A stretch of DNA of 42,915 nucleotides. It comes from a virus. Taxonomy: Duplodnaviria > Heunggongvirae > Uroviricota > Caudoviricetes. Positions within the stretch are counted from its first letter, which is position 1, and the number at the start of each line of letters is the position of its first letter. The notes under the pieces are model-generated. The model was not told the DNA's origin. It saw nothing but the letters and a program-made list of their open reading frames with translations, and searched no databases. The position numbers and the translations under genes were made by a program. The stretch is from the IMG/VR virus record IMGVR_UViG_2579779116_000016, positions 1 through 42,915 of that record; one strand, given 5' to 3'. Below, in pieces: positions 1 through 42,915 of the stretch.

Positions 1-1158
1 ATGCTCACCGTTAAGCAGATTGAAGCAGCAAAGCCGAAAGAAAAACCATACCGCCTACTCGATGGTAATGGCCTGTACCTTTATGTCCCTGTGTCAGGGA
101 AAAAGGTATGGCAGCTTCGCTACAAGATTGACGGTAAGGAGAAAATCCTGACCGTCGGAAAATATCCGCTTATGACTTTGCAGGAAGCAAGGGATAAAGC
201 ATGGACCGCGAGGAAAGACATCTCGGTTGGCATCGATCCGGTAAAGGCGAAAAAGGCTTCGTCTAACAACAATTCCTTTAGTGCGATTTACAAGGAATGG
301 TACGAGCACAAGAAGCAAGTCTGGTCAGTAGGCTATGCAACTGAACTTGCCAAAATGTTTGATGACGACATTTTACCCATCATCGGCGGTCTTGAGATTC
401 AGGATATTGAGCCGATGCAACTGTTGGAAGTAATCCGCAGATTTGAAGATCGCGGTGCAATGGAGCGAGCCAACAAAGCACGCAGAAGATGCGGCGAGGT
501 TTTCCGTTACGCTATTGTCACCGGAAGGGCTAAATATAACCCGGCACCTGACCTTGCAGACGCCATGAAAGGATACCGCAAGAAGAACTTCCCGTTTCTT
601 CCAGCAGACCAGATCCCTGCATTCAACAAAGCACTGGCAACATTTTCAGGAAGTATCGTATCGCTCATTGCGACCAAAGTTTTACGCTACACAGCCCTAA
701 GAACGAAAGAGCTTCGTTCCATGCTATGGAAGAACGTCGATTTTGAAAACAGGATTATCACCATCGACGCCAGTGTGATGAAGGGACGCAAAATTCATGT
801 GGTCCCGATGTCGGACCAGGTGGTTGAACTTCTCACTACGCTAAGCTCCATCACTAAACCAGTATCAGAGTTTGTTTTTGCCGGGCGCAACGATAAGAAG
901 AAGCCAATCTGCGAGAACGCGGTATTGCTTGTGATCAAACAAATCGGCTATGAGGGTCTGGAAAGCGGTCACGGATTCAGGCATGAATTCAGCACGATTA
1001 TGAACGAGCACGAATGGCCCGCTGATGCTATTGAAGTGCAACTGGCACATGCCAACGGCGGATCTGTGCGCGGGATTTACAACCATGCTCAGTATCTCGA
1101 TAAGCGCAGAGAAATGATGCAATGGTGGGCGGACTGGCTTGATGAAAAGGTGGAGTGA
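1..1158 (+). CDS. intS: Tyrosine integrase, P4-type, argW-specific (IntS-like)
   Basis: 385-aa ORF starting with ATG at base 1; translation matches my recollection of E. coli IntS of KplE1/CPS-53; position at prophage end next to tRNA-derived att. Confidence 0.88.
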   Translation: MLTVKQIEAAKPKEKPYRLLDGNGLYLYVPVSGKKVWQLRYKIDGKEKILTVGKYPLMTLQEARDKAWTARKDISVGIDPVKAKKASSNNNSFSAIYKEWYEHKKQVWSVGYATELAKMFDDDILPIIGGLEIQDIEPMQLLEVIRRFEDRGAMERANKARRRCGEVFRYAIVTGRAKYNPAPDLADAMKGYRKKNFPFLPADQIPAFNKALATFSGSIVSLIATKVLRYTALRTKELRSMLWKNVDFENRIITIDASVMKGRKIHVVPMSDQVVELLTTLSSITKPVSEFVFAGRNDKKKPICENAVLLVIKQIGYEGLESGHGFRHEFSTIMNEHEWPADAIEVQLAHANGGSVRGIYNHAQYLDKRREMMQWWADWLDEKVE

Positions 1159-1168
1159 TCCACCTTAG

Positions 1169-1618
1169 CTATCGAATGACACAAAGCCTTGAAATCCAGT
1201 GCAAAGCTTTTGGTACCTTGGTTTTGTCTAACGTCAAAGGGCAATCATCAAACTCACCTGTACGCGCATCGTTGATGATGTAGGTGATCACGCCAAACAC
1301 TGGCCGTGATGTATCCGACCCATCGTCTTTCAGCGGTAATGGCTCTCTTCTCCCATTTTCAGGGTTTTCCAGATACGGCTGCGGATGTGTCCTGTAGCGC
1401 ATAATCCTGAACTCACCATCAATAGCGCACACCAATAGAGAACCGTCTTTCGGTGTCAGCGACGAGTCGACGATAAGCATTGCACCTTTCATGATGCCAG
1501 CGCGCAGGTATGTAGAGCCCGCTATCATCATGTACGTAGCCGCCGGATGCGCGATTAGACGCTTGTCGAGCGATATGCGCTCCTCTACGTAATCTTGTGC
1601 TGGACTCGGGAATCCCAT
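1169..1618 (-). CDS. UmuD'-like protein (S24 peptidase/LexA C-terminal fold) beginning at the position of the UmuD' N-terminus; catalytic Ser/Lys apparently substituted
   Basis: 149-aa ORF with ATG and GGAGG RBS; N-terminus GFPSPAQDYVEERI...HPAATY...LIVDS...DGEF...VFGV aligns with UmuD from its Cys24-Gly25 cleavage site onward; positions of UmuD Ser60 and Lys97 appear to be Thr and Met/Arg by eye alignment; LexA box immediately upstream. Confidence 0.6.
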   Translation of the reverse strand: MGFPSPAQDYVEERISLDKRLIAHPAATYMMIAGSTYLRAGIMKGAMLIVDSSLTPKDGSLLVCAIDGEFRIMRYRTHPQPYLENPENGRREPLPLKDDGSDTSRPVFGVITYIINDARTGEFDDCPLTLDKTKVPKALHWISRLCVIR

Positions 1619-1635
1619 AACTCACCTCCGATAGT

Positions 1636-1655
1636 TACTGTATATGCATACAGTA
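1636..1655. promoter_or_regulatory. LexA (SOS) box overlapping the promoter of the UmuD'-like gene
   Basis: Perfect CTGT-N8-ACAG palindrome TACTGTATATGCATACAGTA, 18-37 nt upstream of the minus-strand start codon; candidate -35 TTGATC and -10 TAATAC just upstream on the minus strand. Confidence 0.7.
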
Positions 1656-1743
1656 TTATTGATCGGTGATGTCGATCAAGTGCTGTCTCATTTGATGTCT
1701 AGATGCTAGTATTTATGGCATTGAAAATTACAAGGAATTTGTT

Positions 1744-2406
1744 ATGAAAATTAGCAAGGGTTTGTTGGTGGCTGTGTTATGCGTTGTTGGATTGGCGTTA
1801 ACTTTCTTTATTAGAAGGGAGTATTTATCTAGCGAGAAACAAAACAAAATAAACAACTTCCAATCAGTGATGATGGACTTCAAAGACATGAACCTTGACC
1901 AGGCTGATGGTGACTATATTGTTTTTGGTGACTCTTTGATTCAGGGGATGAGCCATTATATTCTTGGCGTTAAATACGTCAACATGGGTGTTGGTGGGTA
2001 TACAGCATCGCAAATCACACAGTTAATTACATCTTCAAGCTTAGAGAAATATAAGAAAGTGCTCATTGAAGGTGGTGTTAATGATGCTCTTAGTCAATTA
2101 ACAGCAGAGCAGATAGGAAGGAAGATGAATGAAGCAATGGACGCAGCCCATGGAAAGGAGATCGTTCTTATTCAGATTCTACCATTGCTTGAATCTGCCA
2201 GGAAAGATTTCAAGAGAGTAAATGATAAAATACGTACCATCAATGCAATAACATCAAAACATTGCAAATCTATGCCTAAATGCTCTGTTGTTGATGTTCC
2301 AGAAGACTTTTTTAATGCTCCTAATGATTTTTATATGCCTGATGGAGTTCATCTTAGAAGTTATGGTTACCATGCATGGGCAAATCACATCAAACTTGCA
2401 CTATAG
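1744..2406 (+). CDS. SGNH/GDSL-family hydrolase with N-terminal membrane anchor (cargo gene in the lysogenic-conversion slot between int and tailspike)
   Basis: 220-aa ORF, AT-rich; N-terminal hydrophobic segment LLVAVLCVVGLALTFFI; GDSL block IVFGDSLIQG about 20 residues after the anchor; AAGGAA RBS. Confidence 0.7.
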   Translation: MKISKGLLVAVLCVVGLALTFFIRREYLSSEKQNKINNFQSVMMDFKDMNLDQADGDYIVFGDSLIQGMSHYILGVKYVNMGVGGYTASQITQLITSSSLEKYKKVLIEGGVNDALSQLTAEQIGRKMNEAMDAAHGKEIVLIQILPLLESARKDFKRVNDKIRTINAITSKHCKSMPKCSVVDVPEDFFNAPNDFYMPDGVHLRSYGYHAWANHIKLAL

Positions 2407-2410
2407 GTTA

Positions 2411-2430
2411 TGTGGGCCGTCAGGCCCACA
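2411..2430. terminator. Bidirectional intrinsic terminator hairpin between convergent SGNH gene and tailspike
   Basis: TGTGGGCC-GTCA-GGCCCACA perfect 8-bp stem, flanked by A/T-rich runs, located between the two convergent stop codons. Confidence 0.6.
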
Positions 2431-2433
2431 ATT

Positions 2434-4650
2434 TTATTGTATGTTTGTTATCTCTCCTGATACCATTGCTTTTATTGTCTGCCCGCCAGCTGGCTCTCCT
2501 TTGAGTACGAATCCCACCCTGCTAGTGTTTGAACCAAAAAGAAGATCTGCCCCTTTAGTTTGGTCGTAGAAAGTGTATGCATTGACGGTCCTCACCACTT
2601 GATCTGATGTTGTCACCCCAATTAATGATGTTTGACCATCCCTCTTAAGAAGTCCAGATAGTCCTGTAGATCTGCGCAAAGCGGCTGATATAGATATTGC
2701 GTAACCATCATATCCTGAAGGGGTTGATAGTTGAGCAAATCTTAGGAATTCAATACTTTGACCAGCTGCAGCAGTTGCATAGAGTCCATTGAAAATGAAT
2801 TTAGTAAATGATTGTCCACTTACGGTGGTGTCATAGCCTCTCTCGCAGGATAACGATTTAAACGCATATGTTGCATTTAGGAGTATTGTATTTTGTGATC
2901 TGGTAAGATTGTTTATCTTCATTGAAGGGAATTTCGACATATCTAGAATTCCATTTATCGATCCATTTCTGTCTGCTATGTCTATCTTTGTTTGTGTGTC
3001 TGTGTAATTGTTCTCAATGGTAAAAGATGAGAAAACACTAGGGTTGTCAATTTGATGGAATGTTTGACCAAAGTAATTACCGGAAATTGTGAGAGATTCT
3101 GGCTGGTTGTAGATGTATAGCTTGCTCTTTTCTACGTACATCCCAGTTACGCTTACGCCCTTGCAGTTTCCTATCTGTATTTCTCCGGACTCTACAGTGG
3201 AGTTGGTCAGGCTGATTCCCCATGTGTCAACGTAGACATCCTTCCCTGACTCGTGAGCATAGATAAGAGCGCTATCAAGTGTTAGCGTGTTTCCTGATAT
3301 TCCTGTTATTAACTTCGCATCAAGTCCCGCGTTTCCCTGAATCTCTATTATGTCCCACTTTAAAAAACCAGAAGCGCTTGCAACTGTTATCGAGTTGGCA
3401 CCTGCGGCAACATCTCTGGAAAGCGTCGTCTTTGGTGCATTGATGTTTATCGCTGCGGATCCAGATTGTCCGCTAGCTTGCAGGTAGCATCCCCCATGGA
3501 GTTTCACGGAGTTACCCCTCACTCTTACACCATTGAGGGTTCTTACTGAGCCGTTGATGGTTCCTGCAGTTTTCCCTGTGAACTCACCAACGATGCAGCA
3601 GATATCGACATCTGAAGATCGATGATTTACTGACTTGAAATCCCAGTGTCCATAAAACGCGTTAAGTACAACCCTGTCAGCGGCTAATGCCCCACGGGTT
3701 GAGACGCCGCCATCAATTGTAAATCCATCAACAATCTGGTCATGGTGAAGGCGGTCTCTCGATCTATCTCTTGGGTCAATGATTATATGGTGCATTGAGA
3801 TATCAGAAGATGTTGAGTTGAGGACTGTGCCGTCCTGACCAGCTCCAGACCACCTAAATCCTCTCTTGTCTACATCGAGCGTGAAACCTCCTATGCTGTA
3901 AACTCCGGCAGGGAAAGAAAGGCTCCTCATGTTTGCCTGCGCACGAGCAACACGGTTCCCCTCATCAACAGCTGCGACGTTTTCTACATCAGTGCCGCCA
4001 AACTCGAATGACGCATAGTTCATGTCAGGGAAACATACCAGATTGGCGTATTTACCTGCGGGCAACGTCAGGCTAAAAGTATTCAGATCCTGATTGGAGG
4101 AAATAACCCATTCTGATACGTTTTTTACTCCTTTCCCGTTCACGTACGTTCTGACGTGCATTCCATCTGGTACGCCACTAAAGTCTGTTTCCAGTAACTG
4201 TGTTACAGTTTCTATAGTGTAAATACGTCGAGACAAGGCGTTAGCAACGGTAGTGTCTAATGGGTCACCAACAAGAATTGATCCTGTACTCTCTCCGAGT
4301 CTTTGCTCAAGGCGATCAGGGTCATACTTCAGCACATTAGGAAAATAGAACTGCTGTGCACCATACGCATCATAAACAGCCATAGAATGGCCTTGCACAG
4401 TTACGAATTTGGCAATCTGTCCGTTATATACAGGATATCCAGCAGCGTTAATAATAATTGGTTGCGAAACAGGAACGTGAGAACCGTCTTCGTTCTCCAC
4501 ATAAACCTGAATCTGGTTTTCAGGATTTACAGGGTCAGTGTCAATTTTTCCGATATAAATTTTACCATTGGCTACGGCTTTAAAAGAACGCGCCATAGTG
4601 AAGAGTTGCGAAGGCATCGATACGATCACATTGGCTGTAATGTCTGTCAT
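2434..4650 (-). CDS. Tailspike protein: P22-type N-terminal head-binding domain fused to a distinct receptor-binding beta-helix domain
   Basis: 738-aa ORF; first ~110 residues ([11 protein letters not shown]...[33 protein letters not shown]...[12 protein letters not shown]...VLKYDPD) closely resemble the P22 gp9 head-binding domain; remainder is Gly/Ser/Asn-rich repeat typical of beta-helix tailspikes. Confidence 0.9.
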
Positions 4651-4817
4651 TTAATTTGCTCCAGATACAAGGAATCGCCGCAGCATGGCTACGGTGAGTT
4701 TTTTGTGATAAAACAACTTTTTCGGAAGTTATTTTGTTCGCTTTTCGACCTACACTTTTTATGTAGGTCTCTCCTTCAAGCTCATTGCCTAAGCGTGGCT
4801 GCGGTGAATTTTGGGCA

Positions 4818-4841
4818 TAAAAAAACCCAGCCGAAGCTGGG
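4818..4841 (-). terminator. Intrinsic terminator downstream of ant
   Basis: On minus strand CCCAGC-UUCG-GCUGGG followed by a U-run (forward strand A-run 4818-4825 then hairpin 4826-4841). Confidence 0.55.
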
Positions 4842-4860
4842 TCGTTGCGTTGGTTATCTG

Positions 4861-5796
4861 TCAGTAATTATGTACTGAAGGAGGTAATTCTTTATTCTTA
4901 AGTCTCATCCATGCGGAAAGATTCGTTGGTCCGTCTGGCTCATTAATATCAACATCTCGTGTGTGATTGATTAAAACGTCTCTCGCCATTCCGATAACAT
5001 ACGAGAACTCATGACCGTAGTCGTAGCATCTGCCTGAATAGTTCGATTGAATTTGTTTTAGCGCCGGATACAGTTCGCGGAATAATGCCTGTGAGCGGTT
5101 GGCATAATCCCATAACCATACAAGGCTGTTTGCTTCTTTTGCAGAAAGCTCGTTTGCTTTCTTCTCTTGTTTGCCGATTAACTCGCCTTCAAGCGGAACG
5201 CGAGCTGCAAGTGACAGAGCTTCGGTAAACTGCTCATCGCTGATTTCTTTGTATGAACACCCAAAATGAGATTTCAGTGACGACCACATGGTAATCATTG
5301 CCTTCGCCTGTTTTTCTTTTGGCAGAGACTGACCGCGACTCATGACGAGTTGTTTAATGGCTTCCTGCTGTTCAGTGGTGATTTTACCCGGCAACGCCTT
5401 TTTAGCTTTGCGTGGGTTAACTACATGGCCTTTAGTCCAGTAGTCATGCAGCACGCTAAAGCATTCCTCCTGGTACTGAATCAGTTTATCACGGATGTCA
5501 GCACGAACTTTCTCAGGGTTGATGCTGAACAGCCATCCATTTAACTTCTTCAAAGGAAGGCAGAGTAGCTTACGAAGCTTCCCATCAGCGGCAACCATGT
5601 TCATATGAACACAGTTGAATTTGCTAATCTGCTTCATGAGTTTTGTTTGCTGCGTTGACCAGCTCATTCCAAGGTTTTCAACGATTGGCTTCATCGCAAC
5701 GTATGCAACTCCGGCAGCCATGGCGGTGATAATTTGCTGACCGTTGAATGGTACGTAAGAGGTGTTCACTGCTTCTAAAATTGCTATACTATTCAT
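4861..5796 (-). CDS. ant: Antirepressor Ant (P22 immI type)
   Basis: ORF track gives 4861..5862 from a TTG; ATG at 5796 with GGAGA RBS gives [21 protein letters not shown]..., matching my recollection of the P22 Ant N-terminus; sits downstream of arc as in P22. Confidence 0.85.
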
Positions 5797-5864
5797 GTTG
5801 GTTTTTCTCCACGGATTTACTGACAACCGAAGCCCTGACTGTTCCCGCAGTTGGGGCTTCAACT

Positions 5865-6026
5865 TTACGCGCCAATGCGCCCTTCCCTCTTAAAGCTTTC
5901 CATTACTCTCTGATAAATCTCAGAGTTAACAGACCGACCATTCTCTTCCGCCACCTTGCGTACCAAATCTAATACTTCTTTAGGCCACCGCAAATTGAAC
6001 TGCGGCATCTTGCTCATTCCTTTCAT
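5865..6026 (-). CDS. arc: Arc repressor (ribbon-helix-helix)
   Basis: 53-aa product [53 protein letters not shown], essentially P22 Arc; the track ORF is an upstream in-frame extension. Confidence 0.95.
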
Positions 6027-6040
6027 ATTCACCTCACAAT

Positions 6041-6061
6041 ATAGGTCCACCGTGGACCTAT
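6041..6061. promoter_or_regulatory. Mnt operator (Omnt)-like perfect palindrome in the arc/mnt divergent promoter region
   Basis: ATAGGTCCACCGTGGACCTAT is a perfect odd-centred palindrome between arc and mnt. Confidence 0.6.
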
Positions 6062-6068
6062 TGAGAAT

Positions 6069-6089
6069 ATAGTAGAGTGCTTCTATCAT
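6069..6089. promoter_or_regulatory. Arc operator (Oarc)-like partially symmetric site
   Basis: ATAGTAGAGTGCTTCTATCAT between Omnt and mnt; resembles the P22 arc operator by recollection. Confidence 0.5.
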
Positions 6090-6116
6090 GTCAATACACT
6101 AACTTGGAGTGATGGC

Positions 6117-6368
6117 ATGGCTAGAGATGATCCGCACTTTAACTTCCGTATGCCTATGGAAGTAAGGGAGAAATTAAAATTCAGGGCGGAGGCGAATGGG
6201 AGATCAATGAACTCCGAGTTGTTACAAATCGTCCAAGATGCTCTATCAAAACCATCGCCTGTGACTGGATATCGTGACGATGCAGAACGACTCGCTGATG
6301 AGCAGTCAGATCTTGTTAAGAAGATGGTGTTTGATACGCTGAAGGATTTGTACAAAAAAACCACCTGA
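6117..6368 (+). CDS. mnt: Mnt repressor (maintenance of lysogeny, ribbon-helix-helix)
   Basis: 83-aa product MARDDPHFNFRMPMEVREKLKFRAEANGRSMNSELLQIVQDAL..., essentially P22 Mnt. Confidence 0.95.
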   Translation: MARDDPHFNFRMPMEVREKLKFRAEANGRSMNSELLQIVQDALSKPSPVTGYRDDAERLADEQSDLVKKMVFDTLKDLYKKTT

Positions 6369-6467
6369 CGGTGAGTTAATTTTTGCATTTACCTGGGCCA
6401 TATTGACTAATTATAAAATGAGATCAATATTTAATCGCCCAATAACTGGTGTATGTTGAGGTATATC

Positions 6468-6647
6468 ATGGCGAAAAAACCAGGTGAAAACACAGGAAAA
6501 AACGGCGGAATATACCAAGAAGTTGGCCCACGCGGCGGTAAGAAAGACAATTTTGCCACCGTCAAGGACAACGAAAGGCTTCCACCAACAACAAAGCCAG
6601 GTCATGGCTGGGTATTGGATAAGCGAACTCCAGACAGCAAAAAGTAA
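6468..6647 (+). CDS. Small basic Gly/Lys-rich protein (59 aa), immI-adjacent, function unknown
   Basis: ATG at 6468 inside track ORF 6453..6647; product MAKKPGENTGKNGGIYQEVGPRGGKK...PPTTKPGHGWVLDKRTPDSKK; P22 has a 59-codon ORF at this position by recollection. Confidence 0.55.
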   Translation: MAKKPGENTGKNGGIYQEVGPRGGKKDNFATVKDNERLPPTTKPGHGWVLDKRTPDSKK

Positions 6648-6660
6648 TAATCAAGCCGGG

Positions 6661-7026
6661 TCACTCCGGCTTTTTGATATGTCGCTCGCAGAACTCAACA
6701 AGCCTGCTCATTAAGTAGCAGTAAGTCTCGTTGGCTCTTCCTGGTTCAACATCAACACCTACCCTTGAGCAGATATCGAATGCCATGTGAGCGCACTCAT
6801 GGGCAATAGTAGATAGTTTGCCATTGAACACGCCTATCACATGCAAAACACCATTCTCGCTACTCATTGTATGAGACGCTCCGTTGGCGTCCGAGTCATG
6901 CACGTCAACGCCAAGTTTTTGATGCAGGCGTTGCCATTCTGGAAAGTCTCTACAAAACACAATTGTACCGCTCTCAAAGAGCGGTACGAGCATCTTTGGT
7001 ACGTTTCCAATGTTAACTTTTTTCAT
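6661..7026 (-). CDS. Small HExxH zinc-metallopeptidase-like protein (ImmA/IrrE, DUF955-like motif)
   Basis: 121-aa ORF with ATG; motif KLSTIAHECAHMAFD resembles the (F)T(I/L)AHE(L/C)(G/A)H signature of ImmA/IrrE peptidases, with Glu residues 14 and 20 positions after the second His. Confidence 0.5.
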   Translation of the reverse strand: MKKVNIGNVPKMLVPLFESGTIVFCRDFPEWQRLHQKLGVDVHDSDANGASHTMSSENGVLHVIGVFNGKLSTIAHECAHMAFDICSRVGVDVEPGRANETYCYLMSRLVEFCERHIKKPE

Positions 7027-7060
7027 GGTATCCTGCGCAAAACTAAGGAGAGTTAATTAT

Positions 7061-7546
7061 ATGAAAAAATCACTGTTAATTATCCCGCTTCTGCTGGCTG
7101 GGTGCGCAAAAGTAAGCGACTATCAGGCAAGTTGCGAGCAACGCTATCCAAAGCTTAGCGATATGGCTAATTGCCTTGATGCCAGCTTGAAGAACGACTC
7201 TCGCATGGCATCAGCACCAACACCTAAGCTGTATGTCCTTGCTGCGAAGATGCTCGGGCAAGGTGTCGATGAAGGCAAGATAAGTGACACACAGGCAAGA
7301 CTTGAACTTCAGAATCTTTATGTTCAATTACAAAGCCAAGAACAAGCACAACAAATAGCACAAAGCCAAGCATTCCAGCAGGCTTTATTGAATTATCAGG
7401 CTGTAAACACAATGCAAGCGATCGAGCAAAAAGCGCGCCAGCCTGTTATAACTCAACCTTACCCAACACGCGTTGACACATATACAAACTGCAATTCAGG
7501 ATTTGGAAACACGGTAACATGCAACAGTAGCAGTAATATCAGATAG
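7061..7546 (+). CDS. Lipoprotein with Gln-rich coiled-coil region (cargo in the sieA slot); candidate superinfection-exclusion factor
   Basis: ATG at 7061 with AAGGAG RBS; signal peptide and lipobox MKKSLLIIPLLLAGC; Q-rich segment QLQSQEQAQQIAQSQAFQQALLNYQ; C-terminal Cys/Asn/Ser-rich tail. Confidence 0.65.
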   Translation: MKKSLLIIPLLLAGCAKVSDYQASCEQRYPKLSDMANCLDASLKNDSRMASAPTPKLYVLAAKMLGQGVDEGKISDTQARLELQNLYVQLQSQEQAQQIAQSQAFQQALLNYQAVNTMQAIEQKARQPVITQPYPTRVDTYTNCNSGFGNTVTCNSSSNIR

Positions 7547-7559
7547 TTATATCTTATTT

Positions 7560-9407
7560 TTATTGCTGTTCTGCTGTAATTTGGCTTGAAAGTATAGGGC
7601 GTATCGCATTTGCAGCATTATTTAGCGCTCTTTCATAGGCTGGTGTTCCTGCTTTGGTGTTTGCCAAACGTAAGAGAGCATTCCTTGCTGCTTTTGACTC
7701 ATACAAGCGCATCATTGCACCGAAACCAGCCTCAAGCCCCATTGATACGCCAAGAGTCGCAGTTGCGCCAATCGTCCTTATCCTGTTGGCTTGCGATTGC
7801 CCCGTCTGTGTTACCACATTTGCGGTGTCTGACCTTGCTGTTTGCTGTAGAACTTCATGAAGAGCATCAAGCTCTTTCATGTGCTTTCCAGAAAAAATAG
7901 TGTTGTAAATTTCACCGCCTGACTGAGATTTCAGCTTATTAACTTCAGTGATGAACTTGGCTGGAGAGTCACCGGACTTTTCCGCTATTTTGCTGACGTA
8001 AGCCGCACGCATAGCATCTTTTCCTTTATCATCCAATGCGCTCCAGATTCGTTTCACGTCAGATGGTTTTCTGCTTAATACAACGGCATTTATAAGTTCA
8101 GGACTGGCTTCACTACTTGCCTTATTGAGCTTGTTAGCAATGTTTTTATTAAGCACCTTATTATAAACGTTTGCATAATCGGAATTTGCTTTAAGGTATT
8201 TTGCTGCGTCTGAAGCCCCGAGGTTTTTAGCAACTGCGTTACGAAGGTCTTTTGACATTGCATTCTCTACCATATTGGTAGCTGCTTTTGCCTGGTTAGG
8301 GAAGACCATAGCATCTCCCTGAACATTAGATCTAAATGCCGTTCTGTGCTGACGCAGGAGATCAAACGTAACATCCAAATCAGTTGCAGGGTTTGCTAAT
8401 TCTTCACGTAGGTTACGCAAGGATGTAAGCAGGCTTTGATTGGCTGAAGTACCAAGCCGTTCCTGTCTTGCGATCGCTGTATTCAGAGCATTCATGGTAT
8501 TTGTAGTATCAACTGCGGCATTACCCATTTTATTGGTGACGTCATTGATAACAGCGCCAGCAGCATCCTTCCGCCCCCTTAACGTGGTGGTCAGAGATTT
8601 CACCACATCATCAGGGTTGTACTCACCAAAACGGTCAAAATAATTACTTACCAGCTTACTACGCGTTGCATATTGCTCAGCTCGCTTTGAGCCTGTCCCG
8701 AGCAAAGCCCCCTCGGCATCCTGAGTAATGCCACGAGTGAAAGCATTTTTCGGCGTGATAACATCAGATGTCATTGGTGTCACGCCCATCGATTCTGATG
8801 TGGCAATTTTCTTCGCCACTTCTGGCGCAATATCACCTTTTATAGCCGTTATTCCACGCCCTATTCCCTTTGCTGCTGCGGAAAGAACACCCTGAGCGGC
8901 AAGGTTAACTCCGGCATTTTTAGCTGCATTTTGTGCGAAATCGCCTTTCTGATTTGCGGCCTCTGCCAGTGATCCAATAGCCATGCTTCCTGCCGTTCCA
9001 ACGCCTGGAACTAAATACCCGCCAATTGTTTCTCCAACTTGAGCGTAGGGGTCTGTCGGTCTGTCTACTGGACGATAAACATCATCCAAAACTTTTGGCC
9101 CACCAAGCCCCTGACTGATTGCATTAATCAGACTTGCGCCACCCTGCAATACGTCAAATGGTATGTTTACCAGACCACGACCAGCCTGTTCTGCAATTTG
9201 CCCTGCACTTTGACCACCAGTGAGCCAATCGCCAGCTTGTTGCATCAATGATGGGTCTTCCCGTGTTGGTGCATTATTGGCCTGATTAACTGTTTGTTGC
9301 TGAACAGCCTGACCAGCAAAATACTCATCAATGGCGGTGCCAATATCTTCGGTGCTCGTACCATCAGGAAAGGTAAATGTCTTACCGTTTGCAGTTACTT
9401 TCATCAT
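7560..9407 (-). CDS. Ejection (internal virion) protein, P22 gp16 equivalent
   Basis: 615-aa ORF, Ala/Gly/Gln-rich; size and position immediately after the gp20 equivalent match P22 gene 16. Confidence 0.85.
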
Positions 9408-10810
9408 TCCACCGTAAATTGAATGCCTGATTTTGAGGTATATGATCCAACCTGATTCCGTGGTTCTCCTGAAGGTGTCGAATCTTGTGCTGGCGCTGCG
9501 TCAGTATTCATTGACATATACCGCTTAACGGCACTCCCCAATGATTCACCTTTTTTAACATCCAACCCCAATATCTGACCGCCATTACGCGATTGTCCAG
9601 GGTTGCCATTCGCGCTCATCCACTCGGCTTTAAACTCATTAAACTGCGCGTTTCGTCGCTCAAGGTTTGCCATTGCATCAAGCCATCTTGCGACCGTCTC
9701 AGGGTTATCCATGTCAGTTGGCGCACCCTGTCGAACGATCTCAACGTCTTTATCCGTTGCTGGGCCGGGAGGTAGGAATTTAAGAACCTGACTGTTAACA
9801 AGGGCATTTTGGCGAATGCGCAAATCACGCAATGTTGTATCGCTTCCGGTAAGTTTTGCGAACATGTTCTGTGCGTTACCGAACAAACCTGTCGTTGGTT
9901 TTTCTGCTCTGAACTGTTGAGCAAGCGCACTCATAGAATTGGCTGAGTTTGATGATGCTGTAGCATTGTTTACAGCCGTCTCGATGCCTTTTTCCATGTT
10001 TACTGACAGCTTAGGTGCTTCGCTAATCAACTGCTGAGCCTTTTCCTGCGCTTGCTGCATCTTAAACCCGAACTCTTGCTGATCCAGAGCCAAGCGTTGT
10101 GCTGCGATATTGTGCCCAGTCATTGCTGACTGATAGGAAAGGTTTTGCCCTCTCGCCTGAAGTGCTTCTCCAGCCTGATTGCTGCGGATTGTCTCTGCCA
10201 GCCTGCCTCGGTCAATTTCACGACCAGCCATCTTGTCCTGAACATTGAAGTAATCAATCGGACCAAGAGCAGCCATCCCAAGGTGATCAACAAACTCACC
10301 AAATCCTGAAGGGTTCTGCTGATACATCTGAGCAACGCTGTTAGGGTCAACACCGACGCGAGTCAGTTCCTTGGCGTTGTTTTGCAGCCATGATTGCATT
10401 GCTTCTGGAGACGATGACGCAAGGCGTGCGCCAGCCGCTAAGGTGCCGATAGAATTACGCTGATCTTCATCAATGAATCCCATGCCTTTACGAACGGATT
10501 CAATCTGGTCTGGATATTGAGTAGCCAACTGACGCAAAGCACCGCGATCACCAGACGCATAAGCATTAGCGTACGCCTGCTGAAATTCTTTCTGCCGCTG
10601 AGCCTGCTTTTCCTGCTGAAACACCCCCGCAATACCTGAAAGGCCTTGCAAAGCAGTCAGCCCAACATTGTTAGCGCCTGAACGCTCAATATCATTGTTC
10701 TGCCTGATAAGCTGAAGCGTATTGCCGATGTCATTTACGCTCGGAGCGTTTGAGTTGACGCCGCCGATACCAGCCAACAATCCGCCGTTTGTTCCTTGCC
10801 AAGTAGCCAT
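9404..10810 (-). CDS. Ejection protein, P22 gp20 equivalent
   Basis: 468-aa ORF; size and synteny with P22 gene 20 (7-20-16 ejection protein block). Confidence 0.85.
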
Positions 10811-10819
10811 GATTACCCC

Positions 10820-11512
10820 TTAAAACAACGAGCCAAGCAATCCGATACCAGCACCAATGCCAGCGCCCCAAGGCGTTGATGTTCCCAAAAGGCTGGCAAG
10901 ACCTGCACCGGCAATCGCACCAGACGTGCCACCGCTAATTGCAGTCTGAAGACTTGATGGTTTATTGGCATTAGCAGCGGCAAGTGCTGCGCTTTGCTGT
11001 GCAATGCTGCTCATGTTGTTGGCGTATGTCTGCCCAGCGTTTGCCTGACCTTGCAGCGCACCAAGCCCAACGTTTGCCAGATTGTTGTAATTGCTCATCT
11101 GGTTTGATAACCAAGACTGACCGAGTGTCGGCGCGATCGTAGCCAGTTGATTGCTTGTGGCTGTCGAACCAAGTCCACCCGTCGCCTCCGCAGCAGTAAG
11201 ACTCTGGTAACGAGCCTGACCTGCAAGGTCTTTATACTGCTGAGAGTTGTAATACTGATTAAGTGCCTGCCCCTGACCTTCTAGACTGGAAAGGTTCTGA
11301 AGCTGGTTAACATACTGCTCCGCAAGAGGCGTGAACGGAGCAAGGTTTTTCATGATCGTCTGCCACTGCTGATTTTGCAGGTCTGCGGCATACTTCTGAG
11401 CTTCTGCTGCATACTTTGCGCTTTTATCAGAGCTGCCACCTTTCCCGCCTTTTTCAGGGCAATAAGGTTCCTCGCCGCGCAGTTTTCTGCCCAGCTTAAA
11501 TGCATATAACAT
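10820..11512 (-). CDS. Ejection protein, P22 gp7 equivalent
   Basis: 230-aa ORF with Gly/Ala/Ser-rich C-terminus; size and position match P22 gene 7. Confidence 0.8.
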   Translation of the reverse strand: MLYAFKLGRKLRGEEPYCPEKGGKGGSSDKSAKYAAEAQKYAADLQNQQWQTIMKNLAPFTPLAEQYVNQLQNLSSLEGQGQALNQYYNSQQYKDLAGQARYQSLTAAEATGGLGSTATSNQLATIAPTLGQSWLSNQMSNYNNLANVGLGALQGQANAGQTYANNMSSIAQQSAALAAANANKPSSLQTAISGGTSGAIAGAGLASLLGTSTPWGAGIGAGIGLLGSLF

Positions 11513-11514
11513 GG

Positions 11515-11970
11515 CTATCTCCCGTGATTCAGGAAGTCGATTAGTTCTTCGCGTGTTGCGCTGTAAAACGTCACGTCATCCACGCCTTTGAAGTATTTCT
11601 TGATGGTTCCTACACGATTAAGGCCAATCATTGCGCAGTACATCTGACCGTGGCGGAATTTGCGTGCAGCGAACGATGTGACGCACTGAACGGTGGTGTT
11701 AGTCAGAATGTATCGCCAGAACGCCAGCCCGATTTCCTTGCTGAATCCACGAACCTCTGGCAGGTACATGGCGTGGCAATCGAAGGTCAGCGGCTGAATC
11801 TCCTGATAGTAAACAATGCCGCCAAACTGCCCGTGCACGTTCACCTCAAAGTAACGGCATTCAGGTTTGTAGTCGTATCCATCACCGTTGTTGCTACCAG
11901 CGATAATGTCAGGGTGATTTCCGACTGCTTCGATCAGGTCGATGTTTCGCGTTGGTTTGAACTGAATCAT
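11515..11970 (-). CDS. Head/tail-associated protein, P22 gp14 equivalent
   Basis: About 151 aa; ATG at 11970 (track ORF begins at GTG 11973); position between tail needle and gp7 equivalents. Confidence 0.65.
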   Translation of the reverse strand: MIQFKPTRNIDLIEAVGNHPDIIAGSNNGDGYDYKPECRYFEVNVHGQFGGIVYYQEIQPLTFDCHAMYLPEVRGFSKEIGLAFWRYILTNTTVQCVTSFAARKFRHGQMYCAMIGLNRVGTIKKYFKGVDDVTFYSATREELIDFLNHGR

Positions 11971-12818
11971 CACTGCTCCGCGATTATCTTGATGGTTGTG
12001 GCAGTAAACGCCGCACCATTTGACTGAATGGTTAACGTGCTGCCATTTGTGGCAAGAAAGCCGTCTTTATCCACGCTGAAGAACGTAGCTAACAGGATGT
12101 TATCGGTTGTTGTCGCCGCATTACGACTGCTCACAAGTGTGTCAGGAACAGAGCCGGAAAAGGTTAGTTGCATTGATCTGTTGGCGGTTCCGCTGGGCCA
12201 CGTCCCGACAATCGACAGCTTGAAGAACAAGGTTTTGTTCTCGTTGAACACAACCATCTTGTTGTTAACGGTGTCGAAGAATGGTGCCAACGAGCCGGAT
12301 GACGGCGTGAGCGTTTTCAGCAGGCTAACAAGGTTAGTCGGCGCTGTCGGGATGGTTACAGATACGCCAGAGTAAACAACCTCTGACTTCTTGCGAGTAG
12401 TGGCATACTCAAGAGCATCGATGCGCGTTTCATGGTCTGAAAGCGTGTTTTGAATGGCGGCAACTTCATCCGTCAGGTAATCAATATCGTTTTCTGCTGT
12501 CGTTAATCGTGAATCAAGGCCGACTATCGCCGCTTCTGCGTTAGTGATCCTTGTTTCGTGGTCCTGTATCTTCGCTTCAGCCGATGCCAGTCGAATTTCG
12601 TGATCGACCAGAATCACATCCTGCTCATCGTTCCTGACTTGTGCGTCATAAGCGCCCTGCCCGGCTTCGTTGGCCTTGTTCGCCACGTTACCAACATCAG
12701 TACCCTGTGCGATAACGTACAACAGATATGACTGCGAGAAGATATTGCGTGGAAGGACTGATGTATCGAGCCGCGTAGCCTGCACAATAACAGGGGTATT
12801 GAGATTCGAATCCGCCAT
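11970..12818 (-). CDS. Tail needle (P22 gp26-like N-terminus) with extended C-terminal domain
   Basis: 282 aa; N-terminus [43 protein letters not shown]...[18 protein letters not shown] matches P22 gp26; heptad-rich middle; C-terminal ~100 aa extra relative to my recollection of P22 gp26 (Sf6-type knob). Confidence 0.85.
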
Positions 12819-14236
12819 TACTCAATCCTTATCTGGCAGCCAGACAAAGTGACAGGTGACTTCGTGATAACGCGCAATTTGAAGCCAATGTTTTTCCTGA
12901 TGCGCCCTACTTTCTTCCACAAAACGCGTTTGTCGTAAACGAACGGTTCATTCTGCTCAATCATCTGCTCACGACCGTAATTGATGCCGTCAGTGGTTGC
13001 AGAGAGGAACAGGCGGTCGGCGTACTGAGCTACGCCAGTGGATGATTCCACCTCCAGATCGAAGCATCTGGCGTTATCCGCTTTGAACAGTGGAGTAAAC
13101 AACAGGTGTTCCTGTTGAAGCCCATACTGGCTGCTGATATCGAACTGCAATTTGCCGGTAACCGATTCCAGCTTATCGCCGCACGTTATCTGATTGCCTT
13201 CGTAAATGAAGTCGATAGCGCGGTACACATCGTCATACAAGCCAGTTTTCAACACACACCATTGCGGACCATTGGCGCTTGAAGATGCGTCGTACACGAG
13301 GACGTGACGCGGAAGATGGATAATCAGCAATTCATGAGCATCAAACCGCAGCGATTCCATCACACCATCAGCCAGTTCATCAGCAGTGTAGGAGCGGAGG
13401 ATTTTCTCAATGCTCGCGCTGGCGATTGGTGACACCTGACCGGAGCCGATGATATACACAGACGGCGCACCCGTTGCCGGATTGCTGATGAACGCATGCG
13501 AATCAGCAAACGGCGTTTTGCAGTAAGTCCCGGCGATGCCTTTTTGCACCATCAGTGATGGCTGTGCGACATACAAAGCAGCACCAACGGTGGTTGCGCC
13601 AGTCAGGGAGAAATATTCAATAGTCGATGAACCAAAGCAGACGATGAAGTCTCGCCATGTCCCGATACCGATGATGCCGTCCGGCTGAGACTCGGCACGA
13701 TATTGTGCGCTGTAACGGTCAGGATGCGATTCGTCTTCAAGGTCAGTGATAAACCATGAATCAGTGCCGTCTTTTGACCACGCATAACGCCCACGTAAGC
13801 GCGTAATGTCGCGAACTGAACCTAACTCATACTGAGTGAATCCACTGTCTGTAGGCCAGTTTGAGACGGTTTTAACCGTGCCATCATAGCGATACTCGAC
13901 CAGTTGACCATTAACGCCTACCGCCTGTGATGTCCGACCATGCGCCATTGATACACGACCACTTCCGGCAACGTCACCGACTTCACTTTCTCCTTTGTAC
14001 AGCTTGCCACCACACACACGATAAACAGCACTCTGCGCCATGTTGTACTCGACGCCGCGAGATACACCGTTCACATCAGAGCGTTTGGCAATGCCCGGGA
14101 ATGAGCGAATATATCCGCTGCTGTTGAGTATTTCTTTGGGCGTAGCCAGCATATTCACTGGCAGATAGTCGATATAATCGGCGTTTCGGAAGTCTTTGCC
14201 GACACCTTTCATAAGCGGAAGTTGCTGAATCGGCAT
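12818..14236 (-). CDS. Tail accessory / head-completion protein, P22 gp10 equivalent
   Basis: 472-aa ORF; size and synteny (between gp4 and gp26 equivalents). Confidence 0.85.
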
Positions 14237-14245
14237 TTATTCACC

Positions 14246-14707
14246 TCACGTACTCGGATCATCTTTCTCGATGTAAAACCGATTCCACGTAAACGCGCTT
14301 TTGTTACCACTACCGCGAGGCATGTCATTTCGCCGCTCAAGTGGTGGTATTTTGGTTAAAGCGATACAGATTGTTTGATATGCACTGTCAGCAGCGGTAA
14401 GGAGAGCGTCTGACGGCTGAATGACGTTATCCATGCACACTTGCACAGCGAGTTTCAAAGCGACGCCATCATTTGCCCATGCAGGGATACCTGAATCATC
14501 GTCAGGTAACGGCATGATGCCGTTTTCTGTATCAGCAAACTGATACCCAAGCTCGATACCTTTCGCCTGCCATGCTGCCATCATGTCTTCGAGGTCATTA
14601 ATGGCATCTTCAATTGCCTGAGGGTCGGCATCTGTCAACGTGGCATTGGAATACAGCCCGGCTTTTCGTAAAGCCTTAAGAACGAGATCACCCTTCGTTT
14701 TCGCCAT
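14246..14707 (-). CDS. Tail accessory protein, P22 gp4 equivalent
   Basis: 153 aa; N-terminus KTKGDLV.KALRK.G...ATLTD..PQ...DA..DLE.MMA.W resembles P22 gp4. Confidence 0.85.
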   Translation of the reverse strand: MAKTKGDLVLKALRKAGLYSNATLTDADPQAIEDAINDLEDMMAAWQAKGIELGYQFADTENGIMPLPDDDSGIPAWANDGVALKLAVQVCMDNVIQPSDALLTAADSAYQTICIALTKIPPLERRNDMPRGSGNKSAFTWNRFYIEKDDPST

Positions 14708-14876
14708 CTTCTTCCGCCTTAGCCACTTTTTGCTTCGTTGCGGTTTCTTCAGGAGTTTTTACCCAGCCTTTTTTCAGGTGAGATTTAACTTCTTCGTCAT
14801 CAACAATGATGTAATCGACAGCAAACTGACCACAGGTGATCATGTTGCCAGGCTTATAGAGCATTGTTCGTGCCAT
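14688..14876 (-). CDS. Small conserved ORF between coat and gp4 genes
   Basis: ATG at 14876 with GGGAGA RBS (track ORF 14688..14915 is an extension); 62 aa; P22 has a small ORF at this position. Confidence 0.5.
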   Translation of the reverse strand: MARTMLYKPGNMITCGQFAVDYIIVDDEEVKSHLKKGWVKTPEETATKQKVAKAEEDGENEG

Positions 14877-14917
14877 TGTCTTCTCCCAATAAAAATGGGG
14901 CCGAAGCCCCACCAAAA

Positions 14918-16171
14918 TTACTGCCCGGCAATAACGATGCCCGTATATTCAGGAACAAGTACAGAGCAACCGTACAGAGTGGTGAAACGAGCAGTGGTTA
15001 CACCTTTGATGTGGTCGAAGGCGTAAGACATGATCAGCGTAGCGCCCTGCTCGGTGGTTGCTGTCATTACCTGTGGACCCTGACCAGTCGGGAACGCCAG
15101 TTTGCCGTACATCAGCTCAACAGAACCATCAGCCCAGAACAGGTTAGCAGGTGCTGCGTTCTTGTTGAGAATGGTGATTGCTGCTGATGCTGCCGGCTTG
15201 GCATCGACGTTTGCATATGGACGACTCGCAACATCGGCATTTTCAACAGGGAGAATCTTTGGAGAGATTGTTACGGTAGTTCCGCTAACAGCCAGAACAC
15301 GGAATACCTGCGGTTGCCCGGTGGTATCTTTTGTGATCTGGTGTACGGAATTCACACCGGCAATGGTGAACGCATCACCAACCTGCAAGCCAGATGCAGA
15401 TACCGTAATAGTCCCCTGTCGGTTATCAACTGGCATACCATTTGAATCTTTCGCTTCAACCTTGTGTTCAGGTTGGCCTGATACTGTCAAGGATTCAGCG
15501 CTTCCTTTCGGTAATCGACCAGAAATATCGGTCTTGTAGCTATCAAAGGAAGCAACCGGAGGGATCTGCGCTTTTTCGTATGCTGTCAGGGTTGCGCCCT
15601 GAGCATAGGCACGGTGACCAAGCTCGCCTGCAAGATCTTTGTAGTTGAAGGGGTTCCAGAAAGAGCGACGGTTGATGCCCTGAGGTACACCAATCGCCGT
15701 CATGGTGGCATCAATGCCTGCCGCACAGTTCCACAAATCACGGCCCTGTGTACCTGTGGTTGAGTCAGCCATCGTGATCACGTTAGTAGCACGCTGCGTG
15801 ACCATGGAAATCAGGTCAGAGTCAATCTGTGCAGCAAGGCGCATACCTGCGGCGCGACCAGCTTCAGTTTTATGTTCCGGGTCACGCATTTCACGCGCAT
15901 CCAGAGTGTACAGAATGTTTTTCGGCTCCTTGAACACAGAAGGAACAAGGCGCTGAACCAGTGCTGTTGGCGTTTTGCTGCTGAGGTCGAGGCCTTCCTC
16001 AATATTCATGTGGTAATGCTGCGGACGATACAGAACATCACCTGCTCGCTGCATTGCTGTATCACCGGGACGGAATTTTTTAGCGTTACGGGAAACTACG
16101 CAGGCGGCCTCAAAGCCTTCAACGTAGTTTTCGAACATGATTTCAAGGTCTTTTGCTAATTGGTTAGCCAT
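14918..16171 (-). CDS. Major capsid (coat) protein
   Basis: 417-aa ORF directly downstream of scaffold gene; size and position match the P22/Sf6 coat protein. Confidence 0.88.
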   Translation of the reverse strand: MANQLAKDLEIMFENYVEGFEAACVVSRNAKKFRPGDTAMQRAGDVLYRPQHYHMNIEEGLDLSSKTPTALVQRLVPSVFKEPKNILYTLDAREMRDPEHKTEAGRAAGMRLAAQIDSDLISMVTQRATNVITMADSTTGTQGRDLWNCAAGIDATMTAIGVPQGINRRSFWNPFNYKDLAGELGHRAYAQGATLTAYEKAQIPPVASFDSYKTDISGRLPKGSAESLTVSGQPEHKVEAKDSNGMPVDNRQGTITVSASGLQVGDAFTIAGVNSVHQITKDTTGQPQVFRVLAVSGTTVTISPKILPVENADVASRPYANVDAKPAASAAITILNKNAAPANLFWADGSVELMYGKLAFPTGQGPQVMTATTEQGATLIMSYAFDHIKGVTTARFTTLYGCSVLVPEYTGIVIAGQ

Positions 16172-16189
16172 GCTTAATGCTCCGATAGG

Positions 16190-17083
16190 TTATTTTTTTG
16201 CCTTTTTAGCGGCGAAATACGGCGTCCAGTCACCAGTTTCCAGCGCCTTGGCTTTCAGTTTGTCGAGGTTATTGATTACTGCGCCGTTGCTCCCCTTAAC
16301 TGTCGGGGTTGTGGCTGCCGTGGTTTTTGCTTTTGGCATGATTCTGGCCTTAGATTCGATACGTTCCAGCAGACGACCAATTGCTACGGGGTTGGTAGCT
16401 TCTGCCAGTTGCTTGCGCAGTTCAGCGTTGCGACCAAGCGCCAGAACAACGATTTCCGGCTTCTCTGACTCAAACAGGATCGCGTTTTGTGTCTCGATGG
16501 GGATTTCCTCGAGTACGGCCTGTTCTGCTTCCTGATAGCCAGGAACCTTGAGAGCCTTAACACGTTGCTGATATTTGGATAATCGCTCTTGATAAGCAGC
16601 CTGAAGCTCCTGCTCCTTCTGCTTGCGAGCCATCTCCTGTTGCTGGTACTTTCCGTTATCCTCTGCCCACTTAGCCATGCGTTGCTGATAGATTTCTTCA
16701 TCGAAACCGATGTCCTCATCATCCAGTTTTGGCATTCGCGGTGGTTGAGTGATTACCGGCTGCTGCTCGACGGGTTTCTGAGACTGACGCATCAGCTCTT
16801 TCAGCTCGCGATCTTTCTCTTTAATCGTCTTGCGCAGGTGTTTTACCAGTCCATGCTCTGCGCTATCTTCGCTGGTTGGCGAATCCAGCTTTTCGTCACC
16901 AAAGTAGAATTCCTGTTCTGATTCGTCGTCATCAGTTTCAGTAGCTTCCCCTGCATCATTGCCGGAGGACTCACTGCCATCTTCTGTTTCGACTTCTTCA
17001 GCCAGTTCGACATCATCAGGAATCTGCTCTGACGCGTCGGTTTCGATTTCAACTTCTGGTGTGTTTTCTGCCATCTGGTCCAT
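16190..17083 (-). CDS. Scaffolding protein
   Basis: 297-aa highly acidic, helical, Glu/Lys/Gln-rich protein between portal and coat genes. Confidence 0.85.
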   Translation of the reverse strand: MDQMAENTPEVEIETDASEQIPDDVELAEEVETEDGSESSGNDAGEATETDDDESEQEFYFGDEKLDSPTSEDSAEHGLVKHLRKTIKEKDRELKELMRQSQKPVEQQPVITQPPRMPKLDDEDIGFDEEIYQQRMAKWAEDNGKYQQQEMARKQKEQELQAAYQERLSKYQQRVKALKVPGYQEAEQAVLEEIPIETQNAILFESEKPEIVVLALGRNAELRKQLAEATNPVAIGRLLERIESKARIMPKAKTTAATTPTVKGSNGAVINNLDKLKAKALETGDWTPYFAAKKAKK

Positions 17084-17173
17084 TTGTTACCCCTGTTTAC
17101 TCGATGTTCAGCCCATCGGAAGGCAATAGGGTGCCAGGCCTCATAAAGACAGCCATTGCACGTTATGGGTTAA

Positions 17174-19372
17174 TTACTGCTGTGGTTGTTGCTGAGTTGA
17201 TTTTTGCAGGATGCTGTTGATGTCCATGCGCTGCGCATGACCCTGTGCCTGACTTTTCAGGACAAGCTCTGCATCAGCACGGGCATTGTCTCCTTGCTGT
17301 TGCTGGAACTGTCCGAGCAGTTTCAGAGCCTCGCGGATATCAGATTTCTGCTGGCTATCGGCAGATGCGAGTATTTTCACAACATTTGCCGCTGCAACCT
17401 GAGCATCAGTCTGTGCCTGGAATGCTTTAACCTGAATGGCTGCCTGTTCGTTCTGCGCTTTCTGCAATTCAGCCTGACCAGCAAGAAGCTGACCTTGCGC
17501 TGCAACCATAGCCGGATCTGGCTGACTGGCCTGTTGTTGTTTCGCCTGTTCAACCATCTGCTGTTCTTCAGGCGTTCTCGGCTTGATAACGCCAGACAGA
17601 AGCAACTGATTGCGGTTGTATTCTTTAAGGTCGTCCATCCCTTCGCCGTCCATATTGTCGAGAATCATCGACGATACAAGGTCATGCTTCGGCGTTCCTG
17701 GCGGGATAAGTGCCAGCATGGAAAGTAACGACTTAACCGTTGCATCACGGCGAGTAGCGAACGACTGACCGACATCGACAGTCACTTCATAGTTACCCTG
17801 CGAAAGGTCGTTAAGCGCGATAACCTGCCCTGTCTGACGGTCAACCACTTCACCAGTCATCAGCGCCACGTCATCGCTGCCGTCCTCATTAACGATGCGC
17901 ATTGGCGTATCGCTGCCATAGACTTCACGAGCCATAGAAAGCCACACGACGCCAGCACGGCGCATGGATTTAGCCATGTTGTCCATGTAGATATAGGACT
18001 GCGTGTCCATCCGGTTAAAGATGCTATCAACGGTATCGGTAGCGACGTTGCTCGGCATGTTCTCAAGCTGCGACGCACCTGTAATTTGCTGAATAGCCGT
18101 TCCGGTGTACTGCAATAGCCCGGCAAGAGCAGGAGGCATTTGTGTCGGAGGTGTCCAGCCAGCAACCTGAGCCTCTGAAATGACCGTTCCGTTTTTGTCC
18201 TTCTTGCTGGTCATGGGAAGAACTGCAGGTCTTTTCTTATTCCTCTCTGCCCAGTGATTCATTAATGGGCCGGGAATGAAATCAACATCCACGATAGGAA
18301 TGCCATCACCGCCAGCCTGAGTAGCGTTATCTGCAATCATGGAAACCATCAGGTTCTCAAGACGCTGTGCATCCATCGCTTTTGCTGCGTGGCCTTCGAT
18401 TCGCTCCTGATTATCAACAAATGAGCGACGCCCATATACCGGGATGAGAGGAATATGTTCACCCGGAATACGCTTCGGTTCTTCCAGCCATTCAGCGCCA
18501 GACAGAAGACCGCAATAAACTCTGCGTTTCTTCACTGTCCTCTCACCGATCAGCTCGAATGCACCATCGGTTAGCTCGTCAACAATATCTTTGATTTGCT
18601 CTTCATCATAGATTGCCGTTTCTCCGCTAACAGGGTTACGCCATGCTGTGAGCTTCACCTTCTCTATGCGAACTTCGTAGTAGCGTCCAACATAGATGGC
18701 ATCAGGCGTTGACCAGTCATATTGAGTGCCAGTGTCATCACGAGAAAGGCTTGCCGCGATGGAATCAGGGTATTCAGCCTCGAACGCTTTAGGCGTCATG
18801 GAGAACATTTCCATAGCCCACATAGCATCAGAGCGGTCATATTGCTTGCTGTCCTGATCGAAGAAGACGCATGTCGCTGGGTCGTAAACAGGAAGAAGGC
18901 TGATGCGGCGCTGCTCGTTACTCGGATCCATTTCATCTTCGTAATCGGCACACATGCGGAAACAACCGAATCCGCCCGTTACAGCATCATCAAATGCGTT
19001 ATCACACGCTTCGCCACCGGATGTTTCCTGATAGTCAGCGCGGAATTTGCCGTTCATCTTTTCGGCTAACGCTTCCGATGCCTTATCGTCCTTCGGCCTG
19101 AATTTAACGCTGATGCGATTCTGTCGATACTCGCCAATGATGCGATCACATTCACGGGAAATCTTATTCAGTTCAAAACGCGGATAATGCTCAAACCTGC
19201 CTTCATCAAATGAGTAACCCGCGTTTGTGCTGCCTTCCCACTGTGCGCCGGATACCCGGACGAAACGTTGAGCCTCAATAATCTGCTCACGCATATCCTG
19301 CGTTGCTGACCAGGCATTATCAAAGTTGCACAGCACCTTGCGATGCCAGTCAGTCATCTTTTTTTCTGCCAT
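17174..19372 (-). CDS. Portal protein
   Basis: 732-aa ORF immediately downstream of terminase large subunit; Gln-rich C-terminal barrel-like tail as in the P22 portal. Confidence 0.9.
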   Translation of the reverse strand: MAEKKMTDWHRKVLCNFDNAWSATQDMREQIIEAQRFVRVSGAQWEGSTNAGYSFDEGRFEHYPRFELNKISRECDRIIGEYRQNRISVKFRPKDDKASEALAEKMNGKFRADYQETSGGEACDNAFDDAVTGGFGCFRMCADYEDEMDPSNEQRRISLLPVYDPATCVFFDQDSKQYDRSDAMWAMEMFSMTPKAFEAEYPDSIAASLSRDDTGTQYDWSTPDAIYVGRYYEVRIEKVKLTAWRNPVSGETAIYDEEQIKDIVDELTDGAFELIGERTVKKRRVYCGLLSGAEWLEEPKRIPGEHIPLIPVYGRRSFVDNQERIEGHAAKAMDAQRLENLMVSMIADNATQAGGDGIPIVDVDFIPGPLMNHWAERNKKRPAVLPMTSKKDKNGTVISEAQVAGWTPPTQMPPALAGLLQYTGTAIQQITGASQLENMPSNVATDTVDSIFNRMDTQSYIYMDNMAKSMRRAGVVWLSMAREVYGSDTPMRIVNEDGSDDVALMTGEVVDRQTGQVIALNDLSQGNYEVTVDVGQSFATRRDATVKSLLSMLALIPPGTPKHDLVSSMILDNMDGEGMDDLKEYNRNQLLLSGVIKPRTPEEQQMVEQAKQQQASQPDPAMVAAQGQLLAGQAELQKAQNEQAAIQVKAFQAQTDAQVAAANVVKILASADSQQKSDIREALKLLGQFQQQQGDNARADAELVLKSQAQGHAQRMDINSILQKSTQQQPQQ

Positions 19373-19373
19373 A

Positions 19374-20789
19374 TCAACCTACACCACAAGGAATTGAGTA
19401 ACTGGAATAGTCGGGTTGCGCAGCCGACTCCGGGCAATGCATACACATCATCAGCGCATCAGCCAGGTTAGGAGATGGAATACCGAGCTTCTGCTTCATT
19501 TCGACCTTAGTCATAAGCTCCAGCTTCCCGTTATTATTGAATTTGCGCTGAATCTGCGTCAGTTCTGCAAACAGCTTCTCCAGCATCTTCTCGCCTATCG
19601 CTTCTTTGTCGAAACTCAGCATGTCGTCGGGGTCTGCATACTCACCGTGGACAACCGCCCGATATGTCAGATACAGCCTGTCAGCCAGCGCGTAATAGAA
19701 TTGCGCTCGCTTATTGCGGAACACATCGCCAATAGTGCGAACGTTGTCGCCCTGTACGACTTCATCAGCCCATGCTCCGGCCTGATACGGTGCATCTTCA
19801 TCGAATGGCGATTCGCTGCCCTTGAACATCGTGGCGGTGATTTTCTTACCGGAGAATGCTTCCGTTGTCTGTCTGCGCAGCCCCGCACCAACACCATCAC
19901 CATCCCACAAATAGTGGTCAGCGCCGTCTTTAATAGCCAGCGAAGTTGCCCAGTCAGCACCTTCATTGATGTCCATCAGCAGACCTTCGGCAATGCGCTT
20001 AACTACCGAACCGTGACGCGATGCATAACCTTTAGCATCTGGCCCTGTATCTGATGGGTCATGCGCAGAGACAACAGCGCCTTTCGCTTTCCATCCGAGT
20101 TTCTTGTGCGCATCGGTTGCGGCTTCAAGCCATTCACGTTTGATGATTGCCATATCACTTGCGCTTACTGGCTCACCAAGCCAGATGTGACGATATAGTG
20201 TCGGATTTCTGCGTTTGCACTCTTCCATCTCCAGACGGAGAACTTCAGGAAAGTGCGGGTTGTCGGTGTAGTTCACTGTCAGCAGGCAAATATCATCAGG
20301 AGGATTTACGACGAATCGCTGATAGGTATCGTCGAGGATGTTCTTAGGGTTAAAGCTCACCCATATTTCTGAAAACGGCTTGCGGATGGTTGGTATCAGG
20401 ATATCCCATGATTCCTTCGTTACCGCTTCCGCTTCTTCCACCCAGCAGATATCAATGCCTTCGAGCGATTTAATCTTCGTAGGGTTGTTTTTGATGCCGT
20501 AGAACATGAATTCAGCATTCGTTCCGAGATGACGAATCATTGAACGCTGAATTTCAAACTCAGCCGAATACCCTTCCCGCTCGATGGTGTCTTCAAGCAA
20601 CCGGATTACCGAATCGCTGATACTGTTTTGCAGTTCACGAGCGCAGAGAATACGCACAGGCTGCCGACGCGCCGCTTCAACAAGCAGCCTCGCAATTGCC
20701 CATGATTTGCCGCTACCTCGACCGCCTTTGGCGACTTTGTAGCGATGCGCCTCAATGAACGGTTCAAAGATAGGATTAATCGAGGTCAT
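19374..20789 (-). CDS. Terminase large subunit
   Basis: 471 aa; Walker A KVAKGGRGSGKSWA near the N-terminus; C-terminal nuclease-like region; overlaps terS stop. Confidence 0.93.
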   Translation of the reverse strand: MTSINPIFEPFIEAHRYKVAKGGRGSGKSWAIARLLVEAARRQPVRILCARELQNSISDSVIRLLEDTIEREGYSAEFEIQRSMIRHLGTNAEFMFYGIKNNPTKIKSLEGIDICWVEEAEAVTKESWDILIPTIRKPFSEIWVSFNPKNILDDTYQRFVVNPPDDICLLTVNYTDNPHFPEVLRLEMEECKRRNPTLYRHIWLGEPVSASDMAIIKREWLEAATDAHKKLGWKAKGAVVSAHDPSDTGPDAKGYASRHGSVVKRIAEGLLMDINEGADWATSLAIKDGADHYLWDGDGVGAGLRRQTTEAFSGKKITATMFKGSESPFDEDAPYQAGAWADEVVQGDNVRTIGDVFRNKRAQFYYALADRLYLTYRAVVHGEYADPDDMLSFDKEAIGEKMLEKLFAELTQIQRKFNNNGKLELMTKVEMKQKLGIPSPNLADALMMCMHCPESAAQPDYSSYSIPCGVG

Positions 20790-21214
20790 TTTCCGAATAG
20801 AGTGCTCATCGGTGATGTTTCAATCTGAATTGCGCCGCCGTCCTTACCGACAAGCTCGTTAGTTACCTTGTCGCCATACTTACGGGGATTCATTCGGGCC
20901 AGCGCCCATTTGCGGGTATCAACGCGAAGTCTTGCCTTTGCCACCTCAGCAGCATCTGGAATCGCAGTGTCAGCAATTTCGAATATCTCTTCGAAAATAG
21001 AATCAGCTCGTGCCTCAGTTGCCTTCGCGTACTTGTCGCGAAAATCCTCATGCTTTGCCAACCAGCGGAAAACAGTGGACTTATCCGGCATACCAGGACG
21101 CTTACATACTTTCAGCAAACTTTCGCCAGAAGAAAGCAACGAGCAGATATCGTCAGCCACCTCCGGCATATAATCAGAGGGGCGACCAGCTTTTGGTTCA
21201 GTCGCCATATTCAT
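20786..21214 (-). CDS. Terminase small subunit (Sf6-type)
   Basis: 142 aa; position directly upstream of terL with overlapping stop/start; N-terminal HTH-like segment. Confidence 0.8.
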   Translation of the reverse strand: MNMATEPKAGRPSDYMPEVADDICSLLSSGESLLKVCKRPGMPDKSTVFRWLAKHEDFRDKYAKATEARADSIFEEIFEIADTAIPDAAEVAKARLRVDTRKWALARMNPRKYGDKVTNELVGKDGGAIQIETSPMSTLFGK

Positions 21215-21231
21215 CTCACTTAATCGTTATT

Positions 21232-21411
21232 TCAGGCTGAGGACTCTTTCGCGCTTTCAATCAGTGACTGCTTCAGCAATTCGAGTGTGCCAATCGCCTC
21301 GCATAAACTGATTTCACCATCGTAATCATGGATGACGCTTTCCAGCCGCTCATATAGCTCTTGAGTAATTGGGAATTTCTTCTCCTTACCAAGATCAACG
21401 ACGCTTGTCAT
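21232..21411 (-). CDS. Small hypothetical protein (59 aa)
   Basis: ATG at 21411, TGA at 21232-21234, translated by hand as MTSVVDLGKEKKFPITQELYERLESVIHDYDGEISLCEAIGTLELLKQSLIESAKESSA; below the ORF-track size cutoff. Confidence 0.4.
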   Translation of the reverse strand: MTSVVDLGKEKKFPITQELYERLESVIHDYDGEISLCEAIGTLELLKQSLIESAKESSA

Positions 21412-21420
21412 AGAGGATTC

Positions 21421-21708
21421 CTATAATTTTGAATATCCAGACTCAAATACCTCAGCAGGAGAATATGATTCATATCCATCCTCATAGACAACGTAATAGC
21501 CTCCAGACATTGGTCGGTGCTTACAGATATATTCCGCGCTAACATCAAATGCTGCGTATTTCTTATCATCCGGATGAATAATTGCTCCATAACTAGAAGA
21601 GCCAGTCTTACCAGACTGATCTGGGTTTGGCTTATGTTCTATAGAGCCAATCTTCAGGGCGCGAACTTTTTTGTGGCACTGGTATCTCGGCATTTCTTGT
21701 TCAGTCAT
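21421..21708 (-). CDS. Hypothetical protein (95 aa)
   Basis: ORF tightly packed between neighbours (3-bp gap to the upstream 80-aa ORF); no family assigned. Confidence 0.5.
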   Translation of the reverse strand: MTEQEMPRYQCHKKVRALKIGSIEHKPNPDQSGKTGSSSYGAIIHPDDKKYAAFDVSAEYICKHRPMSGGYYVVYEDGYESYSPAEVFESGYSKL

Positions 21709-21711
21709 CTC

Positions 21712-21954
21712 TTACACTCCGGTAGTGAACAGGTCTAACGCTTCCTTCGATTTACGCACCGCTTCGATAGTGCGGGTCGTGATATCTGAATTAGCGCCGC
21801 CTGACTGGAAGTGAATTTTGAATAGCTCAAGCTTCAGCTCGTCAGTGCCAATGAATTGAAATGCTTCCTCTGCGGCTGCGTTCTGGTTCATGACCAGCTT
21901 GTAAATCTCTAACTGGAATTTCTGTTCTTCAGTCATGGGAATAATCTCTGCCAT
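21712..21954 (-). CDS. Hypothetical protein (80 aa)
   Basis: ORF in the lysis-terminase interval; P22 carries an 80-codon ORF at the same position by recollection. Confidence 0.5.
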   Translation of the reverse strand: MAEIIPMTEEQKFQLEIYKLVMNQNAAAEEAFQFIGTDELKLELFKIHFQSGGANSDITTRTIEAVRKSKEALDLFTTGV

Positions 21955-22201
21955 TGTTGGCTCCGTTTATCCGTTAAAAGGGATATCAGTTAAGTTATCC
22001 CGTGTAGGGTATAAGCCATTGTCGAGACCACTCATTGAATGGTCTCTGCAATAACCGATGTCTTTCCATCAGTCCGCCACCACAAAGAATCTTTTTTGCC
22101 ATAAGGCTGGAGGTTCATCTTTCAGTGGCTGCCAGTGTTATTTCCCCACTTACTGGCTTGGGTTGTTTCGCTGTACTGCCGTTAATTAGTGAGTCCGGGG
22201 A

Positions 22202-22687
22202 TTATTTCAGTTCGTTACCAGGCATTTCTTTTAGCTCTTTCAAATGACAACGATTGAGGCTAAACCACTCCCCGTGCGACCTATAGTTGTAATATTTTTG
22301 GTGCAATTTGGTTTCAAGCTCTCTATCGGCCGGAATCTTTGCAATTAGATTTAGCTTCCCACCACTCATGCGAGATATCTCTGAAATTCGTTTATTAACC
22401 CTGCGACTAAACCCTATTTTTGTTAGCCCACTATCTTCAGCATGCAGAACGTACACATATGATTTTTGCGAAGCACTGGGTGCGACTTTGTTGTAATTAA
22501 TCATGTCAAACATGAAGCCTTGCTTTAGCAAAGTTTCAAAAAAGATAGAATTAACACACCCATTCCTTCTCAGCTCTGCACTTAGCTTGTCAATTTCCTC
22601 TATGATGTCGCCAGACCCCTTTCCACTTATAAGAAAATCTTGGTACATGCGACCAATTCTTGAGGTAATTTCAACAAAGTTATTCAT
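22202..22687 (-). CDS. T5orf172 (GIY-YIG-like) domain protein, cargo gene between lysis and packaging modules
   Basis: 161 aa, AT-rich; C-terminal half YVYVLHAEDSGLTKIGFSRRVNKRISEI...KLNLIAKIPADRELETKLHQKYYNYRSHGEWFSLN matches the YVY-L..KIG.S/T..R...L...E..LH...R..GEWF pattern of the T5orf172/MUG113 domain. Confidence 0.6.
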   Translation of the reverse strand: MNNFVEITSRIGRMYQDFLISGKGSGDIIEEIDKLSAELRRNGCVNSIFFETLLKQGFMFDMINYNKVAPSASQKSYVYVLHAEDSGLTKIGFSRRVNKRISEISRMSGGKLNLIAKIPADRELETKLHQKYYNYRSHGEWFSLNRCHLKELKEMPGNELK

Positions 22688-22833
22688 AGCGTTTACCTTT
22701 TAGAAAGATGAGCCTGTTCGCACAGAAAAGCCGTCCCCGAGATGGTCGCCACCATATACGGCAATTCTCAGGCTCAGCTTTCTGAAAGACTCGGGATTGT
22801 TACGCGCTGCGATGCGCGGTTTACTGCAGATGT

Positions 22834-22857
22834 AAAAAAGCCCCGCAAATGCGAGGC
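22834..22857 (-). terminator. Intrinsic terminator-like hairpin downstream of Rz
   Basis: Minus-strand RNA GCCUCGCA-UU-UGCGGGGC followed by UUUUUU. Confidence 0.45.
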
Positions 22858-23031
22858 TAAATCCTGGTATTTGTAATGACTGGCTCTTATCTCAACGCAG
22901 CCCCTTACCGCGCGCCAGATACTCAATATCAAGCATCAGCAATGAGATGTTTAATCTGGATTCACTCCAGAAGTGATCATCACCCTGTCTACAGAGCCAG
23001 ATGTGAAGGATGATGAGTAAAATTATCGCTA

Positions 23032-23469
23032 TCATCGAAGGCATTGCGTCCTGATGTATTCCTGCAGGTAGTTAACCTGCGCGGTTATCCTGTCGATTCC
23101 ACTTCTGAGACGGTAATAATTGAGTTCAGCATCTGCTGTAAGTCCTGGGTTTTCTCCATCGCCCATGCCGCTGGCTCCGGTCGTTGACTTTGCACAGGTG
23201 GCGGCGACTTGCAGGCGCTTACGCCCAGCAGAAACATCAGCACGGAGACTTTCGATAGTCGCGTTAGCATCAGCAAGCTCCTTTGTGTATCTGGCGTCGA
23301 GTTCTGCTACATCACGTTGACGCTTCTGCATGTCAGCGATTGTGGATGTGGCCTTATCGCGCTGCTCTTTGTAGGTCATGGCGTTATCACGGTAATGATT
23401 AACAGCCCATGACAGGCTGACGATGATGCAGATAACCAGAGCGGAGATAATCGCGGTGACTCTGCTCAT
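23032..23469 (-). CDS. Rz: Spanin, inner-membrane subunit Rz
   Basis: 145 aa; N-terminal [32 protein letters not shown], coiled coil; close to lambda Rz. Confidence 0.9.
23085..23276 (-). CDS. Rz1: Spanin, outer-membrane lipoprotein subunit Rz1 (embedded in Rz, +1 frame)
   Basis: Embedded ORF with lipobox LLGVSAC followed by Pro-rich segment [16 protein letters not shown], as in lambda Rz1; exact start uncertain (first or third Met). Confidence 0.8.
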
Positions 23470-23942
23470 ACCTCAATCTCTCTGACCGTTCCGCCAGCTT
23501 CTTTGAATTTTGCAATCAGGCTGTCAACCTTATGCTCGAACTGACCGTAACCAGCCCCCGGCAGTGAAGCCCAGATATTGCTGCAACGGTCGATTGCCTG
23601 ACGGATATCACCGCGATCAATCATCGGTAAAGCGCCACGCTCTTTAATCTGCTGCAATGCCACTGCGTCCTGGCTTTTCGGAGAGAAGTCTTTCAGACCA
23701 AGCTGCTTACGGTAGGCATCCCACCAACGGGAAAGAAGCTGATAGCGACCGGCTGCTGTTGATTTGAGTTTTGGGTTTAGCGTGACAAGTTTGCGAGGGT
23801 GATCGGAGTAATCAGTGAATAGCTCTCCGCCTACAATGACGTCATAACCATGATTTCTGGTTTTCTGACGTCCGTTATCAGTTCCCTCTGACCACGCCAG
23901 CATATCGAGGAACGCCTTACGTTGATTATTGATTTCCACCAT
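23466..23942 (-). CDS. R: Endolysin, lambda R-type lytic transglycosylase
   Basis: 158 aa, [51 protein letters not shown]..., near-identical to lambda R by recollection. Confidence 0.95.
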
Positions 23943-24249
23943 CTTCTACTCCGGCTTTTTTAGCAGCGAAGCGTTTGATAAGCGAACCAATCGAATCAGT
24001 GCCGATGTAGCCGATGAACACGCTCGTTATATAAGCGAGATTGCTACTTAGTCCGGCGAAGTCGAGAAGGTCACGAATGAACCAGGCGATAATGGCGCAC
24101 ATCGTTGCGTCGATTACTGTTTTTGTAAACGCACCGCCATTATATCTGCCGCGAAGGTACGCCATTGCAAACGCAAGGATTGCCCCGATGCCTTGTTCCT
24201 TTGCCGCGAGAATGGCGGCTAACAGGTCATGTTTTTCTGGCATCTTCAT
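23926..24249 (-). CDS. S: Holin, lambda S-type with dual-start (MKM) motif
   Basis: 107 aa [39 protein letters not shown]..., near-identical to lambda S107; two in-frame ATGs separated by a Lys codon. Confidence 0.95.
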
Positions 24250-24845
24250 GTCTTACCCCCAATAAGGGGATTTGCTCTATTTAATTAGGAATAAGGTCGA
24301 TTACTGATAGAACAAATCCAGGCTACTGTGTTTAGTAATCAGATTTGTTCGTGACCGATATGCACGGGCAAAACGGCAGGAGGTTGTTAGCGCAACCTCA
24401 TGCCGCCCGCTTTCACGAAGATCATGTGTAGAAGGCCGCAGCGTAACTATCACTGATGAATTCAGGATAGCCAGTGGCTACGGCTCAGTTTGGGTTGTGG
24501 CGGTCGGTGCTGAACTCCGACTTAATGACGATAGGCGTGTACCGACGCCTCGTTTTACTTCCTCCGCTTTCACGGCTTCACCCTAGACCAGCTTTACGAA
24601 ATCCTCGTAAACCTAACCGCGGCAGATATGACCGGCACGGTGTGCCATATCACGGACCGGCGGGTGTCTCGTTCACCTGATTAACGCATCAGCCTGCGTA
24701 TTCACCACAACGATAAGAGTACTGCGCGGCACCTTTCACCAATTCCGCGAGGTCTGCGGGTTCAATGCTCTTACCTGTTGTGCAAACAAAAAAGCCACCG
24801 TTGCAACTTAAGAGTCACTAACGGCAGCTTACCTTCTAATTATGG
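24250..24845 (-). promoter_or_regulatory. Late regulatory region between Q and S (pR', qut, tR'-equivalent leader)
   Basis: About 600-bp non-coding interval between Q and S; the S-proximal ~200 bp match my recollection of the lambda sequence upstream of S. Confidence 0.5.
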
Positions 24846-25364
24846 CTAAATGGATAATTGCATGTCAAGGCTTTTAACAGCAACATGCTTAACTTTCTCA
24901 ACACGTTTACGCATTTTGAAAGCATTTTGCATTGGCTGGTACAAAACAAATAACGACGCTTTCAGGATGTCGTCAATTTCGTTTCTACAGGTTGCCAGTG
25001 AAGGTTTTCTCCATCCCTCGCCACCACGTCCACACATCTTGCGTGGCTTTGCAGTCGCGTGATAGTAGGATGCAATTGCTCGCTTAGATGAACCATGAGC
25101 GTAGTAGCTGAGGAGGATGCCAAAGGCTTTCTTGTCAATGTACATGACGGAATCGACGACCTGAGAAATCAACATTCCATCATCATCATTACACATTGGC
25201 CTTGTCATAACTCTTCCCGGCTCTACGCTCTCCATGAACTTCGCTATTACGCTGCTCATGCGCTTTTCCAGACGACCTGAATAAACCCATGCGCCCCACA
25301 GTTCAAGCCAGCCATTCAGCCACTCGTGCTGTTCTTTGGTGAGGTTTAGTTCTCTTATGCTCAT
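24846..25364 (-). CDS. Q: Late-gene antiterminator Q (phage 21/82-like family, not lambda Q)
   Basis: 172 aa in the Q position between ninH and S; motifs LELWGAWVYSG and MCNDDDGMLISQVVD resemble phage 21-type Q by recollection. Confidence 0.7.
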   Translation of the reverse strand: MSIRELNLTKEQHEWLNGWLELWGAWVYSGRLEKRMSSVIAKFMESVEPGRVMTRPMCNDDDGMLISQVVDSVMYIDKKAFGILLSYYAHGSSKRAIASYYHATAKPRKMCGRGGEGWRKPSLATCRNEIDDILKASLFVLYQPMQNAFKMRKRVEKVKHVAVKSLDMQLSI

Positions 25365-25549
25365 CGCCTTCCCCTTTTGCCCTGTTTGACCATCAGGACG
25401 CCGTTAACTATTACGTGACGCTCGCCTTTGCTGTCTCGGTTGTACTTGAGCACTGTTCCTCTTGCGCAGGAAAGCATCCTCGCCACTTCGGTCTGATTGC
25501 CTCGTGTCTGGATAAGAAGCTCTGGTATCGTTTGAATTGTGGCGTTCAT
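25361..25549 (-). CDS. ninH: NinH-like protein
   Basis: 62 aa; GNQTEVAR.L.C.RGTV.KY...K...H.IVN.VLMV matches lambda NinH. Confidence 0.8.
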   Translation of the reverse strand: MNATIQTIPELLIQTRGNQTEVARMLSCARGTVLKYNRDSKGERHVIVNGVLMVKQGKRGRR

Positions 25550-25908
25550 ACGTTCTCCAGTTCGGTGATTTTTATTCCAAGCCGTCCGCCTGGTACTTTC
25601 ACACCACGAATTACGCGAATGTCATCGAATTGCTCGTCGTCTTCCGCAAATCCGGCGTGGATAAGGGAGTCGAGTAAACCTTTCAGGATGTTGTCGAGGT
25701 CGCGGCGGCGGGAGTCTGGAACGTCTGCGATGACTTTGATACGGAGTCGTGATTTGGTGAAAATGTCTAACTTGAGTTGGCGGATGATTTGCTGAACGTC
25801 TTTTCGGTATTTCTGGCCTTTATCGCTGATGTAGTATTGGCTTCCCCGTCTTCGCCAGTAGGTGTTCACCGACGGCGGGTATGGAAGCACAAACTGATAT
25901 TCGTTCAT
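25546..25908 (-). CDS. rusA: Holliday-junction resolvase RusA
   Basis: 120 aa; PPS.N.YWR...DLDN..K...D.L..AGF..DD.Q..D.RV..G...GGRL.I.I.E matches RusA family. Confidence 0.85.
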   Translation of the reverse strand: MNEYQFVLPYPPSVNTYWRRRGSQYYISDKGQKYRKDVQQIIRQLKLDIFTKSRLRIKVIADVPDSRRRDLDNILKGLLDSLIHAGFAEDDEQFDDIRVIRGVKVPGGRLGIKITELENV

Positions 25909-26195
25909 GGCTTAATCTTCCCCTCCTTCAGCAGTATCGCCTGCGTCCTGATCACGCCTTCGAGGTGGTAAAGTCTGGCGTCTTTGTTGTCGAGAATCAT
26001 TGTGCGTCGGTCGATTTCATCGTGACACGCGCTACAAGCCCATGCGCCGATCAGGTCGTCAGGCTTCATTCCAGTTCCGCAAATTCCAGCCATCCGGTAA
26101 TGTGCCAGAACTGTAGTTTCAGGATTACCATTGCATACGCCGTAAATACGTACCTGGCATTCTCTGCCGCGCGCTTCTTTGCGTAGGTTAACCAT
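25905..26195 (-). CDS. DUF1364-family protein (YbcO-like, putative nuclease of the nin region)
   Basis: 96 aa; RGRECQVRI.GVCNGNPET.VLAH.R..G.CGTG.KP.DL....ACSACHDEIDRR resembles DLP12 YbcO. Confidence 0.7.
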   Translation of the reverse strand: MVNLRKEARGRECQVRIYGVCNGNPETTVLAHYRMAGICGTGMKPDDLIGAWACSACHDEIDRRTMILDNKDARLYHLEGVIRTQAILLKEGKIKP

Positions 26196-26917
26196 TAAGC
26201 AGCCTCTCCTGTTACTTTCAGCATTCCGTTATCGAGCAGCTTTCTGGTCAGCCACTGTTGGCCACGTCCGGTGATTTTTGTAGTGAACGATATCTGTATT
26301 CCGTGATTTGTGTTGACCGCTGTTTCTTTCACTGTGAAATAGCCGCGATCCATATATTCCTGCATTGGCACATTGCGCCGGGAGCCTGAAGCAATAAGGA
26401 TTTTGTGATCGCGCATCCACGCAAACAGTTTGTTTGGACCAATACCAACAACCTTTGCAAAGTTTCCAATCAAAATTCCGCTGGCCTCGCCAACGCGATC
26501 GGCAAACTCAACTTTAGGTGCGGCAATTGCGAGCTGGTTTTCCAGCTGCATTTTCTGCTCAGCAAGATCAGCAGCAAGGCGCAACGCTTCTGGTAGCGTT
26601 TTGGGGATATTAACCGCAGATTCTTCAAGCTCTCGCCAGCGGTCAACAAGGCGAGCCGTGAACTCTGGCGACAACTGGGCTACAACGACAATACTGTCTC
26701 GCTTTCCTTGTTCGCCTTCGAATACATACACACAAAAACTTTGATTTAAGCCTAACCCATTGATTCTTCCACAATCCTCAATTTGAGGAAGCCGAATAAC
26801 ACCATTTTTAGCCAGCGTTTCGATGGTACGTTTCACATTGTCATGACGCTTACCAACCAACTCAGCGATTTCAATGCTTGTCATTTTGATGGCATTGCCA
26901 TTTATTAACTCATTCAT
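26195..26917 (-). CDS. Rha/Roi-family phage regulatory protein (DNA-binding N-domain plus antirepressor-like C-domain)
   Basis: 240-aa ORF in the nin region; N-terminal MTSIEIAELVGKRHDNVKRTIETL DNA-binding-like segment; family call from recollection of HK022 Roi-like proteins. Confidence 0.6.
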   Translation of the reverse strand: MNELINGNAIKMTSIEIAELVGKRHDNVKRTIETLAKNGVIRLPQIEDCGRINGLGLNQSFCVYVFEGEQGKRDSIVVVAQLSPEFTARLVDRWRELEESAVNIPKTLPEALRLAADLAEQKMQLENQLAIAAPKVEFADRVGEASGILIGNFAKVVGIGPNKLFAWMRDHKILIASGSRRNVPMQEYMDRGYFTVKETAVNTNHGIQISFTTKITGRGQQWLTRKLLDNGMLKVTGEAA

Positions 26918-26970
26918 CGTCTTCTTCCTCGTACATTGAGCTATTCGGATCGCTCATCAGTTCTGCGCAG

Positions 26971-27477
26971 TTATGGTCTGCCATGGTTTTCATGAAAACC
27001 CAGTTCTTTTTCTGCCCTCTTCCTTTCTGCAATAGCGTCAATGATGCTAGCAAATATTCCAAGATATTTGGTGCGCCCATCTACGCATATATTCGCAATC
27101 CACTTACATCTCTCTTTATTGAAATATACTCCAGTCACTCCTGACGAATTGGTTATTTTTCTCTTTTGGTTCTGTGCATTCTGTTGGTGTGTTACCAATC
27201 GAAGATTAGATAGCCTATTATCTGACCTTACTCCATTTATATGATCAATTTTATACCCTAATGGAATCTCACCATTATTTATCATCCATATAACGTGGTG
27301 AGCATAAGTAATTACACCATCGATAGTTAACATCCTATAACCATCACTCCTAATGTAACCAGCAACACTGCCAACCTTAACATTATTAGAAGGAGACACT
27401 TTCCATCTAAGTACACCTAAAACATCATCATATGATAATTTATTTCTTAATTCGTCTATGTTGCTTATATTTCTCAT
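26971..27477 (-). CDS. HNH homing-endonuclease-like protein with AP2-type DNA-binding domain
   Basis: 168 aa, AT-rich; HHVIWMINNGEIPLGYKIDHINGVRSDNRLSNLR..THQQN (HNH core) followed by GV.GVY.NKE..KW.A.I...G..K.LG.F (AP2-like); overlaps ninF 3' end. Confidence 0.7.
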   Translation of the reverse strand: MRNISNIDELRNKLSYDDVLGVLRWKVSPSNNVKVGSVAGYIRSDGYRMLTIDGVITYAHHVIWMINNGEIPLGYKIDHINGVRSDNRLSNLRLVTHQQNAQNQKRKITNSSGVTGVYFNKERCKWIANICVDGRTKYLGIFASIIDAIAERKRAEKELGFHENHGRP

Positions 27478-27625
27478 TATGTTCCACCATATTTAAGCAT
27501 TCATATATACAACGCTCACACACGTGAACTTCCAGCACATGCAGCTTCTGACCGCAGTTAGCGCACGTTAAAGCCCGCTCGACGCTTTCTTTCTGGTATT
27601 GAAGAGATTGGGATGGACTAAGCAT
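27440..27625 (-). CDS. ninF: NinF-like protein
   Basis: Internal ATG giving [37 protein letters not shown]..., matches lambda NinF N-terminus; track ORF is an upstream extension. Confidence 0.75.
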   Translation of the reverse strand: MLSPSQSLQYQKESVERALTCANCGQKLHVLEVHVCERCIYECLNMVEHNEKYKQHRRIKK

Positions 27626-28025
27626 GGCTTTCACCATTAAAAAGTCGCTTGTAAGCATCAATGTCTCGTTTTGCTTCACCAAGCTTTCGTCTTAATTCCA
27701 TGTTTTCTGATTCAAGTTTTTCCATGTCTTGTTGGTATCGATCGCGGTGTTCTTTCCATGCTTTTCGATACGCCTTCATGTATGTCGTATTGGCCTTTCT
27801 CTTTGCCTGACGAACTGCGTGGTGGTTTTCCACAAACCAGTCAGGGTCGTTAAATGCTGCTCTGGCGCATGTATACCAATAATTTGTTGCCTCCCTGTTT
27901 AGCCATAAAATACTGATAAATGGCAACTGGATAGACACCATTTTTCGTTGAGACTCTTTCTCGCCAAACATGTGCCCTTTTTTGATGCTAAGGCCAAATC
28001 CAGGTTGAATTAAAAGCATTGTCAT
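27618..28025 (-). CDS. Hypothetical nin-region protein with C-terminal coiled coil
   Basis: 135 aa from ATG at 28025 (ATGA overlap with ninE stop); C-terminal heptad-like [31 protein letters not shown]. Confidence 0.45.
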
Positions 28026-28198
28026 TTCCTCGCACGATGTCTTAGCCACCGGATATCCCACAGGTGAGCCGTGTAATTGAAGGTTTTTACGTCAGATTCT
28101 TTTGGGATTGGCTTGCGTTTATTTCTGGAGCGTTTCGTTGGAAGGTATTTGCAGTTTTCGCAGATGATGTCGGTGAAACTTCGTCGCTGTCGCCTCAT
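28022..28198 (-). CDS. ninE: NinE-like protein
   Basis: 58 aa [58 protein letters not shown], lambda NinE-like. Confidence 0.8.
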
Positions 28199-28722
28199 GC
28201 CGCCCTCCTGACGCCCTGCCCGATCGCCATCAATGCCGCTTTGGATACGGTAGTAAACATCCGTCGAGGACTGATGAACGGTCGCCAAATCAGCAGCATG
28301 GAGCCTTTGCTGTTTCCCTTCTTCTCCAGCCCTGTCGATGGTTCGATAAAATTAATCCGTCCATCAGTGATAATGCGAACTTCGTCGACACTCTCCAGAG
28401 CCTTGCTGAACCATCCGACTGACATATCCTCTGGCACAAGCATAACTACCGTCTGTCGCTGTTGTATGCACTGCTCAGCGGCTTTTTCCACCCACGGCCT
28501 GATATTGCTGTACGGTGGGTTATTCCAGATTGCACCGTGGCTTATCCACTCAGAATTTAGCGCGTCGTCGGCCTCAGTTAGCCAGTGAGCACACAGAGCA
28601 TTTTTGTCGCTCGCTGCCGAATCCAGCCAGAATCCAAACTCAATATCCAGTGCATCAAAAAGCCAAAGCGGCGTTTGCCAGCAGTCCTTGTCGTGTGCTG
28701 GCGTATTTGATTTGATAGTCAT
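28195..28722 (-). CDS. Orphan phage DNA N6-adenine methyltransferase (Dam-like)
   Basis: About 175 aa from internal ATG ([22 protein letters not shown]...); NPPY motif (IWNNPPYS); no adjacent restriction endonuclease gene. Confidence 0.7.
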
Positions 28723-29159
28723 GCAGCCCGATCTCCCCATCGCGCTTTCCATTCGAGAGCCAGTCGCGCTTCGTCTGACCACTTAACGCCACGCTCTGTA
28801 CCGAATGCCTGTATAAGCTCTAATAGCTCCGCAAATTCGCCTACACGCATCCTGCTGGTTGACTGGCCTATTACCACAAAGCCATTCCCGGCAAGGTTAG
28901 GAACAACATCCTGCTGCTTTAATGCTGCGGTAAACACACACTTCCAGCTTTCTGCATCCAGCCAGCGACCATGCCATTCAACCTGACGAGAGACGTCACC
29001 AAGGCAAGCCCAAAGCTTTCGATTCTGGTCTAAGCTGCGGTTGCGTTCCTGAATGGTTACTACGATTGGTTTGGTTGGGTCTGGAAGAATTTGCTGTACT
29101 GCGTGAATAGCGTTTTGCTGATGTGCTGGAGATCGAATTTCAAAGGTTAGTTTTTTCAT
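28719..29159 (-). CDS. ninB: NinB (Orf-family recombination mediator)
   Basis: 146 aa MKKLTFEIRSPAHQQNAIHAVQQILPDPTKPIVVTIQERNRSLDQNRKLWA..., lambda NinB-like. Confidence 0.9.
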   Translation of the reverse strand: MKKLTFEIRSPAHQQNAIHAVQQILPDPTKPIVVTIQERNRSLDQNRKLWACLGDVSRQVEWHGRWLDAESWKCVFTAALKQQDVVPNLAGNGFVVIGQSTSRMRVGEFAELLELIQAFGTERGVKWSDEARLALEWKARWGDRAA

Positions 29160-29232
29160 GACTTCCCTCTCCCCCAAATAAAAAGGCCTGCGATTATCAG
29201 CAGGCCTGTTATTAACTCAGTGATGTAGATGG

Positions 29233-29523
29233 TCATTGCCTTACCTCCATAAGCGCCCTATTAATAAACGCCGTCATTGGATTTGCACATCCCCACCCCG
29301 TACCATCTGGATTTCTTTTAATTGGCTCCTTCTTCACTTTGCGCTTTGCATAAATAACCGTCTTCCACTTACGCTCAACAACACTCAAATGCCCTTGTTT
29401 CACCATATGCCTTGCTGCTTGAGCGATTCTGTTATTTGGTATTCCGGTGATCAGAGCTAATTCATGTGGGGAGAATTGTTCATGAGTTTTCAGATATTCC
29501 AGGATGATTTCTTTTCCAGTCAC
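29233..29523 (-). CDS. ren: Ren-like protein
   Basis: 96 aa, GTG start; MTGKE.I..YL.TH..F....A.TG......QAA..M...G.L resembles lambda Ren. Confidence 0.65.
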   Translation of the reverse strand: MTGKEIILEYLKTHEQFSPHELALITGIPNNRIAQAARHMVKQGHLSVVERKWKTVIYAKRKVKKEPIKRNPDGTGWGCANPMTAFINRALMEVRQ

Positions 29524-30413
29524 GATCTGCTCCTGTAACTATCCCATGTAAACGCAAGAGTGCACCCGCCGCCATCATTCATCCTGTCAATAACACGCTC
29601 ACCAATGAATGCCGAAAGTTCATCTTTGCTCTGATTACTAATCAGGATTGTTGGCTTCATGTATTCATATCTGGTATTGATAATTTCGAACATGATTAGC
29701 TTTTCAGCATCACTGCCGAACTGCACGCCAACCTCATCGATTATTAACAAGTCAGGATGCGTAAATTGCCTAATGACTTCTTCTTCAGTTCTGGTTGCGG
29801 CCTTAGACCATGTTGATTTGTACTCTCTGGCAATTTTCAACGCAGTGGTAAATATCACAGAGCTTTGATGCTCGATAATGGCGTGCCTAGCGATAGCCAG
29901 TGCAAGGTGGTTCTTTCCAGTTCCAGGCTTACCACACATGACCAGTCCACCACCTTTTTGAAGGCGTTCAGGCCACTTACTGGCATATGCCTGGCATACC
30001 TTAAGAACTCGCTTTGCATCATCGTTAACAGGCTCATAATTCTGAAGAGTGCAATTTTTGAACCTCTCTGGAATATTGAGAGAATTCAACAAGTATTCAA
30101 TTTTTGATTGTCTTGCTCTTTGTTCTGCCTGCTCACATTCAATCTCTTTCTTACGAATTTTCTCCTCAAGGCACTGTGGGCACTCAGATTTACTTGAAGT
30201 AATTCTTTTTCCTGAGATGGTCAGATATTTCTCATAGGAAGTATATTTACCGTGTTTCTCGCACTCTTCCACTGTGCTGGTAACTGACATTCCATCTGAT
30301 GCTGATCCAATTTTGCTAAACTCAAGTTTCTGTTTCAGATCAGAAATGTCATTGATTTTTGAGTCTACAAGTTGCCTTTGCAGTGCCAGATTGTAACCAT
30401 TTGTCGTATTCAT
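29520..30413 (-). CDS. Replication helicase loader, DnaC/IstB-like AAA+ ATPase (occupies the lambda P position)
   Basis: Walker A GKPGTGKNHLALAIA and Walker B LLIIDEVG; ATG at 30413 has an AGGAG RBS (track ORF starts at an upstream ATG 30431 that overlaps O). Confidence 0.85.
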   Translation of the reverse strand: MNTTNGYNLALQRQLVDSKINDISDLKQKLEFSKIGSASDGMSVTSTVEECEKHGKYTSYEKYLTISGKRITSSKSECPQCLEEKIRKKEIECEQAEQRARQSKIEYLLNSLNIPERFKNCTLQNYEPVNDDAKRVLKVCQAYASKWPERLQKGGGLVMCGKPGTGKNHLALAIARHAIIEHQSSVIFTTALKIAREYKSTWSKAATRTEEEVIRQFTHPDLLIIDEVGVQFGSDAEKLIMFEIINTRYEYMKPTILISNQSKDELSAFIGERVIDRMNDGGGCTLAFTWDSYRSRS

Positions 30414-30415
30414 AT

Positions 30416-31261
30416 TCACTCCTGCGCCCATGAAGGCATTTCAGTTTGCCCGTAATCTTTGGCGGCAAAGTTTTCCTGCATAGCTCGATGCTGCGGCCTC
30501 GGTTGAGATTTCCCCTTTGGAGTCTTGGGCTCAAAAATCCCCTGCCAACCACTGGCGATGCTCTGGTTTATAATTTCTTCAGGTGTATATCCCTTCTCCA
30601 GACTTCTGCTTAGAACGTTGATAGCCTGAGTGACACTTTGCTTAGACTTGATCGACTTACCTATCTCCTTGCGATAGGTAACCCACGACAACCATGTTTC
30701 TGCTGATAACCAATCAGGCAACTCTGTTTCTAGCGGGTCGAACTTCTGAGAAACTTTTTTGGGGGATATAGGGGGGTTATTAATATTTTCTTTTGTCTTT
30801 AAAGAATGTCTTTTGTGTGTCTCTAACTTCGAGACATTGAGTGTCTCTAATTTGGAGACATTTTTTGTCTCTAACTTCGAGACAAAGTTGCTAACTTGGA
30901 GACACTTGCTGAATTGCCACGCAGATACCTCCCTGTTTACACCGATTTTATTTCCATCCATAAACAGGCAATTCATTGAAATCAGTTCTTTTTTAGCCTT
31001 GTTAACATTCTGCCTTGACAGTCCTGTTAACTGAGCAATTTGCTCATCGGCTATTCGATCTGTTTTCTTATTGAAGCCATATGTTTTCCGGACGTAGGCC
31101 AGCATAACTTTCAACTGGCGAGCGGTTAAATCGGCACTTGCGATAGCTTCCAGCAGCTCGTTAGCGAATCTGGTGTAACCATCATCGATATCAGCCACTC
31201 TTAGCTCCTGTTCGGCAAAGTTACCTCTGCCGAAGTTGAGTATTTTTGCTGTATTTGTCAT
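30416..31261 (-). CDS. O: Replication initiator, lambda O-like N-terminal domain, with internal origin iterons
   Basis: 281 aa; N-terminus MTNTAKILNFGRGNFAEQELRVADIDDGY...LTARQ.KV.LA..RKTYG.NK..DRI.D.Q matches lambda O; iterons lie inside the coding sequence. Confidence 0.85.
   Translation of the reverse strand: MTNTAKILNFGRGNFAEQELRVADIDDGYTRFANELLEAIASADLTARQLKVMLAYVRKTYGFNKKTDRIADEQIAQLTGLSRQNVNKAKKELISMNCLFMDGNKIGVNREVSAWQFSKCLQVSNFVSKLETKNVSKLETLNVSKLETHKRHSLKTKENINNPPISPKKVSQKFDPLETELPDWLSAETWLSWVTYRKEIGKSIKSKQSVTQAINVLSRSLEKGYTPEEIINQSIASGWQGIFEPKTPKGKSQPRPQHRAMQENFAAKDYGQTEMPSWAQE
30818..30904. repeat. Replication origin iterons: four ~19-bp inverted-repeat units (TGTCTC-N7-GAGACA) at 24-bp spacing, followed by an AT-rich stretch
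   Basis: Units at about 30818, 30842, 30866 and 30888; adjacent AT-rich segment 30781-30815; located within the O-like gene as in ori-lambda but with a different iteron sequence. Confidence 0.75.
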
Positions 31262-31293
31262 AATGACTCCTGTGGATTGATCCAGTAATTCCC

Positions 31294-31587
31294 TCAGAAT
31301 TCCATTTGTATTTGTTCAGAACGCTCGGTTGCCGCCGGGCGTTTTTTATTGGTGAGAATCGAAGCAACTTGTCGTGCCAATCGAGCCATATCGTCGTCAA
31401 CGACGCCCCATTCAAGAACAGCAAGCAGCATTGAGAACTTTGGAATCCAGTCCCTCTTCCACCTGCTGATCTGCGACTTATCAACTCCCACAGCTTCCGC
31501 TGTCTTCTCAGTTCCAAGCATTGCGATTTTGTTAAGCAACGCACTCTCGATTCGTAGAGCCTCGTTGCGTTTGTTTGCACGAACCAT
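31294..31587 (-). CDS. cII: CII transcriptional activator
   Basis: 97 aa MVRANKRNEALRIESALLNKIAMLGTEKTAEAVGVDKSQISRWKRDWIPKF..., lambda CII. Confidence 0.95.
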   Translation of the reverse strand: MVRANKRNEALRIESALLNKIAMLGTEKTAEAVGVDKSQISRWKRDWIPKFSMLLAVLEWGVVDDDMARLARQVASILTNKKRPAATERSEQIQMEF

Positions 31588-31705
31588 ATGTAAGTATTTC
31601 CTTAGATAACAATTGATTGAATGCATGCAAATAAATGCATACACCATAAGTGTGGTTTAATTTGATGCCCTTTTTCAGGGCTGGGATGTGTAAGAGCGGG
31701 GTTAT

Positions 31706-31915
<210 letters not shown>

Positions 31916-31932
31916 TTAGTACATGCAACTAT

Positions 31933-31996
31933 TATCACCGCTAGAGGTAAAATAGTCAACACGCACGGTGTTAGATATTTATCCCTTGCGGTGATA
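31933..31996. promoter_or_regulatory. Right operator oR1-oR2-oR3 with PR/PRM
   Basis: TATCACCGCTAGAGGTA (31933-31949), CAACACGCACGGTGTTA (31957-31973), TATCCCTTGCGGTGATA (31980-31996); lambda operator half-sites between cro and cI. Confidence 0.85.
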
Positions 31997-32003
31997 GATT
32001 TAA

Positions 32004-32720
<717 letters not shown>

Positions 32721-32806
32721 GTCTGCAGCAAGAGACTTTATACGCATCTAGATGTAGGAAATAAAAAAGAAGATCCCTACAATAAAAATAAGGAAATCAT
32801 TAAGAT

Positions 32807-33712
32807 ATGTCGATTAACAGCAATAGCGAATCCCTGCATCAAATGCAGCTTTTCCCTGTAGTAGAGGTTGTTTCTGATGATATTCCTATGGGCGTTCTCA
32901 ATGATGGAACTCCTTACCTAACTCTCTACGGTCTCGCAAAGTTATGCGGCATTGATGACACGCCACTGAGGGTGTTCACATCAAACTGGAACACAGAGAA
33001 AAACAAACCCAGAGGTCAAAAAGTAGCTGCGTATTTAGCTGAGAAAGGGTTTCATAACGTCGAAAAGCTATACACTCGCGTTATAAATAGCTCAAACGTG
33101 GAAACTCATGCTTATCCTGACTATGTTTGCATGGCTATCCTCCGTTACTACGCTCTAGATGCCACCAATTTTGATAGGTCAGTCGCAATAGGTAATTTTG
33201 TTCGCTTGGCTGAGTACACGCTTAAGCGAATGATTTATGAAAAGTCAAATTACAACCCAAATGCTTCAATAGATATCTCATTCGAGAACTATAGAGCAAG
33301 GATTAAACTAAACGATCAGATACCGACAACTCATTTTGCAGTATTCAGAGAGATAGCTGACATTGCCATGAACCTGATCGGAGGAGGATTCCCAATGGAT
33401 GACACCACATCTTTGGATGGAAGTGTTGGAATTCACTGGGGAAAGTATTGGACAGCTAATAGGCTATCTGAGAAATTCGGGGAAAGGGTGCAGTACCAAC
33501 ATCTATTCCCCGAAAATTACAGGCAGTCAGCTGCAAATAAGCATATAACAGCTTGGATTTATCCTATTGAGGCACTTGGCGTGTTCAGAAAATGGCTACA
33601 CGATAATTACGCAATGGAAAAACTGCCAAATTACCTTGGGAACAAAAAGATTAGTAACGCCTCCGAGCTATTAGAGTCGATAAAAAAACCAGCACTCCCA
33701 AATAAGCATTGA
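32807..33712 (+). CDS. Uncharacterised 301-aa protein occupying the rexA/rexB slot downstream of cI; candidate lysogen-expressed exclusion/defence gene
   Basis: AT-rich ORF 87 bp after cI stop, followed by an intrinsic terminator and oL/pL; N-terminal ~120 aa weakly resemble a Bro-N-type domain (DG.PY...LAKLCGI...), C-terminal half unassigned. Confidence 0.7.
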   Translation: MSINSNSESLHQMQLFPVVEVVSDDIPMGVLNDGTPYLTLYGLAKLCGIDDTPLRVFTSNWNTEKNKPRGQKVAAYLAEKGFHNVEKLYTRVINSSNVETHAYPDYVCMAILRYYALDATNFDRSVAIGNFVRLAEYTLKRMIYEKSNYNPNASIDISFENYRARIKLNDQIPTTHFAVFREIADIAMNLIGGGFPMDDTTSLDGSVGIHWGKYWTANRLSEKFGERVQYQHLFPENYRQSAANKHITAWIYPIEALGVFRKWLHDNYAMEKLPNYLGNKKISNASELLESIKKPALPNKH

Positions 33713-33724
33713 TCTCTACCACAA

Positions 33725-33750
33725 CCCGGCATCTGCGCCGGGTTTTCTTT
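33725..33750 (+). terminator. Intrinsic terminator downstream of the rex-slot gene (timm-equivalent)
   Basis: CCCGGC-ATCTGC-GCCGGG followed by TTTTCTTT. Confidence 0.6.
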
Positions 33751-33904
33751 GCCTAACCCACCACCCAAAAAAAACACATAACCAATTGTATTTATTTTAA
33801 AATTAATAGATACAACTCACTATACATCGCAATTCAGATCTCTCGATCACCTCCCAAGCCACACAACCCTGCAAAAAATAAATCCATATAAAAAACATAC
33901 AGAT

Positions 33905-33967
33905 AACCATCTGCGGTGATAAATTATCTCTGGCGGTGTTGACATAAATACCACTGGCGGTGATACT
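33905..33967. promoter_or_regulatory. Left operator oL3-oL2-oL1 and pL promoter
   Basis: AACCATCTGCGGTGATA, TATCTCTGGCGGTGTTG, TACCACTGGCGGTGATA with TTGACA (33939-33944) and GATACT (33962-33967); lambda-type. Confidence 0.85.
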
Positions 33968-34006
33968 AAACACATCAGCAGGACGCACTAACCACCATGA
34001 AGGTGA

Positions 34007-34037
34007 TGCTCTTAAAAATTAAGCCCTGAAGAAGGGC
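34007..34037 (+). promoter_or_regulatory. nutL (boxA and boxB hairpin GCCCTGAAGAAGGGC)
   Basis: boxA-like GCTCTTA followed by the lambda boxB stem-loop at 34023-34037. Confidence 0.7.
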
Positions 34038-34220
34038 AGCATTCAAAGCAGAAGGCTTTGGGGTGTGGTGAAGCTCAACGGCGAGCTAGGGAATAGTTTT
34101 GCGGTGAAGATTCTAGACAACTAACCGCAGGATGCGCGTAACCCAATCGGCAGCGCACCGATGGAAGCTGGTTCGACTCCAGCCACCACACCACCAAAGC
34201 TAACTGACAGGAGAATCCAG

Positions 34221-34553
34221 ATGGATGCACAAACACGCCGCCGCGAACGTCGCGCAGAGAAACAGGCTCAATGGAAAGCAGCAAATCCCCTGTTGGTTGG
34301 GGTAAGCGCAAAGCCAGTTAACCGCCCTATTCTCTCGCTGAATCGCAAACCGAAATCACGAGTAGAAAGCGCACTGAATCCGATAGACCTTACGGTGCTG
34401 GCTGAATACCACGAACAGATTGAAAGCAACCTGCAGCGTATTGAGCGCAAGAATCAGCGCACATGGTACAGCAAGCCACGCAGTGAAATGGGTGTGACTT
34501 GTGTTGGTCGCCAGAAAATGAAATTAGGCAGCAAACCACTGTATGAGGGGTGA
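34221..34553 (+). CDS. N: Antiterminator N
   Basis: Internal ATG giving MDAQTRRRERRAEKQAQWKAANPLLVGVSAKPVNRPILSLNRKPKSRVESALNPIDL..., lambda N; C-terminal ~20 aa diverge. Confidence 0.9.
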   Translation: MDAQTRRRERRAEKQAQWKAANPLLVGVSAKPVNRPILSLNRKPKSRVESALNPIDLTVLAEYHEQIESNLQRIERKNQRTWYSKPRSEMGVTCVGRQKMKLGSKPLYEG

Positions 34554-34556
34554 TAT

Positions 34557-34922
34557 ATGGAAGAACAAGCAAACAAGATTCTCGTAGAACTACTGCAAAA
34601 AGCCAGCAATGGAATAGACGCGGCTGTTTCATTTAGCCAGGCACAGATTCCTGATGTCATCCATCAGCTTTTGATGTGGCACGCCGTATCATCAGCTGGA
34701 ATTCAGGCTATCTGTGTATTGGTGATTATAGCGTGTGTTTATCTGATGATTTTTGCATGGAATAAAGGAGATGATGCAGATATTGTTATTTTATCACTAC
34801 TTGTCACATCAGGAATAGCGATTACTTCTATTGTTGTTTTCTTCAATTATTTCGACTGGCTGAAAATTTGGCTTGCTCCAAAACTTTACCTTATCGAATA
34901 TGCAGCATCATTGGTTAAGTAA
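34557..34922 (+). CDS. Small two-TM membrane protein immediately downstream of N (ral/sieB slot)
   Basis: 121 aa; hydrophobic segments AGIQAICVLVIIACVYLMIFAW and IVILSLLVTSGIAITSIVVFF; starts 4 bp after N stop. Confidence 0.6.
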   Translation: MEEQANKILVELLQKASNGIDAAVSFSQAQIPDVIHQLLMWHAVSSAGIQAICVLVIIACVYLMIFAWNKGDDADIVILSLLVTSGIAITSIVVFFNYFDWLKIWLAPKLYLIEYAASLVK

Positions 34923-35110
34923 TTTCAGGACGCATAGTCGGCCTTTATTTTTGGCACAAACAACAGAATAAACACTGCACTGTGTATTCATTCCAACGAG
35001 TGAATACACGGAGCAATGTCGCTCGTAACTAAACAGGAGCCGACTTGTTCTGATTATTGGAAATCTTCTTTGCCCTCCAGTGTGAGGGCAATTTTTTTGA
35101 CGGAGGATAT

Positions 35111-35422
35111 ATGAAATTACGTGTCTGGCATATCCCGCAAGTACCTATGAAACCGTTCATTGTAGAAGTGGCAAGTGTTGAAGAGGGTGTTCGCCTGATG
35201 GACGCACTGGCTGATTATGACGCCTTTCAGTATGACAACAACATCAAGCCTGATTACTGCAATGCTAACGGCCTTGAGATGTGGGATGAGAGCCTTACCG
35301 ATGAAGATTTATCAGAGATGGGGCTTACTGATCGCTGGGTGGATTGGTACAGCGAATGCCAATGTTACGACGACCCACGTAAATATCTCGAAAGCCTGAA
35401 AGAAGAAACATCAGCCGCCTAA
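35111..35422 (+). CDS. Small acidic protein (about 103 aa), pL operon
   Basis: ATG at 35111 with GGAGG RBS; 23 Asp/Glu versus 9 Lys/Arg by count; no family assigned. Confidence 0.5.
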   Translation: MKLRVWHIPQVPMKPFIVEVASVEEGVRLMDALADYDAFQYDNNIKPDYCNANGLEMWDESLTDEDLSEMGLTDRWVDWYSECQCYDDPRKYLESLKEETSAA

Positions 35423-35497
35423 GCGCGGCTTTACCGCATACCAATAACGCTTCACTCGAGGCGTTTTCGTTATGCAATCAAACAGAAGGAGCATCCT

Positions 35498-35668
35498 ATG
35501 CAACAGTTCGCTATTGCAGGGGCGGCATCGGTTCGCCCTTTCAACCCGATTTTATCGGTACAGCATTCACGAAAAAATATTTTAACCGGAGCAGACTTTA
35601 AACAACCAAGAATGAAAAGTTTGCTCGAAAAGCTTTGGGATATTTTGAAACAACAAGGCCGTCCATGA
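35498..35668 (+). CDS. CIII-like small protein (candidate FtsH inhibitor)
   Basis: 56-aa ORF with AGGAG RBS, MQQFAIAG...SLLEKLWDILKQQGRP, resembling lambda CIII (MQYAIAG...SLLERI...LIDILNQPG); below ORF-track cutoff. Confidence 0.5.
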   Translation: MQQFAIAGAASVRPFNPILSVQHSRKNILTGADFKQPRMKSLLEKLWDILKQQGRP

Positions 35669-35835
35669 GTTTTACAGATAACTGGTCAGACGAAGAATTC
35701 ATTCGTCAGATGAAAGAATTAATCGGTAACGAAGGAGATATTCATGTCACTTGCAACCACAGTGAAGGAGAGCAAGTTACAGAGGCGCATGTACACGCAG
35801 CAGGCGTTAATGTATCGCCAGAAGGGAGATCGTGA
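35665..35835 (+). CDS. Small hypothetical protein in the kil position
   Basis: ATGA overlap with preceding stop; 56 aa MSFTDNWSDEEFIRQMKELIGNEGDIHVTCNHSEGEQ... Confidence 0.35.
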   Translation: MSFTDNWSDEEFIRQMKELIGNEGDIHVTCNHSEGEQVTEAHVHAAGVNVSPEGRS

Positions 35836-35922
35836 AGGTGTTCGCGTATTTTTGAATGCGGCAAAGACTGAAGTATTAAATCAGCGTTATTTCCTTGGGC
35901 CGTGTCCATTCTGAGGTGAATT

Positions 35923-36630
35923 ATGGATTTGAACAAATTCGATGAGCCATTCAGCCCTGAAGATATCGAATGGCGAATACAGCAAAGCGGTAAAACACGC
36001 GATGGCAAGGTGTGGGCTATGGTGCTGGCTTATGTCACGAACCGGGCAATCATGAAGCGCCTGGACGATGTTTGCGGCAAAGCAGGATGGCGCAATGAAT
36101 ACCGCGATATTCCCAACAACGGCGGAGTTGAATGCGGCATATCAATAAAGATTGATTCCGAATGGGTAACCAAATGGGATGCTGCTGAAAACACGCAGGT
36201 AGAAGCCGTCAAAGGCGGTCGTTCCGGTGCAATGAAGCGCGCTGCCGTTCAGTGGGGAATCGGTCGGTATCTGTATAACCTTGAGGAAGGTTTTGCACAA
36301 ACATCTCTCGATAAAAAGCAGGGATGGCACAGGGCAAAACTCAAGGATGGAACAGGATTTTACTGGCTCCCTCCATCGCTGCCGGGATGGGCAATCCCAG
36401 CATCAGATAACAAACCATCACCAGAAAATACCAACCAGAAATCTCCATCGGTTGACTGCGAACAAATCCTGAAAGACTTCAGCGATTATGCGTCAACAGA
36501 AACTGACAAGAAAAAACTCATCGAGCGTTATCAGCGTGACTGGCAATTAATGGCTGGCAACGAGGAGGCGCAGGCTAAATGCGTTCAGGTAATGAACATC
36601 AGAGTTAACGAACTAAAACAGGCGGCATAA
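35923..36630 (+). CDS. Single-strand annealing recombinase, Rad52-like
   Basis: 235 aa; GWRNEY...GISIKIDSEWVTKWDAAE.TQVEA.KGG.S.AMKRAAVQWGIGRYLY pattern; located upstream of ssb and exonuclease genes. Confidence 0.6.
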   Translation: MDLNKFDEPFSPEDIEWRIQQSGKTRDGKVWAMVLAYVTNRAIMKRLDDVCGKAGWRNEYRDIPNNGGVECGISIKIDSEWVTKWDAAENTQVEAVKGGRSGAMKRAAVQWGIGRYLYNLEEGFAQTSLDKKQGWHRAKLKDGTGFYWLPPSLPGWAIPASDNKPSPENTNQKSPSVDCEQILKDFSDYASTETDKKKLIERYQRDWQLMAGNEEAQAKCVQVMNIRVNELKQAA

Positions 36631-37146
36631 ATGGCAAGCAGAGGCGTAAATAAGGTGATCATTATTGGTCGCCTTGGGCATGATCCAGAAATCAGATATT
36701 CACCATCAGGAACGGCATTTGCAAACCTTACCGTTGCTACGTCAGAACAATGGCGTGATAAGAAAACTGGAGAGCAAAAGGAGCAGACGGAGTGGCACCG
36801 CGTGGTAATGAGCGGGAAACTGGCAGAAATTGCCAGCGAATATCTGCGAAAAGGCTCTGAGGTTTATCTTGAAGGCAAATTGCGGACAAGAAAATGGCAG
36901 GATCAAAGCGGACAGGATCGGTTCACTACCGAAGTCATCGTGGGCGTTGGTGGAACCATGCAAATGCTTGGTGGCAAGCAAGGAGGCAATGAACAGTCTT
37001 CACCTCAGCGAAATAATGGTCAGCAACAAAGACAGCAACCTCAGCAGCAGGGAAATCACAGCGAACCACCTATGGATTTTGACGACGATATCCCCTTTGC
37101 ACCAGTAACTCTCCCCTTCCCTCGTCACGCTATTCACGCAATTTAA
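36631..37146 (+). CDS. ssb: Single-stranded DNA-binding protein
   Basis: 171 aa; OB-fold N-terminus [44 protein letters not shown]...EWHRVV; Gly/Gln-rich linker; acidic tail DFDDDIPF. Confidence 0.9.
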
Positions 37147-37154
37147 GGACTTAC

Positions 37155-37703
37155 ATGAATCACTTGATGGTTGACCTTGAAACAATGGGCAACGGGCCAT
37201 ACGCGCCAGTTATTTCTATTGGGGCGGTATTCTTTGACCCGAATACCGGAGAAACAGGAGAAGAGTTCTCGGTAAATATCTCGCTTGAATCATCAATGCG
37301 ATATCGAGCGCGTCCTGACGCTTCAACGATTTTATGGTGGCTGGAACAGAGTGAAGAAGCCAGAAAATCGCTAACCAGCAACACTCAGGAGCTTTCAACG
37401 GCTCTTTCATGGTTATCTGAATTCATCATAAAGAACGCTAACCACAAATTCGTTCAGGTTTGGGGGAATGGAGCATCATTTGACTGCGTTATTCTCCGCA
37501 ACAGTTATTCGCTGACAGGGCAGCCAGTTCCGTGGCAGTGGTGGAATGACCGCGACGTAAGAACAATCGTCGAACTTGGGAAGGTAATAGGATTCGACCC
37601 TAAGCGAGATATGCCATTCAAAGGAACTCGCCACAACGCGCTTGATGATGCCATTCACCAAGCCAAATACGTTTCAGCGATCTGGAAAAAGTTAGCTAAA
37701 TAA
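37155..37703 (+). CDS. DEDD-type 3'-5' exonuclease
   Basis: 182 aa; N-terminal MVDLETMG (Asp-x-Glu) and C-terminal HNALDDA motifs typical of DnaQ-like exonucleases. Confidence 0.65.
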   Translation: MNHLMVDLETMGNGPYAPVISIGAVFFDPNTGETGEEFSVNISLESSMRYRARPDASTILWWLEQSEEARKSLTSNTQELSTALSWLSEFIIKNANHKFVQVWGNGASFDCVILRNSYSLTGQPVPWQWWNDRDVRTIVELGKVIGFDPKRDMPFKGTRHNALDDAIHQAKYVSAIWKKLAK

Positions 37704-37719
37704 TCAACAGGAGAAAACC

Positions 37720-38013
37720 ATGCCAGCGCCTCTGTATGGTGCGGATGACGCGCGCCGCTGTTCCGGCAATTCCGTATCGGAGGTGCTGGATAAATTCAGA
37801 AAAAACTACGACCTGATAATGTCGCTACCGCAGGAAACGAAAGAGGAAAAGGAATTTCGCCATTGTATATGGCTTGCAGAGAAAGAAGAACTCGAGCGAA
37901 TTTACCAGACATCAATCCGACCATTCCGCAAAGCCACATATACCCACTTCCCTGAAATTGACCCGCGCCTGCGTAATTATCGATCACGCTATGGCGCTAT
38001 CAGTAATGACTGA
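37720..38013 (+). CDS. Hypothetical early-left protein (97 aa)
   Basis: ORF in the tightly packed pL operon; no family assigned. Confidence 0.45.
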   Translation: MPAPLYGADDARRCSGNSVSEVLDKFRKNYDLIMSLPQETKEEKEFRHCIWLAEKEELERIYQTSIRPFRKATYTHFPEIDPRLRNYRSRYGAISND

Positions 38014-38023
38014 GGAATTAACA

Positions 38024-38314
38024 ATGAAAACAATGAAGCTAAACATCGACCTCGGAAAATACGTTATTACCGGAACCAAACACGATCTGATTCTTAGCGA
38101 AAGAGGAATTATCAAAGAAGGCGAGAATGCAGGGAAAGAAACACTAAGCCGTATCGGTTATTACAGCAAGTTTGAGCATCTGGTTAAAGAGTTATGCAAC
38201 CGTGAAATTCTGTTATCTCAGGCGCGGACGCTACAGGATATTCAGCAGCATATCGAAGCTTTAGGTATGTCACTTAGCATGGCTATTGACCAGTTCGTGG
38301 AGAGTAAATCATGA
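38024..38314 (+). CDS. Hypothetical early-left protein (96 aa)
   Basis: ATG at 38024 with GAGGAA RBS; track ORF is an upstream extension. Confidence 0.45.
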
Positions 38315-38475
38315 GAGGACTTGCATACAATCCCGGCATTCTTCCGGCAGAAATGATTATTCGCCAACGCGTAAAGCCAATGCCATCGAGAGAGGAATTG
38401 CTTAAGAGAAAGAGTTTCGGTTCTGTTAATGACAACAAATATCTGAATGCGATGTGGCGGAGTGGTAAGAAATGA
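38311..38475 (+). CDS. Small hypothetical protein (54 aa)
   Basis: ATGA start/stop overlaps on both sides (translationally coupled); hand translation [54 protein letters not shown]. Confidence 0.35.
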
Positions 38476-38981
38476 AACAAATGTCACTAATTGAGATGGA
38501 TGGTTTTCTGAAAGGTAAATGCATCCCACGAGATTTAAAGGTTAACGAAACAAACGCTGAATATCTGGTTCGTAAATTTGCTGAAGCGGAGGCCAAGTGC
38601 GCGGCGCTGGCAGCGGAGAATGCGATGTTGAAGCAACGGACACAGCAACTTATCGACATCATTAGTAATACTGACAATGACTACTGCATGTGTGGTTCTG
38701 CTATGAAAGACCACGTGCACAGCGGATGTGGTTATCCTACTGGCATGTTCGATTATTACTACAACCAGTGGCTGGAGTCAGATAACAAAACCCCAGCCAC
38801 CGATGCTTTCCTGGCTGAAGTACGGGCGCAGGGCGTGGAGATGCTGGCAAAAAATCATCAGAGTATCGTCAATGCACTTAAGGGAGATTCTTTATTTTCT
38901 GATGGTGAATACCGACATGCAGCTATTGTTTCCGCAGCTGTATATTTCGCTGCAGAGCTTCGCAAAGGAGGCTGTCAGTGA
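38472..38981 (+). CDS. Hypothetical early-left protein (169 aa)
   Basis: ORF with N-terminal coiled-coil-like segment and Cys/His cluster [18 protein letters not shown]. Confidence 0.5.
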
Positions 38982-39217
38982 GCGGAAAAAGAATGACTAA
39001 CAGAGAGCTTGTCGATGCCGTGGTTGACAGAATTGCTGATTTAGAAGCTAAACAGCCATCGCCAGTAGTGCCGGAAGGACTGGTTCAAGCAGTGCGCTTC
39101 TATGAGCAGGTAAAACGTGAGAATCCGCCAGCCGAAACCGGAGCATGGAAAGACGATGTTGACTGGGTGCTCAAAGAGGCTTGTCAGGTTGTAAACACTG
39201 GCATCAAAGGAGAGTGA
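38978..39217 (+). CDS. Hypothetical early-left protein (79 aa)
   Basis: ORF with overlapping start/stop in operon. Confidence 0.45.
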   Translation: MSGKRMTNRELVDAVVDRIADLEAKQPSPVVPEGLVQAVRFYEQVKRENPPAETGAWKDDVDWVLKEACQVVNTGIKGE

Positions 39218-39218
39218 T

Positions 39219-39734
39219 ATGGCGCTAACACACCGCGAACTCTGTCAGATTGCGTACAAGTTCCTTAAGCGCAACGGGTTCAAGGTTTGCTTTCATGACC
39301 GCTTTATAGCTGTAACCAGTACCGGAGAACAGCCAGATGCTATGGGATTCAGAAATTCAGCATCATGCTTGATAGAGGCGAAGTGTTCTCGTGCTGACTT
39401 GTTGGCAGATAGAAAAAAGCGTTTCCGTAAAAATCCGTCTCTTGGAATGGGCGACTGGCGATTCTTTATTAGTGAGCCGGGAATTATTTCAATTGAGGAT
39501 TTACCACCTGGCTGGGGATTACTTCACGTTGTTAACGGAAGAGTACGGAAAGTACATGGGTGGCCCAGGGGTAATTGCTGTTGGGGTAATCCTGACGATA
39601 AGCCATTTACTGGAAATAAGCAGGTTGAATGCGATTACATGTTATCTGCATTAAGGCGCATGGAGTTGAGAGGGCACCTTAATGAAATATATGACGGTGT
39701 AATTGTTAATAAGAAAGAAGGAAACGCGGCATGA
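39219..39734 (+). CDS. PD-(D/E)xK nuclease-fold protein (VRR-NUC-like)
   Basis: 171 aa; QPDAMGF...CLIEAKCS arrangement consistent with a PD-x(n)-ExK active site. Confidence 0.5.
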   Translation: MALTHRELCQIAYKFLKRNGFKVCFHDRFIAVTSTGEQPDAMGFRNSASCLIEAKCSRADLLADRKKRFRKNPSLGMGDWRFFISEPGIISIEDLPPGWGLLHVVNGRVRKVHGWPRGNCCWGNPDDKPFTGNKQVECDYMLSALRRMELRGHLNEIYDGVIVNKKEGNAA

Positions 39735-40126
39735 TCACTATTACCAAAGAGCGACTACTGACAATCAAGCAGTGGCGCGAAACATACGGACCTGGTAGCA
39801 ACGTTGTACTGCCAGCAGAAGAAGCGGAAGAACTGGCGCGGATTGCACTGGCATCACTGGAAGCAGATCCAGTTGCTTATATTTTCAAACATCCGGCCGG
39901 GAAATTATTCTGGGCTTTAACGGATGAAAGCAATAAAGAGCAAGCTGACGTTATTCCTGTTTATGCCGCCCCTCCAGTACCAGTAGTACCTGCTGCATTA
40001 CCTGAGAACGACGATGAGGACGGGCAGGACATTGATTATCTTGAGCCATCTGAAGTTTACGCGCTTGGGCGAACAGCTGGCTGGAACGCCTGCCGTGCTG
40101 CCATGCTTAAGGGAGATAAATCATGA
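39731..40126 (+). CDS. Hypothetical early-left protein (131 aa)
   Basis: ORF with Pro/Ala-rich linker and acidic stretch; operon context. Confidence 0.45.
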   Translation: MITITKERLLTIKQWRETYGPGSNVVLPAEEAEELARIALASLEADPVAYIFKHPAGKLFWALTDESNKEQADVIPVYAAPPVPVVPAALPENDDEDGQDIDYLEPSEVYALGRTAGWNACRAAMLKGDKS

Positions 40127-40530
40127 TTAATCGTACCAAGCTGGAGCACATCCTCGAATATGCCAGACAGCAGAAGCGCTTTGGTCAGCATTGCAAAATT
40201 CCGCCAGGAGATATGGTTGAAATCGTGGAGATTGCCATGCGCAAGGCTGGCAACCCTCCGGTAACTCCGGATGGTTGGATAAGCTGTAGTGAGCGAATGC
40301 CTGTAATTGGCGAGCTAAATTGGAGAACTAGTTTTCCTTTACTGGTTACGTGTGAGATCGGCGTTATACCAGCTTATTACGGTTTTGTGAGAGTTAATGG
40401 GAATAAGCATTATGGTTTTATGGAGAGTCTTAAATATGGAGATGATAGCGGCAACCATCCCCAAACTAATGAATATGACCTGATTAGCAATGTCACACAC
40501 TGGATGCCGCTACCAGAGCCTCCACTTTGA
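40123..40530 (+). CDS. DUF551-like protein
   Basis: 135 aa ending ...VTHWMPLPEPPL, the W-x-PLPEPP C-terminal hallmark I associate with DUF551 prophage proteins. Confidence 0.55.
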   Translation: MINRTKLEHILEYARQQKRFGQHCKIPPGDMVEIVEIAMRKAGNPPVTPDGWISCSERMPVIGELNWRTSFPLLVTCEIGVIPAYYGFVRVNGNKHYGFMESLKYGDDSGNHPQTNEYDLISNVTHWMPLPEPPL

Positions 40531-40626
40531 AAGCGAAGCTTATACATATCTTTTACATCAGCAATCTATTGTTAATCTCCAATCAATGTTATGTTGTCAT
40601 CTCACTCATGCTTTGGAGGTAGTGAT

Positions 40627-40806
40627 ATGTCTTGTCCAAAATGCGGTTCTGGAAATATTGCAAAAGAAAAAACAATGCGTGGATGGTCTGATGATTATGT
40701 GTGCTGCGATTGCGGATACAACGACTCTAAAGACGCATTTGGAGAGCGTGGTAAAAACGATTTTGTCAAAATTAATAAAGAACGCGAAGGCAACGAAAAA
40801 AGCTAA
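40627..40806 (+). CDS. Small zinc-ribbon protein (59 aa)
   Basis: ATG with GGAGG RBS; CPKCGSG...CCDCGY four-Cys pattern. Confidence 0.5.
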   Translation: MSCPKCGSGNIAKEKTMRGWSDDYVCCDCGYNDSKDAFGERGKNDFVKINKEREGNEKS

Positions 40807-40871
40807 TTTATTTATTCATATATGAAAACAATGTAACCAATATTCGAATTGAAGAACTGAAAGAACACCAA

Positions 40872-40893
40872 GCCGCCTGATGGCGGTTTTTTC
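40872..40893 (+). terminator. Intrinsic terminator at the end of the pL operon
   Basis: GCCGCC-TGAT-GGCGG followed by TTTTTTCTT. Confidence 0.6.
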
Positions 40894-40902
40894 TTGCCTG
40901 AT

Positions 40903-40918
40903 TTGCAGGTTCGATTCC
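40903..40918 (+). other. argW-derived segment (T-stem/T-loop portion TTGCAGGTTCGATTCC) upstream of the excisionase gene
   Basis: 16-nt match to the T-arm of tRNA-Arg(CCU) argW as I recall it; tRNA homology stops after GATTCC. Confidence 0.55.
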
Positions 40919-40937
40919 CTATTCGGAGATAGCACTC

Positions 40938-41138
40938 ATGCAACACGAACTACAACCTGATTCACTGGTTGATTTGAAATTCATCATGGCTGATACTGGC
41001 TTCGGTAAGACATTCATCTATGACAGGATTAAGTCCGGCGACCTGCCAAAAGCCAAAGTTATCCACGGACGCGCAAGATGGTTATATCGTGACCACTGTG
41101 AATTCAAAAATAAGCTCTTAAGCCGCGCCAATGGGTAA
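40938..41138 (+). CDS. torI: Excisionase / recombination directionality factor, TorI-like (AlpA-type winged helix)
   Basis: 66 aa MQHELQPDSLVDLKFIMADTGFGKTFIYDRIKSGDLPKAKVIHGRARWLYRDHCEF...; matches my recollection of TorI; located at the prophage end opposite int. Confidence 0.85.
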   Translation: MQHELQPDSLVDLKFIMADTGFGKTFIYDRIKSGDLPKAKVIHGRARWLYRDHCEFKNKLLSRANG

Positions 41139-41211
41139 AATAGCGGGTAAAATATTTCTCACATCTAAAAAACACCATTCTAATCAACCCCCTGCCTCTT
41201 CAAGTAGATGT

Positions 41212-41226
41212 CTGCAGGGGACACCA
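41212..41226 (+). other. Candidate attR core: direct repeat of the argW 3' terminus (CTGCAGGGGACACCA)
   Basis: 15-nt match to the last nucleotides of argW including CCA, same orientation as int; inverted-repeat context CCCCTGC...GCAGGGG. Confidence 0.6.
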
Positions 41227-41667
41227 GATACCCTTCAAACGAAATCTACCTTCACCCCGTAAAAGATGGGTTTGGCAGCACACTTGCCTTATATCTACTC
41301 ATTTTTACTGCAACAGGTTGAAATCTCAGCACTGTCAGAAAGCGCTGATGACTAAACAGCCCTGGGCCGGGCGATGTAACCATCACACAGAATCCTGATA
41401 GCGAAATATGGCGTGACTCGATACTTCACTCCGCAATGCATTCCTTGATGAATTCGCAGGACCGTGATACACGGGACAGGTCACTGAATGACGACAATGT
41501 CCTGGAAATCAGCGAACCGCGCATCTGAAGTACATTTGAGCGACTGTACCAGAACATGAATGAGGCGTTTGGATTAGGCGATTATTAGCAGGGCTAAGCA
41601 TTTTACTATTATTATTTTCCGGTTGAGGGATATAGAGCTATCGACAACAACCGGAAAAAGTTTACGT

Positions 41668-42915
41668 CTATATTGCTGAAGGTACAGGCGTTTCCATAAC
41701 TATTTGCTCGCGTTTTTTACTCAAGAAGAAAATGCCAAATAGCAACATCAGGCAGACAATACCCGAAATTGCGAAGAAAACTGTCTGGTAGCCTGCGTGG
41801 TCAAAGAGTATCCCAGTCGGCGTTGAAAGCAGCACAATCCCAAGCGAACTGGCAATTTGAAAACCAATCAGAAAGATCGTCGACGACAGGCGCTTATCAA
41901 AGTTTGCCACGCTGTATTTGAAGACGGATATGACACAAAGTGGAACCTCAATGGCATGTAACAACTTCACTAATGAAATAATCCAGGGGTTAACGAACAG
42001 CGCGCAGGAAAGGATACGCAACGCCATAATCACAACTCCGATAAGTAATGCATTTTTTGGCCCTACCCGATTCACAAAGAAAGGAATAATCGCCATGCAC
42101 AGCGCTTCGAGTACCACCTGGAATGAGTTGAGATAACCATACAGGCGCGTTCCTACATCGTGTGATTCGAATAAACCTGCATAAAAGACAGGAAAAAGTT
42201 GTTGATCAAAAATGTTATAGAAAGACCACGTCCCCACAATAAATATGACGAAAACCCAGAAGTTTCGATCCTTGAAAACTGCGATAAAATCCTCTTTTTT
42301 TACCCCTCCCGCATCTGCCGCTACGCACTGGTGATCCTTATCTTTAAAACGCATGTTGATCATCATAAATACAGCGCCAAATAGCGAGACCAACCAGAAG
42401 TTGATATGGGGACTGATACTAAAAAATATGCCGGCAAAGAACGCGCCAATAGCATAGCCAAAAGATCCCCAGGCGCGCGCTGTTCCATATTCGAAATGAA
42501 AATTTCGCGCCATTTTTTCGGTGAAGCTATCAAGCAAACCGCATCCCGCCAGATACCCCAAGCCAAAAAATAGCGCCCCCAGAATTAGACCTACAGAAAA
42601 ATTGCTTTGCAGTAACGGTTCATAAACGTAAATCATAAACGGTCCGGTCAAGACCAGGATGAAACTCATACACCAGATGAGCGGTTTCTTCAGACCGAGT
42701 TTATCCTGAACGATGCCGTAGAACATCATAAATAGAATGCTGGTAAACTGGTTGACCGAATAAAGTGTACCTAATTCCGTCCCTGTCAACCCTAGATGTC
42801 CTTTCAGCCAAATAGCGTATAACGACCACCACAGCGACCAGGAAATAAAAAAGAGAAATGAGTAACTGGATGCAAAACGATAGTACGCATTTCTGAATGG
42901 AATATTCAGTGCCAT
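41668..42915 (-). CDS. cscB: LacY-family sugar:H+ symporter, sucrose permease CscB-like (host gene flanking the prophage)
   Basis: 415-aa 12-TM ORF; translation matches my recollection of E. coli CscB; start codon at the last base of the window. Confidence 0.85.
   Translation of the reverse strand: MALNIPFRNAYYRFASSYSFLFFISWSLWWSLYAIWLKGHLGLTGTELGTLYSVNQFTSILFMMFYGIVQDKLGLKKPLIWCMSFILVLTGPFMIYVYEPLLQSNFSVGLILGALFFGLGYLAGCGLLDSFTEKMARNFHFEYGTARAWGSFGYAIGAFFAGIFFSISPHINFWLVSLFGAVFMMINMRFKDKDHQCVAADAGGVKKEDFIAVFKDRNFWVFVIFIVGTWSFYNIFDQQLFPVFYAGLFESHDVGTRLYGYLNSFQVVLEALCMAIIPFFVNRVGPKNALLIGVVIMALRILSCALFVNPWIISLVKLLHAIEVPLCVISVFKYSVANFDKRLSSTIFLIGFQIASSLGIVLLSTPTGILFDHAGYQTVFFAISGIVCLMLLFGIFFLSKKREQIVMETPVPSAI

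Follow-up and report, generated by a model that had tools for sequence, protein, structure and literature searches.

Why would a prophage carry two separate pieces of one tRNA gene, one on either side of its excisionase gene, and which of them marks the end of the prophage? Blocks identical to the tRNA 3′ end are reportedly a feature of attP sites used by tRNA-targeting integrases, and the locus studied here presents two argW-like segments. The window, by which we mean the whole stretch of 42,915 nucleotides that was analysed, holds a full-length HK620/Sf6-type (P22-like) prophage with an IntS/TorI recombination module, inserted at argW. Its right-end region is 94–97% identical to that of HK620, Sf6, HK633, Kapi1, and other P22-like phages, and ~95% identical to the K-12 cryptic prophage CPS-53/KplE1. 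Genes and sites named below lie on the plus strand unless another strand is given.

The two genes that define the module are found at opposite ends of the prophage. At the left end, intS occupies positions 1..1158 (a 385-aa ORF), with its start codon at base 1 of the window and with attL and argW upstream of that base. The encoded integrase has the Pfam domains Arm-DNA-bind_3, Phage_int_M, and Phage_integrase, which represent the arm-binding, central, and catalytic parts, and a match at 99.8% identity is named “prophage integrase IntS” by RefSeq. At the right end, the ORF at 40938..41138 is torI, which encodes a 66-aa RDF/excisionase. This protein has the length of PDB 1Z4H, “Tor inhibition protein,” and a near-identical sequence, the match extending from end to end (E = 7e-43), and the gene is annotated torI by RefSeq in the matching genomes. 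A P4-type tyrosine integrase at the tRNA-proximal end and a TorI-type RDF at the end opposite intS, adjoining attR, together form the arrangement of the IntS/TorI (KplE1-HK620-Sf6) argW module.

To describe the two argW segments, we used as reference the argW sequence of the unoccupied locus in CP126600, GTCCTCTTAGTTAAATGGATATAACGAGCCCCTCCTAAGGGCTAATTGCAGGTTCGATTCCTGCAGGGGACACCA. Positions 40903..40918 of the window read TTGCAGGTTCGATTCC and equal argW positions 46–61 (16/16), covering the 5′ T-stem strand, the T-loop, and the first 2 nt of the 3′ strand. Positions 41212..41226 read CTGCAGGGGACACCA and equal argW positions 61–75 (15/15). The original prediction of a 16-nt T-arm match and a 15-nt 3′-end match was thus exact, as was its statement that segments contiguous in the tRNA lie about 290 bp apart here: argW position 61 is common to both, 293 nt (40919..41211) separate them, and torI is bracketed between them. 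In a window of this size, 0.0012 exact argW 16-mers and 0.0049 exact 15-mers are expected by chance, and the longest argW match in 100 shuffles was usually 10–12 nt. Each argW pattern is unique in the window with up to 3 mismatches allowed, and no further argW match of at least 13 nt was found there. Because an ARAGORN search of the window returned no tRNA gene, we treat both segments as fragments.

The attR core and the right end of the prophage

The downstream segment, 41212..41226, is the attR core, that is, the argW 3′ end as carried in the phage attP. In megablast searches with a query numbered from 40500, in which query position 713 is window position 41212, genomes with an empty argW matched from 41212 to the window end at 100% identity, and these matches overlapped the annotated tRNA-Arg. 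After ...ACACCA, the empty site continues with GATACCCTTCAAACG..., which is the window sequence from 41227. The host chromosome downstream of argW accordingly fills 41227..42915, at 100% identity to unoccupied argW loci, and includes on its minus strand the host sucrose permease gene cscB (41668..42915; NCBIfam oligosaccharide MFS transporter, 594 bits).

Existing annotation points to the same place. In the K-12 RefSeq record, CPS-53 ends one base before the same 15-mer, which is annotated as the pseudogene pawZ, and the GenBank records of HK620 and Sf6 place an attP core at the corresponding position. The duplicated core in Panis et al. (Panis 2010) is the 16-nt CTGCAGGGGACACCAT, and the 17-bp att of the Kapi1 study contains CTGCAGGGGACACCAT. 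The attR core was therefore already known, as pawZ and from the KplE1, HK620, Sf6, and Kapi1 literature.

Since attL lies outside the window, we observed it in a closely related prophage, that of APEC_AN-25, whose left end is 99.8% identical to window positions 1–2400. There, an intact argW is followed by phage DNA (...GGGGACACCA|TTTATCAGTTCGCC...), and the intS ATG lies 161 nt past the argW end. The core CTGCAGGGGACACCA(T), which matches the argW 3′ end exactly, is thus found at the phage/host junction and again at attL. Because the evidence from empty sites, from annotation, and from APEC_AN-25 agrees, we conclude that attL shares the core, that base 1 is the intS start, and that the prophage ends at 41226, with host DNA from 41227. 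Such a repeat is what an IntS-mediated crossover would leave, duplicating the argW 3′ end at both prophage ends. The original prediction had assigned one of the two segments to the attR core and had proposed alignment with an empty argW locus and with attL as the check. The alignment identifies the downstream segment, from 41212, as that core and finds it at both sites, with attL taken from the 99.8%-identical prophage. The finding named beforehand as contrary, an attL sharing neither segment, did not arise, as the attL of the related prophage holds the core. Fixing the right boundary at 41226 is the routine part of these results.

Within the attR core region (41207..41226), the dyad GATGTC / GACACC (= GGTGTC) around TGCAGGG suggests a C site GATGTC at 41207..41212, a 7-bp overlap TGCAGGG at 41213..41219, and a B′ site GACACCA at 41220..41226. 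Farther to the left, AATCAACCCCCTG at 41182..41196 is a putative IHF site, judged against what we take to be the IHF consensus, WATCAANNNNTTR. It overlaps CCCCTGC (41189..41195), the left copy of an inverted repeat with the core, and this region shows constant spacing in 24 lineages, with 90.6% of cells paired and compensatory changes at 2 positions. Two direct arm-type-like integrase sites, GGGTAAAAT, lie at 41133..41141 and 41145..41153, the first of which overlaps the torI stop codon; both are conserved in relatives, and Panis 2010 reports a TAAA motif in the arm-type sites of IntS. The attR substrate that recombined in vitro (excision) is 135 bp long, and its attR-IHF2 primer, CTCTTAAGCCGCGCCAATGG, maps to window positions 41115..41134, the last 20 nt of torI. 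Apart from its last codons, torI is outside this minimal recombination site. It had been proposed that the placement of the two segments affects both where the prophage ends and whether torI sits inside the recombination arm; the end is at 41226, and only the last codons of torI reach into the arm.

Overall, the module has much in common with those of KplE1 (CPS-53), HK620, Sf6, and Kapi1. They share a 15–16-nt core, CTGCAGGGGACACCA(T), that is the argW 3′ end, an intS adjoining attL and a torI adjoining attR, the GGGTAAAAT pair at the torI stop, a 100% identical TorI, and the T-arm 16-mer upstream of torI. The base after the core, however, is here the G of the host instead of the T of the KplE1 type, so that attP and attB are identical over 15 nt. 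In comparison with K-12 KplE1, moreover, the prophage here is flanked by the csc sucrose locus of the host and not by dsdC, and it is full length (~41 kb, P22-like) and not a 10-kb remnant.

The upstream segment within phage DNA

The upstream segment, 40903..40918, is phage DNA in the torI leader, at the left edge of a mobile xis-attP-int module. Phage DNA flanks it on both sides, and homology to the host does not start before 41212. HK620 and Sf6, which are free phages, have the 16-mer and the sequence around it in identical form, as does K-12 KplE1. Its presence in free phages means that it is no scar of an older integration event in this host, and the suggestion that it might be such a relic has to be given up. 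Just upstream, an intrinsic terminator (40870..40895; an 8-bp stem plus T-run) closes the eaG region, and the mosaic boundary of the recombination module falls just past it, with the T-arm 16-mer ~6 nt inside that edge. In P22-type phages without the IntS/TorI module, the shared sequence ends at 40896–40900, and K-12 KplE1 homology begins at 40888.

The segment had also been considered as an arm element. The published in-vitro attR of 135 bp, a substrate used for excision only, does not contain it. As that attR starts at the torI 3′ end (from 41115), the 16-mer is dispensable for excisive recombination in vitro, and a role as an arm element needed for excision fails on this point. The third option in the original prediction, extended attP homology, survives only loosely, as phage-borne argW-like sequence that is not contiguous with the core; contiguous homology it is not.

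Given that both pieces abut in tRNA coordinates, one might read them as a single argW 3′ fragment split by torI, or take the upstream one for an additional or earlier att core at an alternative end of the prophage. We consider this extremely improbable. Outside E. coli, the attP sequence left of the overlap is (A/G)TTCGATGTA|TGCAGGG, in which the TTCGAT of the argW T-loop lines up exactly with GTTCGATTCC|TGCAGGG; in the E. coli phages, GTAGATGTC stands at this position. Because the core-adjacent block has a T-loop homologue of its own, the two segments are overlapping partial T-loop copies, not complementary halves. A tRNA split by insertion of torI was rejected on the same ground, as relatives keep the second T-loop copy beside the core. 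In addition, the host junction is found only at 41212–41227, the upstream copy lies within free phage genomes, and no second copy was detected at the other module edge, elsewhere in the window, or after intS. Across 5,426 complete E. coli genomes, none had the 5′ part of argW continuous with the T-arm and torI, and every match started at position 46.

The relation of the two copies to the classical tRNA identity block can be stated more closely. According to the Kapi1 study, which cites Reiter 1989, blocks of identity with the tRNA 3′ end are a general principle in the attP of tRNA-targeting integrases. The copy next to the core, which in relatives reads TTCGAT..TGCAGGGGACACCA, is a block of this kind and restores the tRNA on integration. 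By contrast, the upstream copy is non-contiguous, lies 293 nt off with the excisionase gene in between, takes no part in tRNA restoration, and is outside the minimal att site.

A conserved motif in the excisionase leader

We compared the leaders of excisionase loci gathered from GTDB genomes, IMG/VR, and GenBank phages. These leaders were unalignable outside one island, (C)AGGTTCGATTCC(C), located ~6 nt before the Shine–Dalgarno sequence. In the window, the family-conserved motif core GTTCGATTCC(C) occupies 40909..40919, 29 nt before the torI ATG, and the Shine–Dalgarno GGAG of torI follows 6 nt past the motif at 40925..40928, in a (Y)GGAG context that is itself conserved in the leader alignment. 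With at most one mismatch, GTTCGATTCC was present in 80 of the 111 distinct leaders and at 242 of the 278 loci, where 0.0015 per leader would be expected by chance, and for 65 of 85 instances the spacing from its G to the ATG was 29 nt. The island, with its near-invariant GTTCGATT.C, was seen in leaders from Citrobacter, Serratia fonticola, Pantoea, Edwardsiella, P. stewartii, Hafnia, and Erwinia phages. All of the relatives that we found have the argW-type core TGCAGGG; among TorI relatives down to 39% identity, all modules target argW, and none targeting another tRNA was detected. Matches to Pseudomonas AlpA showed a different gene layout.

The pattern of conservation within the leader follows argW up to a sharp limit. 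Over argW positions 49–61, the numbers of lineages identical to the tRNA were, in order, 13, 11, 12, 14 (eight times), 10, and 14 of 14. At position 62, where the overlap starts, identity falls from 14/14 to 2/14, right after ...TTCC, and motif conservation thus ends exactly at the boundary between the half-site and the 7-bp overlap. The conserved CAGGTTCGATTCC corresponds to the argW bases immediately 5′ of TGCAGGG, that is, to the left half-site of attB. Past the T-arm, into the Shine–Dalgarno region, tRNA similarity was at chance level (4/14 matches). On the 5′ side, CAG or AG precedes the motif in most lineages, TTGCAG precedes it only in the E. coli lineage, where it extends the match to 16 nt, and the Serratia version, TTcCAGGTTCGATTCCTG, matches argW at 17/18. 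Combining the E. coli and Serratia versions gives TTGCAGGTTCGATTCCTG, which suggests that the ancestral sequence was a nearly complete argW T-arm. From sequence comparison, the motif may descend from an ancient T-arm of argW that was either captured or duplicated.

The motif is retained in lineages where other parts of the module have diverged. It is kept in a second excisionase clade (~51% identity) that includes the Salmonella phages g341c and Emek and many IMG/VR contigs. It is also kept in the Erwinia phage phiEt88, whose excisionase is 39% identical and which differs in its arm-type sites (GGGCATAAA) and its P′ arm repeats (CCGATGTAACC), and in a Hafnia lineage where the integrase is 45% identical to IntS and the P′ arm is unrelated. 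Some Erwinia phages and L124 have two copies in tandem. About a quarter of the leaders are without the motif, either because xis comes directly after the upstream gene or through a clean deletion (TTGCCTGG|AGAT), and point variants occur among E. coli phages. Still, a copy of the attB half-site stands before the excisionase in most argW-targeting xis-attP-int modules, across Enterobacterales and phage morphotypes.

Could this distribution reflect simple inheritance? A functionless leftover of an ancient argW capture, arising by aberrant excision or by deletion in a prophage and carried passively since, would fit the location of the segment within ~6 nt of the mosaic boundary of the module, the 3′ T-stem strand that has decayed differently between lineages, and the fact that the motif can be lost. 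Yet the flanks are saturated with changes, and 10–13 nt hardly vary and keep their distance to the ATG. This constancy holds across excisionases only 39–51% identical, over which a neutral 10-mer would not survive, and we regard passive carriage as unlikely.

The attR core of this module is known, and the type members have the upstream motif as well. We found no earlier description of the motif except for the pI/cII prediction in HK620 and Sf6; the literature was covered by a 14-mer string search, outside of Panis 2007 JBC and Menouni 2013 PNAS.

Possible roles of the motif

The GenBank records of HK620 (a promoter and a cII protein_bind feature) and Sf6 (pI) cover the equivalent of 40893..40931, and the HK620 cII site of the “phage integration” promoter corresponds to TTGC-N5-TTGC at 40894..40906. 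If these annotations are right, the motif would lie within a cII-activated pI promoter that transcribes over torI and attP into int during lysogenisation. The lambda pI promoter is similar in its position upstream of or within xis, reading towards int, and in its TTGC direct repeats. However, promoters of the lambda pI/pRE type have the canonical TTGC-N6-TTGC, placed across the −35 region, as does the phage's own pRE-like site (31565..31578), whereas the spacing here is N5, and N5 pairs occur at about the chance rate (6 observed vs 3.9 expected). It is also the would-be spacer, and not the repeats, that is conserved: in relatives, the second TTGC is replaced by TTCC, TGAC, or the like, and the “spacer” coincides with the conserved block. 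With no sigma-70-like promoter found by a scan of the leader, and with a separate mapped promoter for intS, a cII-activated promoter appears to us a distinctly poor candidate.

The GTTCG at the centre of the motif raises the prospect of a sixth TorI binding site, through which torI would regulate itself. The TorI sites I1–I5 on attL (Panis et al. 2007, 2010), with published coordinates mapped onto K-12, are CAGTTCGC, CAGTCCGC, CAGTTCGT, TGGTTCGC, and CAGATCGT. They contain GTTCG, GATCG, or GTCCG, the pentamer GTTCG being common to the motif, and the tandem motif copies in some phages would be in keeping with such a role. The context, however, is different. The TorI sites lie in the P′ arm at +7, +27, +70, +80, and +90 and have pyrimidine flanks, whereas the motif lies in the torI leader and has A flanks: in 45/45 sites from 9 P′ arms, pyrimidines stand 2 nt ahead of GTTCG and directly behind it, and the leader has A in both places, so the motif departs from the 8-nt Y-R-GTTCG-Y. 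In phiEt88, moreover, the P′ arm repeats CCGATGTAACC and not GTTCG, yet the leader motif is unchanged. Unlike I1–I5, then, the motif stays constant where excisionase sites change and does not co-vary with RDF specificity, and its conserved ATTCC extension is absent from TorI sites. We consider a TorI site at this position very unlikely.

A role at the level of RNA deserves attention because the distance between motif, Shine–Dalgarno sequence, and ATG is fixed, which suits a role in RNA no less than one in DNA. Here, GGUUCGAUUCC could pair with the Shine–Dalgarno region (UUCC:GGAG or UUCGA:UCGGA) or could mimic a T-loop, and in either way set the translation of the excisionase. The predicted fold of the E. 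coli leader does pair UUCGA with UCGGA (z = −2.55, with the terminator included), and the Shine–Dalgarno sequence is predicted to be mostly paired in 12/14 lineages. The motif also fits GUUCNANNC, which we take to be the T-loop consensus used by TruB-type pseudouridine synthases. Against this, RNAalifold returned no consensus structure, the UUCGA:UCGGA helix shows no covariation and scores no better than a 1-nt slide, and composition-matched shuffling of the motif gives at least as much occlusion of the Shine–Dalgarno sequence. Conservation is also missing from the 3′ T-stem strand, and an A·C mismatch results from the C that is conserved after TTCC. An Rfam scan gave nothing near threshold. 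Neither a cloverleaf nor a T-arm hairpin is thus indicated, given the empty ARAGORN and Rfam results and the unconserved 3′ T-stem strand. On balance, we doubt that the motif acts through its RNA.

Our preferred reading, to which we assign a probability of roughly 60%, is that the locus combines the attR core at 41212..41226 with an upstream motif that is retained as an argW-derived, cis-acting control of the excisionase. The cis-regulatory reading rests on three properties of the motif: its constancy tied to argW, its stop at the half-site boundary, and its fixed distance to the excisionase start. Selection would in this case retain the motif for its effect on excisionase expression. This should be weighed against the loss of the motif in about a quarter of leaders, clean natural deletions included, which argues against its being necessary.

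As to what might bind the motif, our tentative guess is the core-binding/catalytic part of the integrase. We favour the integrase because it is the only module-encoded specificity tied to argW while the excisionase and the arm-type sites change. Still, the putative C and C′ sites by the overlap share only G(A/G)TGTC, which leaves the conservation of GTTC unexplained. Another idea, which we rate as improbable, is that GGUUCGAUUCC in the excisionase mRNA is a T-loop mimic read by a host factor of the TruB/TrmA type, or that it is read by the integrase on DNA. If the T-loop mimic were real, excisionase synthesis, and hence excision, would be gated by a copy of the phage's own integration-site tRNA element.

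According to the group that characterised the module, the excision switch rests on expression of the excisionase gene, which is the main control point and needs study. For this reason, a conserved element 6 nt upstream of the torI ribosome-binding site is a concrete and cheap target for mutagenesis. An altered form of the motif for comparison would change GTTCGATTCC to CAAGCTAAGG, and the natural deletion alleles provide ready-made controls.

Inverted repeat and spacer in the P arm

The P arm, on the torI side of the core, is connected with the att core by an inverted repeat, in which CCCCTGC(C/A) at 41189..41196 is followed after 16 nt by TGCAGGGG at 41213..41220. The spacing of the two copies was unchanged across 24 diverged lineages, with 90.6% of cells paired, and we found two compensatory changes, one in Rouxiella (CCCCTACA/TGTAGGGG) and one in Edwardsiella (TCCCTGCA/TGCAGGGA). 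This level of compensatory change was matched in 8 of 500 shuffles. The left copy shares positions with an IHF-like consensus. The repeat could be an RNA hairpin in the 3' UTR of xis (torI), a symmetry of the DNA itself, or a coincidence. Between CCCCTGC and CAAGTAGATGTC lies a hypervariable 5-nt spacer (41196..41200, CTCTT in the window), for which the E. coli-type loci carried at least 10 variants, including TGCTT, ATCGT, CGCGC, CGCTT, TGCCT, CGCCT, CTCGT, CGCGT and AACCT, among others, while the flanks on either side were invariant.

Crossover position and the attR junction

In non-E. coli relatives (L014, L015, L017, L006 and others), the argW T-loop TTCGAT is kept in register at the attP C site, as TTCGATGTA directly followed by TGCAGGG. 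The corresponding position in E. coli phages reads GTAGATGTC (window 41204..41212). Because GTA is kept in attR, the crossover is placed to its right, within the sequence that begins TGCAGGG. The attR core is also spanned by a small plus-strand ORF of 43 aa (41131..41262), which ends in host DNA and corresponds to hkaB of HK620 and gene 17 of Sf6. Both of these extend over the attP core, and therefore the 3' end of the ORF is swapped upon integration.

A Hafnia locus (L193 1501..3134) carries xis, attP and int contiguously within a chromosome-sized contig of 4.87 Mb, looking like the unintegrated state. It has a xis, P arm and leader motif of the kind seen in the TorI module, an integrase that shares only 45% identity with IntS, and an unrelated P' arm. 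It seems that the module's two halves have been swapped at the core.

The leader motif and other candidate sites

The argW T-loop-like leader motif upstream of torI is tandemly duplicated in Erwinia phages (CAGGTTCGATTCCCGT then CAGGTTCGATTCCCAC; L006 1784..1815, L127, L128 and L132) with a period of 17 nt, and in L124 with a period of 14 nt. Nature has cleanly deleted it in L016, L275, L280 and L282-L287, where the SD is rebuilt right after the terminator (TTTTTTATTGCCTGG joined to AGAT). These alleles are ready-made controls for testing motif function. The 3' 16-17 nt of the published attL primer attL-KpnI (ending GCTAATTGCAGGTTCGATTCC) also match the torI leader (window 40903..40918), so mis-priming upstream of torI could occur in lysogen PCR.

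A perfect TorI-site-like octamer, TAGTTCGT, lies on the minus strand at 40944..40953, within torI codons 3-5 (CAC GAA CTA). It is inverted, stands 37 nt away from the GTTCG of the leader, and occurs in the E. coli lineage only. Elsewhere, TTGCGTTTGTTTGC (31565..31578, plus strand) is identical to the cII-binding repeats of lambda pRE and is presumably the pRE of the window phage.
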